Shown one piece after another: positions 1 through 64,000 of a DNA stretch of 64,000 nucleotides (within the stretch, counting starts at the first letter, position 1; every line of letters starts with the position of its first letter). The position numbers were made by a program, and so were the translations under genes. The stretch is taken from contig OZ244160.1 of NCBI GenBank assembly GCA_965216325.1, positions 2,720,001 to 2,784,000 on the forward strand, in the 5' to 3' direction. The DNA is from Coraliomargarita sp. (GTDB taxonomy: Bacteria; Verrucomicrobiota; Verrucomicrobiia; Opitutales; Coraliomargaritaceae). Under the pieces are notes generated by a model. That model did not search any database. It was not told where the DNA came from and was given only the letters and a program-made list of their open reading frames with translations.

Positions 1-296
1 ATTGGCACGAGCGTGAGACTTACGACTTGATGGGCATACGCTACGAGGGGCACCCGGATTTGAAGCGTATCCTCATGTGGGACGACTATCCATACCACCC
101 GCTGCGCAAGGAATTTCCGCTGGCTGGTATCGAAACACCATTTCCGGCGGACGACGTTGCGGCATCTGTGGATGCCAAGGTGCTACCTGCTCCGATGATG
201 GGCGGACCATTCGTTTCATCAGCCGATGGCCCCATGAGCCAGACCGAGCCACAGGCGAAGGATGAGAGCTGGACCGAAAAGGAGGAGAACCGCTAA
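1..296 (+). CDS. nuoC: NADH-quinone oxidoreductase subunit C (5'-truncated by window edge)
   Basis: Frame reads [33 protein letters not shown], the NuoC signature; lies directly before nuoD. Confidence 0.95.
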
Positions 297-297
297 G

Positions 298-1539
298 ATG
301 GCGAAGACGACCAAAGAAATTTCAATCGGCGATCTCGGCGCACGTGCGGGTGACGCACACAGTGAGCTGCAAGGCGAGCGCATGGCGCTTAACGTCGGCC
401 CGTCGCACCCAACAACGCACGGTGTGCTCCGTTTGTTGATGGAGCTCGACGGTGACACCATCACTAAGTGTGAGCCGGTTATTGGCTATTTGCACCGTGG
501 TGACGAGAAGCTGGCCGAGAATATGACTTACAACCAGTTCGTGCCCTACACAGACCGACTGGACTATCTCGCGCCCCTTTCCAACAACGTCGCCTATGCG
601 ATGACTGTTGAGAAGATTGCGAACCTCACCGTTCCGGAACGCTGCCAAGCGATTCGCGTGCTCTGCTGCGAGTTGGCACGTATTTCATCGCACTTGCTCG
701 GGGTCGGGGTTTATGGCATGGACGCCGGTGCATGGACCGTGTTCATGTATACCTTCACCGAACGTGAGAAACTCTACACACTCTTTGAAGAGCTAACAGG
801 TGCGCGTTTCACCACCAGTTACACACGTATTGGTGGGGTGGCTCGCGACATCCCGAACGGCTGGCTCGGTCGCGTGAGTGATTTCTGCAATGGCGTGCTG
901 CCGGTACTCGACCAAGTCGACAAGCTGCTTACTCGTAACCGTATCTTTATGGACCGCACCGTTGGTATCGGTGCGATCTCCAAGGAGATGGCGATTGCCA
1001 ATGGTCTGACTGGCCCGAACTTGCGCGCGTGTGGTGTCGACCTTGACCTGCGCAAGGATAAGCCATACCTCGGTTACGAAAACTACGATTTCGATGTGCC
1101 GATCGGTACTACGGGCGACTGCTACGACCGCTACCTCATGCGTGCGGAAGAAATTCGTCAGTCGGTGCGCATCGTTCGTCAGGTGATCGATAAGTTCCCG
1201 GAAGGCCCTTACTACGCAGAGGAAGCGAAGAAGATCTTCTCTCCGCCAAAGGCGAAGGTGCTGACCAGCATGGAGGAACTGATTCAGAACTTCATGATCA
1301 CCACCGAAGGTCCGCAGATCCCTGCCGGCGAAGCTTACTTTGAAGCAGAAAATCCAAAGGGTGCACTCGGTTTCTACTGTGTCTCCAAGGGGGGCGGTGT
1401 CCCATATCGCCTGAAAATCCGTGGCCCGTCCTTCTGCTCCCTGAGTATTCTCGAAGAACTGGTGCCTGGTCACCACATGACTGATATTACCGTGATCCTT
1501 GGTTCGCTCGACTTCGTGATGGGCGAATGTGATCGATAA
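298..1539 (+). CDS. nuoD: NADH-quinone oxidoreductase subunit D
   Basis: GPSHPTTHGVLRL, GYLHRG, DRLDY, C-terminal GECDR; ATG at 298 after GGAGGA. Confidence 0.97.
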   Translation: MAKTTKEISIGDLGARAGDAHSELQGERMALNVGPSHPTTHGVLRLLMELDGDTITKCEPVIGYLHRGDEKLAENMTYNQFVPYTDRLDYLAPLSNNVAYAMTVEKIANLTVPERCQAIRVLCCELARISSHLLGVGVYGMDAGAWTVFMYTFTEREKLYTLFEELTGARFTTSYTRIGGVARDIPNGWLGRVSDFCNGVLPVLDQVDKLLTRNRIFMDRTVGIGAISKEMAIANGLTGPNLRACGVDLDLRKDKPYLGYENYDFDVPIGTTGDCYDRYLMRAEEIRQSVRIVRQVIDKFPEGPYYAEEAKKIFSPPKAKVLTSMEELIQNFMITTEGPQIPAGEAYFEAENPKGALGFYCVSKGGGVPYRLKIRGPSFCSLSILEELVPGHHMTDITVILGSLDFVMGECDR

Positions 1540-1640
1540 GAAGTTAGAATTTAGAAGTTAGAATTTAGGAGGGCACAGAGCATAGAGCATTAGGAAAACA
1601 TCATGTTAGACTATCTTCTAACTCCTGCCTTCTAACTACT
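1538..1640. repeat. Intergenic heptamer-type tandem repeats (AAGTTAG/AATTTAG) with an inverted partner (TTCTAAC)
   Basis: aagttagaatttagaagttagaatttagg ... cttctaactcctgccttctaact. Confidence 0.6.
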
Positions 1641-1647
1641 TAAGACA

Positions 1648-2145
1648 ATGAATTTAAAACCCGAAACGATTGAAAAAATCGACAAGCTGGTGCCGCGCTA
1701 TCCGACGATGCGCAGTGCGGCGCTTCCGCTCTGTCACCTCGTTCAGGAAGATCAGGGCTACCTCTCCAACGAAGCAATGGAGTGGATCGCAGACCGCTTG
1801 GAACTGCAACCGATCAACATCATCGAGATCGTCACGTTCTATCCAATGCTGCGCACTGAACCGACTGGTAAATACCATGTCCGCGTTTGCCGCACACTTC
1901 CGTGCGCATTGTCCGGTGCTTACAAGACCTGTGCACGCTTGGAGGAGGAACTCAATGTCAAGGTCGGCCACACCAGCGAAGACGGTCTGGTCACATTGGA
2001 ATACGTCGAGTGCCACGCCGACTGCGGCCGCGCACCCGTTGTGATGGTTGGTGAGGAAGAATACACCGACATCGATCCCGACAAGGCCAGCGAACTCGCA
2101 GCCAAGATGAAGTCCGGCGACCTTTCGACCGGTATCCCCAGTTAA
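1648..2145 (+). CDS. nuoE: NADH-quinone oxidoreductase subunit E
   Basis: CRTLPC..C-x3-C 2Fe-2S ligands; TFYPM; operon position. Confidence 0.96.
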   Translation: MNLKPETIEKIDKLVPRYPTMRSAALPLCHLVQEDQGYLSNEAMEWIADRLELQPINIIEIVTFYPMLRTEPTGKYHVRVCRTLPCALSGAYKTCARLEEELNVKVGHTSEDGLVTLEYVECHADCGRAPVVMVGEEEYTDIDPDKASELAAKMKSGDLSTGIPS

Positions 2146-2162
2146 CTTTTATTCGATCAGCG

Positions 2163-3530
<1,368 letters not shown>

Positions 3531-3532
3531 TC

Positions 3533-5254
3533 ATGAGCGATCAGAGCCAAAACGATCTGATTACCATCAATATTGATGGTCAGGACATCGACGTCCCGAA
3601 AGGGATCAACATCATTGAGGCAGTGAAGCTGGTGGGCAAGGGCAAGGAAGTCCCTCACTATTGCTATCACCCGAAACTCTCCATCGCCGGTAACTGCCGC
3701 ATGTGCATGGTTGAGATGGGCATGCCGATGCGTGACCGTGCCACCGGCGAGCCAGTCGTCGACGAGAACGGCTTGCAGAAGATTGGTTGGATGCCAAAGC
3801 CGACCATCGGTTGTGCGACCAACGCGGCACCGGGCATGCACATCCGCACGAACTCTCCGATGGTGAAGGAGTCGCGCAATGGTGTGACTGAGTTCCTGTT
3901 GATTAATCACCCGCTGGATTGCCCGATTTGCGACCAAGCAGGTGAGTGCCGACTCCAAGAGTTCTCCGCTGAGCACGGCCGTGGCGAGAGCCGCTTCATC
4001 GAGCAGAAGAATGTGAAGCCAAAGCGCACCAAGGTGGGACCGCGAGTGACACTCGACGACGAACGCTGCATCCTGTGCTCCCGTTGCATTCGCTTTTCCA
4101 AGGAAATCGCGGGTGATGACTGCCTCGGCTTTGTCGATCGCGGCACCTATTCAACGCTGACGACCTATCCTGGTAAGGAGCTAGAGCACAATTACTCGCT
4201 CAACACCGTGGATATCTGCCCGGTTGGCGCGCTGACCAGTACCGACTTCCGTTTCAAGATGCGTGTTTGGTTCCTCAAGCGCACCAACAGCATCTGCACC
4301 GAAAGTAGTGTGGGCGCGAATACAACGATCTGGAGCCGTGAAGGTAAGATCTATCGTGTGACTCCGCGTCGCAACGATGCGGTGAACGACACTTGGATGA
4401 CTGACTCCGGCCGTGAGCTTTTTAAGGACATCGATTCCGATGATCGCCTCACACACTATACAGTCGATGGTGTCCACAAGAAGGCCGACGAAGCTGCGGC
4501 TGCTGCGGTGGATCTGCTCAAGGGCGGCGAGGTTGCGATTGTTGCGTCCGCACACAGTTCGGTTGAAGAACAGTTTTTCTACAAGGCAATGGCCGAGCGC
4601 ACTGGTGCTTCGATCCACATGGTATCGAAGACAGGTGAGGGCGATGGCATCTTGCGGAGTGAAGACCGCACACCAAACATGCGTGGCGCCTTGCTCAATG
4701 GCCTGATTTCTGAGCTGCCTGCAGCTGAGTTGAGCCCATTGGCTCGCGACATCAGTTCTGGTTCGGTGAAGACACTGGTGGTCGTAAACGAAGACATCAC
4801 TACGCTCGGTGTTCCTGCAGATGTCCTCTCAAAGGCGAAGGTCATTTACTTCGGCACCCACACCAATGAAGTGAGCAAGGTTGCTGATGTGGTTTGCCCC
4901 TCACTCTCTGTTTTTGAAAAGGAAGGTTCGTTTGTGAATGTTTCCTTCCGCGTGCAGAAGTTTGCTGCCGCAGTTCCTGGCCCGAAGGGCATTCTGCCGG
5001 ATGTCGCCGTGCTCGAAAAGATCGTGGCGCCACTCGCCGATGAAAAGCCAGCTGCTCCAACCATGGATGCGATTTGGGAACGCATCGCGAAGAAGGTGAG
5101 CCAGTTCGGTGAACTGACATGGCGTGGAATTGGTGACGAAGGCACAGCCGTGGAGCCGACTGCATTCCTCGACTTGCCATTTACTGAAACCAAGAATCTG
5201 AAATTTGATCCTGACGCGTTCAAGGAGGCGCATGCTGCTCCCGCCGGAGCTTAA
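3533..5254 (+). CDS. nuoG: NADH-quinone oxidoreductase subunit G
   Basis: CYHPKL..GNCRMC, HPLDCPICDQAGEC, CILCSRC, CPVGAL. Confidence 0.96.
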   Translation: MSDQSQNDLITINIDGQDIDVPKGINIIEAVKLVGKGKEVPHYCYHPKLSIAGNCRMCMVEMGMPMRDRATGEPVVDENGLQKIGWMPKPTIGCATNAAPGMHIRTNSPMVKESRNGVTEFLLINHPLDCPICDQAGECRLQEFSAEHGRGESRFIEQKNVKPKRTKVGPRVTLDDERCILCSRCIRFSKEIAGDDCLGFVDRGTYSTLTTYPGKELEHNYSLNTVDICPVGALTSTDFRFKMRVWFLKRTNSICTESSVGANTTIWSREGKIYRVTPRRNDAVNDTWMTDSGRELFKDIDSDDRLTHYTVDGVHKKADEAAAAAVDLLKGGEVAIVASAHSSVEEQFFYKAMAERTGASIHMVSKTGEGDGILRSEDRTPNMRGALLNGLISELPAAELSPLARDISSGSVKTLVVVNEDITTLGVPADVLSKAKVIYFGTHTNEVSKVADVVCPSLSVFEKEGSFVNVSFRVQKFAAAVPGPKGILPDVAVLEKIVAPLADEKPAAPTMDAIWERIAKKVSQFGELTWRGIGDEGTAVEPTAFLDLPFTETKNLKFDPDAFKEAHAAPAGA

Positions 5255-5268
5255 GCAGAAAGCCTGAA

Positions 5269-6378
5269 ATGGAAATGATTGAACCTTATCTTCCCGTGGT
5301 CCTGCCGATCGTTTTTGCGGTCGCCATGATCTCCGTCTTCATGGGGCTTTGCAGTTACTCCGTTCTCGCGGAGCGCAAAGTATCCAGCTGGATTCAAGGA
5401 CGTGTCGGTCCGAATCGCACACGTATTCCGTTGATCGGTCATATCCCGATTCTGGGTAACTTGTTGACTGGTCTTGGTATCTTCCAGCCAGCGGCGGACG
5501 GTCTGAAGTTTCTGTTTAAAGAAGAAATCACACCGGGCCACGTTAAGACTGGCTATTACTACTTGGCGCCGATCCTCGCGCTGACTCCAGCGCTGACTAC
5601 TATGGTGGTGCTCCCATTCGGCCGCTACGTCGATGCCGATGGTATGGTGCAGCCACTAGCACTCGCCAACCTCGATGTCGGCATGCTCTTCATTCTCGCT
5701 GTGTCCTCACTCGGTGTCTATGGTATCGTGCTCGCAGGTTGGGCCTCCAACTCCAAGTATCCATTCCTCGGTGCAATTCGTGCATCGGCGCAGATGGTTT
5801 CCTACGAATTGGCAATGGGCCTCGCGATTCTTCCTGTCTTTATGTGGTCGGCAGCTCCAGGCTCCGAATATGGCATGAGCCTTTTCGGCGTGGTGCAGTC
5901 GCAGCAAAGCTGGTGGTTGATCATGTGGCAGCCGCTCTCTGCTTTGATCTTCCTGGTTGCACTCTTTGCAGAGACCAATCGCTTGCCATTCGATATGGCG
6001 GAGTCTGAAACTGACCTCGTGGGTGGGTTCCACACGGAGTATGGTTGCTTCAAGTTCGGCCTCTTCTTTGTGGCGGAATATGCGCACATCATCATGGGCT
6101 CGGCCCTGTTCGTGCTGCTCTTCCTCGGTGGTTGGAATGTCTTACCATTTGGTCTGGCGAATCCGTTTGGCGATGGCGTATTTGCGACATTGTTCTCGGT
6201 CGCATGGTTCATGGCGAAGGTCTTCTTCATGATCTTCTTCTTCATTTGGATTCGTTGGACGCTGCCACGCTTCCGTTATGACCAAGTGATGTCGCTTGGT
6301 TGGCGTATTTTGCTCCCACTGGCGATTGGTAACCTAGTCTTTAACACGATCCTGATCGCTCTGATCGATAACCTCTAA
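5269..6378 (+). CDS. nuoH: NADH-quinone oxidoreductase subunit H
   Basis: ERK..QGRVGPN, AETNRLPFD, LPRFRYDQ. Confidence 0.97.
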   Translation: MEMIEPYLPVVLPIVFAVAMISVFMGLCSYSVLAERKVSSWIQGRVGPNRTRIPLIGHIPILGNLLTGLGIFQPAADGLKFLFKEEITPGHVKTGYYYLAPILALTPALTTMVVLPFGRYVDADGMVQPLALANLDVGMLFILAVSSLGVYGIVLAGWASNSKYPFLGAIRASAQMVSYELAMGLAILPVFMWSAAPGSEYGMSLFGVVQSQQSWWLIMWQPLSALIFLVALFAETNRLPFDMAESETDLVGGFHTEYGCFKFGLFFVAEYAHIIMGSALFVLLFLGGWNVLPFGLANPFGDGVFATLFSVAWFMAKVFFMIFFFIWIRWTLPRFRYDQVMSLGWRILLPLAIGNLVFNTILIALIDNL

Positions 6379-6390
6379 ACGCGAAGCACT

Positions 6391-6942
6391 ATGGCGAAGA
6401 CAAAAGTCCTTGAACGTAAGCCGCTCAGTTTTGCGGAAAAGACCTTCCTGCCGCAGATTGCGACTGGTCTGAAGACGACGCTGGGCACGATGTTCCAGAA
6501 GTCGGTCACCTTGCAATATCCCGATGAGCGTCCGGTGATTCCGGATAACTATCGCGGTGTGCCGACCTTGGTCAAAGACCCGAACGGTCGTGAGAAGTGT
6601 GTATCCTGCCAGCTCTGTGAGTTTGTTTGCCCACCGAAGGCAATCCGCATCACACCAGGCGAGATCGATGCTGAGGCTGAACCGGATCGTGCGCACGTGG
6701 AGAAGGCTCCACAGGAGTTCGAGATCAACATGTTGCGCTGCATCTACTGTGGCTTCTGCCAAGAGGTTTGCCCGGAAGAGGCGATTTTCCTGCAAGACAT
6801 TTTCTCGCTCTCTGGTTACAGCCGCGAGGAGCTAGTGAACAATAAGAAGAAACTGTATGAGCTTGGCGGCACTTTGCCGGACAAGCACTTCAAGTGGGAC
6901 AAAAAGAAGGCCGCCGAAGAAGCGGGCAATGGACACCATTAA
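6391..6942 (+). CDS. nuoI: NADH-quinone oxidoreductase subunit I
   Basis: Two CxxCxxCxxxCP motifs; operon position. Confidence 0.97.
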   Translation: MAKTKVLERKPLSFAEKTFLPQIATGLKTTLGTMFQKSVTLQYPDERPVIPDNYRGVPTLVKDPNGREKCVSCQLCEFVCPPKAIRITPGEIDAEAEPDRAHVEKAPQEFEINMLRCIYCGFCQEVCPEEAIFLQDIFSLSGYSREELVNNKKKLYELGGTLPDKHFKWDKKKAAEEAGNGHH

Positions 6943-6957
6943 GACGGAAACTTTGTC

Positions 6958-7545
6958 ATGTTAGATATTCTATTCTACGTCTTTGCCGCGATCACGCTGG
7001 TATCGGCGCTTCTAATGGTCGTGAGCCCGAATGCGGTGAATGGCGCGATGTGCATGATCGTGTCCTTCGTTGGCACGGCTACGCTCTTCGTGCTGTTGGA
7101 GGCCTACTTCCTCGCGATTCTACAGGTGCTCGTGTATGCGGGTGCGGTGATGGTCCTCTTCCTCTTCATCATCATGTTGCTTAATGTCGATAAAGGCGAG
7201 GGCGGCGACTACGCGAACGTCAAGGGCAAGCTCGGACTCGCTGCTGCTGTAGTTGGATTTGCACTCCTTACAGTAATGGTGGTGTCCACCTTTGCGGGTA
7301 ATGAGGCGCTTCCTGAGCCGGGGCTCCAAGAAGTTGCTGCGAATCCTTCCGGCACCGGTGACGGCTTCGAGTTCACTAACTCCATGAAGTCCTTCGGTTA
7401 CAGTCTTTTCTCCAAATATATGCTGCCATTCCAAGTCGCCGGCTTCCTGCTGCTCGCAGGTATGATCGGTGTGATTGTGGTCAGCAAAAAATCGCCTGCT
7501 GAACTTGAAGCAGATGCCGCCAACGCACAGGAGGGCGACGCATAA
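6958..7545 (+). CDS. nuoJ: NADH-quinone oxidoreductase subunit J
   Basis: [15 protein letters not shown] motif. Confidence 0.96.
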
Positions 7546-7850
7546 TGACTGTCGGACTGAATGCTTTTCTACTGGTTTCCGGTTTGCTGTTCGCGATCGG
7601 GATGCTCGGGGTGATCCTGCGTCGCAATACGCTGGTGATCTACATGTCGCTTGAGCTGATGCTCAACGCGGTGAACCTCGCGCTAGTTACGTTCTCGCGT
7701 TACAACAACACGATGGACGGCAACATCTTCGTCTTCTTCATCATTACGGTGGCTGCTGCTGAAGTAGCTGTCGGTCTGGCAATCGTGGTGGCCTTGTTCC
7801 GCAAGCGCCAAACCGTGATCGTCGATCAACTGAATTCTTTGAGCAACTAA
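7545..7850 (+). CDS. nuoK: NADH-quinone oxidoreductase subunit K
   Basis: [18 protein letters not shown]. Confidence 0.97.
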
Positions 7851-7854
7851 GACC

Positions 7855-9708
<1,854 letters not shown>

Positions 9709-9735
9709 CGCCACGGCTGAATACTTTAGAGAGCA

Positions 9736-11316
9736 ATGGATACAAATTCACTTTTCTTATTATTCACAATCTTCGCCCCCTTGGTGGCGGGTGTGATGTT
9801 GTTATTCGGTGCGCGGATGGGCCTGTCCACTGTGCGTGGACTTGCGGCGGCCGGTTTTGGTTGGCCGTTAATGATTGCGCTGGTTCTATACTCGCTCTTT
9901 GACCCGTCGTTGGCTGGAGGTTACAATTTTGAAGTTAAATTGGCGACTGGCTTGGAGTCGGTTGGCATCTGGCTGCACCTCGGTTTGAATGGTATCTCGA
10001 TGCCATTGTTTATGTTGGCGGCAGTGGTCGGTTTTGCCGCTGGCTTGTATGCGATGTATTCAAAGGCGGAGCGCCTGCACCTGTACTTGGCGCTGCTGCT
10101 GTTCATGCAAGGTGGCCTGATGGGCACTTTCGCATCGATTGATGTGTTCTTCTTCTACTTCTTCCACGAGTTCGCCTTGATCCCGACCTTCATCATGATC
10201 GGTCTTTGGGGCGGTGCGGGGCGTAAGCCTGCTGCAATTGAGATGACCATTTATCTCACGCTCGGTGCGATGCTATCGCTGCTGGGGCTGATCGCGCTCT
10301 ATGCAAATAGTGGCGCAGAGTCCTTCTCGTTGATCGCACTCCGTGATCACCTGTCCTCGGGATCGCTTTCGGAATCCGTGCAGAGTAACATTTTTGGCCT
10401 GCTACTCTTCGGCTTTGGTATTCTGGTCTCGCTGTTCCCATTCCACAGTTGGGCTCCCAAGGGATATGCGGTGGCTCCGAGTGGTGCAGCTATGCTTCAC
10501 GCGGGTGTGCTGAAGAAATTCGGTCTGTATGGTTTGCTCCAGCTTGGCTATCCGCTGCTTCCATCGGGGGCCGAGCAATGGTTCCCTTGGATCGTTTGGT
10601 TGGCACTCGGTAACATTGTTATCATCGGCCTCGTGACCATCGCACAGCGTGACCTCAAGATGATGCTCGGTTACAGCTCGGTGATGCATATGGGGTATGC
10701 GTTTCTCGGTATCGCTTGTTTCTCGATTGTGGGTGTTGGTGGTGCGCTCCTGATGATGGTGGCCCACGGCCTTTCAGTTGCATTGCTCTTCATGCTGGCA
10801 ACCTGCATTCACCATCGCTCTGGCACTTTTGACATGCAGTCGATGGGGGGCTTGGCGCGTAAGGCACCGGTGTTGGCTGGCTTCTTTGTAGCGGCTTCGA
10901 TGGCGAGTATCGGTCTGCCGGGCTTTGGTAACTTCTGGGGGGAATTCACGATTTTTGCGGCACTTGCAGAGGATCCGGCAACCCAATGGATTTTGGTGCC
11001 TGCTGCACTGGGCATTATTATTTCCGCGATCTATGGCCTCCGTGCAGTTGCGAGCATCTTCTTCGGTGAGCCAACTGAGGTGATGGCACCCAAGCTTGAA
11101 GATGAGACTGTCGCTGATCTGAAAGCACACGAACGCCTCCCTGCAACGGTTTTGGTTGTGGCGCTGGTTGTCGTGGGGCTATTCCCACGCTTGCTGTCCG
11201 ATTTTGCTGATCGAGAACTGGCACACATTTATAAAGATGCGGGGGAGTTGCCCGCACATGAGATGACTGTATCCAATCAAGCTGTGGAAGCTCACGGCGA
11301 GGAGGGAACACACTAA
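9736..11316 (+). CDS. nuoM: NADH-quinone oxidoreductase subunit M
   Basis: Antiporter-like membrane protein, PFHSW, YSSVMHMG, GLPG; between nuoL and nuoN. Confidence 0.95.
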   Translation: MDTNSLFLLFTIFAPLVAGVMLLFGARMGLSTVRGLAAAGFGWPLMIALVLYSLFDPSLAGGYNFEVKLATGLESVGIWLHLGLNGISMPLFMLAAVVGFAAGLYAMYSKAERLHLYLALLLFMQGGLMGTFASIDVFFFYFFHEFALIPTFIMIGLWGGAGRKPAAIEMTIYLTLGAMLSLLGLIALYANSGAESFSLIALRDHLSSGSLSESVQSNIFGLLLFGFGILVSLFPFHSWAPKGYAVAPSGAAMLHAGVLKKFGLYGLLQLGYPLLPSGAEQWFPWIVWLALGNIVIIGLVTIAQRDLKMMLGYSSVMHMGYAFLGIACFSIVGVGGALLMMVAHGLSVALLFMLATCIHHRSGTFDMQSMGGLARKAPVLAGFFVAASMASIGLPGFGNFWGEFTIFAALAEDPATQWILVPAALGIIISAIYGLRAVASIFFGEPTEVMAPKLEDETVADLKAHERLPATVLVVALVVVGLFPRLLSDFADRELAHIYKDAGELPAHEMTVSNQAVEAHGEEGTH

Positions 11317-12821
11317 TGAACGAACTGCTTGCTGAATTTCTTCGCGGTTATACCGACACTAACGATTGGCTGGCCATCCTGCCAGAAATCCTTTTGGCGC
11401 TCCTCGCACTGGGATTACTTGGTGCCGAAATGATTTTGCCGAAGGCGCGAGCTGCGCTGGTGGGTCGTATTGCAATTATTGGACAGTTGCTCATTCTCGC
11501 ACTGGTTGTGTTTGGCTGTGGCTGCATGACTGGCAGTGAGGGCACTGCACTCTTTAGTGGCATGATCGAACAAACTGAACTGACGCAGATCATGCGTCGC
11601 TTCTTCTTGGTGAGTTCGATTCTCGTTTGTTTCCTTGGACAGAGCTATCTCTCTAAGCAGCCACTGGCAAAGACAGAGTTCTATCACTTGGTGATTTTGG
11701 TGGCGGCTGCGATGATGCTGCTGGTGCAGAGTAGCAACTTTGTGATGCTTTTTGTTGCTCTGGAAACAGTGACTGTCGCATTCTACGTATTGGTCGCCTA
11801 TGGCCGCAACAGTAGCTTCTCATTGGAAGCTGGTCTGAAGTATTTGATCCTCGGTGCGATGAGCTCTGCGATTTTGCTATTTGGCATCGTGTTGCTCTAC
11901 GGTGTGGCGGGAAATCCGGAATACCGTTTTGCCAGTGCGGATTCGCTCAATTTTCATGAATTGCAGGGCTTTATCGGTATCTACCAAGAGGAGCTGTTGA
12001 TTAAGGTCGGTGCGTTATTGGTTGTTGCTGGTATCTGCTTCAAAATCGGTGCGGTGCCTTTCCAAATCTGGGTTCCCGATGTCTACCAAGGTGCACCGAC
12101 TCCAGTGACTGCCTACCTAGCGGTTGCTTCAAAGGCTGCCGGTTTTGTGGTGTTGATTCAGTTGATCAACGGCCCATTCGTAACCATGGGATCATTCCTG
12201 ATTCCGATTCTATCCTTCGTCGCTGCGGCAACCATTCTATTTGGCAACATCGCTGCAGTGACTCAGCGCAATGTGAAGCGTATGATGGGGCTTTCCGGTA
12301 TAGCGCATGCTGGTTACTTGCTGGTTGGAGTGGTTGCCTATCTTGCCGGAGTTGAAATGGCCAAGTATGCGATCTTGTTTTATTTGGTAACCTACTTACT
12401 CGGATCGTTCACTGTTTTCGGTGTAATGTCTGAAGTGTCAGGAACTGCAGATGCGGATCAAGAACTGGAGCACTATAAAAACCTCGCACGCAGAAATCCA
12501 TTTCTCAGTGGTGTGCTAGCCTGTGGCCTTGGTTCGCTTGCCGGGATCCCGCCCTTGGGGGGATTTATCGGTAAGCTGTTCCTCTTCATCGCAGCCTTCA
12601 AGGCGGGGCTTCATGGTTTGCTTGCGGTTTCGATCCTCGGTGTGGTGATTTCTATCTACTACTACTTTGGATGGATTCGTGAGTGTTATTTCGCCAACGG
12701 CAGTGAAGTGGTGCAGGATCAAAGCGGCACCGTTTCGCTCAACACACGTCTGGTGCTTGGTTTGCTCGTAGTTGCCACAGTTGCGTTTGGTGTCTTCCCG
12801 GGCTTCTTCCCGGTGATGTAG
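11316..12821 (+). CDS. nuoN: NADH-quinone oxidoreductase subunit N
   Basis: EAGLKY, FKIGAVPFQIWVPDVYQGAP. Confidence 0.96.
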   Translation: MNELLAEFLRGYTDTNDWLAILPEILLALLALGLLGAEMILPKARAALVGRIAIIGQLLILALVVFGCGCMTGSEGTALFSGMIEQTELTQIMRRFFLVSSILVCFLGQSYLSKQPLAKTEFYHLVILVAAAMMLLVQSSNFVMLFVALETVTVAFYVLVAYGRNSSFSLEAGLKYLILGAMSSAILLFGIVLLYGVAGNPEYRFASADSLNFHELQGFIGIYQEELLIKVGALLVVAGICFKIGAVPFQIWVPDVYQGAPTPVTAYLAVASKAAGFVVLIQLINGPFVTMGSFLIPILSFVAAATILFGNIAAVTQRNVKRMMGLSGIAHAGYLLVGVVAYLAGVEMAKYAILFYLVTYLLGSFTVFGVMSEVSGTADADQELEHYKNLARRNPFLSGVLACGLGSLAGIPPLGGFIGKLFLFIAAFKAGLHGLLAVSILGVVISIYYYFGWIRECYFANGSEVVQDQSGTVSLNTRLVLGLLVVATVAFGVFPGFFPVM

Positions 12822-12846
12822 TTTGAGCACAGCTCTGATCTTTTCA

Positions 12847-12880
12847 GGCCCGAAGCGCTTCCTGCGATTCGGGCCTTTTT
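12847..12880 (+). terminator. Rho-independent terminator after the nuo operon
   Basis: AGGCCCGAA..TTCGGGCCT stem followed by a T-run. Confidence 0.75.
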
Positions 12881-12887
12881 ATCGACG

Positions 12888-12955
12888 TTTGTAGGGGCTC
12901 TGTTTGCGGAGCCCGCCGTTAGAGAATGCAGGGGCGTCGCAAGCAACGCCCCTGC
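12888..12955. repeat. GTAG-type REP doublet, family A (empty homologue of the site occupied by IS copy 2)
   Basis: TTTGTAGGGGCTCTGTTTGCGGAGCCC plus inverted GGGGCGTCGCAAGCAACGCCCCTGC; similar to 61375-61381 joined to 62858-62930. Confidence 0.75.
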
Positions 12956-12966
12956 GACTGAAGTTT

Positions 12967-13947
12967 CTACAGTGTGAAAAACAGTAGCAGTAGAAACGCG
13001 CAGGGGTAGGCCCATTTAAAGAGCTCATTCCACTGTCTGGTGTGGGCTTCGTCGCCACGGCTGTGCGCCTTAATTACGATGACGACCCCAATGAGTCCGA
13101 CTAGCACAATCAGGGTCGATCCGAGTAGGAAGTAATCCATCTTCGTCAGGTAGGGAAGATTGGGGAGCTCCTTCTGGATGACAAAGCGATGGGCAATCAG
13201 CGTCAGCATGGAGGTGACGGAGATACTGACACGCGGATTGATTGCACTCGGGTCGATCCAGAAGACCATCCATGCCATGCACACAATAATGGCTGCGGAG
13301 CTAAATACGGTGCCGATATAATATCCGATATAGCGCTCAGCATGTAGTTCGATGCGCACGCCTGGAATGTCTTGGCCTAGTTGCGGTAGGTGGTAGGACG
13401 CGGCCTTGAATTCAACCTCGCCGATCGCCCAGTCGGATATGGAGAGCAACTCGGAACGGCCGAGTAGCTTGGTCGTATTCTTGAAGGTGATATCCCCCAT
13501 TCTAAGGCCGCTAGTGACAAAGTGGATGTAGAGGGTCTGTTCATCATCTGGAAACTCCTTGAGGTCGAACTGAGCGGTGAAATTTCCACGGAGTCTTTGT
13601 TTATAAGTCACGATTCCTTCCGGAGTGATTTCCAATGCTTCAGGCAGCGTGTTGGCCGCGTCTCGAAGGTTGGTGATTTGAATATTCGGATGCCAAACCT
13701 CGTTCAGTGGCACAATCCGGTTGTTTTCATCGTCAGTCACTAAGCGTGGATCCGACCACTCAAACTCGGTTGCGACATCCATCGCGAACGACTTTTTTGC
13801 GCCATCGATACCGAGCACATCGATCACATACGCGCCGACCTCTACCTCAATGGGGCCATCGTGTGGAGGCTCAGTGATCGGCTGGCCATGCGCCGAAAGG
13901 TGGGGCAAGGCAAACGATAGCAGGGTTAGACTAAGCAGGCGTAACAT
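12967..13947 (-). CDS. Pentameric ligand-gated ion channel (GLIC/ELIC-like)
   Basis: Signal peptide, WSDPRL, VWHPNI, FPDDEQ (pro-loop), four TM helices, M2-like RVSISVTSMLTLIAH, LPNLPYLTKMD. Confidence 0.88.
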   Translation of the reverse strand: MLRLLSLTLLSFALPHLSAHGQPITEPPHDGPIEVEVGAYVIDVLGIDGAKKSFAMDVATEFEWSDPRLVTDDENNRIVPLNEVWHPNIQITNLRDAANTLPEALEITPEGIVTYKQRLRGNFTAQFDLKEFPDDEQTLYIHFVTSGLRMGDITFKNTTKLLGRSELLSISDWAIGEVEFKAASYHLPQLGQDIPGVRIELHAERYIGYYIGTVFSSAAIIVCMAWMVFWIDPSAINPRVSISVTSMLTLIAHRFVIQKELPNLPYLTKMDYFLLGSTLIVLVGLIGVVIVIKAHSRGDEAHTRQWNELFKWAYPCAFLLLLFFTL

Positions 13948-14131
13948 GGCTGACAAAGCTATTGTAAGCGCAAGTTAGACTAGGTCAAGACGCGCGATTG
14001 TTATCGAAAACTGAGAAATCTAGCTGGGGTGTCGTGTGCGCACTTGTGCGTCACTAAGAAGCCAGAGGTCAACATTTTTTGAGTGGTGCATCCACAAGTG
14101 GAGCACCTACGACTTGGTGTCTTTTGCCTTA

Positions 14132-15094
14132 TTACGCGAAGTGCTTTTGCGAAAAGGCGACGCGGTCAGACGGGCGGGACAAAATGCGCTCTTTACGGCT
14201 GAGTCCTTCAATGAGCTTAAGTCGTGTCAGCAGGCCGATGTTGTTTGCGACCTGGATCGCGAGTCCTGGCCGTGCGTTAAGCTCCAGAATGAGGGGGCCG
14301 AGGTCCTTATCTAGCACGATGTCAGCGCCGAGGTAGCCGAGTTCGGTCATTTCGTAGCACTGAGCGGAGAGGTCGACGAGTTCGTCCCAGTGGGGGACTT
14401 CAAGCGTGCGCAGATCTTTACCGGTGTCAGGGTGATGCGTTACAGGTTTGCCATGTTGCACCGCACTGCGGGCTTTTCCGGTTACAATGTCGATTCCTAC
14501 GCCAACGGCCCCTTGGTGGAGGTTGGCTTTACCGTCGGACGATTCGGTGGAAAGTCGCATCATTGCCATTACTGGATAGCCTTGAAATACGATAACGCGT
14601 ATGTCTGGCACTCCTTGATAGGAGAATCCATCAAATGCGTCACTGAACTTGATTGCGTATTCGATCAGTGCCTTGTCATTGCGTCCGCCCAAGCTGTAGA
14701 GTCCGCTGAGCGTATTGTTCACGTGTCTTCGCAGGTCGAGGATTGTGAGCTTATCACCATTGGGTTTGAGGAAGTATTCACCCTCACGGCCAAGGATCAC
14801 GAGGATGCCTTTGCCGGCACTGCCTTGTGAGGGCTTGATGACGAACTGGTTGTGGCCCTCGAGTATTTTCTCAAGTTGTTTTACTTCGTATTGATGGCGG
14901 ATGACCCCGTAGAGTTTTGGCACGTTGATACCGAACTCGGTGGCGAGGCGCTTGGTCTCATATTTGTCGTCGACTCGTGGGTAGAGTTCGCGACGGTTGT
15001 AGCGAGCGATGTAGGAGCCATTGCGCTGGTTCATGCCGATGATGCCACGCTTGTGAAGCGCGCTCGGCATGCACCACTGAAATCCACCAATCAT
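14132..15094 (-). CDS. Alpha-L-glutamate ligase-like ATP-grasp protein
   Basis: GMNQRN, VIKP, GVPDIR, ANLHQGA, ELNARPGL. Confidence 0.9.
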   Translation of the reverse strand: MIGGFQWCMPSALHKRGIIGMNQRNGSYIARYNRRELYPRVDDKYETKRLATEFGINVPKLYGVIRHQYEVKQLEKILEGHNQFVIKPSQGSAGKGILVILGREGEYFLKPNGDKLTILDLRRHVNNTLSGLYSLGGRNDKALIEYAIKFSDAFDGFSYQGVPDIRVIVFQGYPVMAMMRLSTESSDGKANLHQGAVGVGIDIVTGKARSAVQHGKPVTHHPDTGKDLRTLEVPHWDELVDLSAQCYEMTELGYLGADIVLDKDLGPLILELNARPGLAIQVANNIGLLTRLKLIEGLSRKERILSRPSDRVAFSQKHFA

Positions 15095-16659
15095 ACTTGG
15101 CCCTCCGTGTCTTGTTTTGCCATTGGCGCGAAGCGAATGAGCTCAGTCAAACGATAGCCGGAATATTGACCGAGCGAGAGAATCACAGCCAGCACGACGA
15201 GCAGTAACTCAGGGAAAATAAATACCTGATAGCGCAGCGTCGGGTGTGCCATGACTAAATAGGCGAGCACCGCGACAAAGAGGCTGCCGCCGGTTTGGGT
15301 GGCCACTTCCTTCGGGCCGTCTTCTTCCCACAGCACTGAGAGGCGCTCAACGGTCCAAGCCAAAATGATGGTCGGGAACAGGGTGACCGACTGCATGATG
15401 TCGATGTTGAACTTGGTGCCGAAGATACCGAAGCCTACCATGATACCGATCACGACTACCACGACTGCAGAGATGCGTGGCACCAAGAGCAGGTCCAATT
15501 TGGACAGATAGGAGCGCATGGTCAGACCCGCGCCCACGACAATGATGAATAGGCAGATGCCCGGCAGCAGCTCAGTCTTGAGGAAGGCCATGGCCAAGAG
15601 AATGGGCATAAAGGTTCCGGAGGTTTTGATGCCGATGATATTACGTAGGATCACCACGACCAGCGCGCCAAATGGAATCATCAGCAGGAGACGGTAGGAG
15701 TTCTGCTGTTCGATCGAGAGAGAGGTGAGCGAGAAATCGGTCAGACGGTTGTCCATTTGACGCGCGGCTTGTTCCAGGACGAAGTCGGCTGCCAAATCTT
15801 GTTTCGCGACAGCGAAATCGACACGTGCATTGCGGCCACCATAGAGCTCGATGAGGGCTGGGCCACCACGCTGCCATGCGAGCAGTTGTTGGCCAGATTC
15901 CAGTGGTAGCGGATTGCCCCATTCGAATGCTTTGTGTGTCTCTTTCTCTCGATCGATGACGAAGACGATCGGTGTGAGCGTTTGACGTGAGGTGCTCTCG
16001 CCCAGTTTGAGCACGCGCAGAATATGTGATTCGTAGCCAGCCTTAATAATCAGCGTATTCAAGAGTTTGATACGGTCGAGCGGGGTCTTCGCGACATTAA
16101 GTAGGGTCTGGACATTTTGGTTCTCTTCGTTGTCGAGCAATTGAATGAGTTGACTGGTAAAGGTCTCGATGTCGGCCGAGCGTTGCTTGGCTTTTGTAAT
16201 CAGCTCCTCAGTTGCGACGGCAAACTTACCTTCGTCGTAGCGAGTGTCTGGCTCAACGTTCGGAGAGCTTAGGTCGAGTTTGTCGAGGCCCGGTTTTTCG
16301 TAGACGTCGATACGGTAGTAGAGTTCTTGCCAGCCACTCGCGCCTTCTTTGGACCATGTGACTTTGCGGTAGAAGTCGGTTTGGGCGTCGCGTTCCGGGG
16401 CGGAGGTGTAACCAAAGCCTTCCGAAGAAGCGGTTTCTTTCAGAATGCCGAAGTCGGACTGTTCGCCAGGAACGGCGAAGTTCAGCTTGATCGGGTCGCC
16501 CGTCGCACGGAAGGTGATTTTGGCCTCAATCGACCAGATCGAAATCTGTTCTTTGGGGAAGAGGGGATAGCCGACTCTGAAGTGCTTGGTTAGGGCGAGC
16601 CCTAAGCCGACGAAGACCAGACCCAGTATGAGAATGCGTAATTGGACTTTTGCGTTCAT
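15091..16659 (-). CDS. Inactive transglutaminase fused to 7TM domain
   Basis: C-terminal GIKTSGTFMP and GYRLTELIRF; conserved neighbour of the ATP-grasp gene. Confidence 0.85.
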   Translation of the reverse strand: MNAKVQLRILILGLVFVGLGLALTKHFRVGYPLFPKEQISIWSIEAKITFRATGDPIKLNFAVPGEQSDFGILKETASSEGFGYTSAPERDAQTDFYRKVTWSKEGASGWQELYYRIDVYEKPGLDKLDLSSPNVEPDTRYDEGKFAVATEELITKAKQRSADIETFTSQLIQLLDNEENQNVQTLLNVAKTPLDRIKLLNTLIIKAGYESHILRVLKLGESTSRQTLTPIVFVIDREKETHKAFEWGNPLPLESGQQLLAWQRGGPALIELYGGRNARVDFAVAKQDLAADFVLEQAARQMDNRLTDFSLTSLSIEQQNSYRLLLMIPFGALVVVILRNIIGIKTSGTFMPILLAMAFLKTELLPGICLFIIVVGAGLTMRSYLSKLDLLLVPRISAVVVVVIGIMVGFGIFGTKFNIDIMQSVTLFPTIILAWTVERLSVLWEEDGPKEVATQTGGSLFVAVLAYLVMAHPTLRYQVFIFPELLLVVLAVILSLGQYSGYRLTELIRFAPMAKQDTEGQV

Positions 16660-16669
16660 GCGGACTCGA

Positions 16670-17203
16670 TCATTTAGGGGTGATTTTGCTGCGTCGTTTA
16701 CCGAGCAGGTAGCTCTGGTTAACGTCCACTACCGCTTGCCCACGAAGTAGGTTGCGGCCGACCAGAAGCGGATAGGTGTAATTTGCGCGGTCAGCCAATG
16801 AGAACTCTACTTTGGCTTCCTTGTTGTCGATGACGACGGTGAGCTTAACGACGTAACGTTCCTGGCTGTCAAATCCATGGCGTTTGATCTGGGCGACGCG
16901 TGTGACGCGGCGTTCAAGTTCAATGCGTTCCTTGCTCTTAAAGTTAACCAACTTGAATTTGACCCAGCTTTCACTGTCTCGTTCGAAGGGAATGATTTCT
17001 TCGGCGTGAATGGAGCAGGTGGTGGCTCCGGTATCGATACGCGAATCGTAGGCGTAGTCGGAATCTTTGATATAGATATACTCGGTTTCGCCGACCATCA
17101 GAATCTGCTCTTCTGCCGCGTCACTCTGTGCCACTGCCGTGGCCGCTGATAGACAAAAAAAAGGCAGGAGCAGCAACAGTTTGAGACATTGCGGGAGTTG
17201 CAT
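16670..17203 (-). CDS. Secreted retropepsin-like protease (annotated family: ATP-dependent zinc protease, RimK-associated)
   Basis: Signal peptide; [14 protein letters not shown]. Confidence 0.85.
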
Positions 17204-17228
17204 GTCCGTATTGATAGCGCAGATACGA

Positions 17229-17254
17229 AAAAGGGCAAGGAGAAGTCCTTGCCC
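17229..17254 (-). terminator. Terminator hairpin downstream of metY
   Basis: GGGCAAGGA-GAAG-TCCTTGCCC with an A-run on its left side. Confidence 0.65.
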
Positions 17255-17283
17255 AGTGTTAAACGAAACGTTGCTGAGATCGG

Positions 17284-18591
<1,308 letters not shown>

Positions 18592-18599
18592 GGTGCTAT

Positions 18600-20234
18600 T
18601 TAATTGGAGTTTGGTCTAGTTGAGTTGTTTACGGGTGTGTCACCTGATCGGCGTTTACGCGTGTTCCGAGCCTCTCTACTTAAGGCGAGCGACTCCATTA
18701 ATTGAGCGGCTTCTTCGATGACGAATGCCTCTTTGTGTTCATCGCGAACCAGTATACGATACTCGCGTAAAGCATTGTTCTTTTGGCCCACTTTCACGTA
18801 GTAGCGAGCCAAGAGCAGTCGCTCGTCATAAAGCTTTGGATTCAATTCGATGATAGACTCCAGCATCTTGATAGCTGGCTGCAGTTCTGTATCTGCGACG
18901 TCATCACTCAGTGTATACTCGAGCAGGGCTACTTTGGAGCGCCAAGAGTCTGGCCACTGTTCTGCTTGGAGGCGCCACATTTCAGCAGGCTGCCCAAGCG
19001 CATAGCTCCACGAGCCACTGATGAGCACTTCTAGGGTAAGCACCAAGCTAATCGCAACATACCAAAGGCCTTTTGCTGCAAACTCTAATTTAAGAACTAG
19101 ACTACGGGAACCGGTGACGATCAACGCGAGTAGGGCGGGTAGCGCGACGTAGAAATGATGTTCTTCGTGCGCCTGTATCCCATCGAAATTATATCCGAAA
19201 CTAAATAATGCTGGCAATAGGAGTGCGAGAAATGACGTAAGGCCTAGCAATAATCCTCGGCTCCAGCGTTTTCGGAACTGAAACAAGGCGAGAGCATAAA
19301 ATGGCAACAAAACGCAAAATGGCAGTAGGTTTGCTTCGATGCTGTGGGATTGCAGATTGCTGAAGTCGTAGGGGTAAAACAGCGCAGGTGTCGCAGATCC
19401 GAGTGAGCGTCCTAGGTAGAAAAATAAATTCTGGCCGGCATGAGTGCTCCATTCTGAACTGTTGCTGAAGTGCTCGCTTGAAGCGCTTGGATCCGGTGCA
19501 TTGTGCACCCAGGCAGCAGTTAGTATACTAATACATAATAGCGGTAGGACTGCATTGAAGTCATGTGCATGAATGTCATGGCTTTTGAGGTATACAATCA
19601 GGCCGAGGATGATCGGAATGGCTGCAGCTGAGGGGTGTAGCACTCCGGCGATTACGGTGAGGGCGAGTGCCAGAGTATAATCGAGTCCGTGCCGGATACG
19701 TATTCCAAACCGCAGGGCCAATAGGATGAATATAAGACCAATCAGTTCATGCCGATAGCCCCACATAAAAAGTGTTTGTGTGAGTGCGGGGTGGAGTGCG
19801 AAGACCAAGCTGGTGGTATAGGCACCCGGTAGTTTGAGTGCTTGAAGCACATGGAGCAGCAGTAAGGCTGCACTCAAGTGCAGGCATAGGTTGATTAAAC
19901 GGTGAGAGAATGCTGGATCCAGTGGTATCAAGCGCTCAAGGAAATAGCTGCTTACGCTAAGTGGGTTCTCGCTACGAATAGCATCGAGAGTCCACGCATC
20001 TTGCCAGCGCTCAATGGATTGATACGTGCTACGCTCTACAATATCATGTTCGGACCAGAGAATTGGGGATTGTAACATCGACCCAAACACTCCGAAGACG
20101 GCCACGATAAGCATCAGGTGAGCAAATAGGCCAGCACGCTTATAGGTCCGTTCGCGCTTGTTACGACACCGTGTTTCCTCTTCGGGAAGTGCCGTGGCAG
20201 GTTCTGTGGTTGAAGTCGTCACAGCTTGAATCAA
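18600..20234 (-). CDS. Multi-pass membrane protein with C-terminal TPR-like region (TMTC/GT-C-like)
   Basis: NLCLH..., VFALHP, many TM segments, helical C-terminus; start codon uncertain. Confidence 0.6.
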
Positions 20235-20246
20235 TGGCGTAGTCAG

Positions 20247-20759
20247 TTATTGAAGTGGGTATCGATCTGTTTTGAGTCCGCGTGCTTCAATCGCTGAACG
20301 GAGTGCTTCCATCTCCAGTTGTGCGCCGAGCCTGACTTGATTGCGTTCAAACCAGCCGCGATTCATTTCGATCACGATGACGACTTCCTGGGAGCGTGAG
20401 GGCACCGCGACTTCATCGTAGGGATACAGCTTATGCAGCTCTAAAAGAGTGCCACTGGCATCTAGATAAGCGAGATCGAGTGGTATACGTGTATTACGCA
20501 TCCAGAATCCGCGTGGGGCAATATCCTCGAAGACGAAGAGCATGCCGTGATCGGGGTCCAAGCTTTCACGATACATCAGCCCCTTGGAGCGCTCTGCTTG
20601 GTGGAGCGCAAGTTGCAGATGTAGGGTCTTATCTGCCAATTGTATGGGGAAATAGGTGCTTGGAGCCTGGCGTTCAGCTTGGATGGGCTCCTCGGTCTCA
20701 TTACAGCCACTAAACAGTGCAATCAGAATCAGTAAGGGATATACGCGTAAAATGTTCAT
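20247..20759 (-). CDS. DUF192 family lipoprotein
   Basis: Lipobox FSGC; GLMYR, GMLF, FWMRNT.IPLD. Confidence 0.88.
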   Translation of the reverse strand: MNILRVYPLLILIALFSGCNETEEPIQAERQAPSTYFPIQLADKTLHLQLALHQAERSKGLMYRESLDPDHGMLFVFEDIAPRGFWMRNTRIPLDLAYLDASGTLLELHKLYPYDEVAVPSRSQEVVIVIEMNRGWFERNQVRLGAQLEMEALRSAIEARGLKTDRYPLQ

Positions 20760-20833
20760 GAGACTGTGTTCGACTGGATCGAGGCGTGACAGCAAGGGTA
20801 ATAAAGCGAAAATACATAGAGAAATCCTACACG

Positions 20834-21979
20834 ATGAAAAGTAAAACCTCTGTGCTTCGCCTTCTTTATGCAGCTTCCGAACAGTCTGCAGACCTCTTCT
20901 ACTTAGCCGGTGTTTTTGTGCCGGACCCGTTTATTGCGCTGGTGCATCAGGGGAAGTCTTTGGCCGTGGTCAGTCAGTTGGAATTTACACGGGTTAAAGC
21001 GACCTCGAAGTTCGACGAGGTGCTGCTTTTAGATGCGGTCAGGCGCGATGCGGCGAAGGCCCTGCGCTTGGAGTCGGCGAAGGTGGGCACTGCCGAGATG
21101 ATGTATCATTTGATCAAACGGAGCAAAGCGCGTCTGGTCGAAGTGCCAGAGGCCTTTCCCGCCCTATATTATTCGAAACTACAGGAATTCGGTGTTCAAT
21201 TAACGGTCGGCAGTGATCCGTTTTTTGCTGCGCGTGACTGTAAGAACGACGAGGAGGCTAAGGCTATTCGTGAGGGGAATGCTGCCAGTGCGGCGGGGAT
21301 CCGAGTTGCTGAGCAAGTGCTGCGGGACTCGGTTATCGAGGGCAAACGCCTCAGATATCAAGGCCGCACGCTCACCTCAGAGCGACTGCGTTGCCTGATC
21401 GATCAAGCTTGTTTGGCTAAAGGGGCGATTGCGCAGAATACCATCGTCGCTGGCGGTAAACAGGGCTGTGATCCACACGAAGGTGGGCATGGCCCATTGA
21501 AACCGAACGAGCTGATCATCGTCGATGTCTTTCCACGCGTGCAAAAGACCGGATATCATGGAGATATGACACGCACCTTTTTGAAGGGGCGCGCAAACGA
21601 GGCGCAACGTGCACTGGTCGCTGCAGTCCGCAAAGCGCAGCAAGCCGCTCTTCAGCGTGTAAAGGCCAGTGTGACTGGTGCTAAAGTGCATCAGGCTGCA
21701 TGTGATATCTTCAACGAGCAGGGCTTCGTCACCGAGCGCCGTGGGGATACTTTTGTCGGCTTTATTCATTCGACGGGCCATGGCCTCGGTCTTGAAGTGC
21801 ATGAGTCGCCACGCGTTTCTGTCGGGGCGCCCCGCTTAAAGACCGGGCAGGTTATCACGATTGAGCCAGGTCTTTATTATCCTGAGATCGGAGGCTGTCG
21901 AATTGAGGACGTTGTGCGTGTCACGAAGGGGGGCAGCGAGTTACTATCGTCCTGCCACTATCGTTGGGAGATCAAGTAA
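20834..21979 (+). CDS. Xaa-Pro aminopeptidase (M24 family)
   Basis: GDMTRT, HSTGHGLGLEVHE, TIEPGLY, GCRIED. Confidence 0.92.
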   Translation: MKSKTSVLRLLYAASEQSADLFYLAGVFVPDPFIALVHQGKSLAVVSQLEFTRVKATSKFDEVLLLDAVRRDAAKALRLESAKVGTAEMMYHLIKRSKARLVEVPEAFPALYYSKLQEFGVQLTVGSDPFFAARDCKNDEEAKAIREGNAASAAGIRVAEQVLRDSVIEGKRLRYQGRTLTSERLRCLIDQACLAKGAIAQNTIVAGGKQGCDPHEGGHGPLKPNELIIVDVFPRVQKTGYHGDMTRTFLKGRANEAQRALVAAVRKAQQAALQRVKASVTGAKVHQAACDIFNEQGFVTERRGDTFVGFIHSTGHGLGLEVHESPRVSVGAPRLKTGQVITIEPGLYYPEIGGCRIEDVVRVTKGGSELLSSCHYRWEIK

Positions 21980-22004
21980 ACAAACTTGGCGGAGAGGCAG
22001 TGCG

Positions 22005-22364
22005 CTAGGATGCGCGGTCCAAGCGTTGTTGCAGATCCTCTTCGTCTTGCTCAACACGAGCTTCGCGCTCGGTTAACTCCAGACTTCGGCGAACGAGTTC
22101 ATCTTCACAGTGCTCGATGTAGGATTCCCGTTCATTGAGCTCTGCTTCGCGTTGATCCAGTTGCTCTTTAATCGTAGCCAGTTGCTTCTCGGAATGTGTA
22201 AGTTCTCTGGGGGCTGGTTTCGGTTTTCTATCAAACGAACCTTCCAGAGTGTGACCGGGAGAAGAGACGCCTCTAGAATCCGGCATTTCCAATTTCAGCA
22301 CCAGTTTACGAGTCTGCGGTCGTGGTGGCGGTGGTGGTAGCTTGCGAGGGTCGAAGTTATTCAT
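22005..22364 (-). CDS. Hypothetical coiled-coil protein
   Basis: Pro-rich N-terminus, E/R-rich helical C-terminus. Confidence 0.65.
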   Translation of the reverse strand: MNNFDPRKLPPPPPRPQTRKLVLKLEMPDSRGVSSPGHTLEGSFDRKPKPAPRELTHSEKQLATIKEQLDQREAELNERESYIEHCEDELVRRSLELTEREARVEQDEEDLQQRLDRAS

Positions 22365-22586
22365 CGCAGTTATAAACTTAGCCTATAATGCGCGTGAATC
22401 TAGGCCTATACGAAGCCTCCTCCTTCTTTTACATCTTTCTTATTTAATTCTACGTTATTGAATTCACCATCAAGCAGAAACGCCCCTGCTTTTGTCTGCG
22501 TTATACTACGTATAAGTATTTTAAATGTCCTGCATTGTTGTGTAAGGGGCTGCAGTCCAATGGCATCTGTGGTTTTTTTTGTCGGC

Positions 22587-23636
22587 TTATCCGGGCAGTT
22601 GAAAGGCCTCTTTATCGGAGGCTTTCATATAGGCTTCTTGCGGCGAGATGTTACCAGCATCCAATTGCTTACGAATCGAGCTATCCATTAGGCACATGCC
22701 TTGAGCACTACTACTTTCGATGATGCCACGGATTGCGCTGATGCGCCCAGTGCGAATTGTATTGGGCAGGGCGTCGTGTTGGAGTAAGATCTCATGCACG
22801 GCTACTCGTCCTTTGGGCTGTTTTTTGCACAGTAACTGTGAAACGACGCAGCTTAAGCAACCCGCAAGCATCACGCGGATCTGATCCTGTTCCTCAGCTG
22901 GGAAGGCGTCGATGATACGGTCGATGGTTTTCGGAGCGTTGTTGGTGTGCAGGGTGCCAAAGACCAACATGCCCATCGATGCACAACTCAGTGCAAGTTT
23001 GATGGTTTCGAGTTCTCGCATCTCACCGACCAAGACGATGTCAGGGTCCGCGCGCATGGCACCTCTGAGGGCGTTGGCGAAGGATTCACTGTGTTCGCCG
23101 ACTTCGCGGTGCACGATGACACTACGCTTCTTTGGGTGCACAAACTCGATTGGGTCTTCGATGGTGATGATGTGCTTATCAAAGTTGTCGTTGATGTAAT
23201 CGATCATCGCAGCCAGTGTAGTGGATTTACCACTACCCGTCGGGCCGGTTACCAGCACAAGCCCTTCTTTATATTCGCAGACCTCCTTGAGCACTTCGGG
23301 GAGATTGAGTGTGTCGAACGATAGAATTTCCGCAGGGATCTGACGGAAGACCGCAGCCTGTCCCCATTGATTGTGGAGGAAGCTGCCACGGAAGCGGGCG
23401 AGACCCGGAATTTCGTAGGCGATATCGAGATCCAAGTCGTCGAGGTATTTACTCCAACGTGTTTCGTTGACGATTTCGCGCAGAAGTTGCTCCATGCTTT
23501 CGGTGGTCAGCACATCGGCATCGAGTGGAACGATGCGCCCCGAGGTGCGAATCTTGGGTGGTGAACCGATCGAGAGATGTAAGTCAGACCCATCGGCGTC
23601 GAGCATTGCGCGGAGGTAAGTGTCGAGAGTAGCCAT
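22587..23636 (-). CDS. pilT: Type IV pilus retraction ATPase PilT/PilU family
   Basis: SDLH, GPTGSGKSTT, TIEDPIE, VGEMR, GTLH. Confidence 0.92.
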   Translation of the reverse strand: MATLDTYLRAMLDADGSDLHLSIGSPPKIRTSGRIVPLDADVLTTESMEQLLREIVNETRWSKYLDDLDLDIAYEIPGLARFRGSFLHNQWGQAAVFRQIPAEILSFDTLNLPEVLKEVCEYKEGLVLVTGPTGSGKSTTLAAMIDYINDNFDKHIITIEDPIEFVHPKKRSVIVHREVGEHSESFANALRGAMRADPDIVLVGEMRELETIKLALSCASMGMLVFGTLHTNNAPKTIDRIIDAFPAEEQDQIRVMLAGCLSCVVSQLLCKKQPKGRVAVHEILLQHDALPNTIRTGRISAIRGIIESSSAQGMCLMDSSIRKQLDAGNISPQEAYMKASDKEAFQLPG

Positions 23637-23642
23637 GATTAC

Positions 23643-25136
23643 TTAGCGAATTTGTTGGCGCAGGTGTTCGTTGCGGATGTTGGCGAGCGCGATTTCTGCG
23701 GTGATACGTCCCGCCTGCCAGAGTTCAAAGACGGAGGCGTCCATTTGCACCATGCCGGCACGGCGTCCGGTTTCCATGACATTGCCGAGCCCCTGAGTCT
23801 TACCTTCACGAATGAGTGCCGAAACGGCTAGGTCCTGTAGGAGCAATTCGCAGGCGAGGGCGACGCCGCCATCGGTCGAGGGCAGTAGGCGTTGGCAGAT
23901 CACACCGCGTAAACTCTCGGCCACCATCGCGCGGATCTGTGCTTGTTGCGCGGGCGGGAAGACATCCAGCAAACGATTCAATGTGGTCGCGGCATCACTG
24001 GTATGCATCGTGCCAATCACTAAGTGACCGGTCTCTGATGCGCTGATTGCCATCTCAATGGTCTCCAGATCACGCATTTCACCGATCACGATGATGTCGG
24101 GGTCTTGGCGCAGTGCGCCTTTCAGTGCGCTTTTGAAAGTTTTGGTATGTGGGCCGACGGCACGCTGGGTGATTGAGCACTGCTCGGAGTGGTGAATGAT
24201 TTCAATCGGTTCCTCGACCGTAATGACGTGATCCTCTCGCGTTTGATTGAGGATACTGACGAGAGCCGAGAGTGTGGTCGTTTTACCCGCTCCCACTGGG
24301 CCGGTTACGAGCACCAGACCGTTGTGATAGGCGAGTAGTTCTTTGATACGATCGGCATTGGGAAATCCGAGTGCTTCAAGGCTTGGTGCGGTTGCGGGCA
24401 CAATGCGATAGGTGCCGGCAATGCCGTCGCGGTGCTTCATTAGATTCACGCGAAAGCGTTGGCCCGAATCCAGAGGTAGCGCGAAGTCGTATTCGCCATG
24501 CTGGAGGAACTCGCTCTTTTCTTTTTCAGTCAGTAGTGAGAGATTGAGATGCTCTGACGCTGCAGCCGAAGTAATTTGTTCGGACTTGTATTGGAGAGAC
24601 CGGTTCTTGCGGATAAAGATGCGACTGTCTGCGGATACATGGAGATCGCTGGCGCCTTCTGCGTTGGCTGCCAGGAGTAGTGCGGTCATGCCTTGTCGCG
24701 CGGTGTGCGGATTGACTGTATCGTAGTCCGACGGTGTGATCCATGCGGGACTGGCATCGCTGCTCACATTGAGCGTCGCATGTGCTGACTCAGACTCGAC
24801 TGGAGCGGTTGCTGTCGCTTCTGCAGATACCGCTTGGGAATGTGTGTGAAGCTTGATCTTGGGGCGCTCTGAGATGGGGGGCACACCCGTGTCGTTTTGT
24901 GCTTCAAAGGGATTATAGGCTGCCACTTGGCCTGCGGCGTGTTCTTCGACTGCGGTATTGAGCGCACGCTGCACCGCTTCGAGATCCTCGCTCAAGCCTT
25001 GGTCGAGTATGTCTTGAGCAAAATCAAAGAGCTCAGCAGTGGGGCCAACTTTTTGGCCGAGTTGATAAACGGTTGCGCGATCCAAGATGCCTTGGTCAAT
25101 ACACAAACAGGCGAATAGTTTCAGGTCTTCAGTCAC
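23643..25136 (-). CDS. pilT: PilT/PilU family ATPase with about 150-aa N-terminal extension
   Basis: ASDLH, GPVGAGKTT, IGEMRD, ASETGH. Confidence 0.88.
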   Translation of the reverse strand: MTEDLKLFACLCIDQGILDRATVYQLGQKVGPTAELFDFAQDILDQGLSEDLEAVQRALNTAVEEHAAGQVAAYNPFEAQNDTGVPPISERPKIKLHTHSQAVSAEATATAPVESESAHATLNVSSDASPAWITPSDYDTVNPHTARQGMTALLLAANAEGASDLHVSADSRIFIRKNRSLQYKSEQITSAAASEHLNLSLLTEKEKSEFLQHGEYDFALPLDSGQRFRVNLMKHRDGIAGTYRIVPATAPSLEALGFPNADRIKELLAYHNGLVLVTGPVGAGKTTTLSALVSILNQTREDHVITVEEPIEIIHHSEQCSITQRAVGPHTKTFKSALKGALRQDPDIIVIGEMRDLETIEMAISASETGHLVIGTMHTSDAATTLNRLLDVFPPAQQAQIRAMVAESLRGVICQRLLPSTDGGVALACELLLQDLAVSALIREGKTQGLGNVMETGRRAGMVQMDASVFELWQAGRITAEIALANIRNEHLRQQIR

Positions 25137-25211
25137 AAGCAGTAGTCGGTTCTGACTGTGATGCCTGAAGTGCTTAAAACCGCAAGTATGGATCGTTAAC
25201 TCATGTGATAT

Positions 25212-26306
25212 TTACGCCTGATTTAAGAGATCGGTTTCCTCAGGTTTGGCCAAGTGTATGGTCTGCGTCGGGAATGCGAAGTCGATGCCTGCGGTATTGA
25301 AGCGCTCCAGAATCTGCAGGTTCAATTGCTCGGTGAAATCCATGAAGTCCCAGTAGGCCGGCGGGTGATACCAATAGATACAAAGCAAGTTCAACGAGCT
25401 GCTTTCAAAGTTGTTGAAGTAGACGCGTGGCGGAAACTCGGGATCCATGCCCTCATGGTCTTTCATTAGCTCTTCGAGGATCGCTTTGGCTTCGCGCACC
25501 TTCTCCGGAGGTGTGCCATAGGTAATGCCGATATTAAACAGGCGACGAATGTAGGGCCGCTTGGCGATGTTCCAGATGGTCTTGTTGGCCATCTCACCAT
25601 TCGGGATGGTGACGAGGTGGCCGTCCAAGGTACGAATGCGTGTGGAGCGCAGACCCACTTCTTCGACCGGACCGTCGTGCCCATCGATGTTAATGCGGTC
25701 GCCAATCTCAAAAGGTTTGTCGGCCAGCAGCACCATGGAGCCGAAAAAGTTCTTAATCGTATCTTGCGCAGCCAAGGCAAAGGCCAAGCCGCCAATTCCC
25801 AAACCTGCCAAAATCGAGGTCACTTCCTTGCCACTTAGAATCTGTGCGATTTGCACAATCGCCAAGACGACTACGGTGGCTTTCAGGCTCTTGCTGATGA
25901 TCGGCGCCAGCATGTCGTCCATCTTGCTGGGTGTGCCGGAGGCGCGTCGCACCAGCCACAAGCTCGGTGCATCCACCAGAAAGAAGACGGTCGCAGCGAC
26001 TGCCACAGTAAACAGCACGGAGACGCTCGTCGTGACAAAGTCTTCAGCGGGGCCCAGATCAATTAGGCTTACGCCTGAAAACAAACCCAGAGTGAACGCT
26101 AGGAAGGGCGCCGAACGTGCCACGCCGAGTAAGGCGGAGGCGGTAATCGGTCGTTTCTCGCTCAACTGCTCAGCCCGTTTGTTGAGCAAATACTTGAGTA
26201 GCTTGCCGGCGATCAGGCCGATTAGAATCAGTAGAAACAAACCGCCGATTTTCCAGGCGGTATTCTCACCAATGACTGCGAGTGGTATAAAACTGTCTAT
26301 GTCCAT
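25212..26306 (-). CDS. mscS: Small-conductance mechanosensitive channel family protein
   Basis: GIGGLAFALAAQD, PFEIGD, GLRSTRIRT, FAFPT. Confidence 0.9.
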   Translation of the reverse strand: MDIDSFIPLAVIGENTAWKIGGLFLLILIGLIAGKLLKYLLNKRAEQLSEKRPITASALLGVARSAPFLAFTLGLFSGVSLIDLGPAEDFVTTSVSVLFTVAVAATVFFLVDAPSLWLVRRASGTPSKMDDMLAPIISKSLKATVVVLAIVQIAQILSGKEVTSILAGLGIGGLAFALAAQDTIKNFFGSMVLLADKPFEIGDRINIDGHDGPVEEVGLRSTRIRTLDGHLVTIPNGEMANKTIWNIAKRPYIRRLFNIGITYGTPPEKVREAKAILEELMKDHEGMDPEFPPRVYFNNFESSSLNLLCIYWYHPPAYWDFMDFTEQLNLQILERFNTAGIDFAFPTQTIHLAKPEETDLLNQA

Positions 26307-26486
26307 AACTTCCTCCCGTTATGGACCTAGCAGGTTTGATACCGATTTTGGTTCGATCTGATGAGGTCGGGTGCGATATCCATATCGAACCGCCAAGTGA
26401 TGCTTGGACCGTTAAGGATGCCCCTCCACCTTTCGAAACGCTTAAGCTTACTTCCCGGAACGTTAAAAAAGCGACGTGCAAGAAAA

Positions 26487-26539
26487 GCTCCCCTGCTTGG
26501 TGAGGAGGGGTGGCTCGCGAATGCGAGACGGGGTGGTGC
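26487..26539. repeat. Palindromic repeat, family B (empty homologue of the site occupied by IS copy 1)
   Basis: Reverse complement matches 49403-49469 joined to 51005-51012. Confidence 0.8.
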
Positions 26540-26541
26540 GA

Positions 26542-26610
26542 TTCTTAATCTTACTCCTAATCTCCAGTGACTCAGAGGATTAAGATTAAGAGTAGGATTA
26601 GGATTAAGAG
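26542..26610. repeat. Hexamer tandem inverted repeat (TCTTAA/TCCTAA ... GATTAA/GATTAG)
   Basis: Same pattern at 28473, 39843 and 54900. Confidence 0.75.
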
Positions 26611-26628
26611 GCAGCCCTATGGGCTGGA

Positions 26629-28407
26629 TCACATTCGCTCGAGCGCAGTGATACCGAGCAACTCAAGGCCAGTCTTCAGCACGGTGCGGGTGCGCGCACA
26701 GAGCAGCAGACGGCGGGCTTTGACGGCGTCGTCGTCGACCATCACCTTGTCGGCATTGTAGAAACTGCTGTAGGCCCCGGCCAACTCATACAGATAGGTG
26801 CAGAGGAAGTGGGGGCGCAGGTCGTTCAGCGTCAGCTCCAGCGCGTTGACGAAGCCCATCAACTTGCGAGCCAGTGCGTGCTCCGCGTCGGTCTCCAGCG
26901 GGCTAGCTCCGGTAATTTCCGCCTCCGGATCGAGTTCGCACTTGCGGAAGATGCTGTTGATACGCGCAACTGCGTAGAGCAGGTAAGGTGCGGTGTTACC
27001 CTCGAAGCTGAGCATGCGGTCCCAGTTGAAGACGTAGTCCTGCGTGCGATTGCTGGACAGGTCGGCGTATTTCAGCGCGCCCACACCCACGGCATCCGCC
27101 ACTTCAGCTTGCTCTGCTTCAGACAGATCCGGGTTCTTTTGCTTAACGACAGCCAGCGCACGTTCGCGGGCTTCGTCGAGCAGGGCTTGCAACTTAATGG
27201 TCTCACCGGACTTGGTTTTGAACGGCTTCTTGTCCTCGCCCAGAATGGTGCCCCACCACACGTGGCTCATTGCCGGCAGTGGGTAGTCCTTCGCCTTAAA
27301 CCACTTTTCAGTGGTCAGGAACAGTTGTTGGAAGTGGTCCTGTTGGCGGGCGTCGGTCAGGTAAATGACGTCGTCGGCCTTGAACTCTTCGACACGGTAA
27401 AGGATGGTCGCGAGGTCGGTGGACGCGTAGTTGGACGCGCCGTCTTTCTTGCGGATGTTGAAGGGGTAGGGACGCTCATTGTCGCGCGCGAATTTCTTGA
27501 CTTCATCGTGCCAGACCACGAGTGCGCCGTCACTCTCCTCGGCGAGGCCGATTTCGCTCAATTCGCTGTAGATGCGGTCGACCTTGTCGCGGTAGAAGGA
27601 CTCGCCGAGCGCGATGTCGACGTGCACGCCCATCTGCTTAAAGAGCTTGTCGAAGGCTGCCATGGAGATGTCGACGATCTGGTGCCAGAGGGCAGTGTTC
27701 TCTTCGTCGCCTTCCTGCAGCTTCACCAGCTCATTGCGGGAAATATCGCGCAGTTCCGGTTCGTCGCGTTCGAGTGCGGAGCCGTCTTTGTAAAGTTGGT
27801 CGAGGGCAGCGAGCGGGTTGTCGCCGATGTTGGCGAGGTCGATGCCGTCGCGCTTGATCTTCATGATCAGCGTGCCGAAATTGGTGCCCCAGTCGCCGAT
27901 GTGGTTATCACGAATCGTGTCCGCACCGCAGAAGTCGAGTAGGCGGGCGATTGCTTCGCCGATGACCATCGGGCGCAGGTGGCCGATGTGTGCCTGTTTG
28001 GCGGTATTCGCGCTGGGATAGTCGATTACGACCTTGCGGCCTTTCTTGAGGTCGCCAGCACCGGACTGATAGTCCTCGCTGGTGGAGTATTGCTCCAGCC
28101 ACTTCCAGAGAAAGGCGGTGGTGAATTTGAAATTGATGAAGCCCGGGCCCGCGATGGACAGCTCAACCATCTCCGGATCGAATTTTCCGGAGGCCTGTGC
28201 AGCATCGATCAGCTTTTGCGCCAGTTCGCGTGGATTGGCCTTGTTGCGCTTGGCAAAGCCGAGCACACCGTTCGCTTGGAAGTCGCCAAACTTCGGGTCC
28301 GCTGGGCGCACGCCGGGTGCAAACTCAGGGCCGAAGCCTTCGGTTTCGGCGGCGATTTCCGCGAGTGCATTTTCAATTGCTAAAGATGGGTTGAACCAGA
28401 CCTGCAT
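26629..28407 (-). CDS. argS: Arginine--tRNA ligase
   Basis: GPGFIN, HIGH, HIGDWG, GNTAPYLLYA, C-terminal ERM. Confidence 0.97.
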   Translation of the reverse strand: MQVWFNPSLAIENALAEIAAETEGFGPEFAPGVRPADPKFGDFQANGVLGFAKRNKANPRELAQKLIDAAQASGKFDPEMVELSIAGPGFINFKFTTAFLWKWLEQYSTSEDYQSGAGDLKKGRKVVIDYPSANTAKQAHIGHLRPMVIGEAIARLLDFCGADTIRDNHIGDWGTNFGTLIMKIKRDGIDLANIGDNPLAALDQLYKDGSALERDEPELRDISRNELVKLQEGDEENTALWHQIVDISMAAFDKLFKQMGVHVDIALGESFYRDKVDRIYSELSEIGLAEESDGALVVWHDEVKKFARDNERPYPFNIRKKDGASNYASTDLATILYRVEEFKADDVIYLTDARQQDHFQQLFLTTEKWFKAKDYPLPAMSHVWWGTILGEDKKPFKTKSGETIKLQALLDEARERALAVVKQKNPDLSEAEQAEVADAVGVGALKYADLSSNRTQDYVFNWDRMLSFEGNTAPYLLYAVARINSIFRKCELDPEAEITGASPLETDAEHALARKLMGFVNALELTLNDLRPHFLCTYLYELAGAYSSFYNADKVMVDDDAVKARRLLLCARTRTVLKTGLELLGITALERM

Positions 28408-28472
28408 CGCGCCAGAGAAAAACCTGTGTGAACGGGGTCAAGCTCCATTCAGGGCGTGAAGCGACCTTAATG

Positions 28473-28559
28473 CTCGTAATCTTAATCCTACTCTTACTCC
28501 TAATCTCACGTCTGGTAGAGATTATGATTAGGATTAAGAGTAGGATTAGGAGTAGGATT
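28473..28559. repeat. Hexamer tandem inverted repeat
   Basis: ctcgtaatcttaatcctactc... / ...gattaggattaagagtagg. Confidence 0.75.
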
Positions 28560-28569
28560 CAGATGGCTT

Positions 28570-28807
28570 GAATGGCACTACCTTAAGAGCATTTCACTTT
28601 CGGATGGATTGGTAGGGCAGTCTCGCTGAGGCTGCCGTTCGCTAAGATGCCGTGAACTACAATTGGTTCAGGATGGCAGGTTGATGCTGTCAGCAATCCA
28701 CGTGACATGGGTATTCTGTATTGTTTGCCGAACGGTCGTCTCGGCGAGACGACCCTACCATAAAGAAGCCTTAGAGAACCCAAATTCACCTTAAGGTAGT
28801 GCCATTC
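28570..28807. repeat. Nested REP-like inverted pairs
   Basis: Outer perfect 18-bp IR at 28570-28587/28790-28807; inner GTAG-REP pair at 28611-28640/28730-28759. Confidence 0.75.
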
Positions 28808-28815
28808 CAGATGGC

Positions 28816-29616
<801 letters not shown>

Positions 29617-29777
29617 GCTTACAGAGGACAGATGTCAGAGCTCAGAAGCCAGAAAATAGTTCCCACTGTTGTCGGCAGGCTGCTGAATCCTGTCTCCTGA
29701 CGACTTAGATCAGATATCTGCAAATTTTTTCTTGCGCTGTGCCTTGTGGCTACCTTTATTCCCGGCTTCCCAATTAC

Positions 29778-29854
29778 GGGGGCTTAGCTCAGTTGGTTAG
29801 AGCGCATCCTTGACATGGATGAGGTCGCAGATTCGAATTCTGTAGCTCCCACCA
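29778..29854 (+). tRNA. tRNA-Val(GAC)
   Basis: Cloverleaf: acceptor GGGGGCT/AGCTCCC, anticodon arm CATCC-TTGACAT-GGATG, TTCGAAT loop, CCA end. Confidence 0.97.
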
Positions 29855-29860
29855 TTTTTT

Positions 29861-29894
29861 AGCCCGTAGGTTCACTGAGCCTGCGGGCTTTTTT
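29861..29894 (+). terminator. Terminator after tRNA-Val
   Basis: AGCCCGTAGG..CCTGCGGGCT plus T-run. Confidence 0.75.
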
Positions 29895-29984
29895 GTGCTT
29901 TTCGTTCAGATCTCAGAATTCTCATCTTCGATGGTCCGATTCACTCCGCGATGCTTCGTGCTCGGTCTTGTCGCTTCGCTCGGA

Positions 29985-30009
29985 TCGAATTCTGTAGCTC
30001 CCACCATTT
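29985..30009 (+). repeat. Direct repeat of the tRNA-Val 3' end
   Basis: TCGAATTCTGTAGCTCCCACCATTT identical to 29833-29857. Confidence 0.9.
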
Positions 30010-30051
30010 ATCCTGCCCGTAGCGTCGACGAGACCTGTGGGCTTTGGGGGG

Positions 30052-30119
30052 CGTAGAACAGGCGTCTCGCCTGTTTCCATCGATACATTGAATGACACAG
30101 GCGAGACGCCTGTGCTACG
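30052..30119. repeat. GTAG-type REP doublet (REPIN-like)
   Basis: CGTAGAACAGGCGTCTCGCCTGT ... ACAGGCGAGACGCCTGTGCTACG. Confidence 0.8.
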
Positions 30120-30122
30120 GCA

Positions 30123-30404
30123 CTACGCGATCTTGGTGATCGTTTCTGCGATCTGTGTCTCTTGTCCGTTCTCTGTTAGGATGAAGAGCTCTTGCAGGCC
30201 TTTGGCAGATTGAGTCACCGCTTTGATCCCGGCGCTATCGATGCGCTGTACTTTGACCGCTCCGGTTCGGCTGTGCTTGCCGAGTGACTTCCCGCCGTAG
30301 GATTGTCCGATGATCACTCCTTGAACCCCGTCAATGGCTTCAATCTTCTGGATGATCTTTTTGCACTCTTTCGAAGTGCTCTGGTGTCGTCCGCGTGAGG
30401 GCAT
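30123..30404 (-). CDS. Small basic protein, DUF2103-like
   Basis: MPSRGRHQST..., LQELF; ATG at 30404 lies downstream of the tRNA-Phe terminator. Confidence 0.7.
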   Translation of the reverse strand: MPSRGRHQSTSKECKKIIQKIEAIDGVQGVIIGQSYGGKSLGKHSRTGAVKVQRIDSAGIKAVTQSAKGLQELFILTENGQETQIAETITKIA

Positions 30405-30416
30405 TGTATTTACAAG

Positions 30417-30440
30417 AAAGCCCGCTCGAAAGCGGGCTTT
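30417..30440 (-). terminator. Terminator after tRNA-Phe
   Basis: AAAGCCCGC-TCGAAA-GCGGGCTTT. Confidence 0.8.
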
Positions 30441-30445
30441 AAAAG

Positions 30446-30549
<104 letters not shown>

Positions 30550-30908
30550 GCTTTGGGCACTCGTCAACCCGCTTTTTACATTTTTTCGCTTCTTTGCTGT
30601 AAATCATTCTAATTGCGTGAACTTAGCACCGAAAACTTTGCAAAATGAGCCTTGGATACGTGGTGGTGAACCGCTCGCTGCGCTAGAGAACGCTGAGGGT
30701 GGGAGTTGTGATTTTGAGGAGCTGGTGGCTCTGTGGCTTGAATTAGAAAGTGCGAAGTCGATGCGGCTACTATCGTAGAAGGAGGTAGCGCGAGTGCGTC
30801 CTCGCACCGCATCTCGGATTGGGTTTCTGGCTAATGCGACGGATGTGCGCACCGAGATTAATCGGTGACTGACTGTAACAGCGGCGCGATGCGGAAATCG
30901 TGCCCTAC

Positions 30909-33197
<2,289 letters not shown>

Positions 33198-33392
33198 ATG
33201 GGTGCTTTCAGAGGTAAAAATGCTGAACCATATGCGTGGTGACTTGAGGGGAAAGCAAAACTGGCAGCAGGAGTGATTTTTCTGTCAAAAAGTGAATAAT
33301 TAGTGAAATGCGTTGTCAGCGCTTGCTGACGTAAGTATCTGCGGTTCTATTTCAGGTCCCTAATTTCAGATTAACTAACCGATACCTCGCGA

Positions 33393-35186
33393 ATGAAGAT
33401 ATACGCTAAGCTCCTGCTGCTTCAGGCTGTTTTGATTGTCTTGTTTTGTGCTCTGGCAGTCTATGTTGGCAAGCGCGGAGAACGTGAAGTGCTGCAAGCT
33501 AAGGAGGAGCTGACTCAGCGTGAAGGGGAGGTGTTCGACCAGATCATGCGCTTGGAGAATGCCAGTCTCCAAACCTTTGCCTTGGACTATTCATGGTGGC
33601 AGGACCTGATCGATTGGATTGAGGAACCGAATCGGGGGATGGAGTTTATCTTAGATCAGTTTGAAGCGGCTCCTGCAACCTATGGGGTTGAAATGATTGC
33701 AGTCTATGACGCGATGGGGTTTCGGCTGACTGATATTTTAGATGCTGAGTTGGCATCTTTGCCGGAGAATAATGCTTTGCCTAAGCTATTGGGGCGGGAG
33801 ATTCGTATGCGTGCTCAGGATGCATTGTTTGAGCACGGCTTTGTGAAGACAGCTTCGGGGGTTTTAGAACTCTACATTGTTCCAGTGCAGCCACAAGAGG
33901 ATCGAGATCGAACTGGTCAACATTTTGGATATCTTGCAGCAGGGCGCTATTGGCGGGAGTCGTTGCTGACTGAGCTGGAAAGCCTTACGGGTGCATCGAT
34001 TGAGATGGTCGAGGCCTCGGTTTTGCCAACAGGTGTGAGCAAGGAGAATTGGACGGGAGAGATTTATTTCAGTCGCGCGTTGAATACGATGGATGGTGAG
34101 TCTTTGTATTACTTAGACATTACCAAACCCTTACCTGTTGCTGACCGTATCCTTAATAAGCAGGTCGAAGCTTTTTGGATAATTCTCAATGCGGCGGGCA
34201 TTGCGATTTTGTTGTTGATTGGGTTTGTGCTGCATGCGGTGTCCCGGCCGCTGAAGTTGCTGTCGGATTCCTTGGAGACGGGACGGTCTGAACGCGTTGA
34301 AGAGTTGTTGTCGACGACTTCTGAATTTAAGCACCTTGCTGAGCTGGTGATTGAAAACCAAGATCAGAAGAAGCGCTTACGTAAGGAGATCACCAGTCAC
34401 GAGCGAACTGAAGATGAGCTCAAGCGCTCGCGCGACTTAGCGGAGAGTGCGAACCGTGCGAAGGCTCGTTTTTTGACGAATATGAGTCATGAAACGCGCA
34501 CGCCTTTGCACCGCATTTCGGGATACGCCTCATTGATGGATGGCACTGAGTTGTCGGATGAGCAGCGGGATTCGCTGGCGCACATTCGGGAGGATTGTAA
34601 TCGCTTGGTGTGTATGCTTTCGGACTTGATTGAGCTTTCTGGCGTCGAGTCGGAGGAGCTGCGTTTGGACAAATCCGTGTTCCCGCTGGAGACGTTGACG
34701 GAAGAACTTTCTGCTGCGGCTATCAGTTTGTGTGCTGGGCGTCCGATCCAAGTGTTGACGGATATCTCGAGTAAGTGTCCGAATAGTCTCTACACAGACT
34801 ATGAACGATTGAGACTAGTATTGCTTAAGCTGATCGACAATGCGGCGAAGTTTACTCAAAAGGGCACAGTCATGTTTGCCGTGTATTGTGTGCACGAGAA
34901 TAGGGATTTGGTCTTTGAGGTTCGCGATACCGGGCTGGGGATTCCACGTGAGGCCACTCGGCAGATCTTTGATGCCTTCTATCAGTTGGATGATTCTGAT
35001 TCGCGCAAGCATCAGGGAGGGGGGCTCGGTCTGGCCATAGCTCGCCAGATTACAGACTTGCTGGGCGGTGAAATTGAGGTCGATAGCGTCGAGGGCGAGG
35101 GCTCTATTTTTCGCATCTATCTGTCGCTTAAGTCCGTTGCGGTTGCGGATGGAAAGTCTGCTAGCCGCTTGGCGGGGTCTGCGTAA
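33393..35186 (+). CDS. Membrane sensor histidine kinase (CHASE4-like sensor)
   Basis: Two TM segments, DYSWW, SHETRTPL H-box, NAAKFT, DTGLGI, GLGLAI. Confidence 0.88.
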   Translation: MKIYAKLLLLQAVLIVLFCALAVYVGKRGEREVLQAKEELTQREGEVFDQIMRLENASLQTFALDYSWWQDLIDWIEEPNRGMEFILDQFEAAPATYGVEMIAVYDAMGFRLTDILDAELASLPENNALPKLLGREIRMRAQDALFEHGFVKTASGVLELYIVPVQPQEDRDRTGQHFGYLAAGRYWRESLLTELESLTGASIEMVEASVLPTGVSKENWTGEIYFSRALNTMDGESLYYLDITKPLPVADRILNKQVEAFWIILNAAGIAILLLIGFVLHAVSRPLKLLSDSLETGRSERVEELLSTTSEFKHLAELVIENQDQKKRLRKEITSHERTEDELKRSRDLAESANRAKARFLTNMSHETRTPLHRISGYASLMDGTELSDEQRDSLAHIREDCNRLVCMLSDLIELSGVESEELRLDKSVFPLETLTEELSAAAISLCAGRPIQVLTDISSKCPNSLYTDYERLRLVLLKLIDNAAKFTQKGTVMFAVYCVHENRDLVFEVRDTGLGIPREATRQIFDAFYQLDDSDSRKHQGGGLGLAIARQITDLLGGEIEVDSVEGEGSIFRIYLSLKSVAVADGKSASRLAGSA

Positions 35187-35272
35187 TACACCAGAATGTA
35201 CGATTCTCGCTAATGGGAATCCTTGACTGTGAGGCGCTTCTGTATCATGCACTGCGGCTCCATTTTTAAGTC

Positions 35273-36547
<1,275 letters not shown>

Positions 36548-36552
36548 CGGCC

Positions 36553-36780
36553 ATGAAGTTTATCCGCATTGCTCATAAGAAACCCGAGTGCATTGGCTGT
36601 ATGCTCTGTGCTGAGGTCGCGCCGAATTATTTTGAGATGGATGAAGGCGGCGAAGCGCAGCTGATTCGCGTGACTCGTGAAGACAGCAGCTTTCAATATG
36701 GCGAGGGCTTCGAAGAGGACCGTCAAATTTTGGAAGAGGCCGAGGAAGGCTGCCCGGTGAACATTATCCGTATTGGCTAA
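36553..36780 (+). CDS. Monocluster ferredoxin
   Basis: CIGCMLC ... GCPVNII. Confidence 0.9.
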   Translation: MKFIRIAHKKPECIGCMLCAEVAPNYFEMDEGGEAQLIRVTREDSSFQYGEGFEEDRQILEEAEEGCPVNIIRIG

Positions 36781-36782
36781 GT

Positions 36783-37037
36783 ATGCCGGAAAAGAACATC
36801 TACATCCAAGCCCTAGAAGCGGAACAGTCAGGCGACTGGAAGCACGCGCATGAGTTAGTGCAGGATTTGGTTACCGCGGAGGCTGCGTGGGTGCATGCTT
36901 ATCTGCATCGCGTTGAAGGTGATGAGTGGAATGCCGAATATTGGTATAACCGTGCGGTGCGTCCAGTCTGCAACTCAAGTTTGGCCGCTGAGTGGGACGC
37001 GCTCTATCAGGAACTCAAAGCTATCGGTGACGCCTAG
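36783..37037 (+). CDS. Conserved hypothetical protein
   Basis: AHELVQ..AWVHAYLHRVEGD..NAEYWY motif; 2-bp gap to ferredoxin. Confidence 0.75.
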   Translation: MPEKNIYIQALEAEQSGDWKHAHELVQDLVTAEAAWVHAYLHRVEGDEWNAEYWYNRAVRPVCNSSLAAEWDALYQELKAIGDA

Positions 37038-37052
37038 TTTGGGTTCTGGCAT

Positions 37053-37135
37053 CTGGAGGGCAATGCTCTGAGATTGCCGATTCGTATTGTAGGCTCCTCG
37101 CACATTAGTGGCAACGGCGCAGCGTTGCCCTCCAG
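37053..37135. repeat. GGAG-type REP doublet
   Basis: CTGGAGGGCAATGC..TTGCC / GGCAA..GTTGCCCTCCAG; related single copy at 51131-51155. Confidence 0.75.
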
Positions 37136-37295
37136 TTGATACCGCTTTACAAAAATTCTCAGCCTTTATTGAGAGCTGAGAGTTGTTCTGGCAAGGCGGG
37201 TGCCTCCAGTTGGGGCGAGCCCCTGCTGGAGGCGAGCAACGCAGCCAGCTTAATTCTCCAGCCTCGTCATTCAGATGCGCGCTCTTGAAGCGGTA

Positions 37296-38390
37296 TTACT
37301 CGGAGCCAGCAGGCAGTTTGATCGTAAAGGTCGTGCCCTTGCTGCTGGTTGTGAATGCGATGCTGCCACGATGCGCATCGACAATGGATTGCACGATCGC
37401 TGTGCCTAAGCCTGTCCCGCCGCTCTTGCCATAGGTGACGAAGGGTTCGAAGAACTTGGTCTGAATTTCCTCTGGGATGCCGGGACCGCTGTCGCGCACA
37501 ACGAGGTGCACGCGCTCACCGACTTCTTCTGCTGAGACGATGACTTCCCCGGAAAGCTCGGTCTGGTGAATGGCTTCGATGGCGTTGGAAACCAGGTTCT
37601 GGAGGACGCGCAGTAACTTCGTGGCATTACCGTAAAGTGTCACGTTGTTGTGCTGCATGTCTACCGACACGGACTCATCGTCGAAGAACAGGCCGTTCAA
37701 TTCTTTGAAGGTGTTAAACAACTGCTCGATACGAATGTGCGCGCGCTCGATTTCCTCCTCGCCGCGAGCGAAGGCTGCGAGATCGTTGGCCATGTCGACC
37801 ATACGGCGTGTTTGAGCAGCGATCATCCCGCAGACTTTGACGGTTTGTGGGTTGTCTCCGTGGAGCTGTTTAATGAGATCCGTTCCGAGGCTAATGGTGG
37901 ACACCGGATTTTTGAAGTCGTGTAGCAGGGAGGATACCATGGTGCCGACCAGCGTCAGCTTTTCGGTGCGCATCACATCCTCCATGTAGTGGGACGTCGT
38001 GCTCTTGAGGTGATGGATCACACTTTCGAGCACCTTGCGCACGGGCTCGGCATCTTCGATAATCTTGACGACGGTTGCCTTCGGCACGCAACCGAGCACG
38101 GCGTCCGGACCGGCGATTGCACGCAGCGCACGGCGCTCTTCAGTGAATACGCCAACTTCGCCGAAGAGTGCACCTTCGCGACATTGGCTGACATTCTGTA
38201 GGCTGCCGTCCCGCTTTACCTTGGAAAACACGACACTGCCTTCGAGTAGCACATAGAGTGCGTCTGGATAACTGTTTTCCTCAAAGATGGTTGCGCCTTC
38301 ACGCGGACTGAGAATCTCGATCTCGGCGAGAATACTGTCTCGGCGTTCTGGCGAGATGCTGCGGATAAATGCGTGTTCGCTTAGCTTCAT
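37296..38390 (-). CDS. Cytoplasmic cNMP-binding-domain histidine kinase
   Basis: N-terminal cNMP domain (LFGEVG), HDFKNP, NAIEA, DSGPGI, GTGLG. Confidence 0.88.
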   Translation of the reverse strand: MKLSEHAFIRSISPERRDSILAEIEILSPREGATIFEENSYPDALYVLLEGSVVFSKVKRDGSLQNVSQCREGALFGEVGVFTEERRALRAIAGPDAVLGCVPKATVVKIIEDAEPVRKVLESVIHHLKSTTSHYMEDVMRTEKLTLVGTMVSSLLHDFKNPVSTISLGTDLIKQLHGDNPQTVKVCGMIAAQTRRMVDMANDLAAFARGEEEIERAHIRIEQLFNTFKELNGLFFDDESVSVDMQHNNVTLYGNATKLLRVLQNLVSNAIEAIHQTELSGEVIVSAEEVGERVHLVVRDSGPGIPEEIQTKFFEPFVTYGKSGGTGLGTAIVQSIVDAHRGSIAFTTSSKGTTFTIKLPAGSE

Positions 38391-38570
38391 GGGGATTCTT
38401 CAGTTTCCGCGGGGGGCGTCTGTTCTGCGGAATTGCGTAGTGTAAAAATCAATACACTAGAGGCAATTGCTAGCGCGAGTAGCACTAGACCCAGAAAGAT
38501 TCCTTTAGGTTCCAATCGGCTCATGAATAAAATATCCGAGCAGTTGATGGGGAAAATACCCCTTTGGCAA

Positions 38571-39779
38571 TTATGAAAGCCGAGTTCGGTAGTCCTCGTA
38601 GCCGAATTTGCGAATAGTTTGCAATCCAGCTTTTTTGCTGTGTGTGCAAATGGCAGGCAGCGGCACGCCGTTGAAGGTCGTGGTCTTGACCATCGTGTAG
38701 TGTGACATGTCGAGAAAGACGAGTCGCTGTCCGACTTGTAGTGGCTTGGGAAAGGAGTAGTCGCCGACCATATCGCCCGCTAGGCAGGACATGCCGCCGA
38801 TGCGATAGTTATGTGGATGCTCGTTGGCTTCGCCAGCACCGAGAATATTCGGGCGGTAGGGCATCTCCAAGACGTCAGGCATGTGGCAAGTTGCCGACGA
38901 GTCCGTGATCACCAGCTGTTTGCCGCCGGCTTCCAAGATGTCGAGCACGGTTACCACGAGCACACCCGTATGCAGGGCAACGGCTTCGCCCGGCTCGAGA
39001 TAGACCTCCAAATCGTAGCGCTCGCGGAAGCGACGCAGCACTCGGATCAGTCGCTCGATGTCATAGCCGGGGCGGGTGATGTGGTGCCCGCCGCCAAAGT
39101 TTAGCCACTTCAGGCCGCCAATCAAATCGCCGAACTTGTGTTCAAAGGCGTCGGCGGTGTGCTCCAGAGCGTCGGCATCTTGCTCGCAGAGTGCATGAAA
39201 GTGCAGGCCATCGAGCTGGTTGAGCAAATCCTTTGGCAGGTTTTTAAGCGCCGCGTCGAGTGCTGCCCGCGTGGTGCCCAGACGTGAGCAGGGCGAGCAG
39301 GGGTCGTAAAGTTCGGTTTCGACTTCCGAATACTCCGGATTGACCCGCAGGCCGAGTTCAGGACGTGGATGCCCGTCGAGTGCGTTGAGTCCGGCTGCTA
39401 GCTGCTGCGCGGAATTAAACACCAGCGTGTGGGCTAAGCGACTGAGCGTTTGCAGCTCGCTGGCTTTGTAAGCCGGCGAGTAGACGTGGACTTCCTTGCC
39501 GAAGTGTTCGTGAGCGAGGAGTGCCTCGTGAAGGCCACTGGAGGTGGTGCCCGCCAAATACTGGGCAATCAGCGGGAAGGTGCTGTGGCAGGCGAAGCCT
39601 TTGAGTGCCAAAAGTATACGTGAGCCGGACGCTTCGGCCACGGATTGCAGCAGATGGCAGTTTTCCTCCAGCCGGTTGAGTTGAACCACGTAAGCCGGTG
39701 AGGGTGCTTGTTCTGCGGGGATGCTTTGCAGTGCCGCGAGACGTTCGGGAGTGAGCGGAGGTGTCGGATCTTGAGCCAT
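38571..39779 (-). CDS. nspC: Carboxynorspermidine decarboxylase
   Basis: LALKGF, YDPC..SRLG, HFHALCE, GGGHHIT, HMPDVLEMPY, CLAGD, YTMVK. Confidence 0.92.
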   Translation of the reverse strand: MAQDPTPPLTPERLAALQSIPAEQAPSPAYVVQLNRLEENCHLLQSVAEASGSRILLALKGFACHSTFPLIAQYLAGTTSSGLHEALLAHEHFGKEVHVYSPAYKASELQTLSRLAHTLVFNSAQQLAAGLNALDGHPRPELGLRVNPEYSEVETELYDPCSPCSRLGTTRAALDAALKNLPKDLLNQLDGLHFHALCEQDADALEHTADAFEHKFGDLIGGLKWLNFGGGHHITRPGYDIERLIRVLRRFRERYDLEVYLEPGEAVALHTGVLVVTVLDILEAGGKQLVITDSSATCHMPDVLEMPYRPNILGAGEANEHPHNYRIGGMSCLAGDMVGDYSFPKPLQVGQRLVFLDMSHYTMVKTTTFNGVPLPAICTHSKKAGLQTIRKFGYEDYRTRLS

Positions 39780-39842
39780 CTGAGATTGCAAAATGTGAAG
39801 CTGCAGTCACTGTGCGAGCCGAAAAATACGCGTGGCGAATGC

Positions 39843-39955
39843 CTCTTAATCGTAATCCTACTCTTAATCTTAATCGATTAAGTGCAACTGTCCGACAGCT
39901 GAGATTAGGATTACCCTTTGGTGAACTCAGGGCGGGAGAGTACGATTAAGAGCAA
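39843..39955. repeat. Hexamer tandem inverted repeat interrupted by a 20-bp motif
   Basis: ctcttaatcgtaatcctactc... / gagattaggattac[cctttggtgaactcagggc]...gtacgattaagagc. Confidence 0.7.
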
Positions 39956-40062
39956 GAACTGGGGAGGTTTTACCTGAAAATCTCTATTTTGAGTCCTTGA
40001 CAGCGGGGAGGGCAGAGGTTTTTCTCCTCCGCTTTTTCAGAACTTTCCAAGGAGATAATACG

Positions 40063-40197
40063 ATGCAACCAACATTTCGACCTTCCAAACTTCGCCGTGC
40101 TCGCAAATTCGGCTATCGCGCCCGTAAAGCTACAGTAGGTGGCCGCAAGGTTATTGCTGCTCGCCGCGCTAAGGGTCGTCGCCGTCTGGCTGCTTAA
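40063..40197 (+). CDS. rpmH: 50S ribosomal protein L34
   Basis: [17 protein letters not shown], 44 aa, AGGAG RBS. Confidence 0.95.
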
Positions 40198-40223
40198 TTG
40201 CTGCCGCGCTTGATTTCGGGGCC

Positions 40224-40570
<347 letters not shown>

Positions 40571-40574
<4 letters not shown>

Positions 40575-40870
40575 GCCAGCAGCCCACAGCATCGATTCCG
40601 GCGCGGCTCGCCGCACTTATTGTGCGTGGCTACCAACTCGTTCTTTCTCCGCTCAAACAACTTTTGTTCGGCACCAGTTGTGGCTGCCGATTTCAACCGA
40701 CTTGCTCCTGCTACACGCGCACGGCGCTCCTTCGATACGGTTTGATCCGTGGTTCGTGGCTCAGCCTCAAGCGTATTTTGCGCTGCCACCCATGGCATCC
40801 GGGAGGATTTGATCCGGTTCCAGACTTGAAAAGCAGTCCGCAAGACGACATGCACCTTCCTTCACTTTAA
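40571..40870 (+). CDS. yidD: Membrane protein insertion efficiency factor
   Basis: CRFQPTCSCY, RILRCHPW, GGFDPVP. Confidence 0.94.
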
Positions 40871-40876
40871 TTCTAG

Positions 40877-42709
40877 ATGGATAAGAAAAATACGATCCTA
40901 GGTATCATCTGCATCGCAGGCGGCCTCTATTTTATGTTCACACAGCAGTCACAGCTGTCTGAGCAACAACGCCAGCAGGCCCTTGAGCAAGCCAACCAAG
41001 AAGTCGCGGCACTTGAGGCGGGTGAGTCCAGCACCACGCCGGCCGACGCAGCCATTGCTCCTGTCGACGCGACTGCGGAAGGCGATGCGATGCTCGACCT
41101 GATCGCTCAGGATGTCGCGGAAACTCCAGAGATTGTCGAAACTCCAGAGCTTCCGGAGGCGGAAGCCCAGATCGTCACACTGGCCAACGATTTTATCGAA
41201 GTCGATTTCACCACCAGTGGTGGTGCGATTCGCGAAGTGGCATTTTTGCAAACCAAGCGTGGCGAGCGAGACGACTACATTTTCAATGAAGATGGCTTTC
41301 TTCCGGCGCTAAGCCTGAGTATCGCCAAAGCGACCGGTGAGACGATCGAGTTCAACCGCAACTTCGTCGTCGAGTCACAGAGCGATGATGCGATCACTTT
41401 TGCATTCAATGCCGGCAACGGCCTGACGATTCGCCGTAGCTACGAGCTCGCTCCGAGCGGCAGTGACGCGGAGGCATATGTGATCAAGCACACCACCAGC
41501 TTTGCGAATAGCTCCGATGCACCCAAAGCAATTTCCAATGTTTACCTGAACCTGGGCACGTCGCGTCCGATCAATGAAAAGGCGCTGCCAAGCTACCTGA
41601 ACGTCGGTTACTTCAATGGTGACAAGTCCAAGTTCATCGCGATCAACAAGCTCACCGGTAGCGGTGGCTTTCTTGGCATCGGTGCTCGTGAGCCACGCCA
41701 GCGCATTGAGAAAGACAACGTCAACGCGCAGTGGACTTCGGTGAAGAATCAGTTCTTCGCAGCAGTGCTTTCCTCCGATGCCGTTGCCAGTGATGTTTTG
41801 ATCGATCAAGTGCCTACCGCTCCCAAGGGTGATGGCGAAAAAGCACGCGCGGGTATTACCGGTAGTGCTGGCTATGAGTTTGGCACCATTGCCCCAGGCA
41901 CTGCGCAAACGATCGATTTTGAATACTATATTGGTCCTAAGGAGTTCAAACGTCTCAAGGACTTAGGTAATCATCAGGACGAAGTCATGCAATTTGGCTT
42001 CCTCCACTTCATTAGTAAGGCGCTGCTGTCTTTCATGTATTTGATTCACAGCTTTGTGCCGAGCTGGGGCTGGTCCATCATCATCATGACCATCTGCATC
42101 AAGGGTGTGTTCTGGCCGCTCACCGCGCAGGCGAGTAAGTCGCAGAAGCGCATGGCGAAGATCCAGGGCCCGATGGCGGAGCTCAAGGAAAAGTATGCCG
42201 ACAACCCGCAGAAGATGCAACAGGAGACGCTCAAGCTCTTCCGTGAGCACCGTGTGAATCCAGTTGCGGGCTGCTTGCCGCTATTCATTCAGATGCCGAT
42301 TTTCCTCGGCCTGTTCTACATGCTGCGCACTGCATCTGAGTTGCGCCATGAGCCGTTCCTATGGGTTAAGGACCTCTCCATGCCGGACACAATGTTCGAG
42401 ATCGCGGGTTTCCCGGTCAACATTCTGCCGATAATTATGGGTGTCACCATGTTCCTGCAAATGAGCATGATGCCGGTGTCGCCAACCGCAGACCCGGCAC
42501 AGCAGAAGATCTTCAAGTTCCTGCCGTTCGTGTTCCTGATCTTCCTCTACAATTTCTCTTCCGGTCTGGTGCTTTACTGGACGATGCAGAACATCCTCAC
42601 GATCGTTCAGCAGAAGATTACCAATGCGATGCCAGACGAGCCGCTTCAGCCTACTGCCGCAATACCTGCCGCAACTGGCAAGGGCGCCAAGGCGAAGAAA
42701 AAGAAGTAA
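40877..42709 (+). CDS. yidC: Membrane protein insertase YidC
   Basis: YIGPK, GCLPLFIQMPIF, FLWVKDLS.PD, GLVLYW. Confidence 0.96.
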   Translation: MDKKNTILGIICIAGGLYFMFTQQSQLSEQQRQQALEQANQEVAALEAGESSTTPADAAIAPVDATAEGDAMLDLIAQDVAETPEIVETPELPEAEAQIVTLANDFIEVDFTTSGGAIREVAFLQTKRGERDDYIFNEDGFLPALSLSIAKATGETIEFNRNFVVESQSDDAITFAFNAGNGLTIRRSYELAPSGSDAEAYVIKHTTSFANSSDAPKAISNVYLNLGTSRPINEKALPSYLNVGYFNGDKSKFIAINKLTGSGGFLGIGAREPRQRIEKDNVNAQWTSVKNQFFAAVLSSDAVASDVLIDQVPTAPKGDGEKARAGITGSAGYEFGTIAPGTAQTIDFEYYIGPKEFKRLKDLGNHQDEVMQFGFLHFISKALLSFMYLIHSFVPSWGWSIIIMTICIKGVFWPLTAQASKSQKRMAKIQGPMAELKEKYADNPQKMQQETLKLFREHRVNPVAGCLPLFIQMPIFLGLFYMLRTASELRHEPFLWVKDLSMPDTMFEIAGFPVNILPIIMGVTMFLQMSMMPVSPTADPAQQKIFKFLPFVFLIFLYNFSSGLVLYWTMQNILTIVQQKITNAMPDEPLQPTAAIPAATGKGAKAKKKK

Positions 42710-42730
42710 GCCGGAAGCAGGTTTTAATTA

Positions 42731-42785
42731 AGAAAGCAGGAAATGAGGAACGCACTTCGGTGTCGTCCTTGTTTCCTGCTTTTTT
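42731..42785 (+). terminator. Terminator after yidC
   Basis: AAAGCAGGAAA...TTTCCTGCTTT long stem plus T-run. Confidence 0.75.
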
Positions 42786-42802
42786 GTGGGTAGGGCGCGC
42801 CT

Positions 42803-42868
42803 TTAGCCGATGCCATAGCCAACAGCTATTGCAAATATGCTGATTATTGCTACGGAGATTTTATTCAT
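42803..42868 (-). pseudogene. Truncated third integron cassette (21-aa signal-peptide-like remnant)
   Basis: ATG overlaps the GTTCTAT core; MNKISVAIISIFAIAVGYGIG*; no downstream attC seen. Confidence 0.5.
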
Positions 42869-42928
42869 AGAACGTAGAGTCGTAGACGCTCGTGTGTGGC
42901 AACACACGAGTTGTCTATCGCGACTGGT
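42867..42928 (-). other. attC site 2 (last 5 bp displaced to 44835-44839 by the intron)
   Basis: Rejoined minus strand AGCTAAC-CAGTC-GCGATAGAC..CTCGTGTGT/ACACACGAG..GTCTACGAC-TCTAC-GTTCTAT, 67 bp. Confidence 0.85.
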
Positions 42929-44834
42929 GTGTGCCGAGCATGCGCTCGATGTAAAAGTGGTTAAAGTCCGCTATAGTAAGAACCTAATCATAAAATGAAA
43001 GAACTATTACCAGATGCCAAGGGCGTTGTCGTGAGGCAGGGTCTGAAGGAAGGCTATGGGAAAGCTGCGAGCTGATGAACAAAAACTGCATAGAAGGCCG
43101 ACGTGGTCTGGTGAGCTGGCACCACACAGCGAAACCGCTAGGTTCAGCCACGCAGGTAAATGCAGCAGTTGTGCAGCGGAGCATCGAGTGCTTACCTCGG
43201 GAGGCCTCAGCGAGTGGCATGGGTTGGCTTAAAGGTGTCAATCAAGCCCATGCACCTGAGTCAGTAATGACACAGGCGGCACTGGTTGAGGAGTCAGCAG
43301 CGAGCATAGTAGTCATGGAACCGCGAGCCATGAGTAGGTCGATAGGCCGAAGAGCATGGAGGTCTCGAACGTGATGAAGGCTCAAACCGTATATGGGCAG
43401 TCCGACCCGCAGGCAGGTTCACCTCTCACTGGCACAGACCCGTGTCGAGAGTTGGGCGATGTTTGTGCAGGGAAGCATGGGGCTGCCGAGCAAGAACTAC
43501 TGGAGTTGATGCTGGACCGCGCTAATCTGAACGCAGCTTGGCGGCGTGTGCGCAGCAACGGTGGAGCTTCTGGCATCGACGGTATGTCGATCGAGGACTT
43601 TCTGCCGTTTGCGCGCGAGCACTGGTCGCGGATCGAGACTCAACTGAAAGAGGGAACCTACCAGCCAGCCGCGGTGCGCCGCGTCTGGATACCGAAGGAC
43701 AATGGGGAGAAGCGCCCACTGGGCATCCCCACGGTGTTGGATCGTGTGATCCAGCAAGCCATCGCTCAGGTAATTGCGCCGATCTTTGAGGCACAGTTCA
43801 GTGAGCACAGCTTCGGCTTTCGTCCAGAACGCCGAGCTCATGACGCAGTCAAGTCGATCCAAAGCGCAGCCGCCAAAGGTCACGTGTACGCGGTCGATTG
43901 TGACCTGAAGTCATTCTTCGACACGGTCGATCATCGTGAATTGATGCAGCGTCTAGCGCGCCGGATCAAAGACGGGCGCGTGTTGCGCCTGATCTACCGC
44001 TACCTGAAAGCAGGCATCCGCTTGCCCGATGGCAACACCGAGGCAACCGCCGAGGGGGTGCCACAGGGGGGACCGCTCAGTCCGCTACTGGCCAATATCA
44101 TGCTCGATGACCTCGACCATGAACTCGAACAACGCGGGCACCGTTTCGCACGCTACGCCGACGATTTTGTTATCGTCGTCCAAAGCAAGCGAGCGGCTGA
44201 GCGCGTGATGCACAGCATCAGTGGCTTCATCGAAGCGAAGCTCAAACTGATCGTGAATCGCGAGAAAACGAAGGCGGGTCGGCTGACACAGTGCAGCTTC
44301 CTCGGATTCGTGATCTCGCCCAAGCGTATCCGCTGCTTGGATACCAAACTGCACACGTTCAAGAAGACCATCCGTCAAATCACCTGTCGCAGTTGGGGCA
44401 TCTCCATGGAGGAACGCCTCGAACGTCTACGACTGTATGTGAATGGCTGGCTGGGTTACTTCGCTATCGGTGTGCCGTTCAAGGATATCCGCAGCATGGA
44501 TCAATGGCTACGAAGGCGTGTGCGCTTGTGCTACTGGAAACAGTGGCGTTTACCGCGCACGCGCTACCGCAAGCTACGCGCGCTTGGGATCAACCCGAAG
44601 ACGATTAAGCAGGCTAGTCGTTGTCGAAAAGGCTACTGGCGCTGCAGCAAACTGCGAGTGGTCAGTATCGCGATGAACAACCAATGGCTCGCCGAACAAG
44701 GCTGCCCCTCAATCAAAGAACAGTGGCTCAAACTCTGCTATCCAAACGGATAGCCCTAACGGAACCGCCGTGCTACGGAGCCGTATGGCCGGTGGTGTGG
44801 GGGCGGGAGTCAGTGATGGCTCCCGCTACCCGAT
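42929..44834 (+). mobile_element. Group IIC (attC-targeting) intron
   Basis: 5' GTGTGCCG; DV GAACCGCCG.. with CGC triad; DVI ending CCCGAT; exon junction TGGT/TAGC just after the attC hairpin; opposite orientation to cassettes. Confidence 0.9.
43356..44753 (+). CDS. ltrA: Group II intron reverse transcriptase/maturase without endonuclease domain
   Basis: RPLGIP..DR, SFGFRP, GVPQGGPLSPLL, RYADD, X domain (GWLGYF); start could be 43374. Confidence 0.95.
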   Translation: MEVSNVMKAQTVYGQSDPQAGSPLTGTDPCRELGDVCAGKHGAAEQELLELMLDRANLNAAWRRVRSNGGASGIDGMSIEDFLPFAREHWSRIETQLKEGTYQPAAVRRVWIPKDNGEKRPLGIPTVLDRVIQQAIAQVIAPIFEAQFSEHSFGFRPERRAHDAVKSIQSAAAKGHVYAVDCDLKSFFDTVDHRELMQRLARRIKDGRVLRLIYRYLKAGIRLPDGNTEATAEGVPQGGPLSPLLANIMLDDLDHELEQRGHRFARYADDFVIVVQSKRAAERVMHSISGFIEAKLKLIVNREKTKAGRLTQCSFLGFVISPKRIRCLDTKLHTFKKTIRQITCRSWGISMEERLERLRLYVNGWLGYFAIGVPFKDIRSMDQWLRRRVRLCYWKQWRLPRTRYRKLRALGINPKTIKQASRCRKGYWRCSKLRVVSIAMNNQWLAEQGCPSIKEQWLKLCYPNG

Positions 44835-45176
44835 TAGCTTTTCAAGTGTTATTGAGGTTCGAAAGTGGTCTTTGGTGAAGTAATCAACATTAAGTATTCC
44901 CTCTTTTTCGTTTCCTTCAAATTTTACTTTGTAGCACCCGTCGATTTTTGAGCATGGCATGTGCTCTAGGACATCAATTTGCCATCCTCTTGCATTAAAT
45001 TCTTTTTTGAGAAACCTCTGAACGCTTCCATGATGTAAATCATACCAGCCTGGCCCTTTGAATTTCTTTTTAAATTTTAGGAAATCCCACCAGTTAAACC
45101 AGCCGATCAAAGGGCCCAATGAGAAGATGAGAAACCACCTTTGTTCTTCATCTGCGTTTAGGTGCCTGAACTTCAT
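44826..45176 (-). CDS. Integron cassette 2 hypothetical protein
   Basis: AT-rich ORF starting just after GTTAGCT core and ending at attC2/intron boundary. Confidence 0.7.
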   Translation of the reverse strand: MKFRHLNADEEQRWFLIFSLGPLIGWFNWWDFLKFKKKFKGPGWYDLHHGSVQRFLKKEFNARGWQIDVLEHMPCSKIDGCYKVKFEGNEKEGILNVDYFTKDHFRTSITLEKLIG

Positions 45177-45182
45177 TCTTTT

Positions 45183-45248
45183 AGCTAACGTGGAGGATGA
45201 GCGACTAGTGAGCGCAGCACACTAGTTGCTCACTCCGTCTTGATCTGT
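45183..45248 (-). other. attC site 1
   Basis: Minus strand ACAGATC-AAGAC-GGAGTGAGCAACTAGTG..CACTAGTCGCTCATCC-TCCAC-GTTAGCT, 66-bp imperfect palindrome. Confidence 0.85.
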
Positions 45249-45710
45249 CTTGCGAAAAAGTGGAAGAATGATCGGCAAGCTCGCTATGGCTAGTAGAAGG
45301 ATCAAAAACAGTTCGATTACCCAGAATTTGACGTATGTATAGGATCCGTAGAAGTCAGATGATTTCTCACCAGTCGTCCATTTTGAGAACCCAAAGGTAT
45401 ATTCTCTTTGCTTTCCTTCTTTCGGATTCTCTTTGGCTGCTTGAAGGTCGAAATCTGTTTTGCTTTTGAAGTTAAGGCTTAGTCGAGGCAACTCCATGTC
45501 GACATTTTTAATCTGGTGCCGATAGCCAAAAAGTAGGGAATCTGGATCACCGCTATACTGCACATACCTCTGGGCTTCAGTCATTCCTTTTTCAACTTTC
45601 GGGATCGAGGTCAGCGAAAAGGAATGATCTTCAGCATGGACATGCAGAAATAAAATGAGTGCCATGATCGACAAGATCAGGGTAATTAAAACCGTGGAGG
45701 CGTGTTTCAT
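45222..45710 (-). CDS. Integron cassette 1 hypothetical membrane protein
   Basis: N- and C-terminal hydrophobic segments; ATG just after GATCTGT core; stop inside attC1. Confidence 0.75.
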   Translation of the reverse strand: MKHASTVLITLILSIMALILFLHVHAEDHSFSLTSIPKVEKGMTEAQRYVQYSGDPDSLLFGYRHQIKNVDMELPRLSLNFKSKTDFDLQAAKENPKEGKQREYTFGFSKWTTGEKSSDFYGSYTYVKFWVIELFLILLLAIASLPIILPLFRKTDQDGVSN

Positions 45711-45716
45711 TTTTTT

Positions 45717-45760
45717 ACAGATCAGTGTTAAGGGATGCACTCAGTGCATGGTTATCAAGT
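45717..45760 (-). other. Putative attI crossover region
   Basis: GATCTGT at 45723-45717 is complementary to R'' of attC1; lies between first cassette and intI. Confidence 0.6.
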
Positions 45761-46108
45761 TTGGGCCGTTTGGCTGAGTGTCGAGTTTTTGAGGTTTTGT
45801 TTGCTTTGGGCGCTTTGCGGGTCGCTTGAATCCTGTATTTGTAGAGTTCTAATGTTTTTAAGCTAAGTGAGGTTGCGTGTGGGCTTCAAGTTCTGATTCC
45901 GGAAAATGATGCACTCAAATGGACTAACGATGTCTGAGTGCATGTTATCACTTTTTACTGCTTTGAGTTGTCGGAGTCTTAACTTGATGCAGGAGAGCTG
46001 CTTAGGTCTGTTTTTAAACGTTTTTTGTGTGTTTTGTTCCCGGCTAATCGTGAACCTAACGCATTTAGTGACTTGATTGTGGTGAAAATAAGTGCACTAT
46101 TTGTGTGT

Positions 46109-47437
46109 ATGAAAACGATCCATTTTCCGAGGTGGGCAGAGGTGCTGGATAGCTGTGATCTTGATGGTCCGAAGCGCGAATCGTATAAGGTGACGATTCG
46201 CTGGTATTTAAGTTGGTGTGCTAAGCGGCATGTAGGTTGTTTGGTTGAATCGGCGCGTGCGTTTGTGGGGTGGGCGATTCAGGAGAAGGACCCGAAGGAT
46301 TGGGTGATTGATCGTTGGAAAGAGGGGATACGCTGGTTTTTTGTCGCAGCGAAGGCGCAGGCTGCTCCAGGGGGCGGAGCGAGTGAGGGGAAGATTGAGG
46401 GTGCGGAGCCGGAGGCTCCTGCGCTACCTAAACTGGAGCGCCGTGATTTGGAAGGGGAAGAGCGGATTGAGGCGGCGAATGACGATGAAAGGCGGATTCT
46501 TTCGGTAATGCGTCGCTTGGGGCGTGCTTTGAGGACTGAGCGGAATTATCTGGGTTGGTATCGTGATTTCGCTCGGCGATCGGGGTTGGCGGATGGTTTT
46601 GCGATATCGGCGGCGCAGATTAAGGAATATTTGGATTATTTGGCGATGGAGCGTGCGGTGTCGTCCTCGACGCAGAAGCAGGCGCTCAATGCTTTGGTCT
46701 TCATTGCGCGGGAGGTGTTTGAGTTGGAGTTGGGCGATATCGGTGACTTTGTCCGGGCGAAGAATCGGAAGCGTATCCCGGTGGTCATGAGTAAGGACGA
46801 GACACGAGTATTCTTTAAAAAATTAAAAGGTGAGCGGCTGTTGATGGCTCAGTTGCAGTATGCGGCTGGTTTACGTGTTTCGGAACTGTGCCGTTTGCGC
46901 ATTCAGGATTTGGATTTGGACAGGCATCAGGTGGTTGTGCGCAGTGGTAAGGGTCGAAAGGATCGGGTCGCTCCGCTCTCTGTGAAGTTGATTGAGGCCT
47001 TAACGGGGCATTTGGAGACGGTGCATGCGCTTTTTGAGGAGGACTTGAAGCGTTTGGATCTTGCTGGGGTGTATTTGCCAGAGGCCTTGGCGCGCCGTCA
47101 TTCTAATGCGGGACATGATTGGCGCTGGCAGTGGCTGTGGCCAAGTCGTGAGGTCTCTGAAGATCCACGGGAATCTGGCGCTCGGCGTCGGCACCATGTT
47201 TTGTCGAATTCCTACCAGCGCAGTGTTGCGTCGGCGGGACGGGCTGCTGGTTTGACCAAGCGTATTACCAGTCACACCTTGCGGCACAGTTTCGCCACGC
47301 ACTTGTTGGAGGATGGTGTGGATATTCGCACGGTGCAGGACTTGCTCGGACATAAGAGTGTCGAGACGACCCAGATTTATTTGCACGTGATGCAGAAGCC
47401 GGGGGCTGGAGTGCGCAGCCCGCTGGATACCCTTTGA
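46109..47437 (+). CDS. intI: Integron integrase with extra N-terminal domain
   Basis: [32 protein letters not shown]; IntI-specific insert [23 protein letters not shown]. Confidence 0.95.
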
Positions 47438-47745
47438 GTCGAGATTGAGCTGGTTTGGGTGCGAGGTTCTGTTCGTTAATTGGCTAATCTTGCTGGATTC
47501 TTGGTTTGAGTGGTAAGTTTTATGCATTGGCCGGGATGGCTCTTTTTGATCAGGGAGTCGGGCTTTGGTTTGGTGACGTCTCTGTTGCTCTAGTTTGAGT
47601 GATTATGCTGCTTTGTCGTTGGAGGCTATCTCGCTGATGCTGTGTGGCTTGTTGCCTGGTTTTAATGGATTGCTCTGCGTGTATGAATAAAATCGATTTC
47701 AGGCATTAAGAATCTGTTGGGGCGAAAACGGTTAGAGACTTGGAC

Positions 47746-47762
47746 TTGGCATGGCTGTGGCT
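47746..47762 (+). promoter_or_regulatory. Putative sigma54 promoter (-24/-12)
   Basis: TTGGCATGGCTGTGGCT, GG-N10-GC, 60 bp before the nitrate transporter. Confidence 0.6.
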
Positions 47763-47820
47763 AGAAGGGGATTGTTTTTTGCTAATCCCTCTTCGGAGGA
47801 ACCCAACCCAACCAACACAT

Positions 47821-49296
<1,476 letters not shown>

Positions 49297-49343
49297 GTTA
49301 AAATTTTTTATGCGAGTTATCTTCTTCGTGTAAAGTTGTTGGG

Positions 49344-49378
49344 ACCGCGCTCTGCGTTTACGTGGGGCGCGGTTTTTT
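49344..49378 (+). terminator. Terminator after the nitrate transporter
   Basis: ACCGCGC..GCGCGGT plus T-run. Confidence 0.6.
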
Positions 49379-49523
49379 GTGTGGAAATGAAAGTGGCTGG
49401 AGGCACCACCCCGTCTCGCATTGCGCCTTCGACGGGCTCAGGGCTGGCGAGCCACCCCTCCTCGTCAAGATGACATGGGAGGAGTTGCCAGCGGTGAGTA
49501 ATCACTAAGCTAGCACTCCAGCC

Positions 49524-50678
49524 ATGAAGAATACGAAATCACTCACTCCCACATCAGATAAACAGACTGAAGCGAAAGCGGATGTCCTCAAGCTTGGAAT
49601 CGACGTGCACAAGCGGCAATACGTTGTCGTGGCTCAGTTTGATAATCAGTCTCCGAAGACTCCACAGCGGTTTAGTCCTGAGGCATTTTTGGTTTGGATC
49701 AGCAAGCAGCGTGCCTACGCACAGCGTATTGTGACATGCTACGAAGCGGGCTGTTTCGGTTACGTGTTGCATCGGAGGTTGGAATCGATGGGCATCGAGA
49801 ACTTGGTCGTGCGTCCGCGTAACTGGGATGAGTATGGCTCGAAGGTGAAGACCGATGCCCGTGATGCGACCGAGCTTTGCAGCCATCTTGATCGTTATCT
49901 GGCGGGCAATGAGCGTGCTTTAAGTGTGGTTCGAGTTCCGAGCGAAGAACAGGAGCGTTCACGTAGTTTGAGCCGACAGCGCGACACCTTATCCAAAGAG
50001 CTCAAGCGCTTGCAGAACGTAGGAACCAGCAATGCCCGCTATTACGGTTATGAACTGAAAACAACTTGGTGGAAGCAGAACAACTTCAAGGAGTTGCTGC
50101 GTGAGTTGCCTGAGTATCTACTGGAGATCTTGCGCCCATTTCAGGCGATCTTAGCGAGCATCGATAAACAGTTCCGTGAAGTCACCGCACGCGAAGAGCG
50201 CAGAGCAAACCGCAAACTACCCGTTGGTCTGGGAGCACTCACAGCCTCGATTCTGGACAATGAGTTTCGTGACTACAGTCGCTTCAAAAACCGTGGCCAA
50301 GTCGCGAGCTATACGGGGCTGTGCCCGAGTGAATCTTCCAGTGGCGGCTCGCGCAAACAGGGTAGTATTAATAAACATGGCAATCCTCGTGTACGCCATA
50401 CTCTGATCGAGGCGATTTGGCGCTTTCTTCAGCACCAACCCGATTACGATCCGATCAAAGACTGGAGGAAGCGTATGTGCAATGAGCCCTTTAGTGCAGC
50501 TAAGAAAAAGAAAATGACTGTAGCTATCGCACGTCGATTTGCCGTGGACTGGTGGCGAATCAATACAGGGCAAATAGAGCCTGAAGCAGTCGGCTTGAAG
50601 GTGGACTATCCGAGCGCCTATGCAACGCGTGCTTTGCGTGAAGGCCGGATCGTCAAAATCCATGCGAAAGGAGCTTAA
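49524..50678 (+). CDS. IS110 family DEDD recombinase/transposase
   Basis: GIDVHK, YEAG, KTDARDA; C-terminal SYTGLCPSESSSGG..GN. Confidence 0.95.
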   Translation: MKNTKSLTPTSDKQTEAKADVLKLGIDVHKRQYVVVAQFDNQSPKTPQRFSPEAFLVWISKQRAYAQRIVTCYEAGCFGYVLHRRLESMGIENLVVRPRNWDEYGSKVKTDARDATELCSHLDRYLAGNERALSVVRVPSEEQERSRSLSRQRDTLSKELKRLQNVGTSNARYYGYELKTTWWKQNNFKELLRELPEYLLEILRPFQAILASIDKQFREVTAREERRANRKLPVGLGALTASILDNEFRDYSRFKNRGQVASYTGLCPSESSSGGSRKQGSINKHGNPRVRHTLIEAIWRFLQHQPDYDPIKDWRKRMCNEPFSAAKKKKMTVAIARRFAVDWWRINTGQIEPEAVGLKVDYPSAYATRALREGRIVKIHAKGA

Positions 50679-50700
50679 CAACTGATTTTTATGTAATTTG

Positions 50701-50860
50701 GAACGTTGGCTTGCGCGGCTCCCCTCCTGGTTCTTTGAAGAACCGATACCAAGATTGCGCGGCCTTTGTTCCTCTTGCCGATTGAATAGATCAACTTGCA
50801 CTGCTGAGAACAGGCACGTGCGGATAGCAGGTTATGCCCGGCAGTTTGCCGAATGCATCA
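50701..50860 (+). ncRNA. Putative bridge/seekRNA of IS copy 1
   Basis: Two internal-loop hairpins with target guides CTCCCCTCCT/ACCAAG and donor guides TCAACT/ATAGCAG; boundaries approximate. Confidence 0.8.
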
Positions 50861-51078
50861 ACAGAGGAAACGTTTCAAATGAATGATCTTAAAATGGGGG
50901 CTCATTGCCGCCCCCAAGCCCCCGCTAGGGGAACAGAATCGAAAGTAGATATATCCATGCATTAACAAAATTACGAAACCGCTTGACGATATCTCCCATA
51001 GCAGGAGGGGAGTTTTGGGCTCTGCGTTTACGTGGGGGTGTCCTTGCGCTGCATTGAGTTGTCTGGCTTTGCGGGCCT

Positions 51079-51155
51079 GTGCGGAGCCGGAGGCTCCTGC
51101 GCTACCTCTTGGTTGGGGGGGGGGGCGGGTGGCAATGGCGGAGCATTGCCCTCCA
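51079..51155. repeat. REP cluster (GTAG- and GGAG-type units)
   Basis: 51079-51107 identical to 46401-46429; 51131-51155 similar to 37110-37135. Confidence 0.75.
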
Positions 51156-51204
51156 TTTCTAATTTGAAGTTTTCCTCCTGTTGCATCGTTGGGATTTTTG
51201 GTTC

Positions 51205-52953
51205 ATGAGTTCGTCTATGCATATTCAAAATCGGTTTTCAGTGCGTTATGGCCAAGCCTCAGAGGCGGGTGTCAAAGAGCGTAATGAGGACTGTTTGGGA
51301 ATTACGATTCCGGAGGGTGATATGCTCGGCACGAAGGGCATCGTGGTGGTTTTGGCCGATGGGGTCTCGGCTGCGGAGGCTGGTGGCGAGGCTGCGGAGA
51401 TGTGCGTGCGCAGTTTTATTAATGACTACTATAGCACGCCAGAAACCTGGCAGGTGAAGACTGCCGGGCACCGTGTGTTGGTGGCGATTAATCGCTGGCT
51501 CTTCAGTAAGGGGCAGGCCTTTTCGGAGGCGCATAAGGGCTATGTCTGTGCGATGAGTGCGATGGTGCTCAAGTCGCGCTCGGCGCATATTTTTCACGTA
51601 GGTGATGCGCGGATTTATCGTTTGCGCGATGGGCAGTTGGAGCAGTTGACGGATGATCACCGCACCTGGGTGTCGGAAAAGACCAGCTATTTGGCGCGCG
51701 CGATGGGCTTGGGCACGAGTCTGGATGTGGACTATCGCAAGGTGCCGATTCAGCCGGGGGATCATTTGTTGCTCTGCACGGATGGGGTGCATGAGCATGT
51801 GCCGGAGAAGGAGCTGCGGCGCTTTGTGGATTTTGCCGCGGAGGATTTGGATGGCGCGTGTGCGAAGATTGTGGCGCAGGCTTTGGCTGAAGGCAGCACG
51901 GATAATGTGAGTTGTCAGCTCTTGGCGGTCGATTCGCTGGCGGACGTAAAGGCGAATCAGGTATATGAGGAGCTGGGGCGTTTGCCGTTTCCGCCGCCTT
52001 TGGAGGTCGGTATGGTCTTGGATGGCTATGCGGTGGAGCGTGTGCTGGATGAGAGTGCTCGTTCGCAGCTGTATCTGGTGAGGGACGTGGAGAGTGGTGA
52101 GCGCGCGGTGATGAAGACTCCGGCGGAGCGCTTCAGTGATGATGCGGCCTACATTGAGCGCTTTCTGATGGAGGAATGGGTCGGGCGGCGCATTTCAAAT
52201 TCACGCTTGGTGAAGGTGGTGGAGAAGCGCCGTGTGCCACAGTTTTTGTTCTATTTGATGGAGCATGTCGAGGGGCGCACCTTAGCGAAGTGGATCGAGG
52301 AGAATCCGCAGCCGGAGATGGGTGCGGTGATTCATTTGATCGAGCAGGTGATTGGTGGGGTGCGTGCTCTGCATCGCAAGGAGACGCTGCATCAGGATTT
52401 GAAGCCGGATAATATTATCCTCGATTGCAATGAGCAGGTGAAAATTATTGATTACGGTTCGGCTTATGTGGCGGGGATCAATGAGGCGGAGGTTCCCTTC
52501 GAGCGCCGGGTGGATTTGGGCACGCGTTGCTATTCGGCGCCCGAGTATGTGCTCAATCGCCGACCGACGACGCGCTCGGATTTGTTTTCGATTGGTGTGA
52601 TTGCCTATCAGTTGTTTACGGGCAGTAAGGGGCATCCCTATGGTGAGGCTTGGACGCGTGCGCAGACGGTGGGGGACTTTTCGAAGCTCAAGTATGTGTC
52701 GGCACTGCAGCACAACCCCATGGTGCCGGGCTGGATCGACGGGGCTTTGCGCAAGGCGGTCAGCGTGTCGCCTGAGGGGCGCTATCCGGTGCTGTCGGAG
52801 TTTTTGGCGGATCTGCAGGCGCCGAATCCGGAGTTTTTGAGTGTGGAAGATGGGCCGCTGATTCGTCGCAACCCGCTGCTGTTTTGGCGCGGGCTTGTGG
52901 TCGTACAGGCGGTCATCATTCTGATTTTAGCGATCCTGGTCGGCGCAGATTGA
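51205..52953 (+). CDS. Bifunctional PP2C phosphatase / Ser-Thr kinase
   Basis: NED, ADGVS, HVGDAR, TDGV, DN; kinase [18 protein letters not shown]-terminal TM. Confidence 0.92.
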
Positions 52954-53084
52954 GCTGAGGCAGTTGTGTAAGTGTTTTTGAATCAGGTGCCTTTGCGGAC
53001 TTTGTGGGACGCTGCTTGTCCATGAGCGAAATCGATGGATTCGATTAAAACACGGATTTGCATTAATTTGGACATCTGCGCGGA

Positions 53085-53101
53085 TTGGCATGACATGGGC
53101 T
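53085..53101 (+). promoter_or_regulatory. Putative sigma54 promoter (-24/-12)
   Basis: TTGGCATGACATGGGCT, GG-N10-GC, 30 bp before nirA; resembles 47746-47762. Confidence 0.6.
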
Positions 53102-53130
53102 GAAGTTATGGCCAATTGCAGGCAGATGTT

Positions 53131-54873
53131 ATGAGCACCGCTTTTTCTTCAGATCAAAAACAATACCTAGAGGGTTTCTTCGCCGGAGTGAACCAGCGCG
53201 GCGGCATGCCCTTTCTCGGGCAGAACGCGTCCGGGCAGTTTACCAATAGCCCCGCGGAAGCCGTCGAGGAGACGGTTTATGGCACGCCGATTGAGGACCT
53301 CTGCAAGGAGGAGCTGATCAAACACGAGCAGAACGGGCTGGATGTGTGGGACACGATGGTGGCCAATGCGGAGCAGGATGTATTTCCCGCCGCGGACGAT
53401 ATGTTCCGCTATAAGTTTCACGGCTTGTTTCATGTAAAGCCGGCACAGGATTCGTTTATGCTACGTTGCCGTATCGCCGGTGGTGCGTTGAAGTCGCATC
53501 AGCTCGTCGGTTTGGCTGAGATCGCAGACGATTGGGGGGGCGGCTACGCCGATCTGACCACTCGAAATAATTTTCAGGTCCGTGAGATTCTGCCGCGTAA
53601 CACCGTGAGTGTGTTGACGAAGTTGGTCGATCTTGGGCTGACTGCGCGTGGTTCGGGTGCCGACAATCTGCGCAATATTACCGCGAGCCCAACAAGTGGC
53701 TTCGACCCGCAGGAAGTTTTGGATGTGATGCCGTATGCCAAGGCGATGCACCACTACATCATGCACAATCGCGACCTCTACGGTCTGCCGCGTAAGTTTA
53801 ACATCGCCTTCGACAGCGGCGGTCGTGTCTCATCCTGTGCGGATACCAATGACATCGGTTTCTTTGCTGTGCGTGTGGGCGAAGGGCAGGGCGTTGAGCC
53901 GGGAATCTATTTCCGTGTGCAGCTCTGTGGGATTACCGGCCACAAGCAGTTTGCGTCGGATTGCGGTTTGTTGATCAAGCCGGATCAGGCGGTGGCTGTG
54001 GCTGCGGCAATGGTGCGTGTCTTTATCGAGAATGGTGACCGCACCAACCGCAAGAAGGCGCGTCTGAAGTATTTGGTCGATGACTGGGGCGTTGAAAAGT
54101 ATCTTGAAGAGACGCAGAAGAAGCTCGCGTTTGATCTGGGGCGTCTGCCGCTGGAGGCGTGCGAGCTGGCTACTGCGCCCGTGAAGCATGGCCACGTGGG
54201 GGTCTACAATGAGAAGACCGAAGGTTTGAATTACATTGGCGTGGTGATTCCGGTGGGGCGTATGCTGCCGGATCAAATGAAGGCGATCGCGAAGCTTGCG
54301 GATCGATACGGTCGCGGTGAAGTGCGCCTGACCGCTTGGCAGAATCTGTTGATCCCGGGGATCCAGGATGCCGACCTTGAGGCGGTGAAGGCGGCGATTC
54401 TCGAAATTGGGTTTAACTATAGCTCGACCACGATATCAGGTGGTTTGATTGCGTGCACGGGTAATGTTGGTTGCAAGTTCGCATCTGCCGATACCAAGGG
54501 ACATGCTCTGAAGCTTGCGAAGTATCTTGAGGAAGTCATCGAGTTGGATCAGCCGATCAACATTCACGTGACCGGATGCCATCACTCCTGTGCCCAGCAT
54601 TACATTGGTGATATTGGCCTGATCTCCTGCAAGGTGAAGATCGACGGTGAAAGCCACGAAGGCTACAGCGTGGTGCTCGGTGGCGGTTGTGATGATGCGC
54701 AGGCGATCGCCCACGAAGTCTTTCCCGGCACCGCCTTTGAGGATCTGAAGCCACTGATTCTGAATGTGCTCCGCACCTATCAGGAGAAGCGGGAAAATCA
54801 GGAAACCTTCTGGCAGTTTACCCGACGTCATACTGCGGACGAATTGAAAGCGCTCTTCGCGGTTGCTGCTTAA
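53131..54873 (+). CDS. nirA: Siroheme nitrite reductase, NirA family
   Basis: [30 protein letters not shown]. Confidence 0.92.
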
Positions 54874-54899
54874 CCAGAGACTTCAGTCGATGAACCGAT

Positions 54900-54988
54900 C
54901 TCTTAGTCATAATCCTAATCTTAATCGTAATCTCCTACGTATGCTTGGCACTGAGAGATTAAGACTAGGATAACGATTACGATTAAGA
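54900..54988. repeat. Hexamer tandem inverted repeat
   Basis: cataatcctaatcttaatcgtaatctc / gagattaagactaggataacgattacgattaag. Confidence 0.7.
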
Positions 54989-55000
54989 CTTTTTGGATAT

Positions 55001-56587
<1,587 letters not shown>

Positions 56588-56655
56588 CGATAACGAATCG
56601 TCAGTATGTGCTTATGAGAGATTTAAACTCAGACAATAGATTCACCATACACAAC

Positions 56656-56715
56656 GAAAGTGCCTTCGCACTTCCGCTACACGTAAAGGCTGTAGAGGAA
56701 CTGCGAAGCAGTTTC
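56656..56715. repeat. GTAG-type REP pair in divergent orientation
   Basis: GAAAGTGCCTTCGCACTTCCGCTACA / TGTAGAGGAACTGCGAAGCAGTTTC. Confidence 0.65.
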
Positions 56716-56760
56716 TTCTGCGGTGGGCAGAGCTAACAGTGCAATATTCAGTTTACGATC

Positions 56761-58968
56761 ATGTCTCCAATTGAATTCATCAAAGGCCAATTACGTTTAC
56801 GCGCCCGTGATGGTGTTTTGACCGAGCGTCTTGTTCAGGAACCTGCAGCCTATGGCTTAGGTCGCGTGCCTTCGTCAACCAAGCCGGATGCAACGGTGGA
56901 CAGTGTCTGCGGTTTTTGCGCGACCGGCTGCTCGTTGAAGGTGCACCTGAATGATGGGCAGGCGGTGAATCTCTCGGCCAATACCAAGTACCCGGTGAAT
57001 CTGGGCATGGCTTGCCCGAAGGGCTGGGAGGCTTTGACACCCTTGACTGCTTCGGATCGCGCGACCACGCCGATGCTCAAAGGTGCGGACGGTCAGTTAC
57101 ACCCAGTGAGCTGGGATGAAGCGATGGATGCCTTCGTTGGTAAGTTTAAGGACATCCAATCGCTGAATGGTCCCGAGTCGGTAGCGTTTATTAGCACTGG
57201 CCAGATTGTGGCTGAAGAGATGGCCTTCCTTGGTTCGCTGGCGAAATTCGGCATGGGTGTCGTGCATGGTGATGGCAATACCCGTCAATGCATGGCAACT
57301 GCGGTGGTTTCCTATAAGCAGTCCTTTGGCTACGATGCGCCACCGTATACCTATCAGGATTTTGAAGAGTCGGATGTGTTGTTCTTTGTCGGGGCTAACC
57401 CATGTATCGCACACCCGATTATGTGGCAGCGCGTGATGCGCAATCAGCGTAACCCGGAGATCATTGTGGTCGATCCGCGTAAGACGGAAACGGCGATGGC
57501 GGCGACGCGTCACTTGCCAATTAAGCCGAAATCCGACCTTGTTTTGTTCTATGGATTGGCCGCGCGCGTGGTGGAACTTGGTTTGATTGATCAGGCTTTC
57601 ATTGATGCCCACACCAACGAGTTTGAAGCCTTCAAGTTGTTTCTGCGTGACTACGATTTGGAGCGTGCTGCGGAAGAGAGCGGCATCGATCTGAAGGAGC
57701 TCGACGAGATCGCGCACCTGATCGGCTCGGGCAAGCGTGTGTCCTTCTGGTGGACGATGGGCGTCAACCAGAGTTACGAAGGCGTGCGTCTGGCGCAGTC
57801 GATGATCAACCTTGCCTTGATGACCGGTAATATCGGTAAGCCGGGCACGGGGGCGAATTCGATTACGGGGCAGTGCAATGCGATGGGCTCGCGCTTGTTT
57901 AGTAATACGACTGGTCTGCTAGGCGGACGTGATTTTACTTCGGCGGCCGATCGTCACGAAGTGGCCGAGTTGCTGGATATTCCGGTCGAGGTGATTCCAG
58001 ATCAGAACAGTCTTTCATACTATGAGATCATCGACGCGATTGATCGCGGCGAGATTAAGGGGCTCTGGATGATCGCGACCAACACCGCGCACTCCTGGAT
58101 CAATCAGAAGCGTTTCCGCAAGATTCGTGAGAAGTTGGATTTCCTCGTGGTGCAGGACATGTATCACACCACAGACTCCGCGCAAATCGCCGACCTTGTG
58201 CTACCAGCGGCAGGCTGGGGCGAGAAGGACGGTGTCTTCATTAATTCGGAGCGTCGTATTGGCCGCACGCGCAAGGTGCGCAAGGCACCGGGGGAAGCGC
58301 TTTCCGACTTCAATATCTTCCGCCTGATCGCGCACCATTGGGGCTGCGCCGATCTATTCAAGCAGTGGGATACTCCTGAGAATGTGTTCAAGTTGCTCAC
58401 TCGCGTGAGCAAGGGCATGCCATGCGATATCTCAGGTATTGAAGGCTATGACCACTTGGATCGTGAAGGAGGCATTCAATGGCCCTATCCGGATACGGTG
58501 AATGGACCTGTCGAGAAGCAGCGCCGCCTGTTTGAGGACGGTAAGTTCTTCCATGCCGATGGGCGTGCCAAGTTCCTCTTCGAAGCACCGCGCCCGATGC
58601 CGGAGCCGCCGAACGAGGACTATCCCTACATTCTTTTGACCGGCCGTGGCACTTCTTCGCAGTGGCACACACAGACCCGCACCGGCAAGTCTGATGTGTT
58701 GCGCAAACTGTATCCAGAAAACCCTTACGTAGAGATCAATCCGCAGGACGCCGAGCGCTTGGAAATTCGTCCGAACCACAAGGTGCGCGTGCGCTCCCGT
58801 CGTGGGGAAGTCGAAGTGACTGCCGTGCTACTCTCCAGTGTGCAACCGGGCCAACTGTTTATGTCGATGCACTACGATGTAACGAACCACTTAACTGCGG
58901 ACGCCTTTGATCCATATTCCAAGCAGCCTTCGTTCAAGGCCTGCGCAGTTACAATTGAGGCCGTCTAG
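56761..58968 (+). CDS. nasA: Assimilatory nitrate reductase catalytic subunit (NasA/NarB-like)
   Basis: [52 protein letters not shown]; no Tat signal. Confidence 0.9.
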
Positions 58969-59009
58969 GCCGCTGTTTTCGAACTCAACTTTTCAAAGAA
59001 AGGACTCAC

Positions 59010-60746
59010 ATGTCAGCACCATACATTCCAGATAACGCTCCGTTTTCGGAGGATCAACGTTCATGGCTCAATGGCTTTTTGGCCGGGCTCTATTCAAACG
59101 CACCGGGCGAGGGCGGCGCAGCTACTGCGGTCGCGGCCACTCCGGTAACTGTGTTGTTTGGCTCTCAAACCGGCACTTCCGAGGCCCTGGCGAAGAAGGC
59201 GGGCAAGCAATTGAAGGCGGCGAACTGTGATCCGAAGATCGTCGATATGGGAGACTTCTCTGTCGAGGATATGAGGGACTGTCAAAACGTGTTGATCGTC
59301 ACCAGCACCTACGGTGAGGGTGAGCCACCTGACAATGCCGCGAGCTTGCATGGTGCCTTGATGGCTGAAGGAGCGCCTAGCATGGCGGGTGTGAACTACT
59401 CTGTGCTTGGTCTGGGTGATTCGAACTATCCGGACTTCTGTCAGTGCAGTAAGGAATTTGATGCGCGCTTGGAAGCGCTTGGCGCAAGCCGTGTCGCACC
59501 GATGGTCGAGTGCGATGGTGATCCGGATGATTTGTTCCCTAGCTGGTTGGAGTCGGTTCAATCGGTTCTTGGTGAAGCTGGTGCGGCGCCTGCGGTCCTT
59601 GAAGACGATGCCGACGAAGAAGCAGGATCTGCTTTTGATAAGAAGAATCCATTTCCAGCAAAGCTGTTGAAGACTGAAAACCTCAATAAGGAGGGTTCTT
59701 CCAAGGCGACGCACCATGTGGAAATTTCGCTTGATGGCTCCGGCTTGGATTATGAGGTCGGTGATGCCCTGGGTGTGTATCCAGAAAACAAGGTTGCGTC
59801 GATTTTTGAAATCACCGGTGCGGCTGGGCTACTGCCGAGTGAAGAAGTGACCTTGCCCGATGGTAGCACGGTGAACCTGATGGAGGCGCTGCGTTTCCAC
59901 TATGACATTTGCGGTTTGCCAGAAGCATTCCTGAAGGCCTGCGCACGCCTGACCAAGAATGAAGAGTTGCAGGCAATCGTCGCGGATGAGACCCAGATCA
60001 AAGCATACAGCAATGGCCGCGGAGTTGTGGATCCGATTGTTGACTTTGAGGTGAAATTTCCGACTGCGGAGTATTTTGTCGCGAGCTTGAAGCCGCTGCA
60101 GCCACGACTTTACTCCATCTCATCCAGTCCGAAGGCACATCCGGGGGAGGTGCATTTGACGGTGGGGAAGGTGAGCTATGAGACGCATGGTCGCCAGCGT
60201 GGGGGTGTGTGCTCTACCTTCCTTGCTGAGCATACGACCGTGTCTCCGGTGAAGGTTTACTTGCACGCTAACAAGGCGTTCCGTTTGACCGAGAACAATG
60301 ATGCGCCGGCTATCATGATTGGTCCGGGCACGGGTATCGCGCCGTTCCGCGCCTTCCTCGAAGAGCGTGAAGCGCGTGGTGCGCAGGGCAAGAACTGGTT
60401 GCTGTTTGGTGACCAGCACATGGCGACGGATTTTCTTTACGAAGAACAGATCACTGCGTGGATGAAGAGCGGTTTGCTGACCCGCTTCGATACCGCGTTC
60501 TCGCGTGACCAGGCGGAGAAGATCTATGTGCAGGATCGTATTCGTGAGCATGCTGACGAGTTCTACGCATGGCTGGAAGAGGGGGGGCACATCTACATCT
60601 GTGGTGATGCCTCGCGCATGGCTAAGGATGTGGACAAGGCGATCCACAAGGCGGTCGAACTCGCCGGTGGAAAGTCCGAAGAGGATGCGAAGGCCTACGT
60701 GGAAGCGCTGAAGAAGGAAAAACGCTACCTGCGCGACGTCTACTAA
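59010..60746 (+). CDS. CysJ-like diflavin (FMN/FAD/NADPH) reductase
   Basis: GSQTGT, STYGEGEPP, RLYSISS, GPGTGIAPFR, YICGDA, RDVY. Confidence 0.92.
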   Translation: MSAPYIPDNAPFSEDQRSWLNGFLAGLYSNAPGEGGAATAVAATPVTVLFGSQTGTSEALAKKAGKQLKAANCDPKIVDMGDFSVEDMRDCQNVLIVTSTYGEGEPPDNAASLHGALMAEGAPSMAGVNYSVLGLGDSNYPDFCQCSKEFDARLEALGASRVAPMVECDGDPDDLFPSWLESVQSVLGEAGAAPAVLEDDADEEAGSAFDKKNPFPAKLLKTENLNKEGSSKATHHVEISLDGSGLDYEVGDALGVYPENKVASIFEITGAAGLLPSEEVTLPDGSTVNLMEALRFHYDICGLPEAFLKACARLTKNEELQAIVADETQIKAYSNGRGVVDPIVDFEVKFPTAEYFVASLKPLQPRLYSISSSPKAHPGEVHLTVGKVSYETHGRQRGGVCSTFLAEHTTVSPVKVYLHANKAFRLTENNDAPAIMIGPGTGIAPFRAFLEEREARGAQGKNWLLFGDQHMATDFLYEEQITAWMKSGLLTRFDTAFSRDQAEKIYVQDRIREHADEFYAWLEEGGHIYICGDASRMAKDVDKAIHKAVELAGGKSEEDAKAYVEALKKEKRYLRDVY

Positions 60747-60778
60747 GTGTAGCACAGCTGCATTTAGTGAATTGTTGT

Positions 60779-60844
60779 TGGAGAGACACCGTCCTCGGTG
60801 TCCAGTTAGGCTTAGTTCTGGACGACGGGGACGCCGTCCCTCCA
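60779..60844. repeat. GGAG-type REP doublet
   Basis: TGGAGAGACACCGTCCTCGGTGTCC / GGACGACGGGGACGCCGTCCCTCCA. Confidence 0.7.
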
Positions 60845-61017
60845 TTTTTCTGATATCGAATAACTAGAGCGAGTTGTCTCGACTGGATTCTGTGCGGACG
60901 GCTGTCTCGGCCCTTCGATAGACTTAGGGCGGCGAGCATGTCAAATGCGCGAGACAGCCCTACCTTTGACGAGAATCCTGCTTGCCTTTTGTTGCGTGGA
61001 CTGGACTGTGCGGCGCT

Positions 61018-61314
61018 ATGAAGAAAACATTTCAGTTCGCGCATCCGAAGATTAAGCCTGAGCGCATGGTGGAAGCCATCAAGGGTGAGGTGACCAAGTA
61101 TCTCAGACGGGAGCGGAAGAAGACTTTGCCGGATGGCATCGATTTCTGGGATTTTGACTGCAAGTTCGGTCCGGACGCTCAATCGGCGGTCGAGGTGCAT
61201 GTTGCCGAGTTGCCGAAGCGTATTGATGCGGCATCGGCGGAAGGCTTGGCTGAGTGCTACATCGAGATTTTGGCGAAGCCAGCCAAGCGCACAAAGAAGC
61301 CAGCGGAAGTGTAG
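61018..61314 (+). CDS. Conserved hypothetical protein (DUF6172-like)
   Basis: MKKTF..KY.RRERKK.LP.G.DFWDFDCKFG..YIEILAKP. Confidence 0.8.
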   Translation: MKKTFQFAHPKIKPERMVEAIKGEVTKYLRRERKKTLPDGIDFWDFDCKFGPDAQSAVEVHVAELPKRIDAASAEGLAECYIEILAKPAKRTKKPAEV

Positions 61315-61430
61315 AAGTGGCCTTGTCCACAGGGGCGATGCGTCGCGAGTCGAGCGAGCATTGTCAGGCGATTATTTGTAGATGACATGGGCGTTTATCA
61401 GGAGCACGGAAGTGCTATGATGATAAACTT

Positions 61431-62519
61431 ATGCAAAACCCCACATCATCTACACGGACAACTAAGAACGCACTGGGCACAGTAATCAAGCTTGGCATTG
61501 ACGTGCATGCGAGCACCTACGTGGTGGTCATGAAGATCGATAGCAGCGCCCCTTCACGCGCGAAGCGCATGAAGCCTGATATCTTCCTTCGATGGATTAA
61601 GCAGCTGAGCACTCAGTGCGAGCAGTTGCAAAGTTGCTACGAGGCCGGTCCTTTTGGTTACAGCCTGCACCGCAAGCTCAAGGCGATGGGCGTGAACAAC
61701 CACGTAATCCGCCCGATCAACTGGGACACTCATGGTAAGAAGGTAAAGACCGACGCGCGTGATGCGTTGCAAATGGTCTTGAGTCTGGACGGCTATCTGC
61801 GGGGCAATGACCGCAGCTTCAGTGTCGTGCGTGTGCCCAGCGAGCAAGAAGAGCGTCACCGCAGCCTAACCCGGCAGCGTGAAAGCTTCGTCAAAGAACG
61901 TGGCCGTGCGGCCAAGCGTGGTAAGAGTCTGGGACTGTATTACGATCAACCCTTACCCAGCGGCTGGTGGAAGCCGCGCAAATGGATGCAGCTACTCGAA
62001 CAGCTCGACGATTTTTTGATCAGCCTGCTGGAGCCACTGCGGTTAAACTGCCTGCACTTTAGCGAGCTAATCAGCAACATCGAAGAACGTATCGAAGCGC
62101 TCGAGCCGGAACGGGTGCTGCCTAAAGGCATGGGGGTGGTCCTCTATGAACAGATCGAACGTGAGGTCTGCAACTGGAAGCGATTCAACAACCGCAAGGC
62201 GGTCAGTTCCTTTACCGGACTGTGCCCAAGCGAAGACACTAGTGCAAATCGGCGTTTCCAGGGCTCGATCAACAAACACGGCAGTCCCCGCCTGCGGCAT
62301 ATGCTACAAGAGTGCGCCTGGTTATTGATCCGGTGGAATCCCGGCTACAGTGGGGTGCGTAAATGGCAGGCCAAGCTCAGCGACGAGACCACCAGTAAGG
62401 CGACCCGCAAGAAAATTGCCGTGGCCATCGCCCGGCAGTTCGCCGTGGACTGGTGGCGCATACGCACTGGCCAATGCAGTCTCGAAGACTTCGGACTGAT
62501 AAGCAGACAAAACCCATAA
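61431..62519 (+). CDS. IS110 family DEDD recombinase/transposase
   Basis: GIDVHA, YEAG, KTDARDA, FTGLCPSE; divergent paralogue of 49524-50678. Confidence 0.95.
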   Translation: MQNPTSSTRTTKNALGTVIKLGIDVHASTYVVVMKIDSSAPSRAKRMKPDIFLRWIKQLSTQCEQLQSCYEAGPFGYSLHRKLKAMGVNNHVIRPINWDTHGKKVKTDARDALQMVLSLDGYLRGNDRSFSVVRVPSEQEERHRSLTRQRESFVKERGRAAKRGKSLGLYYDQPLPSGWWKPRKWMQLLEQLDDFLISLLEPLRLNCLHFSELISNIEERIEALEPERVLPKGMGVVLYEQIEREVCNWKRFNNRKAVSSFTGLCPSEDTSANRRFQGSINKHGSPRLRHMLQECAWLLIRWNPGYSGVRKWQAKLSDETTSKATRKKIAVAIARQFAVDWWRIRTGQCSLEDFGLISRQNP

Positions 62520-62583
62520 GTCCGAACCAACGCTAAAGGCCTTCACCCTCTGATTTTAACGTTCTTTTGCAGTTTTCCTTTGT

Positions 62584-62760
62584 GCGGAGTGAGTCTGACC
62601 AAGCCCCTGTTGCCAACACAACGATTTTGTAGAATAGGCCACTTCGCCACCAAGCTTTTGAATGACCCAATGGATAGGTCATAGTGTGCTCTTCTGAGAA
62701 ACACTCAGAAACACGGATAGCAGGTTATCCCGGATCATCGAAACTCCGAGGCCATGCGCG
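62584..62760 (+). ncRNA. Putative bridge/seekRNA of IS copy 2
   Basis: Target guides AAGCCCCT/TTTGTAG, donor guides GTCAT/ATAGCAG, same layout as copy 1; boundaries approximate. Confidence 0.8.
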
Positions 62761-62857
62761 GTGGACGCTCAAAGACGATTGCAATCAAAACAAACCACTT
62801 ATCTTATGTAAAAACACTCACACGCTTCTACACTCTTGACAGAAACGAACATAGCAG

Positions 62858-62930
62858 GGGCTTCGCTTGCGGAGCCCGCTTCTGGAAGGAGGATTCTCTG
62901 TGTGACGGGCTTCGCAAGCAAAGCTCCTGC
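62858..62930. repeat. Family A REP doublet interrupted by IS copy 2
   Basis: GGGCTTCGCTTGCGGAGCCCG / CGGGCTTCGCAAGCAAAGCTCCTGC. Confidence 0.75.
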
Positions 62931-62990
62931 GTTTTCTAGTCAAATTAGGGCTCGTATCCCGTGTCCTGATTGGCGTATCCCATTGGGCAC

Positions 62991-64000
62991 ATGAAATTTT
63001 CCCAAGTCGCAATTGAATCCATCGCTTATGCGTTGCCGGACGAGGTGTGGACCTCGGCGGACGTGGAGGCGAAATTGGCGTCTGTTTACGAGCGTCTTCG
63101 TTTGCCCGAAGGTCGTCTGGAGTTGATGACCGGCATCAAGGAACGTCGCTTCTGGCCTGCGGGCACCCCAGCGTCGGTGGCATCGGCTAAGGCAGGCGAG
63201 GCAGTGCTGGCGAAATCGTCCTTCAAGCGCGAGCAGATGGACTTGTTGATTCATTCTGCGGTCTGCCGTGACCGCTTAGAGCCGGCGACGGCTTCATATG
63301 TGCACGGCTTGCTTGGCCTTTCGGGAGGCACGCAGATCTTTGATGTGTCGAATGCCTGCCTTGGTTTTTTGAATGCGATGGTGATTGCGGCGAGCATGAT
63401 CGAGAGCGGTCAAATCGAGCGCGCGCTGATTTGCTCAGGCGAGAATGGTCGTCCATTAGTGGAGAATACGCTGCAGCAATTGCAGAATCCGGAGCTGACC
63501 CGTAAGACGATCAAGCCGTATTTCGCCAATCTGACCATTGGTGGTGGTGCCGTTGCGGCGGTCTTGTGTCGCAAGGACTTGGCTCCTGTATCCAGCCCGC
63601 AACTACATGCGGCAGTGGTGGAGACGGATACCTCGCACAATGAGTTGTGCCAAGGGGACTCCGCTGGGGATGCCTTGGAGATGTTGACCGACTCGGAAGA
63701 ATTGCTGGTCGCGGGTATTGGTGTGGCCACCCGCGCATGGGCCCGCTTCACCGAAGCGACTGGTTGGACCGCTGAAACGCCGGACCGTGTGATTACACAT
63801 CAGGTTGGTAAGGCGCACACGCGTGAGTTGTTCAATGCATTGAATTTAGATCTGGAAAAAGACTACGCGACTTTCGAGACGCTGGGGAATGTGGGCTCGG
63901 TTTCCTGCCCGATTACCTTGGCACGTGCGATCGAAGATGGTGCCTATGGGCCAGGACAGAAGGCTGCCTTGCTGGGCATCGGCAGTGGTTTGAGTAGTTT
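62991..64000 (+). CDS. oleA: 3-oxoacyl-ACP synthase III, OleA-like (3'-truncated by window edge)
   Basis: Not in ORF track; reads MKFSQVAIESI..RLELMTGIKERRFW..LEPATA..FDVSNACLGF..THQVG..GNVGS..LLGIGSG. Confidence 0.8.
   Translation, partial: MKFSQVAIESIAYALPDEVWTSADVEAKLASVYERLRLPEGRLELMTGIKERRFWPAGTPASVASAKAGEAVLAKSSFKREQMDLLIHSAVCRDRLEPATASYVHGLLGLSGGTQIFDVSNACLGFLNAMVIAASMIESGQIERALICSGENGRPLVENTLQQLQNPELTRKTIKPYFANLTIGGGAVAAVLCRKDLAPVSSPQLHAAVVETDTSHNELCQGDSAGDALEMLTDSEELLVAGIGVATRAWARFTEATGWTAETPDRVITHQVGKAHTRELFNALNLDLEKDYATFETLGNVGSVSCPITLARAIEDGAYGPGQKAALLGIGSGLSS

What the first reader, a model, noticed from the sequence alone, without database searches (positions are those of the whole stretch)
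49470..62857. Two IS110/IS1111-type elements with a shared RNA scaffold but different target guides: a naturally reprogrammed pair of RNA-guided recombinases
Seen: both elements start AG|ATGACATGGG and end CATAGCAG|, have divergent DEDD recombinases, sit in unrelated REP families, and carry about 320-340 bp of 3' non-coding DNA. That DNA holds two successive loops of one layout: guide A - hairpin - GAT - guide B ending in AG. Loop 1 differs between elements and matches each one's own flanks; loop 2 is shared and matches the element's own ends. Known: IS110/IS1111 recombinases use a non-coding bridge/seekRNA that pairs with target and donor DNA. Inference: this is such a system with an AG core, and its programming rule can be read from the two copies. 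The mechanism class is described; whether this subfamily is new cannot be judged here.
Basis: partly seen in the sequence, partly recalled or inferred. Interest (0 to 1): 0.92.

Follow-up and report, generated by a model that had tools for sequence, protein, structure and literature searches.

The report
Two RNA-guided IS1111-type insertion sequences
These are two related jumping genes whose own small RNA very likely tells the recombinase where to insert; the mechanism was described in 2024, so they are clean new examples, not a new kind of system.

Summary
Element A (window 49470-51004, one copy) and element B (61382-62857, nine identical copies in the genome) are IS110-family DEDD recombinase elements. 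Each has a short left end and a 326/338-nt non-coding stretch after the gene. Each stretch folds into a ~190-200-nt RNA with two arms. The first arm is a target loop that spells both strands of the element's own insertion site, overlapping at an AG core. The second arm is a donor loop that matches the element's ends.

Across relatives from other genomes the fold is supported by compensatory changes. Guides match their own flanks better than any of 5000 shuffles. Guides of held-out relatives predicted their right ends and flanks. On a quick recombinase tree, close relatives carry different guides and sit in different sites, so natural retargeting is real.

All of this matches the published seekRNA / bridge RNA mechanism of IS1111-group elements (Siddiquee 2024; Durrant 2024). 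NCBI already names homologues "IS110 family RNA-guided transposase".

No RNA-seq data were found, so expression is inferred. The verdict is new members of a known kind: a divergent clade found mostly in Verrucomicrobiota. Interest is moderate to low.

The parts
49468..49469 (+). AG core copy on the left of element A (host side)
   Evidence: The empty sites read ...CGTCAAG|GAGGGGAG with a single AG.
49470..51004 (+). Element A, 1535 bp, single copy in the genome
49470..49523 (+). Left end of A (54 nt) with a subterminal inverted repeat (CATGGGAG paired with CTCCCATAG at the right end)
49524..50678 (+). Recombinase gene of A, 384 aa, DEDD/RuvC-like N-terminal domain plus PF02371 C-terminal domain
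   Evidence: NF033542: 168.6 bits against a cut-off of 140
50695..50881 (+). Predicted bridge/seek RNA of A (187 nt): closing stem P1, a target arm and a donor arm
   Evidence: model hit of 164 bits
50719..50728 (+). [quoted passage not shown]
50748..50753 (+). Target loop of A, 3' guide ACCAAG. CAAG equals the left flank plus core (pairs with the bottom strand).
50790..50796 (+). Donor loop of A, 5' guide ATCAACT (against the expected GTCATCT: 3 of 5 bases plus 2 of 2 core bases)
50822..50830 (+). Donor loop of A, 3' guide GGATAGCAG, equal to the right end CATAGCAG over 7 nt
50983..50988 (+). TTGACG box 16 nt from the right end. It may be the -35 half of a circle-junction promoter, part of the extended inverted repeat, or both.
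   Evidence: the function is inferred
61380..61381 (+). AG core copy on the left of element B
61382..62857 (+). Element B, 1476 bp, one of 9 copies in the genome (100% identity by the search table)
   Evidence: Contig depth is about 9 times that of the flanks.
61431..62519 (+). Recombinase gene of B, 362 aa
   Evidence: NF033542: 137.8 bits, just under the cut-off of 140
62576..62776 (+). Predicted bridge/seek RNA of B (201 nt), same architecture as A
   Evidence: 97.5 bits
62601..62608 (+). Target loop of B, 5' guide AAGCCCCT, the reverse complement of AG+GGGCTT
62626..62632 (+). Target loop of B, 3' guide TTTGTAG, equal to the left flank plus AG. GTAG is found at 8 of the 9 copies.
62678..62684 (+). 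Donor loop of B, 5' guide GTCATAG. GTCAT is the reverse complement of the left end ATGAC; the two core positions are not complementary.
62715..62723 (+). Donor loop of B, 3' guide GGATAGCAG, equal to the right end
62836..62841 (+). TTGACA box 16 nt from the right end

Best explanation
A and B are two autonomous insertion sequences of the IS110 family with the IS1111-type layout: a short left end, the recombinase gene, and a long right end.

Each right end encodes a ~190-200-nt RNA closed by a terminal stem, with two arms.

Arm 1 is an internal loop around a small hairpin.
[quoted passage not shown] Arm 2 is a three-way junction built the same way.
- Its 3' strand (GGAUAGCAG) matches the right end.
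- Its 5' strand partly matches the left end.
- Together they should hold the RE-AG-LE junction of the excised circle.

The DEDD/serine recombinase, bound to this RNA, then exchanges strands at the AG core. This places the element into REP-like palindromes: A into CAAG|GAGGGGAG, B into GTAG|GGGCTT.

Shown here: the anatomy, the fold's covariation, guide-flank and guide-end covariation, the existence of empty target sites, and multiple identical copies of B. Inferred from the published systems: that the RNA is made and bound, that a circle forms, and that strand exchange works this way.
For: Protein:
- Both proteins carry PF01548 and PF02371 and hit NF033542 'IS110 family RNA-guided transposase'.
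- D27, E74, D111, D114 and S273 are invariant in 12 sequences.
- A profile's best hits in the PDB are the ISCro4 (E 3.4e-6) and IS621 (E 9.7e-4) transposases.

RNA fold:
- The same architecture appears for A and B when the guides are kept unpaired.
- On 39 sequences, 76.1% of cells pair, against 33-44% when partners are slid.
- The covariation score is 0.39 against 0.09-0.14 for slid partners.
- 41 of 50 pairs change on both sides, and 0 of 500 shuffles reach the score.
- A covariance model finds exactly the 10 expected copies in the genome.
- The model gives 70 hits in 69 of the 80 related loci. The hits lie just 3' of the gene on the gene's strand, except a second, opposite-strand copy in L076.

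Target guides, on 42 elements with at least 10 nt of flank on both sides:
- The mean longest match of the 5' guide to rc(AG + right flank) is 7.5, against 5.67 when shuffled (0 of 5000 shuffles reach it).
- The 3' guide match is 4.33 against 3.0 (0 of 5000).
- The same holds for 16 representatives with distinct guides.

Held-out loci:
- In the nine with a variant donor guide, guides predicted the right flank with 7/7, 5/6, 6/6, 3/6, 7/7, 7/7, 6/7, 7/7 and 7/7 matches.
- In L063 the prediction matched 5 of 6 and in L062 5 of 5 readable bases.

Donor guide:
- Three variants (GGATAGCAG, GGATAGGAG, GGATATTAG) go with right ends CATAGCAG, CATAGGAG/CATAGGGG and CATATTAG.
- Left-end classes ATGAC and ATACC pair with TCA and GTA at the three central guide positions.

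Activity and context:
- B has 9 copies (100% identity by the search table), all in one site type.
- The genome holds 34 and 18 empty sites.
- Sister elements on a quick recombinase tree have different guides and targets, for example A against L021, L046 against L057, and L034/L037/L040.

The published mechanism fits:
- In IS1111-type elements the non-coding region lies downstream of the gene, and the top-strand match lies 5' of the bottom-strand match (PMC11187229, sections 6 and 9).
- The bridge RNA lies in the right end, with donor nucleotides in a multi-loop (PMC11208160 passages).
Against: - The RNA has not been observed.
- No sigma-70-like promoter or intrinsic terminator was found in either non-coding region, so how the RNA is made is open.
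- The left-end side of the donor loop is imperfect. In A it matches 3 of 5 bases. In B and several clades the two core positions are non-complementary. The ATAAC class pairs at only 2 of its 3 central positions.
- Some flanks fit poorly: L078 3 of 6, L069, L054, and L026. Some right flanks lack one G relative to the guide.
- In five held-out loci the right-end core reads GG although the guide reads AG.
- B scores 137.8 bits against the NF033542 cut-off of 140.
- The shuffle tests do not remove relatedness among elements.
Confidence: 0.9

Rival explanations
1. The mechanism is the same, but the classification differs. This clade, found mostly in Verrucomicrobiota, is not IS1111 in the strict sense. 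It is instead a separate deep branch, or one of the IS110-type branches that carry the non-coding region downstream of the gene.
For: - The recombinases are 362-385 aa. Siddiquee et al. give 330-350 aa for IS1111-family transposases and 345-385 aa for the ISEc21 cluster, and note IS110-type groups with a downstream non-coding region (PMC11187229, section 6).
- The best plasmid-borne relatives are only 30-34% identical.
- B falls just under the NCBIfam cut-off.
Against: - Subterminal inverted repeats are present.
- The GL-P----S(G/A) motif is present.
- The left end is short and the right end long.
- The guide order is the IS1111 order.
- The donor loop is a multi-loop, as reported for many IS1111 members.
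Confidence: 0.25
2. The recombinase alone recognises the REP hairpins. The non-coding region is a 3' untranslated or regulatory structure, and its matches to the flanks are chance or captured REP fragments.
For: - Both targets are palindromes that a protein could read.
- There is no direct evidence of the RNA.
- The left-side guide match is short (4 nt in A).
Against: - Guides covary with flanks across 16 distinct guide types (0 of 5000 shuffles).
- Guides predicted the flanks of held-out elements.
- The matches lie about 250-285 nt inside the element, in the single-stranded parts of a fold supported by covariation.
- Sister recombinases have different targets.
Confidence: 0.04
3. The elements are relics. 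The sequence features are real, but the copies no longer move.
For: - A is single-copy although 18 empty sites exist.
- No circle junction or empty allele was seen in the four DNA runs laid on the region. These were contigs only, which drop rare forms.
Against: - B has nine copies (100% identity by the search table) with intact ORFs, which indicates recent movement.
- A has an intact ORF, intact ends and an intact RNA.
Confidence: 0.1

Closest known systems
seekRNA-guided IS1111-family elements ISEc11, ISPa11, ISKpn4, ISPst6 (Siddiquee et al. 2024, PMC11187229; abstract and sections 6, 9, 13 read)
   Same: - DEDD recombinase with a PF02371 C-terminal domain and the GL-P----S(G) motif.
- Subterminal inverted repeats.
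- Long non-coding region downstream of the gene.
[quoted passage not shown]
- Different members select different sites, often REP-like.
   Different: - The proteins are longer (362-385 aa against 330-350 aa).
- At most 34% identity to any plasmid-borne IS110-family protein found.
- The hosts are mostly Verrucomicrobiota.
- The core is AG and the ends are nearly invariant (ATGACATG...CATAGCAG).
- I did not compare sequences with the named elements. No reference sequences were at hand, and the paper's supplements were not read.
IS621 and its bridge RNA (Durrant et al. 2024, PMC11208160, passages read; structures 8wt6-8wt9) and ISCro4 (9t56)
   Same: - Two-loop RNA with target and donor guides.
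- Each guide includes the 2-nt core, so the pairings overlap.
- A promoter -35 box lies in the right end of the donor.
- Distant protein homology.
   Different: - The RNA lies in the right end, not the left end.
- The guide order is reversed.
- The donor loop is a three-way junction, not a simple internal loop.
- The core is AG, not CT.
- Homology is detectable only with a profile, and mainly in the C-terminal domain.
ISPpu9 of Pseudomonas putida KT2440 (PMC12288879; only the start of the abstract in a search listing was seen)
   Same: An IS110-family element inserted into REP sequences, with a small-RNA gene downstream of the transposase gene.
   Different: ISPpu9 has orphan copies of its RNA gene elsewhere in the genome. 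Here the model finds no orphan copy.

Membership tests
IS110 family (DEDD recombinase elements) | N-terminal DEDD/RuvC-like domain (PF01548) plus C-terminal PF02371 domain | tested here: met
   both domains lie over Pfam's cut-off in both proteins. For PF01548, B scores 29.2 against a cut-off of 29.
IS110 family (DEDD recombinase elements) | Conserved acidic tetrad and the serine of the G--P----SG motif | tested here: met
   D27, E74, D111, D114, G265, L266, P268 and S273 are invariant in 12 sequences. The motif wording comes from PMC11187229, section 6. Assigning these four acidic residues to the tetrad is my reading. B has SA instead of SG.
IS110 family (DEDD recombinase elements) | NCBIfam NF033542 equivalog score at or above 140 bits | tested here: inconclusive
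   A scores 168.6 (met); B scores 137.8 (just under).
IS1111 group | Long non-coding region downstream of the gene and a short left end | tested here: met
   326 and 338 nt downstream; 54 and 49 nt upstream.
IS1111 group | Subterminal inverted repeats of 7-17 bp | tested here: met
   A positions 6-12 (ATGGGAG); B positions 6-8 and 11-15; longer in relatives (up to 11 consecutive bases).
IS1111 group | Transposase related over its full length to that of IS1111; length 330-350 aa | tested here: inconclusive
   The lengths of 384 and 362 aa fall outside the range quoted in PMC11187229, section 6. No reference IS1111 sequence was available for a tree.
seekRNA / bridge RNA systems | Structured RNA conserved with the recombinase gene | tested here: met
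seekRNA / bridge RNA systems | Loop strands complementary to both strands of the target, overlapping at the core and covarying with it | tested here: met
seekRNA / bridge RNA systems | Second loop complementary to the element's ends (donor) | tested here: met
   On the right-end side, three guide variants match three right-end variants. The left-end side is only partly complementary.
seekRNA / bridge RNA systems | The RNA is expressed, binds the recombinase and is required for transposition | not testable with these tools
   No RNA run was listed for this organism.
Rfam RNA families | Match to a curated covariance model | tested here: not met
   no match at E up to 1 in window 49000-64000.

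The most novel reading that the evidence does not exclude
This clade, found mostly in Verrucomicrobiota, is a distinct, highly regular IS1111-like subfamily.
- It has an invariant AG core and almost invariant donor ends.
- Its bridge RNA is a closed two-arm structure whose programming rule can be read off directly: an 8-10-nt right-half guide and a 4-7-nt left-half guide.
- The left-end strand of the donor loop is systematically non-complementary at or next to the core (AG, AA or GA where CU is expected). One subgroup carries a GG right-end core against an AG guide.

These mismatches could mark built-in positions that pair only after strand exchange, or that bias insertion against excision. 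That feature has been studied so far only in IS621.
Probability: 0.3. Interest if true: 0.5.

Novelty: new member of a known kind. Interest (0 to 1): 0.33.

Why it matters
The pair, together with about 70 relatives, is a clean natural data set for how IS1111-type guide RNAs are reprogrammed. Close relatives differ mainly in their guides and land in different sites.

B looks recently active, and its host genome holds dozens of empty target sites. That makes it a convenient candidate for a further programmable recombinase distinct from those already in use. It does not change what is known about the mechanism.

Tried and rejected
- Rfam scan of 49000-64000 at E up to 1: no match.
- Single-sequence PDB search: no hit at E up to 0.01. 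Only the profile search reached ISCro4 and IS621.
- Search for RNA-seq runs: no RNA holder listed.
- Laying four DNA runs (contigs, one study) on 49000-63300. B has about 9 times the depth of its flanks. There was no empty allele and no circle junction. Two 24-letter 'joints' from 51155/51156 to 62856 come from very short pieces, and I did not interpret them.
- Sigma-70 promoter and terminator scans of both non-coding regions: 0 sites.
- RNAalifold alone recovered only the inner stems (17 pairs). The full architecture came from folds with the guides held unpaired and was then tested.
- The unconstrained fold of B's whole non-coding region is no more stable than shuffles (z = +0.86). A's gives z = -2.08.
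- The careful tree did not finish in the time allowed, so the tree used is the quick one with SH-aLRT support only. L082 sits on a very long branch and should be ignored. Five elements with ORFs under 300 aa were dropped (L061, L065, L086, L087, L093).
- Of the 80 related loci, 50 passed my first motif-based end finder. The left end assigned to L042 was wrong and that of L041 is doubtful.
- Composite transposon idea: rejected. A and B are different elements, and the 10 kb between them holds ordinary host genes.
- Earlier notes of this scan: none for this genome or sequence.
Full report
**What is there**

- Element A is window 49470-51004 (1535 bp).
- Element B is window 61382-62857 (1476 bp).
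- Each is preceded by AG and ends in CATAGCAG.
- Each holds one long ORF (384 and 362 aa) with the two Pfam domains of IS110-family recombinases.
- The proteins are 46% identical.
- NCBIfam's model 'IS110 family RNA-guided transposase' scores 168.6 bits for A and 137.8 for B, against a cut-off of 140.
- The left ends are 54 and 49 nt. The non-coding stretches after the genes are 326 and 338 nt.
- The 10 kb between the elements holds ordinary host genes: a PP2C-kinase fusion, a nitrite/sulfite reductase, iron-sulfur and molybdopterin oxidoreductases, a flavodoxin reductase and a DUF6172 protein. The two elements therefore do not form one unit.

**Copies and targets in the host genome**

The genome is one 3.06-Mb contig with 52.9% G+C.

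- A occurs once.
- B occurs nine times (100% identity by the search table).
- These ten are the only PF02371 genes in the genome.
- All nine B copies sit at ...AG|GGGCTTyGC.... The left side reads GTAG at 8 of 9 and GAAG at one. Most sites lie at the foot of a GGGCTTTGCTTGCGAAGCCC palindrome.
- The genome has 34 unoccupied GTAGGGGCTT sites.
- It has 18 unoccupied CAAGGAGGGGAG sites inside CACCCCTCCTCGTCAAGGAGGGGAG palindromes. These show that A's boundaries are right and that one AG belongs to the target.

**The RNA**

Read by eye and then verified letter by letter, each non-coding stretch has two successive units of the same layout.

Unit 1:
- A: CTCCCCTCCT, hairpin, GAT, ACCAAG.
- B: AAGCCCCT, hairpin, GAT, TTTGTAG.
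- The first strand is the reverse complement of AG plus the right flank.
- The second strand repeats the left flank plus AG.

Unit 2 ends in GGATAGCAG in both elements, which equals the right end.

When these strands are held unpaired, A and B fold into the same architecture:
- a closing stem;
- an arm whose internal loop carries the target guides around a small hairpin;
- an arm in which the donor guides lie in a three-way junction, with one hairpin between the guides and one after the 3' guide.

The predicted RNAs span 50695-50881 and 62576-62776. Their sequences are only 78 of 181 aligned positions identical. What they share is the architecture plus the donor 3' strand.

**Relatives**

Protein searches found more than a thousand homologues for each protein. 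The few that carry names come from Puniceicoccus, Coraliomargarita and Opitutia genomes and are called IS110 family (RNA-guided) transposase. The host is therefore likely an Opitutales-type member of the Verrucomicrobiota. The closest plasmid-borne proteins are only 30-34% identical.

A scan of one genome per species returned 80 loci.
- 50 of the 80 showed the left-end motif, the internal GGATAGCAGG motif and the right end.
- Together with A and B they gave 45 distinct RNA regions.
- 42 of 43 distinct end pairs are preceded by AG. The exception, L042, had a wrongly assigned left end.

**Fold support**

On 39 of the 45 sequences I tested the architecture projected from A (near-duplicates were left out). 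The results:
- 76.1% of cells pair, against 33-44% when partners are slid by 1-3 columns.
- The covariation score is 0.39, against 0.09-0.14.
- 41 of 50 pairs change on both sides.
- 0 of 500 shuffles reach the observed score.
- The weakest helices are the short junction stem (43.5% paired) and the tip of the last hairpin (50%).

A covariance model built from this alignment finds exactly the ten expected copies in the host genome and no orphan. In the related loci it gives 70 hits in 69 of 80. The hits lie just 3' of the gene on its strand, apart from a second, inverted copy in L076.

**Guide-flank covariation**

42 elements had at least 10 nt of flank on both sides. Two measures were compared with 5000 shuffles of the flank assignments.

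| Set | Measure | Observed | Shuffled mean | Shuffles reaching observed |
|---|---|---|---|---|
| 42 elements | Longest match, 5' guide vs rc(AG + right flank) | 7.5 nt | 5.67 (sd 0.2) | 0 of 5000 |
| 42 elements | Match, 3' guide vs left flank | 4.33 nt | 3.0 | 0 of 5000 |
| 16 distinct-guide representatives | 5' guide | 7.5 | 4.84 | 0 of 5000 |
| 16 distinct-guide representatives | 3' guide | 4.38 | 2.9 | 0 of 5000 |

These shuffles do not remove relatedness, so I also made out-of-sample predictions. I took guides from the model alignment of loci that were not used to build it.
- For the nine loci with a variant donor guide, the predicted right flank matched 7/7, 5/6, 6/6, 3/6, 7/7, 7/7, 6/7, 7/7 and 7/7.
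- L063 matched 5 of 6, and L062 matched 5 of 5 readable bases.
- Poor fits do exist: L078, and within the first set L069, L054 and L026.

**Donor loop**

In the first set the right end and its guide never vary, so they say nothing about covariation. The held-out loci do vary:
- guide GGATAGGAG goes with right end CATAGGAG (L058) or CATAGGGG (L090, L092, L096, L097, L100);
- guide GGATATTAG goes with CCATATTAG (L071, L072, L078).

So the right-end strand covaries with the right end.

The left-end strand is weaker. Across the clades, its three central positions pair in every ATGAC class (TCA) and in the ATACC class (GTA), but at only 2 of 3 in the ATAAC class. The outer positions and the two core positions are often non-complementary: A has ATCAACT, B has GTCATAG, and the fully complementary GTCATCT occurs in only 8 rows. 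I leave these mismatches unexplained. In IS621, special positions next to the core pair only after strand exchange (passages of PMC13626964), which is a lead, not a finding.

**Natural retargeting**

On a quick recombinase tree (SH-aLRT support only; five elements with short ORFs were dropped and L082 is unreliable), the commonest target is AAAG|GGGTCA. Different guides appear in sister or near-sister elements:
- A (CCCCTCCT) is sister to L021 (TGACCCCT), with support 96.
- B and L047 (AAGCCCCT) are sister to L043 (TGACCCCT).
- L041 (CGCGGCCT) lies inside a TGACCCCT clade.
- L046 and L057 differ from each other.
- L034, L037 and L040 differ from one another.

That makes at least six changes of guide. 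In each case where flanks are available, the flanks agree with the guide. L029 shares A's target type with a compensating change: flank GAGGAGGAG with guide CTCCTCCT.

**Other conserved features**

A TTGAC box lies 16-18 nt from the right end in 35 of 41 distinct right ends, and exactly at -22 to -18 in 27. After circle formation it would stand 17 nt before TGACAT or TAACAT of the left end, as in the junction promoters reported for IS621. A junction promoter of ISEc11 is known to me only from a title in a reference list. The box also has an inverted partner in the left end. It may therefore be a recombinase-binding repeat, a promoter half, or both. No sigma-70-like promoter or terminator lies within the non-coding regions themselves. 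The RNA may be cut from the recombinase transcript, but this is inference.

**Comparison with what is known**

- Siddiquee et al. (PMC11187229; abstract and sections 6, 9 and 13 read) showed for four IS1111-family elements that the downstream non-coding region yields a seekRNA. It co-purifies with the transposase, is essential and is reprogrammable. Its top-strand match lies 5' of its bottom-strand match, which is the order seen here.
- Durrant et al. (PMC11208160; passages read) predicted bridge RNAs in the right end of 93% of IS1111 elements. They noted that the donor nucleotides often lie in a multi-loop, as here.
- A profile of this clade hits the solved ISCro4 and IS621 transposases as its two best PDB matches.
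- Earlier notes of this scan describe several analogous IS1111-type guide RNAs in other genomes, judged ordinary new members.

Differences from the studied elements:
- longer proteins;
- low identity to any plasmid-borne relative;
- the AG core;
- hosts that are mostly Verrucomicrobiota.

Whether the clade lies inside IS1111 proper or beside it needs a tree with reference sequences, which I did not have.

**Verdict**

These are new, divergent and probably active members of a known kind of RNA-guided insertion sequence. What remains unshown is the RNA itself and its function. No RNA data were available.

Noticed in passing
window 51115-51125: A run of 11 G sits between element A and the next gene (the PP2C-kinase fusion starting at 51181). 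Such homopolymers can vary in length. In the DNA runs, contigs break or carry loose ends near 51128-51158.
   Followed up: no
window 50893-50935: A G/C-rich hairpin module (GGGGGC..GCCCCC, then CCCC..GGGG) lies in A's right end after the RNA. It is shared with L023, L026 and L030, with a similar module in L049, but is absent from close relatives L021, L022 and L029. It may be a terminator-like insert or a small mobile module.
   Followed up: no
G000:C1:1554230-1555393 (outside the window): Five copies of B's target motif lie about 290 bp apart, next to a B copy (1552474-1553949). They sit within a longer repeat ending ...GCTTGCCTTCGATCCTGAGCTTAGGCCGAAT. B copies at 1109331 and 2070236 also sit in this second variant of the repeat.
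   Followed up: no
L090, L092, L096, L097, L100 (right ends near 2562-2583): In this subgroup the right end reads CATAGGGG before the flank, while the donor guide reads GGATAGGAG and the left flank ends in AG. The core copy at the right end therefore appears to be GG, not AG.
   Followed up: partly
L052 and L056, right flank: An extra CAG stands between the right end (CATAGCAG) and the expected target GGCGGGG. It is absent at sister copies L050 and L055.
   Followed up: no
L076:3060-3244 (- strand): A second, inverted copy of the RNA lies about 240 nt beyond the first element's RNA, so two elements sit tail to tail in that MAG.
   Followed up: no
window 47740-49296 and 51181-61314: The neighbouring genes look like a nitrate/nitrite or sulfite assimilation cluster: an MFS transporter, a NIR_SIR reductase, a 4Fe-4S/DmsC-like fusion, a molybdopterin oxidoreductase and a flavodoxin-FAD reductase. 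A PP2C-protein kinase fusion and a DUF6172 protein lie among them.
   Followed up: partly

Follow-up and report, generated by a model that had tools for sequence, protein, structure and literature searches.

Here, we describe an insertion sequence (IS copy 1, positions 49470 to 51004, a span that counts one copy of the core dinucleotide) in a 64,000-nt stretch of Coraliomargarita sp. DNA (the window), which, judged from its sequence and from comparison with relatives, is very probably an intact IS110-family element of the IS1111 type whose non-coding region encodes a bridge RNA (seekRNA). The predicted two-loop guide RNA can be read directly from the raw sequence at the locus, the window contains occupied as well as empty target sites, and a diverged second element nearby (IS copy 2) provides an internal control. 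A preliminary examination of the letters alone (the sequence-only reading) had proposed that a loop in the non-coding region matches the element's own insertion site, and this target-loop reading is supported by IS copy 2, by permutation tests over 38 elements, by covariation of the stem and by a guide order like that of seekRNAs.

The element, its transposase and the interrupted repeat

IS copy 1 is present as a single copy in its own 3.06-Mb genome (genome-wide search). The left end (49470 to 49523, + strand) is 54 nt long; its terminus is ATGAC, and the subterminal inverted repeat ATGGGAG comes next (49475 to 49481). The right end (50679 to 51002), downstream of the transposase gene, is 324 nt long, and its terminal part (50983 to 51002, + strand) contains a -35-like TTGACG (50983 to 50988), CTCCCAT (50993 to 50999), which is complementary to ATGGGAG, and a terminal AGC. 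These subterminal inverted repeats are 7 bp long and lie 5 and 3 nt inside the ends, at the minimum of the 7 to 17 bp that characterize the IS1111 group, and the long non-coding region 3' of the transposase gene combined with a short left end likewise fits that group. With one mismatch allowed, the terminus ATGACATGG forms the left end of IS copy 1, IS copy 2 and 34 fetched loci; the remaining fetched loci have variant left ends, are cut by a contig end or are without a terminus match.

The transposase gene (49524 to 50678, + strand) is an intact open reading frame encoding a 384-aa IS110-family DEDD/Ser transposase with all catalytic residues present, as identified by Pfam (PF01548, E = 7.7e-10; PF02371, E = 5.6e-18), NCBIfam (NF033542, 'IS110 family RNA-guided transposase', score 168.6 bits, cut-off 140), alignment and profile search. 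As expected of the IS110 family, four acidic residues lie in an N-terminal RuvC-like DEDD domain (PF01548) and a serine, S273, lies within GLCPSESSSG in the SG motif of a C-terminal Tnp domain (PF02371); D27, E74, D111, D114 and S273 are invariant across 25 aligned relatives, from which four loci with in-frame stops (L020, L022, L024 and L078) had been excluded. A single-sequence phmmer search of the PDB with the transposase alone gave no match, and a profile built from the 25 sequences matched ISCro4 (9t56, E = 1.4e-6) and IS621 (8wt6, E = 8.2e-5) in the Ser-Gly region. Searching plasmids by tblastn returned matches below 35% identity only and no named IS, the best of them (30 to 34% identical) being annotated merely as 'IS110 family'.

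IS copy 1 interrupts the loop-proximal part of a REP-like palindromic repeat (family B), of which a 12-nt motif search found about two dozen genomic copies with the consensus GCACCACCCCGTCTCGCTTCGCGATCCACCCCTCCTCGTCAAGGAGGGGAGC (also given as GCACCACCCCGTCTCGC..CGCGATCCACCCCTCCTCGTCAAGGAGGGGAGC; palindrome form CCCCTCC...GGAGGGG). The left half of the interrupted repeat, a long variant (49403 to 49469, + strand), ends with GTCA and the core AG (49468 to 49469), and on the other side (51003 to 51013, + strand) the core AG (51003 to 51004) is followed by the repeat's right half, GAGGGGAGT. About two dozen repeat copies give the empty-site consensus GTCA-AG-GAGGGGAG, that is, ...CCACCCCTCCTCGTCAAGGAGGGGAGC. 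Since GTCAAG is common to this site and the left junction and AGGAGGGGAG to this site and the right junction, and the two overlap in AG, the core is AG; the target of IS copy 1 is given as GTCAAGGAGGGGAG and as AGGAGGGG. The boundaries and the core thus follow from the repeat consensus, against which the core assigned in the sequence-only reading was upheld, and from termini common to IS copy 2 and many of 79 related loci. AG at both junctions in the absence of terminal inverted repeats corresponds to the site-specific insertion of the IS110 family, and the same arrangement is found at nine copies of IS copy 2. Unoccupied exact CAAGGAGGGGAG sites number 18 in the genome; IS copy 1 is single-copy despite them and may be inactive or recently arrived.

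The probable target-binding loop and its covariation with the insertion site

The target-binding stem-loop of the predicted guide RNA (50700 to 50772, + strand) consists of an outer helix GGAACG/UGUUCC, the short helices GGC/GCC and GCGCGG/UUGCGC, then a 10x10 internal loop and lastly a capping hairpin, GGUUCUUUGAAGAACC (50729 to 50744, + strand). Folding of 50690 to 50790 gives a minimum free energy of -31.3 kcal/mol (z = -2.87; 3 of 200 shuffles were as stable), and the same local fold is recovered from the 326 nt that run from the stop codon through the right-hand core (50679 to 51004). In the centroid structure the three helices close an internal loop whose whole 5' side is CUCCCCUCCU and whose 3' side is GAUACCAAGA, in agreement with the earlier proposal that two guides face one another across such a loop. 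The elements of that proposal were found where it had placed them: stems GCGCGG (50713 to 50718)/TTGCGC (50755 to 50760) and GAAC (50701 to 50704)/GTTC (50768 to 50771), hairpin GGTTCT (50729 to 50734)/AGAACC (50739 to 50744), GAT (50745 to 50747) and ACCAAG (50748 to 50753).

The right-target guide CUCCCCUCCU (50719 to 50728, + strand; CTCCCCTCCT as DNA) is, as had been claimed, the exact reverse complement of AGGAGGGGAG (51003 to 51012), the core plus right flank, and is therefore complementary to the top strand. On typical repeats, which read ...GAGGGGAGC, it may reach 11 nt (GCUCCCCUCCU, extending to G50718). The left-target guide region, ACCAAG followed by AU (50748 to 50755, + strand), contains CAAG (50750 to 50753), identical to left flank plus core, and the AU that comes next is also how the left end of the IS starts; no sequence in the target-loop alignment departs from the core AG. 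All of ACCAAG had originally been taken as the left guide. Its 4/6 match to the occupied left flank GTCAAG (49464 to 49469) was reproduced, with CAAG pairing and AC left unpaired at that site. The further claim of a 6/6 match to an empty copy also holds, at 26496 to 26501 on the minus strand of a degenerate unoccupied repeat copy (26490 to 26541, - strand; ...CCACCCCTCCTCACCAAGCAGGGGAGC, also read ...CTCACCAAGCAGGGGAGC), but the right side of the same copy, AGCAGGGGAG, matches only 9/10 of the right guide, and the full left match there is probably incidental given that the left guide is short across the family.

When the non-coding region (324 nt) was shuffled 5000 times with dinucleotide content kept, the core-anchored 10-mer never arose. 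Unanchored complementary matches of at least 10 nt to the 40-bp reconstituted site arose in 42 of 5000 shuffles, or 70 of 5000 with either strand counted, rates that are inflated by the C/G-rich, palindromic nature of the site. The complementarity could accordingly be an accident of composition, or a captured fragment of this low-complexity palindromic repeat with no guiding role, as might also be suggested by the 8 nt of the right guide that are identical, in the same sense, to the repeat's left arm. As the target is palindromic, strand assignment is ambiguous from IS copy 1 alone, and the 4/6 left match carries little weight by itself. We nevertheless regard such an accident or capture as extremely improbable, since the core-anchored match is absent from the shuffles, the match occupies exactly one side of a conserved internal loop, and relatives with non-palindromic, unrelated targets carry matching sequence in the same columns. 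Column readout and permutation tests across relatives, described below, already largely refute it; the evidence that decides for the guide reading is comparative.

Scanning of genome contigs yielded 260 relatives, of which 79 loci were retained, the majority belonging to Opitutales, Puniceicoccaceae and other Verrucomicrobiota; most of these share termini (clade form (AG)ATGACATGG...CCCATAGC(AG)) and carry a conserved GGATAGCAGG motif within their non-coding region. Target-loop regions from 41 loci were aligned, three of which were dropped from the right-guide test for having less than 10 nt of right flank. RNAalifold predicted the closing helix and the capping hairpin with compensatory changes in 12 of 12 pairs (4 of 4 counted pairs in the capping hairpin), leaving both guide strands unpaired in the consensus folds rather than buried in stems. 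When the outer helix was added, 89.7% of cells were paired and 16 of 18 pairs had changed on both sides, compared with 40 to 52% paired in slid controls.

In a fixed-column readout, each element has a 5' loop strand that reverse-complements its own core and right flank. Matches reach 12/12 in L031, 11/12 in L075, 10/12 in both L076 and IS copy 1, and 8 in L010, which is inserted in the same kind of repeat as IS copy 1. Right guides match their own flanks at 7.87 of 10 positions (n = 38) against 6.18 +/- 0.20 when permuted, and the 25 unique guides at 7.8 against 5.68 +/- 0.26 (0 of 20000 permutations in each case). The 3' loop strand has the form N4-5-AG-AU and, beyond AG, matches the left flank over 2.32 contiguous nt, where permutation leads to an expectation of 1.27 +/- 0.14 (0 of 20000 permutations; n = 28, with L018 dropped as it is without an AG core and three left flanks taken from a separate readout). 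The left guide of the clade thus appears short, at about 2 to 3 nt beyond the core, and in IS copy 1 CAAG alone would count. Kinship among the elements inflates these permutation tests, yet the changes recur in separate target classes: at least 10 distinct classes carry matching guides (AGGAGGGGAG, AGGGGCTT, AGGGGTCAG.., AGGAGTCAG, AGGAGGAG, AGTTTGGC, AGGATGGGTG, AGGTTGGGTG, AGGCCGCGT and AGGGCGA). A first covariation test, which scored the best sliding-window match against cross-paired flanks, was discarded: 30% of 1310 cross pairings equalled or exceeded the own pairing, the test failing to discriminate because of best-of-window scoring and G-rich targets common to many elements.

IS copy 2 (61380 to 62857, + strand; core AG at 61380 to 61381 and 62856 to 62857) is present in nine genomic copies and encodes a transposase 45% identical to that of IS copy 1. 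It has the same termini (AG-ATGACATGGG...CATAGC-AG) and a different target, nn(C/T)GT-AG-GGGCTTTGCTTGCGAAGCCC, also given as nnCGT-AG-GGGCTTTGCT, as derived from its nine insertions. At the homologous loop position, the right-target guide reads AAGCCCCU (62601 to 62608), AGGGGCTT in reverse complement, and the left-target guide, UUUGUAG (62626 to 62632), equals the left flank plus core of the window copy. That IS copy 2 carries its own target sequence at the same loop positions indicates that guide and target have changed together. Fold, guide readout and permutation tests all agree with what is known of bridge RNA and seekRNA target loops, and support the view that the loop of IS copy 1 behaves as the target-binding loop of an IS110/IS1111-type guide RNA.

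The predicted donor-binding domain and the extent of the RNA

Downstream of the target loop, a predicted donor-binding multiloop domain (50769 to 50869, + strand) is closed by the basal helix UUCCUCU (50769 to 50775)/AGAGGAA (50863 to 50869). A hairpin, GCAC (50798 to 50801)/GUGC (50818 to 50821), separates two single strands, and a second hairpin follows at about 50835 to 50858 (both + strand). The strand 3' of the first hairpin holds the left-donor guide GGAUAGCAGG (50822 to 50831, + strand), which contains AUAGCAG, equal to the right end ATAGC plus core; the strand 5' of it holds a weak candidate right-donor guide, AUCAA (50790 to 50794, + strand). Alignment of 27 longer regions gave a consensus fold of 26 pairs, 22 of them with compensatory changes. 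The motif GGATAGCAGG, which likewise contains ATAGCAG (right end ATAGC and core AG), is nearly invariant across the family, and the 5 nt before the GCAC/GUGC hairpin are complementary to, and covary with, the first 5 nt of the left end (GTCAT/ATGAC, GTCAA/TTGAC, GTCAC/GTGAC, GTTTT/AAAAC, GATAT/ATAAC and GATAA/TTAAC as pre-hairpin stretch/left end). In IS copy 1, AUCAA pairs with 3 of the 5 left-end bases, and a (G)AUCA(A/C) stretch is also found in its closest relatives. A second loop matching the joined ends, the donor, is what is expected of a bridge RNA or seekRNA, and the order is that of the target loop, with the top-strand guide first and the bottom-strand guide second.

The target outer helix and the donor basal helix share 4 nt (UUCC) and would compete or may alternate, and both covary; the GAAC/GTTC closing helix of the sequence-only reading is the one that shares these 4 nt with the second domain. 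We infer that the guide RNA extends from about 50698 to 50871, or roughly 170 to 190 nt. For IS1111 seekRNAs a shorter species of 80 to 100 nt is reported, which here would span 50698 to 50775. A gathering-threshold Rfam scan of the window found no model for a guide RNA, and a permissive scan of 50600 to 51050 gave two chance-level matches (E = 1.4 and 7.6) to a GC hairpin near 50896 to 50933. Between 49300 and 51200, no sigma-70-like promoter was found, and the sole terminator-like site lies outside the element, with none within 50679 to 51004.

An alternative is that the structured 3' region acts in cis on the transposase mRNA (as a terminator, a stability element or an antisense target) and that the protein itself reads the repeat hairpin. 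A protein could read REP hairpins, as these are structured DNA, and recognition of structure on top of base pairing is reported for ISPpu10 (bioRxiv 10.64898/2026.03.19.712850). We judge this very unlikely, because covariation between loop and flank over many target classes is unexpected of a purely regulatory structure, the terminator scan called no site within the right end and core, and the transposase carries the RNA-guided family signature (NF033542).

Metagenome and RNA-library contigs add a second locus and sequence variants. In DNA metagenome runs X5 and X7, a copy with 13 to 14 differences over about 1550 nt interrupts another copy of the same repeat, its left side reading ...CCGTCTCGCTCC-GCGAGCCACCCCTCCTCGTCAAG and its right side AGGAGGGGAG-CTTAAAAAAGCTCCTCCCC... 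(flanks also given as ...CCTCGTCAAG and AGGAGGGGAGC...). This is a second locus with the same target, at which the right guide could pair over 11 nt. RNA run X19 covers 49522 to 49684 only, inside the gene. In RNA run X20, one contig joins 50254 to 50343 with 50715 to 50928 and looks like a 371-nt deletion form. Neither run is proof of transcription, and gaps in their coverage are uninformative. In a further X20 contig, the 31 nt that end the element on the right are joined to an unrelated flank, AG-ACTCAAAAAT; since relatives that are 70 to 82% identical have very similar right ends with different guides, the contig may derive from such a relative whose guide differs.

These data also bear on whether the guide RNA of IS copy 1 is decayed or inactive, the element being a fossil whose left-target and right-donor guides no longer fit. 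Such decay would account for the single copy beside 18 perfect empty sites and for matches of only 4/6 in the left guide and 3/5 in the right-donor candidate. It is nonetheless unlikely, in that the reading frame is intact with every catalytic residue in place, six of the closest aligned relatives share a conserved GAUCA(A/C)C stretch, a near-identical copy occupies another locus in the metagenomes, and short left guides are the rule in the clade.

Proposed mechanism and relation to known systems

Complementarity, loop architecture, guide-target and guide-donor covariation and the catalytic residues are observed here, and the steps that follow, namely transcription and processing of the RNA, its binding by the transposase and the chemistry, are proposed by homology and covariation. 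The first domain (50700 to 50772) would act as the target-binding loop, its two guide footprints overlapping on the AG core, and the second (50769 to 50869) as a multiloop that recognizes the element's own joined ends. AUAGCAG within GGAUAGCAGG has the same sense as the right end plus core and would pair with the bottom strand, and the short stretch 5' of the GCAC/GUGC hairpin would pair with the first bases of the left end, weakly so in IS copy 1. The excised circle is expected to join right end, AG and left end, with the junction ...CTCCCATAGC-AG-ATGACATGGGAG.... By analogy to IS621 and ISEc11, a tetramer of the DEDD/Ser transposase would hold circle and target on one RNA, cut next to AG and exchange strands, so that the insertion would be flanked by AG at either end, as is observed.

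The mechanism is already known, as bridge or seek RNA transposition was described in 2024, and nothing new is added to it here. According to PMC11187229, IS1111 seekRNAs come from the non-coding region downstream of the transposase gene, with the top-strand match 5' of the bottom-strand match and the two overlapping in the target, an order that is the reverse of that in the IS110 type; PMC11208160 reports that 93% of IS1111 elements have a bridge RNA predicted in their right end, and that in many of them the donor guides sit in a multiloop. IS copy 1 resembles the IS1111 group (ISEc11, ISPa11 and ISKpn4; Siddiquee et al. 2024, PMC11187229) in its non-coding region 3' of the gene, subterminal inverted repeats, top-strand guide first, overlap at a core dinucleotide and donor multiloop, and resembles ISPa11 in inserting into REP sequences. 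It differs from the group as described there in its longer transposase (384 aa, and 362 aa in IS copy 2, versus 330 to 350 aa reported for IS1111), in its identity of less than 35% to plasmid IS110 genes, in belonging to a clade that among the fetched loci is mostly from Verrucomicrobiota, and in its very short left guide of about 2 to 3 nt beyond the core.

Target-binding and donor-binding loops were defined in IS621 (Durrant et al. 2024, PMC11208160), which, as presented there and in PMC11208158, shares with IS copy 1 a two-loop RNA, a left guide for the bottom strand and a right guide for the top strand, a 2-nt core overlap and a recombinase with DEDD RuvC and Ser Tnp domains (the profile match to 8wt6). 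The two differ in where the RNA is encoded (left end, upstream of the gene, in IS621; right end in IS copy 1) and in the core (CT in IS621, AG in IS copy 1). They also differ in the guides: IS621 has its left guide on the 5' side of the loop and as the longer one (8 to 9 nt), and IS copy 1 has the opposite order, with a long right guide (10 to 12 nt). ISPpu9 and ISPpu10 of Pseudomonas putida are reported as REP-targeting IS110-family elements with AG at both boundaries (PMC12288879); like IS copy 1 they occupy a fixed position in REP palindromes. They differ in host phylum and repeat family, and ISPpu9 has, by the same account, its bridge RNA upstream of the gene, within the long 5' transcript. 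Among the matches listed for IS110 and bridge RNA in the literature, Verrucomicrobi* was not mentioned. What is specific to IS copy 1 and its relatives is the clade, the targeted repeat, the very short left guide and a possible bottom-strand handshake.

The handshake concerns the base that follows the core on the left-guide strand, which equals the left end's own first base: elements that begin with ATGAC, ATAAC, AAAAC or ATACC have A and those that begin with TTGAC or TTAAC have U (ATGAC goes with A(U), for example, and AAAAC with AA), L001 (G) being the one exception among the A elements. This base could pair with the recombinant left junction's bottom strand, a possibility based on about two independent changes; the handshake guides described in IS621 by Hiraizumi et al. 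(2024, PMC11208158) are top-strand ones. It is conceivable, and we put it forward only tentatively, that the Verrucomicrobiota clade uses a variant guide code, in which a right guide of 10 to 12 nt would do nearly all of the target reading, with a left guide of about 2 to 3 nt beyond the core and a bottom-strand handshake. If true, the clade would amount to a compact recombinase set that follows different programming rules and has palindromic repeats as its natural targets.

The match between guide and target would explain why the palindromic repeats of the host are hot spots for insertion. IS copy 1 and its relatives add a well-defined Verrucomicrobiota clade, with about 80 fetched loci and at least 10 target classes, to the RNA-guided IS110/IS1111 elements, and give searches of orthologues for programmable recombination many natural guide-target pairs to draw on.

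Insertion sites and copy number of the two elements

The second IS110-family element of the window (IS copy 2, 61380-62857) belongs to a set of nine near-identical genomic copies, the other eight of which lie at other places in the genome. All nine share the insertion site nn(C/T)GT-AG-GGGCTTTGCTTGCGAAGCCC, and this target of the element is matched by its own guides. Directly after the IS copy 2 insertion sites there is also a GC-rich hairpin, which looks like a terminator or a member of another repeat family.

The related element IS1 is present only once, despite 18 exact unoccupied CAAGGAGGGGAG sites in the whole genome, compared with the nine copies of IS copy 2. The repeat copy that IS1 occupies (49403-49469) belongs to a long form of the repeat, in which about 30 additional nt (ATTGCGCCTTCGACGGGCTCAGGGCTGGCGAG) separate the two conserved blocks. 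This long form is found in one further genomic copy (2860778-2860846, 86% identity).

Library contigs, related loci and a group II intron match

Two contigs from a seawater RNA library (run X20) match parts of IS1. One fuses positions 50254-50343 to 50715-50928 with 7 nt of microhomology at the joint, and lacks the intervening 371 nt, so that the transposase gene is missing its 3' end and the target loop its 5' closing stem; it may represent a form of the element shortened by deletion, or a misassembly. The other reproduces the final 31 nt of the right end (50974-51004) without a mismatch to the window and then runs into an unrelated flank beginning with ACTCAAAAATCATG; its source may be a closely related element that carries a different guide, or an off-target insertion. 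Among the related loci, the transposase genes of L020, L022, L024 and L078 are probably pseudogenes or reflect sequencing errors, because each reading frame contains an in-frame stop. Elsewhere in the window, positions 43025-43190 match group II intron domains D1-D4 (Rfam RF02001, 126.6 bits).

Conserved features downstream of the guide RNA

IS1 carries a GC-rich hairpin, GGGGGCUCAUUGCCGCCCCC (50903-50925), on the 3' side of its guide RNA domains. This hairpin is not followed by a T-run and is also conserved in the non-coding regions of the related loci L002, L004 and L005. Closer to the right end, a -35-like TTGAC(A/G) located 16 nt ahead of the right-hand core is conserved in IS1 (50983-50988), IS copy 2 (62836-62841) and loci L001-L010. 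In an excised circle, this right-end motif would point toward the left end, and could form a circle-junction promoter driving the transposase gene.

Follow-up and report, generated by a model that had tools for sequence, protein, structure and literature searches.

A putative donor-binding module in the bridge RNAs of two IS1111-type elements of Coraliomargarita, and its co-variation with the element right end

The stretch of Coraliomargarita sp. DNA analysed here (the window; 64,000 nucleotides of contig OZ244160.1) carries two insertion elements, each consisting of a forward-strand transposase gene, a short leader and a long downstream non-coding region (326 nt in element 1, 338 nt in element 2) between defined ends:

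49468..49481, + strand: element 1 left junction, with the core AG (49468-49469), the extension ATGAC (49470-49474) and the subterminal repeat arm ATGGGAG (49475-49481); placed from the sequence and from empty-site copies of the target
49524..50678, + strand: element 1 transposase, 384 aa; Pfam PF01548 and PF02371; NCBIfam NF033542 at 168.6 bits against a cut-off of 140
50983..51004, + strand: element 1 right end, with the -35-like box TTGACG (50983-50988), the repeat arm CTCCCAT (50993-50999) and the terminal AGC plus core AG (51000-51004)
61380..61398, + strand: element 2 left junction, with the core AG, the extension ATGAC and the imperfect 12-nt subterminal repeat arm ATGGGCGTTTAT
61431..62519, + strand: element 2 transposase, 362 aa; Pfam PF01548 and PF02371; NF033542 at 137.8 bits, slightly below the cut-off of 140
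62836..62857, + strand: element 2 right end, with a TTGACA box (62836-62841), the subterminal repeat arm (62841-62852) and ATAGC plus core AG (62851-62857)

The two proteins, which are 46% identical across 353 residues, both exceed the Pfam cut-offs for DEDD_Tnp_IS110 (PF01548) and Transposase_20 (PF02371); NF033542 is the NCBIfam model named 'IS110 family RNA-guided transposase'. The C-terminal motif GL-P----S(t)G, an IS1111 feature that ends in SG, TG or occasionally TA (PMC11187229), reads GLCPSESSSG in element 1 and GLCPSEDTSA in element 2, where SA takes the place of the published variants. From the left end to the start codon there are about 49 nt in element 1 and about 44 nt in element 2, and both elements have terminal extensions of 7 nt on the left (AGATGAC) and 3 nt on the right (AGC). 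The published norm for the IS1111 group is a subterminal inverted repeat of usually 11-13 bp, with left and right extensions of about 7 nt and 3 nt (PMC11187229); the repeat of element 1 (ATGGGAG/CTCCCAT) is perfect and, at 7 bp, shorter than this norm, and that of element 2, which matches at 9 of 12 positions, is less perfect. Since subterminal repeats, 7/3-nt extensions and a long downstream non-coding region together make up the IS1111 pattern (PMC11187229), both elements are, on these sequence features, members of the IS110 family of the IS1111 type.

Empty target sites in the same genome fix the ends of both elements, and with them the core AG, the core plus left end (AGATGAC, at 49468-49474 and 61380-61386) and the right end plus core (ATAGCAG, at 50998-51004 and 62851-62857); a reading of the window from its letters alone (the sequence-only reading) had proposed the same two heptamers, and the empty sites bear it out. 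Element 2 occupies nine full-length places in the genome at 100% identity, the window copy included. Eight copies have an exact 1441-nt core in common and all lie in front of the same hairpin. With a stroke at each junction, their occupied sites read YGTAG / ATGACATGGG...GAACATAGCAG / GGGC followed by the 20-nt hairpin, or, written by left and right end, YGTAG / ATGAC...CATAGCAG / GGGC. Of 82 genome matches to this hairpin (at most three substitutions), 58 are preceded by GTAG, and are thus empty, and six by the right end ATAGCAG; the comparison of empty with occupied copies gives the empty site as YGT-AG-GGGC, with AG as the shared dinucleotide. Element 1 is present in single copy. Joining its flanks yields a 23-nt hairpin site of which the genome holds six exact unoccupied copies, with AG at the crossover. 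Over the eight element 2 copies and the 58 and six empty sites, insertion is orientation- and site-specific, with AG at both junctions.

The targets form two separate REP-like hairpin families, one per element. That of element 2 (YGTAG, then GGGCnnTGCTTGCGnnGCCC) is found at 62858-62877 of the window and at the 82 genome sites, 58 empty and 6 occupied. That of element 1 (CCCCTCC-TCGTCAA-GGAGGGG) lies within a longer composite repeat, and is represented by window positions 49455-49469 together with 51003-51012 and by 47 genome sites, its 6 exact empty copies being those counted above. An 18-nt direct repeat (ctctgcgtttacgtgggg, at 49350-49367 and 51020-51037) also brackets element 1, with one copy some 100 nt ahead of the left end and the other 15 nt past the right end, and is probably part of the repeat landscape around this element.

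When the ends are joined, the TTGAC box stands 17 nt upstream of a TGACAT that spans the junction. A junction promoter is formed in this way in IS1111/IS110 circles (PMC11187229), and by analogy the box may supply half of such a promoter here.

Downstream of each transposase gene, the non-coding region first holds a loop whose two strands correspond to the insertion site:

50719..50755, + strand: element 1 target-binding loop, with the right target guide (RTG) CTCCCCTCCT (50719-50728), a hairpin (50729-50744) and the left target guide (LTG) CCAAG+AT (50749-50755)
62601..62633, + strand: element 2 target-binding loop, with the RTG AAGCCCCU (62601-62608), a hairpin (62609-62622) and the LTG UUGUAG+A (62627-62633)

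The RTG of element 1 (CTCCCCTCCT; as RNA, CUCCCCUCCU) is complementary at every base to the core and right flank (AGGAGGGGAG), and its LTG CCAAG (50749-50753) repeats the left flank and core, ..TCAAG, the next two bases (AT) being the first two of the left end. Likewise, the RTG of element 2 is the complement of AGGGGCTT, and its LTG UUGUAG (62627-62632) equals the left flank TTGTAG, with the following A equal to the first left-end base. The matches thus comprise 10 nt, and 4 nt plus 2 more into the left end, in element 1, and 8 nt, and 6 nt plus 1 more, in element 2. In both RNAs the fold here is a clean internal loop that encloses a small hairpin, upstream of the donor region (z = -2.30 and -2.36). 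When alignments of homologues are read, the target guides differ in step with their own flanks; the guide ATGACCCCT, for instance, faces the flank AGGGGTCAT in one homologue (L025), and GCCCGCT faces AGCGGGC in another (L070). The top-strand match precedes the bottom-strand match, which is the order of IS1111 seekRNAs and the reverse of that in IS621.

Further downstream, the two non-coding regions have a 15-mer in common, CGGATAGCAGGTTAT, located at 50821-50835 and 62714-62728. It occurs exactly twice in the window, and not at all on the minus strand, and is the longest string common to both 3' regions, the runner-up having 9 nt; none of 2000 mononucleotide shuffles produced a shared 15-mer, the shuffle maximum being 13. 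The 3' regions are otherwise unalignable, and a pairwise MAFFT alignment that misplaced CGGATAGCAGGTTAT was discarded. The features around the 15-mer are as follows:

50769..50869, + strand: element 1 donor-binding arm, with the base stem UUCCUCU (50769-50775) / AGAGGAA (50863-50869); 96.4% of cells pair
50790..50797, + strand: element 1 candidate right-donor guide (RDG) AUCAACUU; moderate support
50798..50821, + strand: element 1 variable hairpin A (GCAC...GUGC); 97.9% of cells pair
50822..50831, + strand: element 1 left-donor guide (LDG) strand GGAUAGCAGG, with ATAGCAG at 50824-50830 and, at G50831, the first right-flank base
62672..62730, + strand: element 2 donor-binding loop, with GGAUAG (62672-62677), the candidate RDG GUCAU (62678-62682), a hairpin (62684-62714), the LDG strand GGAUAGCAGG (62715-62724; ATAGCAG at 62717-62723) and UUAUCC (62725-62730)

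The shared 15-mer and the short strings ahead of it (TCAACT at 50791-50796, GTCAT at 62678-62682) had been reported by the sequence-only reading and are found where it placed them. So is its likeness between this region and the loop upstream, as both have a top-strand guide, a hairpin and a bottom-strand guide in that order. Donor and target arms have this geometry, from which the sequence-only reading had suggested an origin of the two loops by duplication, in common, and no alignable sequence.

In order to follow the motif through natural variation, we assembled 79 related loci from genome assemblies and 80 from metagenomes, giving 161 sequences with the two window elements; the relatives come mostly from Opitutales assemblies. 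The motif stands behind a 4-nt helix strand in 126 of the 161. A recognisable right end was also present in 98 of these 126, which represent 85 distinct combinations of motif, end and flank, taken as insertion events; the 28 motif-bearing loci without a found end include contigs that stop short, and element 2, whose end was missed by the search pattern and matches on direct reading. The motif heptamer is identical to the right-end heptamer in 84 of the 85 events, in four allelic states (ATAGCAG in 50, ATATTAG in 28, ATAGGAG in four, ATATCAG in two), an agreement reached by none of 10,000 label permutations, which ignore relatedness. The sole mismatch (locus L048) combines the right end ATAGAAG, about 270 nt past the transposase gene, with the motif ATAGCAG; this copy could have lost its mobility, or the assembly could be wrong here. 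Because the four states are confined to a few clades, independent co-changes are few; a conservative count suggests at least three, each mirrored at the other site. The motif persists in homologues down to about 46% protein identity, across many assemblies, and CGGATA..AG is almost invariant among 40 distinct arms. Covariation of this loop with the element ends was the check that the sequence-only reading had proposed for its own claim, and the homologues support the view that the strand with ATAGCAG is a copy of right end plus core that follows the right end in its changes.

Three of the metagenome loci, which represent at least two different host elements, diverge immediately after the internal ATATTAG of the donor loop (L115:1895-2459, L151:1903-2000, L152:1358-1920). 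Some 45 nt beyond the junction, the other strand of the new DNA encodes the C-terminal part of a protein that appears by eye to be another IS110-type transposase. We considered and rejected the idea that the internal motif had served these three elements as right end when they moved, as the target guide mismatches the new flank and the other-strand IS110-type C-terminus follows; each is one element nested in the donor-loop DNA of another. A further locus (L128:1900-2004) breaks at the same point into a different sequence.

The structure of the arm was assessed by RNAalifold on 40 distinct 125-nt arms, which returned a base stem and a hairpin adjoining the motif. The base stem and hairpin A pair in 96.4% and 97.9% of cells, respectively, with changes on both sides in five of the seven pairs of each, as compared with 36-48% of cells when the partners are slid by one to three columns; the covariation score is 0.450 as against 0.212 in shuffles, none of 500 of which reach the observed value. 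The hairpin arms are present in both elements (GCAC/GTGC at 50798-50801/50818-50821 in element 1, GTGT/ACAC at 62684-62687/62711-62714 in element 2). The variable hairpin was part of the sequence-only reading, and the pairing and compensatory changes indicate that it is real and under selection as RNA.

The closing stems that the same reading had drawn around the loop, ATAG/TTAT in element 1 and GGATAG/TTATCC in element 2, find no support in covariation as drawn: the complementarity is present, but the ATAG/TTAT register pairs in 58.8% of cells, as against 76.5% for an alternative stem 4-5 nt further out (of the CUUGG/UUAAG type, with both-side changes in four of five pairs) and 66.1% for a pairing with a downstream partner that would produce a three-way junction or multi-loop. 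The three-way junction is the minimum-energy fold of element 1 and leaves exactly AUAGCAG single-stranded. The donor module may be a three-way junction instead of a simple internal loop. Taken as single sequences, both donor arms fold unremarkably (z = -1.62 and -1.79), with competing hairpins. Searched against Rfam 15 with E values up to 1 admitted, element 1 had no match, and element 2 a sole, chance-level match to a microRNA outside the element. Among the sequencing runs listed as containing the stretch, none was of RNA. A separate GC-rich hairpin (GGGGGCTCATTGCCGCCCCC, at 50896-50915), with no T run after it, separates the RNA from the right end in element 1; with at most three changes, it is conserved in five of 159 related loci (L022, L024, L025, L029 and L037) and is absent from element 2.

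Evidence for the 5' strand of the loop is more modest, as the sequence-only reading, which called this match short and less certain, had suspected. In element 1, the UCA of AUCAACUU lies opposite the left-end TGA, its CU opposite the core AG and its last U opposite the last left-flank base; an A-A mismatch falls at the first left-end base, so that there are 3+3 pairs in all. In element 2, GUCAUAGU forms five contiguous pairs (GUCAU/ATGAC) and none with the core. With the register fixed by the hairpin, and with four mis-called left ends (L032, L073/L090, L095) included, 21 distinct combinations pair at left-end bases 2 and 3 in 18 cases each, at base 4 in 16, at base 5 in 12 and at base 1 in nine; the core G is paired in seven, the core A in four, and the last left-flank base in 14. 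An unbiased scan of the whole arm has its maximum at the 5' strand, where eight of 33 sequences contain at least five contiguous bases complementary to the left end. In a clade with the left end TAAC in place of TGAC, the paired C has become U, which is compensatory, and the neighbouring U has become A, which is not. What stands family-wide of the proposed reverse complement of core plus left end is thus just UCA opposite TGA; pairing with the core is not general. The best candidate for a right-donor guide may be seen in this 5' strand (for element 1 AUCAACUU, for element 2 GUCAUAGU), weakly supported by these comparisons. In IS621, the RDG pairs discontinuously, with two flipped-out U (PMC11208160, PMC11208158), and element 1 would need to do likewise.

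The element 2 RNA also carries AUGACC at 62662-62667, which repeats the left-end extension of this element and stands 10 nt ahead of the candidate guide GGUCAU. The two pair in the minimum-energy fold, which would mask the candidate guide.

In our view, each of the two IS1111-type elements very probably encodes, in its 3' non-coding region, a bridge RNA (of the 'long seekRNA' form) whose donor-binding module is the stretch described. By analogy with IS621 and ISEc11, the RNA would be transcribed with or after the transposase gene and would bind the DEDD transposase, its first loop reading the insertion site (a REP-like hairpin, different for each element) and its second loop the element's own joined ends. 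The 3' strand GGAUAGCAGG reads like the top strand across right end plus core (ATAGC+AG) and would have the bottom strand as its partner; the partner of the 5' strand (AUCAACUU or GUCAUAGU) would, on its weaker evidence, be the top strand across core plus left end (AG+ATGAC). Recombination would then take place at the AG common to donor and target, and the joined ends would form a promoter.

The same identity between motif and right end, and their co-variation, would also be expected of a DNA site read by the same machinery, so that the internal ATAGCAG could be a pseudo right end, alternative or regulatory, recognised by the transposase complex and not an RNA guide. ISPpu9 makes several circles through alternative end boxes (PMC12288879), and four loci (L115, L151, L152, L128) break off exactly after the internal ATATTAG. 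However, the motif has no subterminal repeat and shows GG where the true end has CC, and it is single-stranded between helices that carry compensatory changes. In three of the four broken loci, moreover, the new sequence is the end of a nested second IS110-family element in opposite orientation, and the mismatch between the host element's target guide and the new flank points to insertion into this site and not to its use as an end. We therefore think this explanation unlikely.

It is likewise conceivable, and in our estimation very unlikely, that the motif is a protein-binding RNA scaffold whose resemblance to the right end is incidental, with guidance confined to the upstream loop and the ends read by the protein through the subterminal repeats. 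The near-invariance of CGGATA..AG in the 40 distinct arms would suit a scaffold, as would the sufficiency of the short ISEc11 seekRNA and the suggestion made in PMC11187229 that IS1111 elements may recognise their ends differently. An incidental likeness does not predict, however, that the two variable motif positions change only along with the same positions of the right end (84 of 85 events, four states). As to chance, or shared ancestry without function, the elements are related (46% protein identity), but the remaining non-coding sequence is unalignable, none of 2000 shuffles gives a shared 15-mer, and the motif is retained in homologues down to about 46% protein identity; the shuffle test and the co-variation of motif and end already contradict this reading, to which we give next to no weight.

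For ISEc11, transposition needed no more than an 82-nt seekRNA with target matches alone, and the authors state that they do not know what the long form does (PMC11187229). Since the short RNA sufficed there, the donor loop may be dispensable or auxiliary in the IS1111 group; by that analogy, the module described here may have an auxiliary part, or may be required when the reaction runs in one direction only. As a distant comparison, the non-coding region of ISSso6, an IS1111-type element of a Shigella plasmid, contains no 6-mer or longer string of its presumed end junction, the ends being inferred from a 13-bp inverted repeat only. An unannotated Klebsiella copy, intended as a further distant comparison, was dropped, as its ORF looked truncated.

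As compared with the IS621 bridge RNA (Durrant 2024, PMC11208160; Hiraizumi 2024, PMC11208158), the RNAs proposed here have the same plan, in which one RNA contains two pseudo-symmetric modules of stem, guide, stem-loop and guide. In each loop, one guide has top-strand sense through the core and the other is complementary to core plus right-hand side, and extra 'handshake' bases match the recombination product. In contrast to IS621, the RNA lies downstream of the gene for the transposase, the order of guides in each loop is reversed (the top-strand guide being 5'), the core is AG and not CT, and there are subterminal repeats of 7-12 nt at the ends; the putative donor module may also be a three-way junction and not a simple internal loop.

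The seekRNAs of ISEc11, ISPa11 and ISKpn4 (Siddiquee 2024, PMC11187229) agree with these RNAs in arrangement, with a downstream non-coding region, a top-strand match 5' of the bottom-strand match, and 7/3-nt extensions. Unlike the present case, PMC11187229 gives target matches only and leaves the 145-170-nt long form unexplained; the region described here is the positional equivalent of the extra part of the long seekRNA, and co-varies with the element end. For 93% of IS1111 elements, a bridge RNA has been predicted in the right end, with potential donor-binding nucleotides (PMC11208160). Among these, the predicted RNAs of ISCARN28, ISAzs32 and ISPa11 (Durrant 2024, Extended Data Fig. 10c) are similar, as judged from the figure legends, in having donor-complementary nucleotides and an RNA encoded in the right end that is often multi-loop; the elements described here differ in being unnamed and in coming from a different phylum, with relatives in Opitutales assemblies. 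ISPpu9 of Pseudomonas putida (PMC12288879) likewise has an AG dinucleotide at both junctions and inserts into REP-type repeats, but forms several circle types through alternative end boxes and no junction promoter.

In 80 of the 85 events (G/G in 68, C/C in 11, T/T in one), the donor-loop base that follows ATAGCAG is the one with which the right target flank begins, a count reached by none of 10,000 permutations; it does not equal the first left-end base, the one found next in the circle. Conversely, the left guide of the target loop has, directly after the core, the first left-end base in 28 of 32 combinations (A/A in 21, T/T in seven), and the first target base in just one of 24. With these extra-base matches in both loops, all four guides match the junctions after integration over one base more than they match the free partners. 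It is conceivable, and we put it forward tentatively from these sequence comparisons, that in this clade the two bottom-strand guides each extend beyond the core by one base, that base matching the other DNA partner and not their own. The handshake bases of IS621, which match the recombination product, have been described beside the top-strand guides (PMC11208160, PMC11208158); in the parts of the IS621 literature used here, and outside any targeted search, we met no description of a bottom-strand handshake.

Donor-loop bridge RNAs are established for IS621-type elements and predicted for the IS1111 type. Judged by titles and abstract openings, no listed paper appears to be about an IS1111 donor loop, and comparable predictions may already be contained in Extended Data Fig. 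10c and Supplementary Table 5 of Durrant 2024. Here, the second module co-varies naturally with the right end and tracks it base for base, which suggests that IS1111-type elements, too, read their own ends through RNA; this variation also provides a ready set of natural 'compensatory mutants'. If the one-base extensions of the bottom-strand guides are real, they would be the bottom-strand counterpart of the top-strand handshake guides of IS621, and the donor loop of IS1111-type elements would not be independent of the chosen target. Such extensions, following the partner DNA, would then be a design rule for reprogramming elements of this kind.

Follow-up and report, generated by a model that had tools for sequence, protein, structure and literature searches.

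Targeting of REP sequences by insertion sequences is said to have been reported early on, by Choi et al. (2003), Tobes and Pareja (2006) and Ramos-Gonzalez et al. (2006). Elements of the IS1111 type are described as having a long non-coding region downstream of the transposase gene, which gives rise to a transposase-bound seekRNA (Siddiquee et al. 2024, PMC11187229). According to the same description, a match to the target's top strand lies 5' of a match to the bottom strand in this RNA, the two matches overlapping in the target, and one element, ISPa11, targets the REPs of P. aeruginosa. For 93% of IS1111 elements, a bridge RNA was predicted within the right end, and the donor-binding bases of many members were placed within a multi-loop (Durrant et al. 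2024, PMC11208160). Another reported hallmark of the group is the presence of subterminal inverted repeats of 7-17 bp (PMC11208160, PMC11187229).

The window studied here, i.e. the whole stretch of 64,000 nucleotides analysed from a Coraliomargarita genome (Verrucomicrobiota, Opitutales), contains an element resembling these systems, hereafter W2, and a second one of the same type, W1. On our analysis, positions 62584-62647 very probably constitute the target-reading loop of a guide RNA, and W2 would be an IS1111-type element inserting into one particular REP. Among the matches listed in a literature search on IS110, Verrucomicrobia and REP, no paper described W2.

Element W2 and its transposase

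W2 was assigned to family IS110 and, on the basis of its downstream non-coding region, its subterminal repeats and the order of its putative guides, to type IS1111. Its general organization is as follows.

61382-62855, + strand: IS1111-type insertion sequence W2, 1474 bp between two AG cores
61382-61402, + strand: left end, including ATGGGCGTTT of the subterminal inverted repeat (from 61387)
61431-62519, + strand: transposase gene, 362 amino acids, with a DEDD/RuvC-like domain and a Tnp domain (Pfam matches)
62520-62855, + strand: non-coding region 3' of the transposase gene, 336 nt, proposed source of the bridge/seekRNA
62836-62855, + strand: right end, composed of TTGACA (62836-62841), the subterminal repeat and terminal CATAGC (62850-62855)

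Nine full-length copies occurred in the genome (3.06 Mb, one contig); eight were identical and one displayed a single base change. This sole divergent copy (G000:C1:2070238-2071711) carried a C to A change at the equivalent of window position 62712, in the stem adjoining the donor guide. The same copy was also alone in having a deviant left flank, AACGAAG.

Non-coding DNA was unevenly distributed within the element, 336 nt lying downstream of the gene for the transposase versus 49 nt upstream (61382-61430). The left end, ATGACATGGG, and the right end, TTGACA...CATAGC, were both common to the relatives of W2, which are designated below by their locus numbers. The subterminal repeat of W2 reads ATGGGCGTTT on the left and ATGTTCGTTT at the right end (reverse complement), with 8 of 10 positions matching. 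Other elements displayed ATGGGAG (W1), ATGAAGAGTG (L042) or ATGAGG (L040 and L046), each at both ends. The letters of the subterminal repeat thus varied among lineages, yet agreed between the two ends of each element.

Contigs from four DNA runs belonging to one study revealed neither a circle-junction joint nor an empty-site joint; their breaks, at 61376-61380 and 62860-62881, are those that a repeat would cause, and they are uninformative on excision. Among RNA runs, none was listed as covering this stretch. No sigma-70-like site emerged from a consensus promoter scan covering 61300-62950, and the four terminator-like sites of the same interval represented no excess over shuffled sequences (1.7 +/- 1.2). 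By eye, a junction promoter was considered, with TTGACA 14 nt from the right end. Counting the AG core, its -10 box would be TGACAT of the left end, which is a poor match, and this TTGACA doubles as a portion of the subterminal repeat; such a promoter is not put forward here.

At the protein level, the W2 transposase matched PF02371 (Transposase_20) with 52.9 bits (cut-off 21.3) and PF01548 (DEDD_Tnp_IS110) with 29.2 bits, a borderline score for a cut-off of 29. Against NF033542 ('IS110 family RNA-guided transposase'), it scored 137.8 bits over positions 2-337 of 343, versus a cut-off of 140 that the W1 transposase exceeded with 168.6 bits. Residues D24, E71, D108, D111 and S271 were invariant in the 10 aligned relatives (10/10). 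Judging from motif and spacing, they presumably correspond to D11, E60, D102, D105 and S241, the catalytic residues described for IS621 (PMC11208158). Searching the PDB with a profile of the aligned relatives retrieved the transposases of ISCro4 (E 1.4e-5) and IS621 (E 0.0037), and phmmer with the single W2 protein gave no PDB match at E 0.01.

The C-terminal motif distinguished one clade. It reads GLCPSE(D/S)TSA in W2, L031, L032 and L068, with Ser-Ala at residues 271-272 (window region 62241-62243), unlike W1 and most other relatives, which displayed SSG. In the published account of IS1111 elements, this motif is given as GL-P----S(t)G, with TA as an occasional variant (PMC11187229), and in that of IS621 the Gly of Ser-Gly is conserved and bonded to D102 (PMC11208158). 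The W2 clade nevertheless reaches, with Ser-Ala, nine near-identical copies in the W2 genome.

Insertion sites and the putative target-binding loop

The features of the proposed target and of the loop that would read it are listed below.

12888-12917, + strand: empty target REP in the window, TTTGTAGGGGCTCTGTTTGCGGAGCCCGCC, with a single AG, beginning TTTGTAGGGGCTC...
61375-61381, + strand: left half of the target, TTTGT and core AG (61380-61381), identical to 62626-62632
62856-62879, + strand: right half of the target, core AG (62856-62857) followed by the REP hairpin GGGCTTCGC-TT-GCGGAGCCC and GC
62584-62647, + strand: putative target-binding stem-loop, outer stem 62584-62591 / 62640-62647
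62601-62608, + strand: candidate 5' guide AAGCCCCT, the complement of core AG and GGGCTT as read on the top strand
62609-62622, + strand: inner hairpin GTTG-CCAACA-CAAC between the guides (GTTG 62609-62612, CAAC 62619-62622)
62623-62625, + strand: GAT, between the CAAC arm and TTTGTAG
62626-62632, + strand: candidate left guide TTTGTAG, identical to the left flank 61375-61381

All nine copies of W2 were directly flanked by AG on both sides. Since the empty site, which reads TTTGT-AG-GGGCT, contains a single AG, this dinucleotide was regarded as the core common to donor and target. A previous reading of the window, made from the sequence only, had predicted that further copies would be flanked by TTTGTAG on the left and GGGCT on the right. 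The nine strings on which that reading relied were all found in place when printed from the sequence, and its prediction held entirely for the right side: AGGGGCTT followed 9 of the 9 copies (62856-62863 in the window copy, where it is the exact reverse complement of AAGCCCCT), none of which had thus a right flank of unrelated sequence. On the left, the prediction stood for GTAG, which preceded eight copies (the ninth having GAAG), and failed for the full TTTGTAG, which was confined to the window copy (1/9). TTCGTAG was found next to three copies, and ATTGTAG, GTTGTAG, ACCGTAG, CGCGTAG and AACGAAG next to one copy each.

Elsewhere in the genome, two free sites matched all 13 bases of TTTGTAGGGGCTT. 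The string GTAGGGGCTT displayed 34 occurrences, versus about 4 expected per strand, and AGGGGCTT alone was recorded 131 times, which is near expectation. A preceding GT was found at 34 of the 122 free AGGGGCTT sites versus 8 of the 9 occupied ones; the corresponding binomial odds (about 3 in 10,000) are a rough figure because the sites are not independent of their REP context. Most GTAGGGGCT sites extended into the palindrome GGGCTTTGCTTGCGAAGCCC. As for the occupied sites, the full REP hairpin was present at six of the nine, and the other three diverged after AGGGGCTTTGCT, so that the REP head (approximately the first 12 bases) is alone common to all.

An ORF of 191 amino acids (L061:1411-1986, located at about 1680034-1680609 of G000:C1) matched NF047646, the REP-associated tyrosine transposase (RAYT), with 89.5 bits (cut-off 80). 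Each side of this ORF is occupied by a doublet, in which the targeted REP is accompanied by a second arm in inverse orientation, GTAGGGGTGTTGC... On this sequence context, we consider the target a true REP, flanking a REP-associated tyrosine transposase gene, and the W2 guide appears to be aimed at the junction of GTAG head and hairpin, in the REP arm that flanks the RAYT gene. Of the doublets around the RAYT ORF, the guide fits the first type of REP arm only. In the window, an inverted second REP arm likewise follows the empty REP, which is one base off the guide (12888-12960). Pfam Y1_Tnp gave 16 matches in the genome.

The outer stem of the putative loop is formed by GCGGAGTG (62584-62591) and CACTTCGC (62640-62647), with eight pairs including one G-T. 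It is lengthened by 62593-62597 / 62635-62639 in the minimum free energy (MFE) fold and is backed by two-sided changes among relatives. In the MFE fold of 62570-62775, AAGCCCCT and TTTGTAG are the two sides of one internal loop, which extends from the outer stem to the GTTG/CAAC hairpin; at the position of this inner hairpin, relatives displayed a hairpin of other sequence. The fold energy of 62570-62775 was no better than that of shuffled sequences (z = -0.55). Rfam 15 gave no match (E up to 1) in window positions 49000-64000, and its library may be devoid of an IS1111 bridge-RNA model. In W2, the top-strand match precedes the bottom-strand match (5' to 3'), and the published IS1111 seekRNAs were reported to have the same order of guides (PMC11187229).

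Three explanations other than RNA guidance were weighed. In the first one, the transposase would recognise the REP itself, through the shape of the hairpin or through its sequence, and the internal strings would have no targeting role. It draws on the six sites with a full hairpin, at which shape and sequence are inseparable within the W2 genome, and on the looseness of the left guide, TTTGTAG being exact at one site out of nine and one copy lying in AACGAAG. We judge it improbable, as three of the nine sites share only about the first 12 bases, as relatives with similar proteins are inserted in different flanks with matching loop letters (see below), and as a reprogrammed RNA moves the target in published IS1111 members (PMC11187229). 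The second explanation makes the internal strings a captured or left-over fragment of a REP, in other words a recombination scar devoid of guide function, which would account for the presence of AAGCCCCT within the reverse-complemented REP head. It appears very unlikely given that the identity to the REP ends after 8 bases and no REP hairpin follows, that the two halves occur in the wrong order and in opposite senses for a REP copy, and that relatives display the same arrangement with other targets. Finally, the strings are short and might match the flanks by chance, 119 of 20,000 random sequences with the first-order composition of the 336-nt non-coding region containing the 8-mer and 283 the 7-mer, but none of them contained both at the observed order and distance and the relation holds in more than 10 relatives, so that chance, rejected by permutation and simulation, retains hardly any credit.

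Putative guides and flanks of W1 and of other relatives

The reading of 62584-62647 as a target-binding loop implies a comparison with related elements, the nearest of which lies in the same window.

49470-51002, + strand: W1 ('copy 1'), another IS of this type, distinct from W2, with its transposase at 49524-50678
50720-50728, + strand: candidate 5' guide of W1, TCCCCTCCT
50749-50753, + strand: second candidate guide of W1, CCAAG
50824-50830, + strand: candidate donor guide of W1, ATAGCAG

The sequence-only reading had presented W1 as another copy of the same IS, with the same layout, an unrelated guide and a different REP as its target. W1 is instead a distinct element, present once in the genome, and the two transposases share 46% identity. 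The common layout with unrelated guide letters was confirmed, and was found again in relatives from other genomes. W1 is inserted between CCCCTCCTCGTCA-AG and GAGGGGAG, with a match of 10 bases between its right flank and its 5' guide TCCCCTCCT. The claim of a different target was also borne out, since the palindrome in which W1 sits, CCCCTCCT-N-AGGAGGGG, belongs to a separate repeat family that counts 21 genomic sites.

Several other repeats were recorded in the window. An exact 29-nt direct repeat occurs at 46401-46429 and 51079-51107, 4678 bases apart; the second copy directly follows W1 and the first lies inside an ORF (46025-47437) that is tyrosine recombinase-like by eye. Repeat families of 33-37 nt, with GATTAAG / GATTAGG-like units in both orientations, were found at 26530-26614, 28473-28574, 39840-39875 and 54900-54993. 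An exact 25-nt direct repeat (29833-29857 and 29985-30009, 152 bases apart) is adjoined by a 33-nt inverted repeat with a 2-nt spacer (30052-30119).

The transposase was encountered in 18 of the 401 same-order genomes searched, its own genome included, and a scan of genome contigs provided 20 relative loci from Opitutales and other Verrucomicrobiota. These relatives share the left end (AG followed by ATGACATG), the right end (TTGACA...CATAGC followed by AG), a block CGGATAGCAGGTT in the non-coding region and the first stem-loop of the layout seen in the window. The consensus fold contained 18 predicted pairs, 12 of which displayed changes on both sides. As read from single-sequence folds, 16 of 18 elements presented the succession of stem, internal loop and hairpin; L032 and L042 folded otherwise.

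The letters on the 5' side of the first loop followed the right flank of each element. The longest matches were 10 bases for L031 and W1, 9 for L033, 8 for W2, L037, L038 and L042, 7 for L032, 6 for L034 and L040, and 5 for L046. Similar correspondences between guide and flank were noted by eye for L068 (TGACTCCT vs AGGAGTCA) and for the Synoicihabitans copies L064, L071 and L072 (TGACCCCT vs AGGGGTCA), L078 being deviant. L031, a 72%-identical relative from another genus, has GTAG and AGGGGCTTCA as flanks, i.e. the same target as W2, in agreement with the flanks that had been predicted for related genomes.

An unanchored matrix of longest matches showed background values of 5-6 and some high ones off the diagonal, such as the 9 bases shared by the W2 non-coding region and the L034 flank via GAATGACCC in the second loop; for this reason, an anchored test was used. 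On the right side, nine elements totalled 64 identities versus 46.7 +/- 4.7 under permutation, a value reached by 105 of 100,000 shuffles; on the left side, eight elements totalled 43 versus 35.2 +/- 3.5, reached by 1,925 of 100,000, and both counts overstate independence because the relatives are kin and several have a common target. Misalignment of L041 kept it out of the right-side test, and elements whose flanks were cut were excluded. The alignment register was off by one in L032 and L034, which lowered the diagonal. Among the relatives, the left-side signal was weak, with 2 contiguous bases in L038 and 4 in W1.

Right-side pairing in L034 and L046 would need a bulged A next to the core. 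Where ...CCCT would fit the target, the 5' guides of these two elements, which represent separate lineages, read ...CCCAT, with one additional A beside the core complement. The targets of L034 and L037, AGGG(G)TCATTCC, are located just upstream of ORFs that by eye begin like RAYT/IS200-type proteins, with a YH(I/V)INRGN motif.

Proposed donor loop and mechanism, and known systems

Two segments of the second loop are candidates for reading the ends of the element.

62678-62682, + strand: GTCAT, possible 5' donor guide noted by eye, complementary to left-end bases 1-5 (ATGAC)
62717-62723, + strand: ATAGCAG, proposed donor guide on the 3' side of the second loop, identical to the final 5 nt of the right end followed by core AG

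The block GGATAGCAGGTT around the proposed donor guide was invariant in 12 of 12 aligned relatives, and most relatives therefore cannot test this guide. In two distant ones it shifted with the right end: L042 ends in CATACC and has GATACCAG in its non-coding region, and L046 ends in CATAGG and has GGATAGGAGG. L033 was an exception, with a right end CATAGA versus an unchanged ATAGCAG. For the 5' half of the donor loop, the complement of AG plus ATGACAT was looked for and not found; only GTCAT (W2 clade) or TCA..CT (W1 clade) fit the left end. The TCA within GTCAT was invariant in the alignment, and the expected complement of the core was absent.

In the mechanism that we propose, an RNA would be derived from the 336-nt region 3' of the transposase gene, probably as part of the same transcript, and would be bound by the DEDD transposase. 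AAGCCCCT would pair with the top strand over AG plus GGGCTT, and UUUGUAG with the bottom strand over TTTGT plus AG. The two pairings would overlap at the AG core, where strand exchange between the target and the circular IS would take place. The element would thereby enter the REP head in a single orientation, between GT-AG and GGGCTT, and would then be flanked by AG at either end, and ATAGCAG of the second loop would read the right IS end and the core in the donor. That such an RNA is made, processed and bound, and that it is the RNA and not the protein alone that picks the site, we infer from the published systems.

After insertion, the hairpin is preceded by GCAG from the IS end and no longer by GTAG. 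Work on TnpA-REP of E. coli reportedly indicated that RAYT needs GTAG next to the hairpin; if so, each insertion would disable one REP. The idea that W2 competes with the REP/RAYT system, beyond the passive use of a safe site, is nevertheless a speculation to which we give little weight. A smaller conjecture is that the U-rich left guide could pair through G-U with the C or T encountered left of GTAG, in which case one RNA would reach most REP copies.

With an empty site, nine occupied sites and natural retargeted relatives, W2 would stand as a clear instance, with several copies, of IS1111 targeting by an RNA guide in Verrucomicrobiota. These sites and relatives might further be used as a small set on which to test guide-target rules, namely the AG core, an 8-nt right guide and a tolerant, U-rich left guide. 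The mechanism itself, the preference of this IS family for REPs and natural re-direction were already documented in the published accounts (PMC11187229, PMC11208160, PMC12288879), and the W2 case opens no new question, appearing as an ordinary member of a mechanism published in 2024.

IS621 has a single RNA with a target loop and a donor loop, comparable to those predicted for W2, and resembles W2 by a core dinucleotide in donor and target, as well as by a DEDD plus Ser active site and a REP target (PMC11208160; Hiraizumi et al. 2024, PMC11208158). It differs in that its RNA is located upstream, in the left end, its bottom-strand match is 5', and its core is CT instead of AG (PMC11208160). As described there, it is also without long subterminal repeats, and its protein is related to that of W2 at the profile level only (E 0.0037). 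The best relative of solved structure by profile was the ISCro4 transposase (PDB 9t56), in which GID, CxEA, KTDxxDA and GLxP....SG align; it is distant from W2, as the phmmer search with the single protein gave no match at E 0.01. ISPpu9 and ISPpu10 of Pseudomonas putida share with W2 a fixed position in the REP and a conserved AG at both ends, but are described as IS110 group elements, with a bridge RNA upstream of the transposase gene and another REP family as target (PMC12288879).

ISEc11 and ISXne4 are reported to illustrate natural re-direction, since relatives with about 72% protein identity keep the stems and the target bases vary with the flanks (PMC11187229). A comparable re-direction appeared here when W2 was set against relatives of 58-65% identity, namely L032, L068 and the Synoicihabitans copies; unlike in the ISEc11 / ISXne4 case, the 72%-identical L031 shares the target of W2 and re-direction was seen only at greater distance. 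ISPa11 of Pseudomonas aeruginosa displays, as described in its published account, the same succession of a DEDD transposase gene and a non-coding region, a REP target and a top-strand match in 5' position. W2 is likened to it by that description, its own RNA being predicted, and differs from it by its host, which belongs to Verrucomicrobiota (Opitutales), and by the sequence of the REP that it targets.
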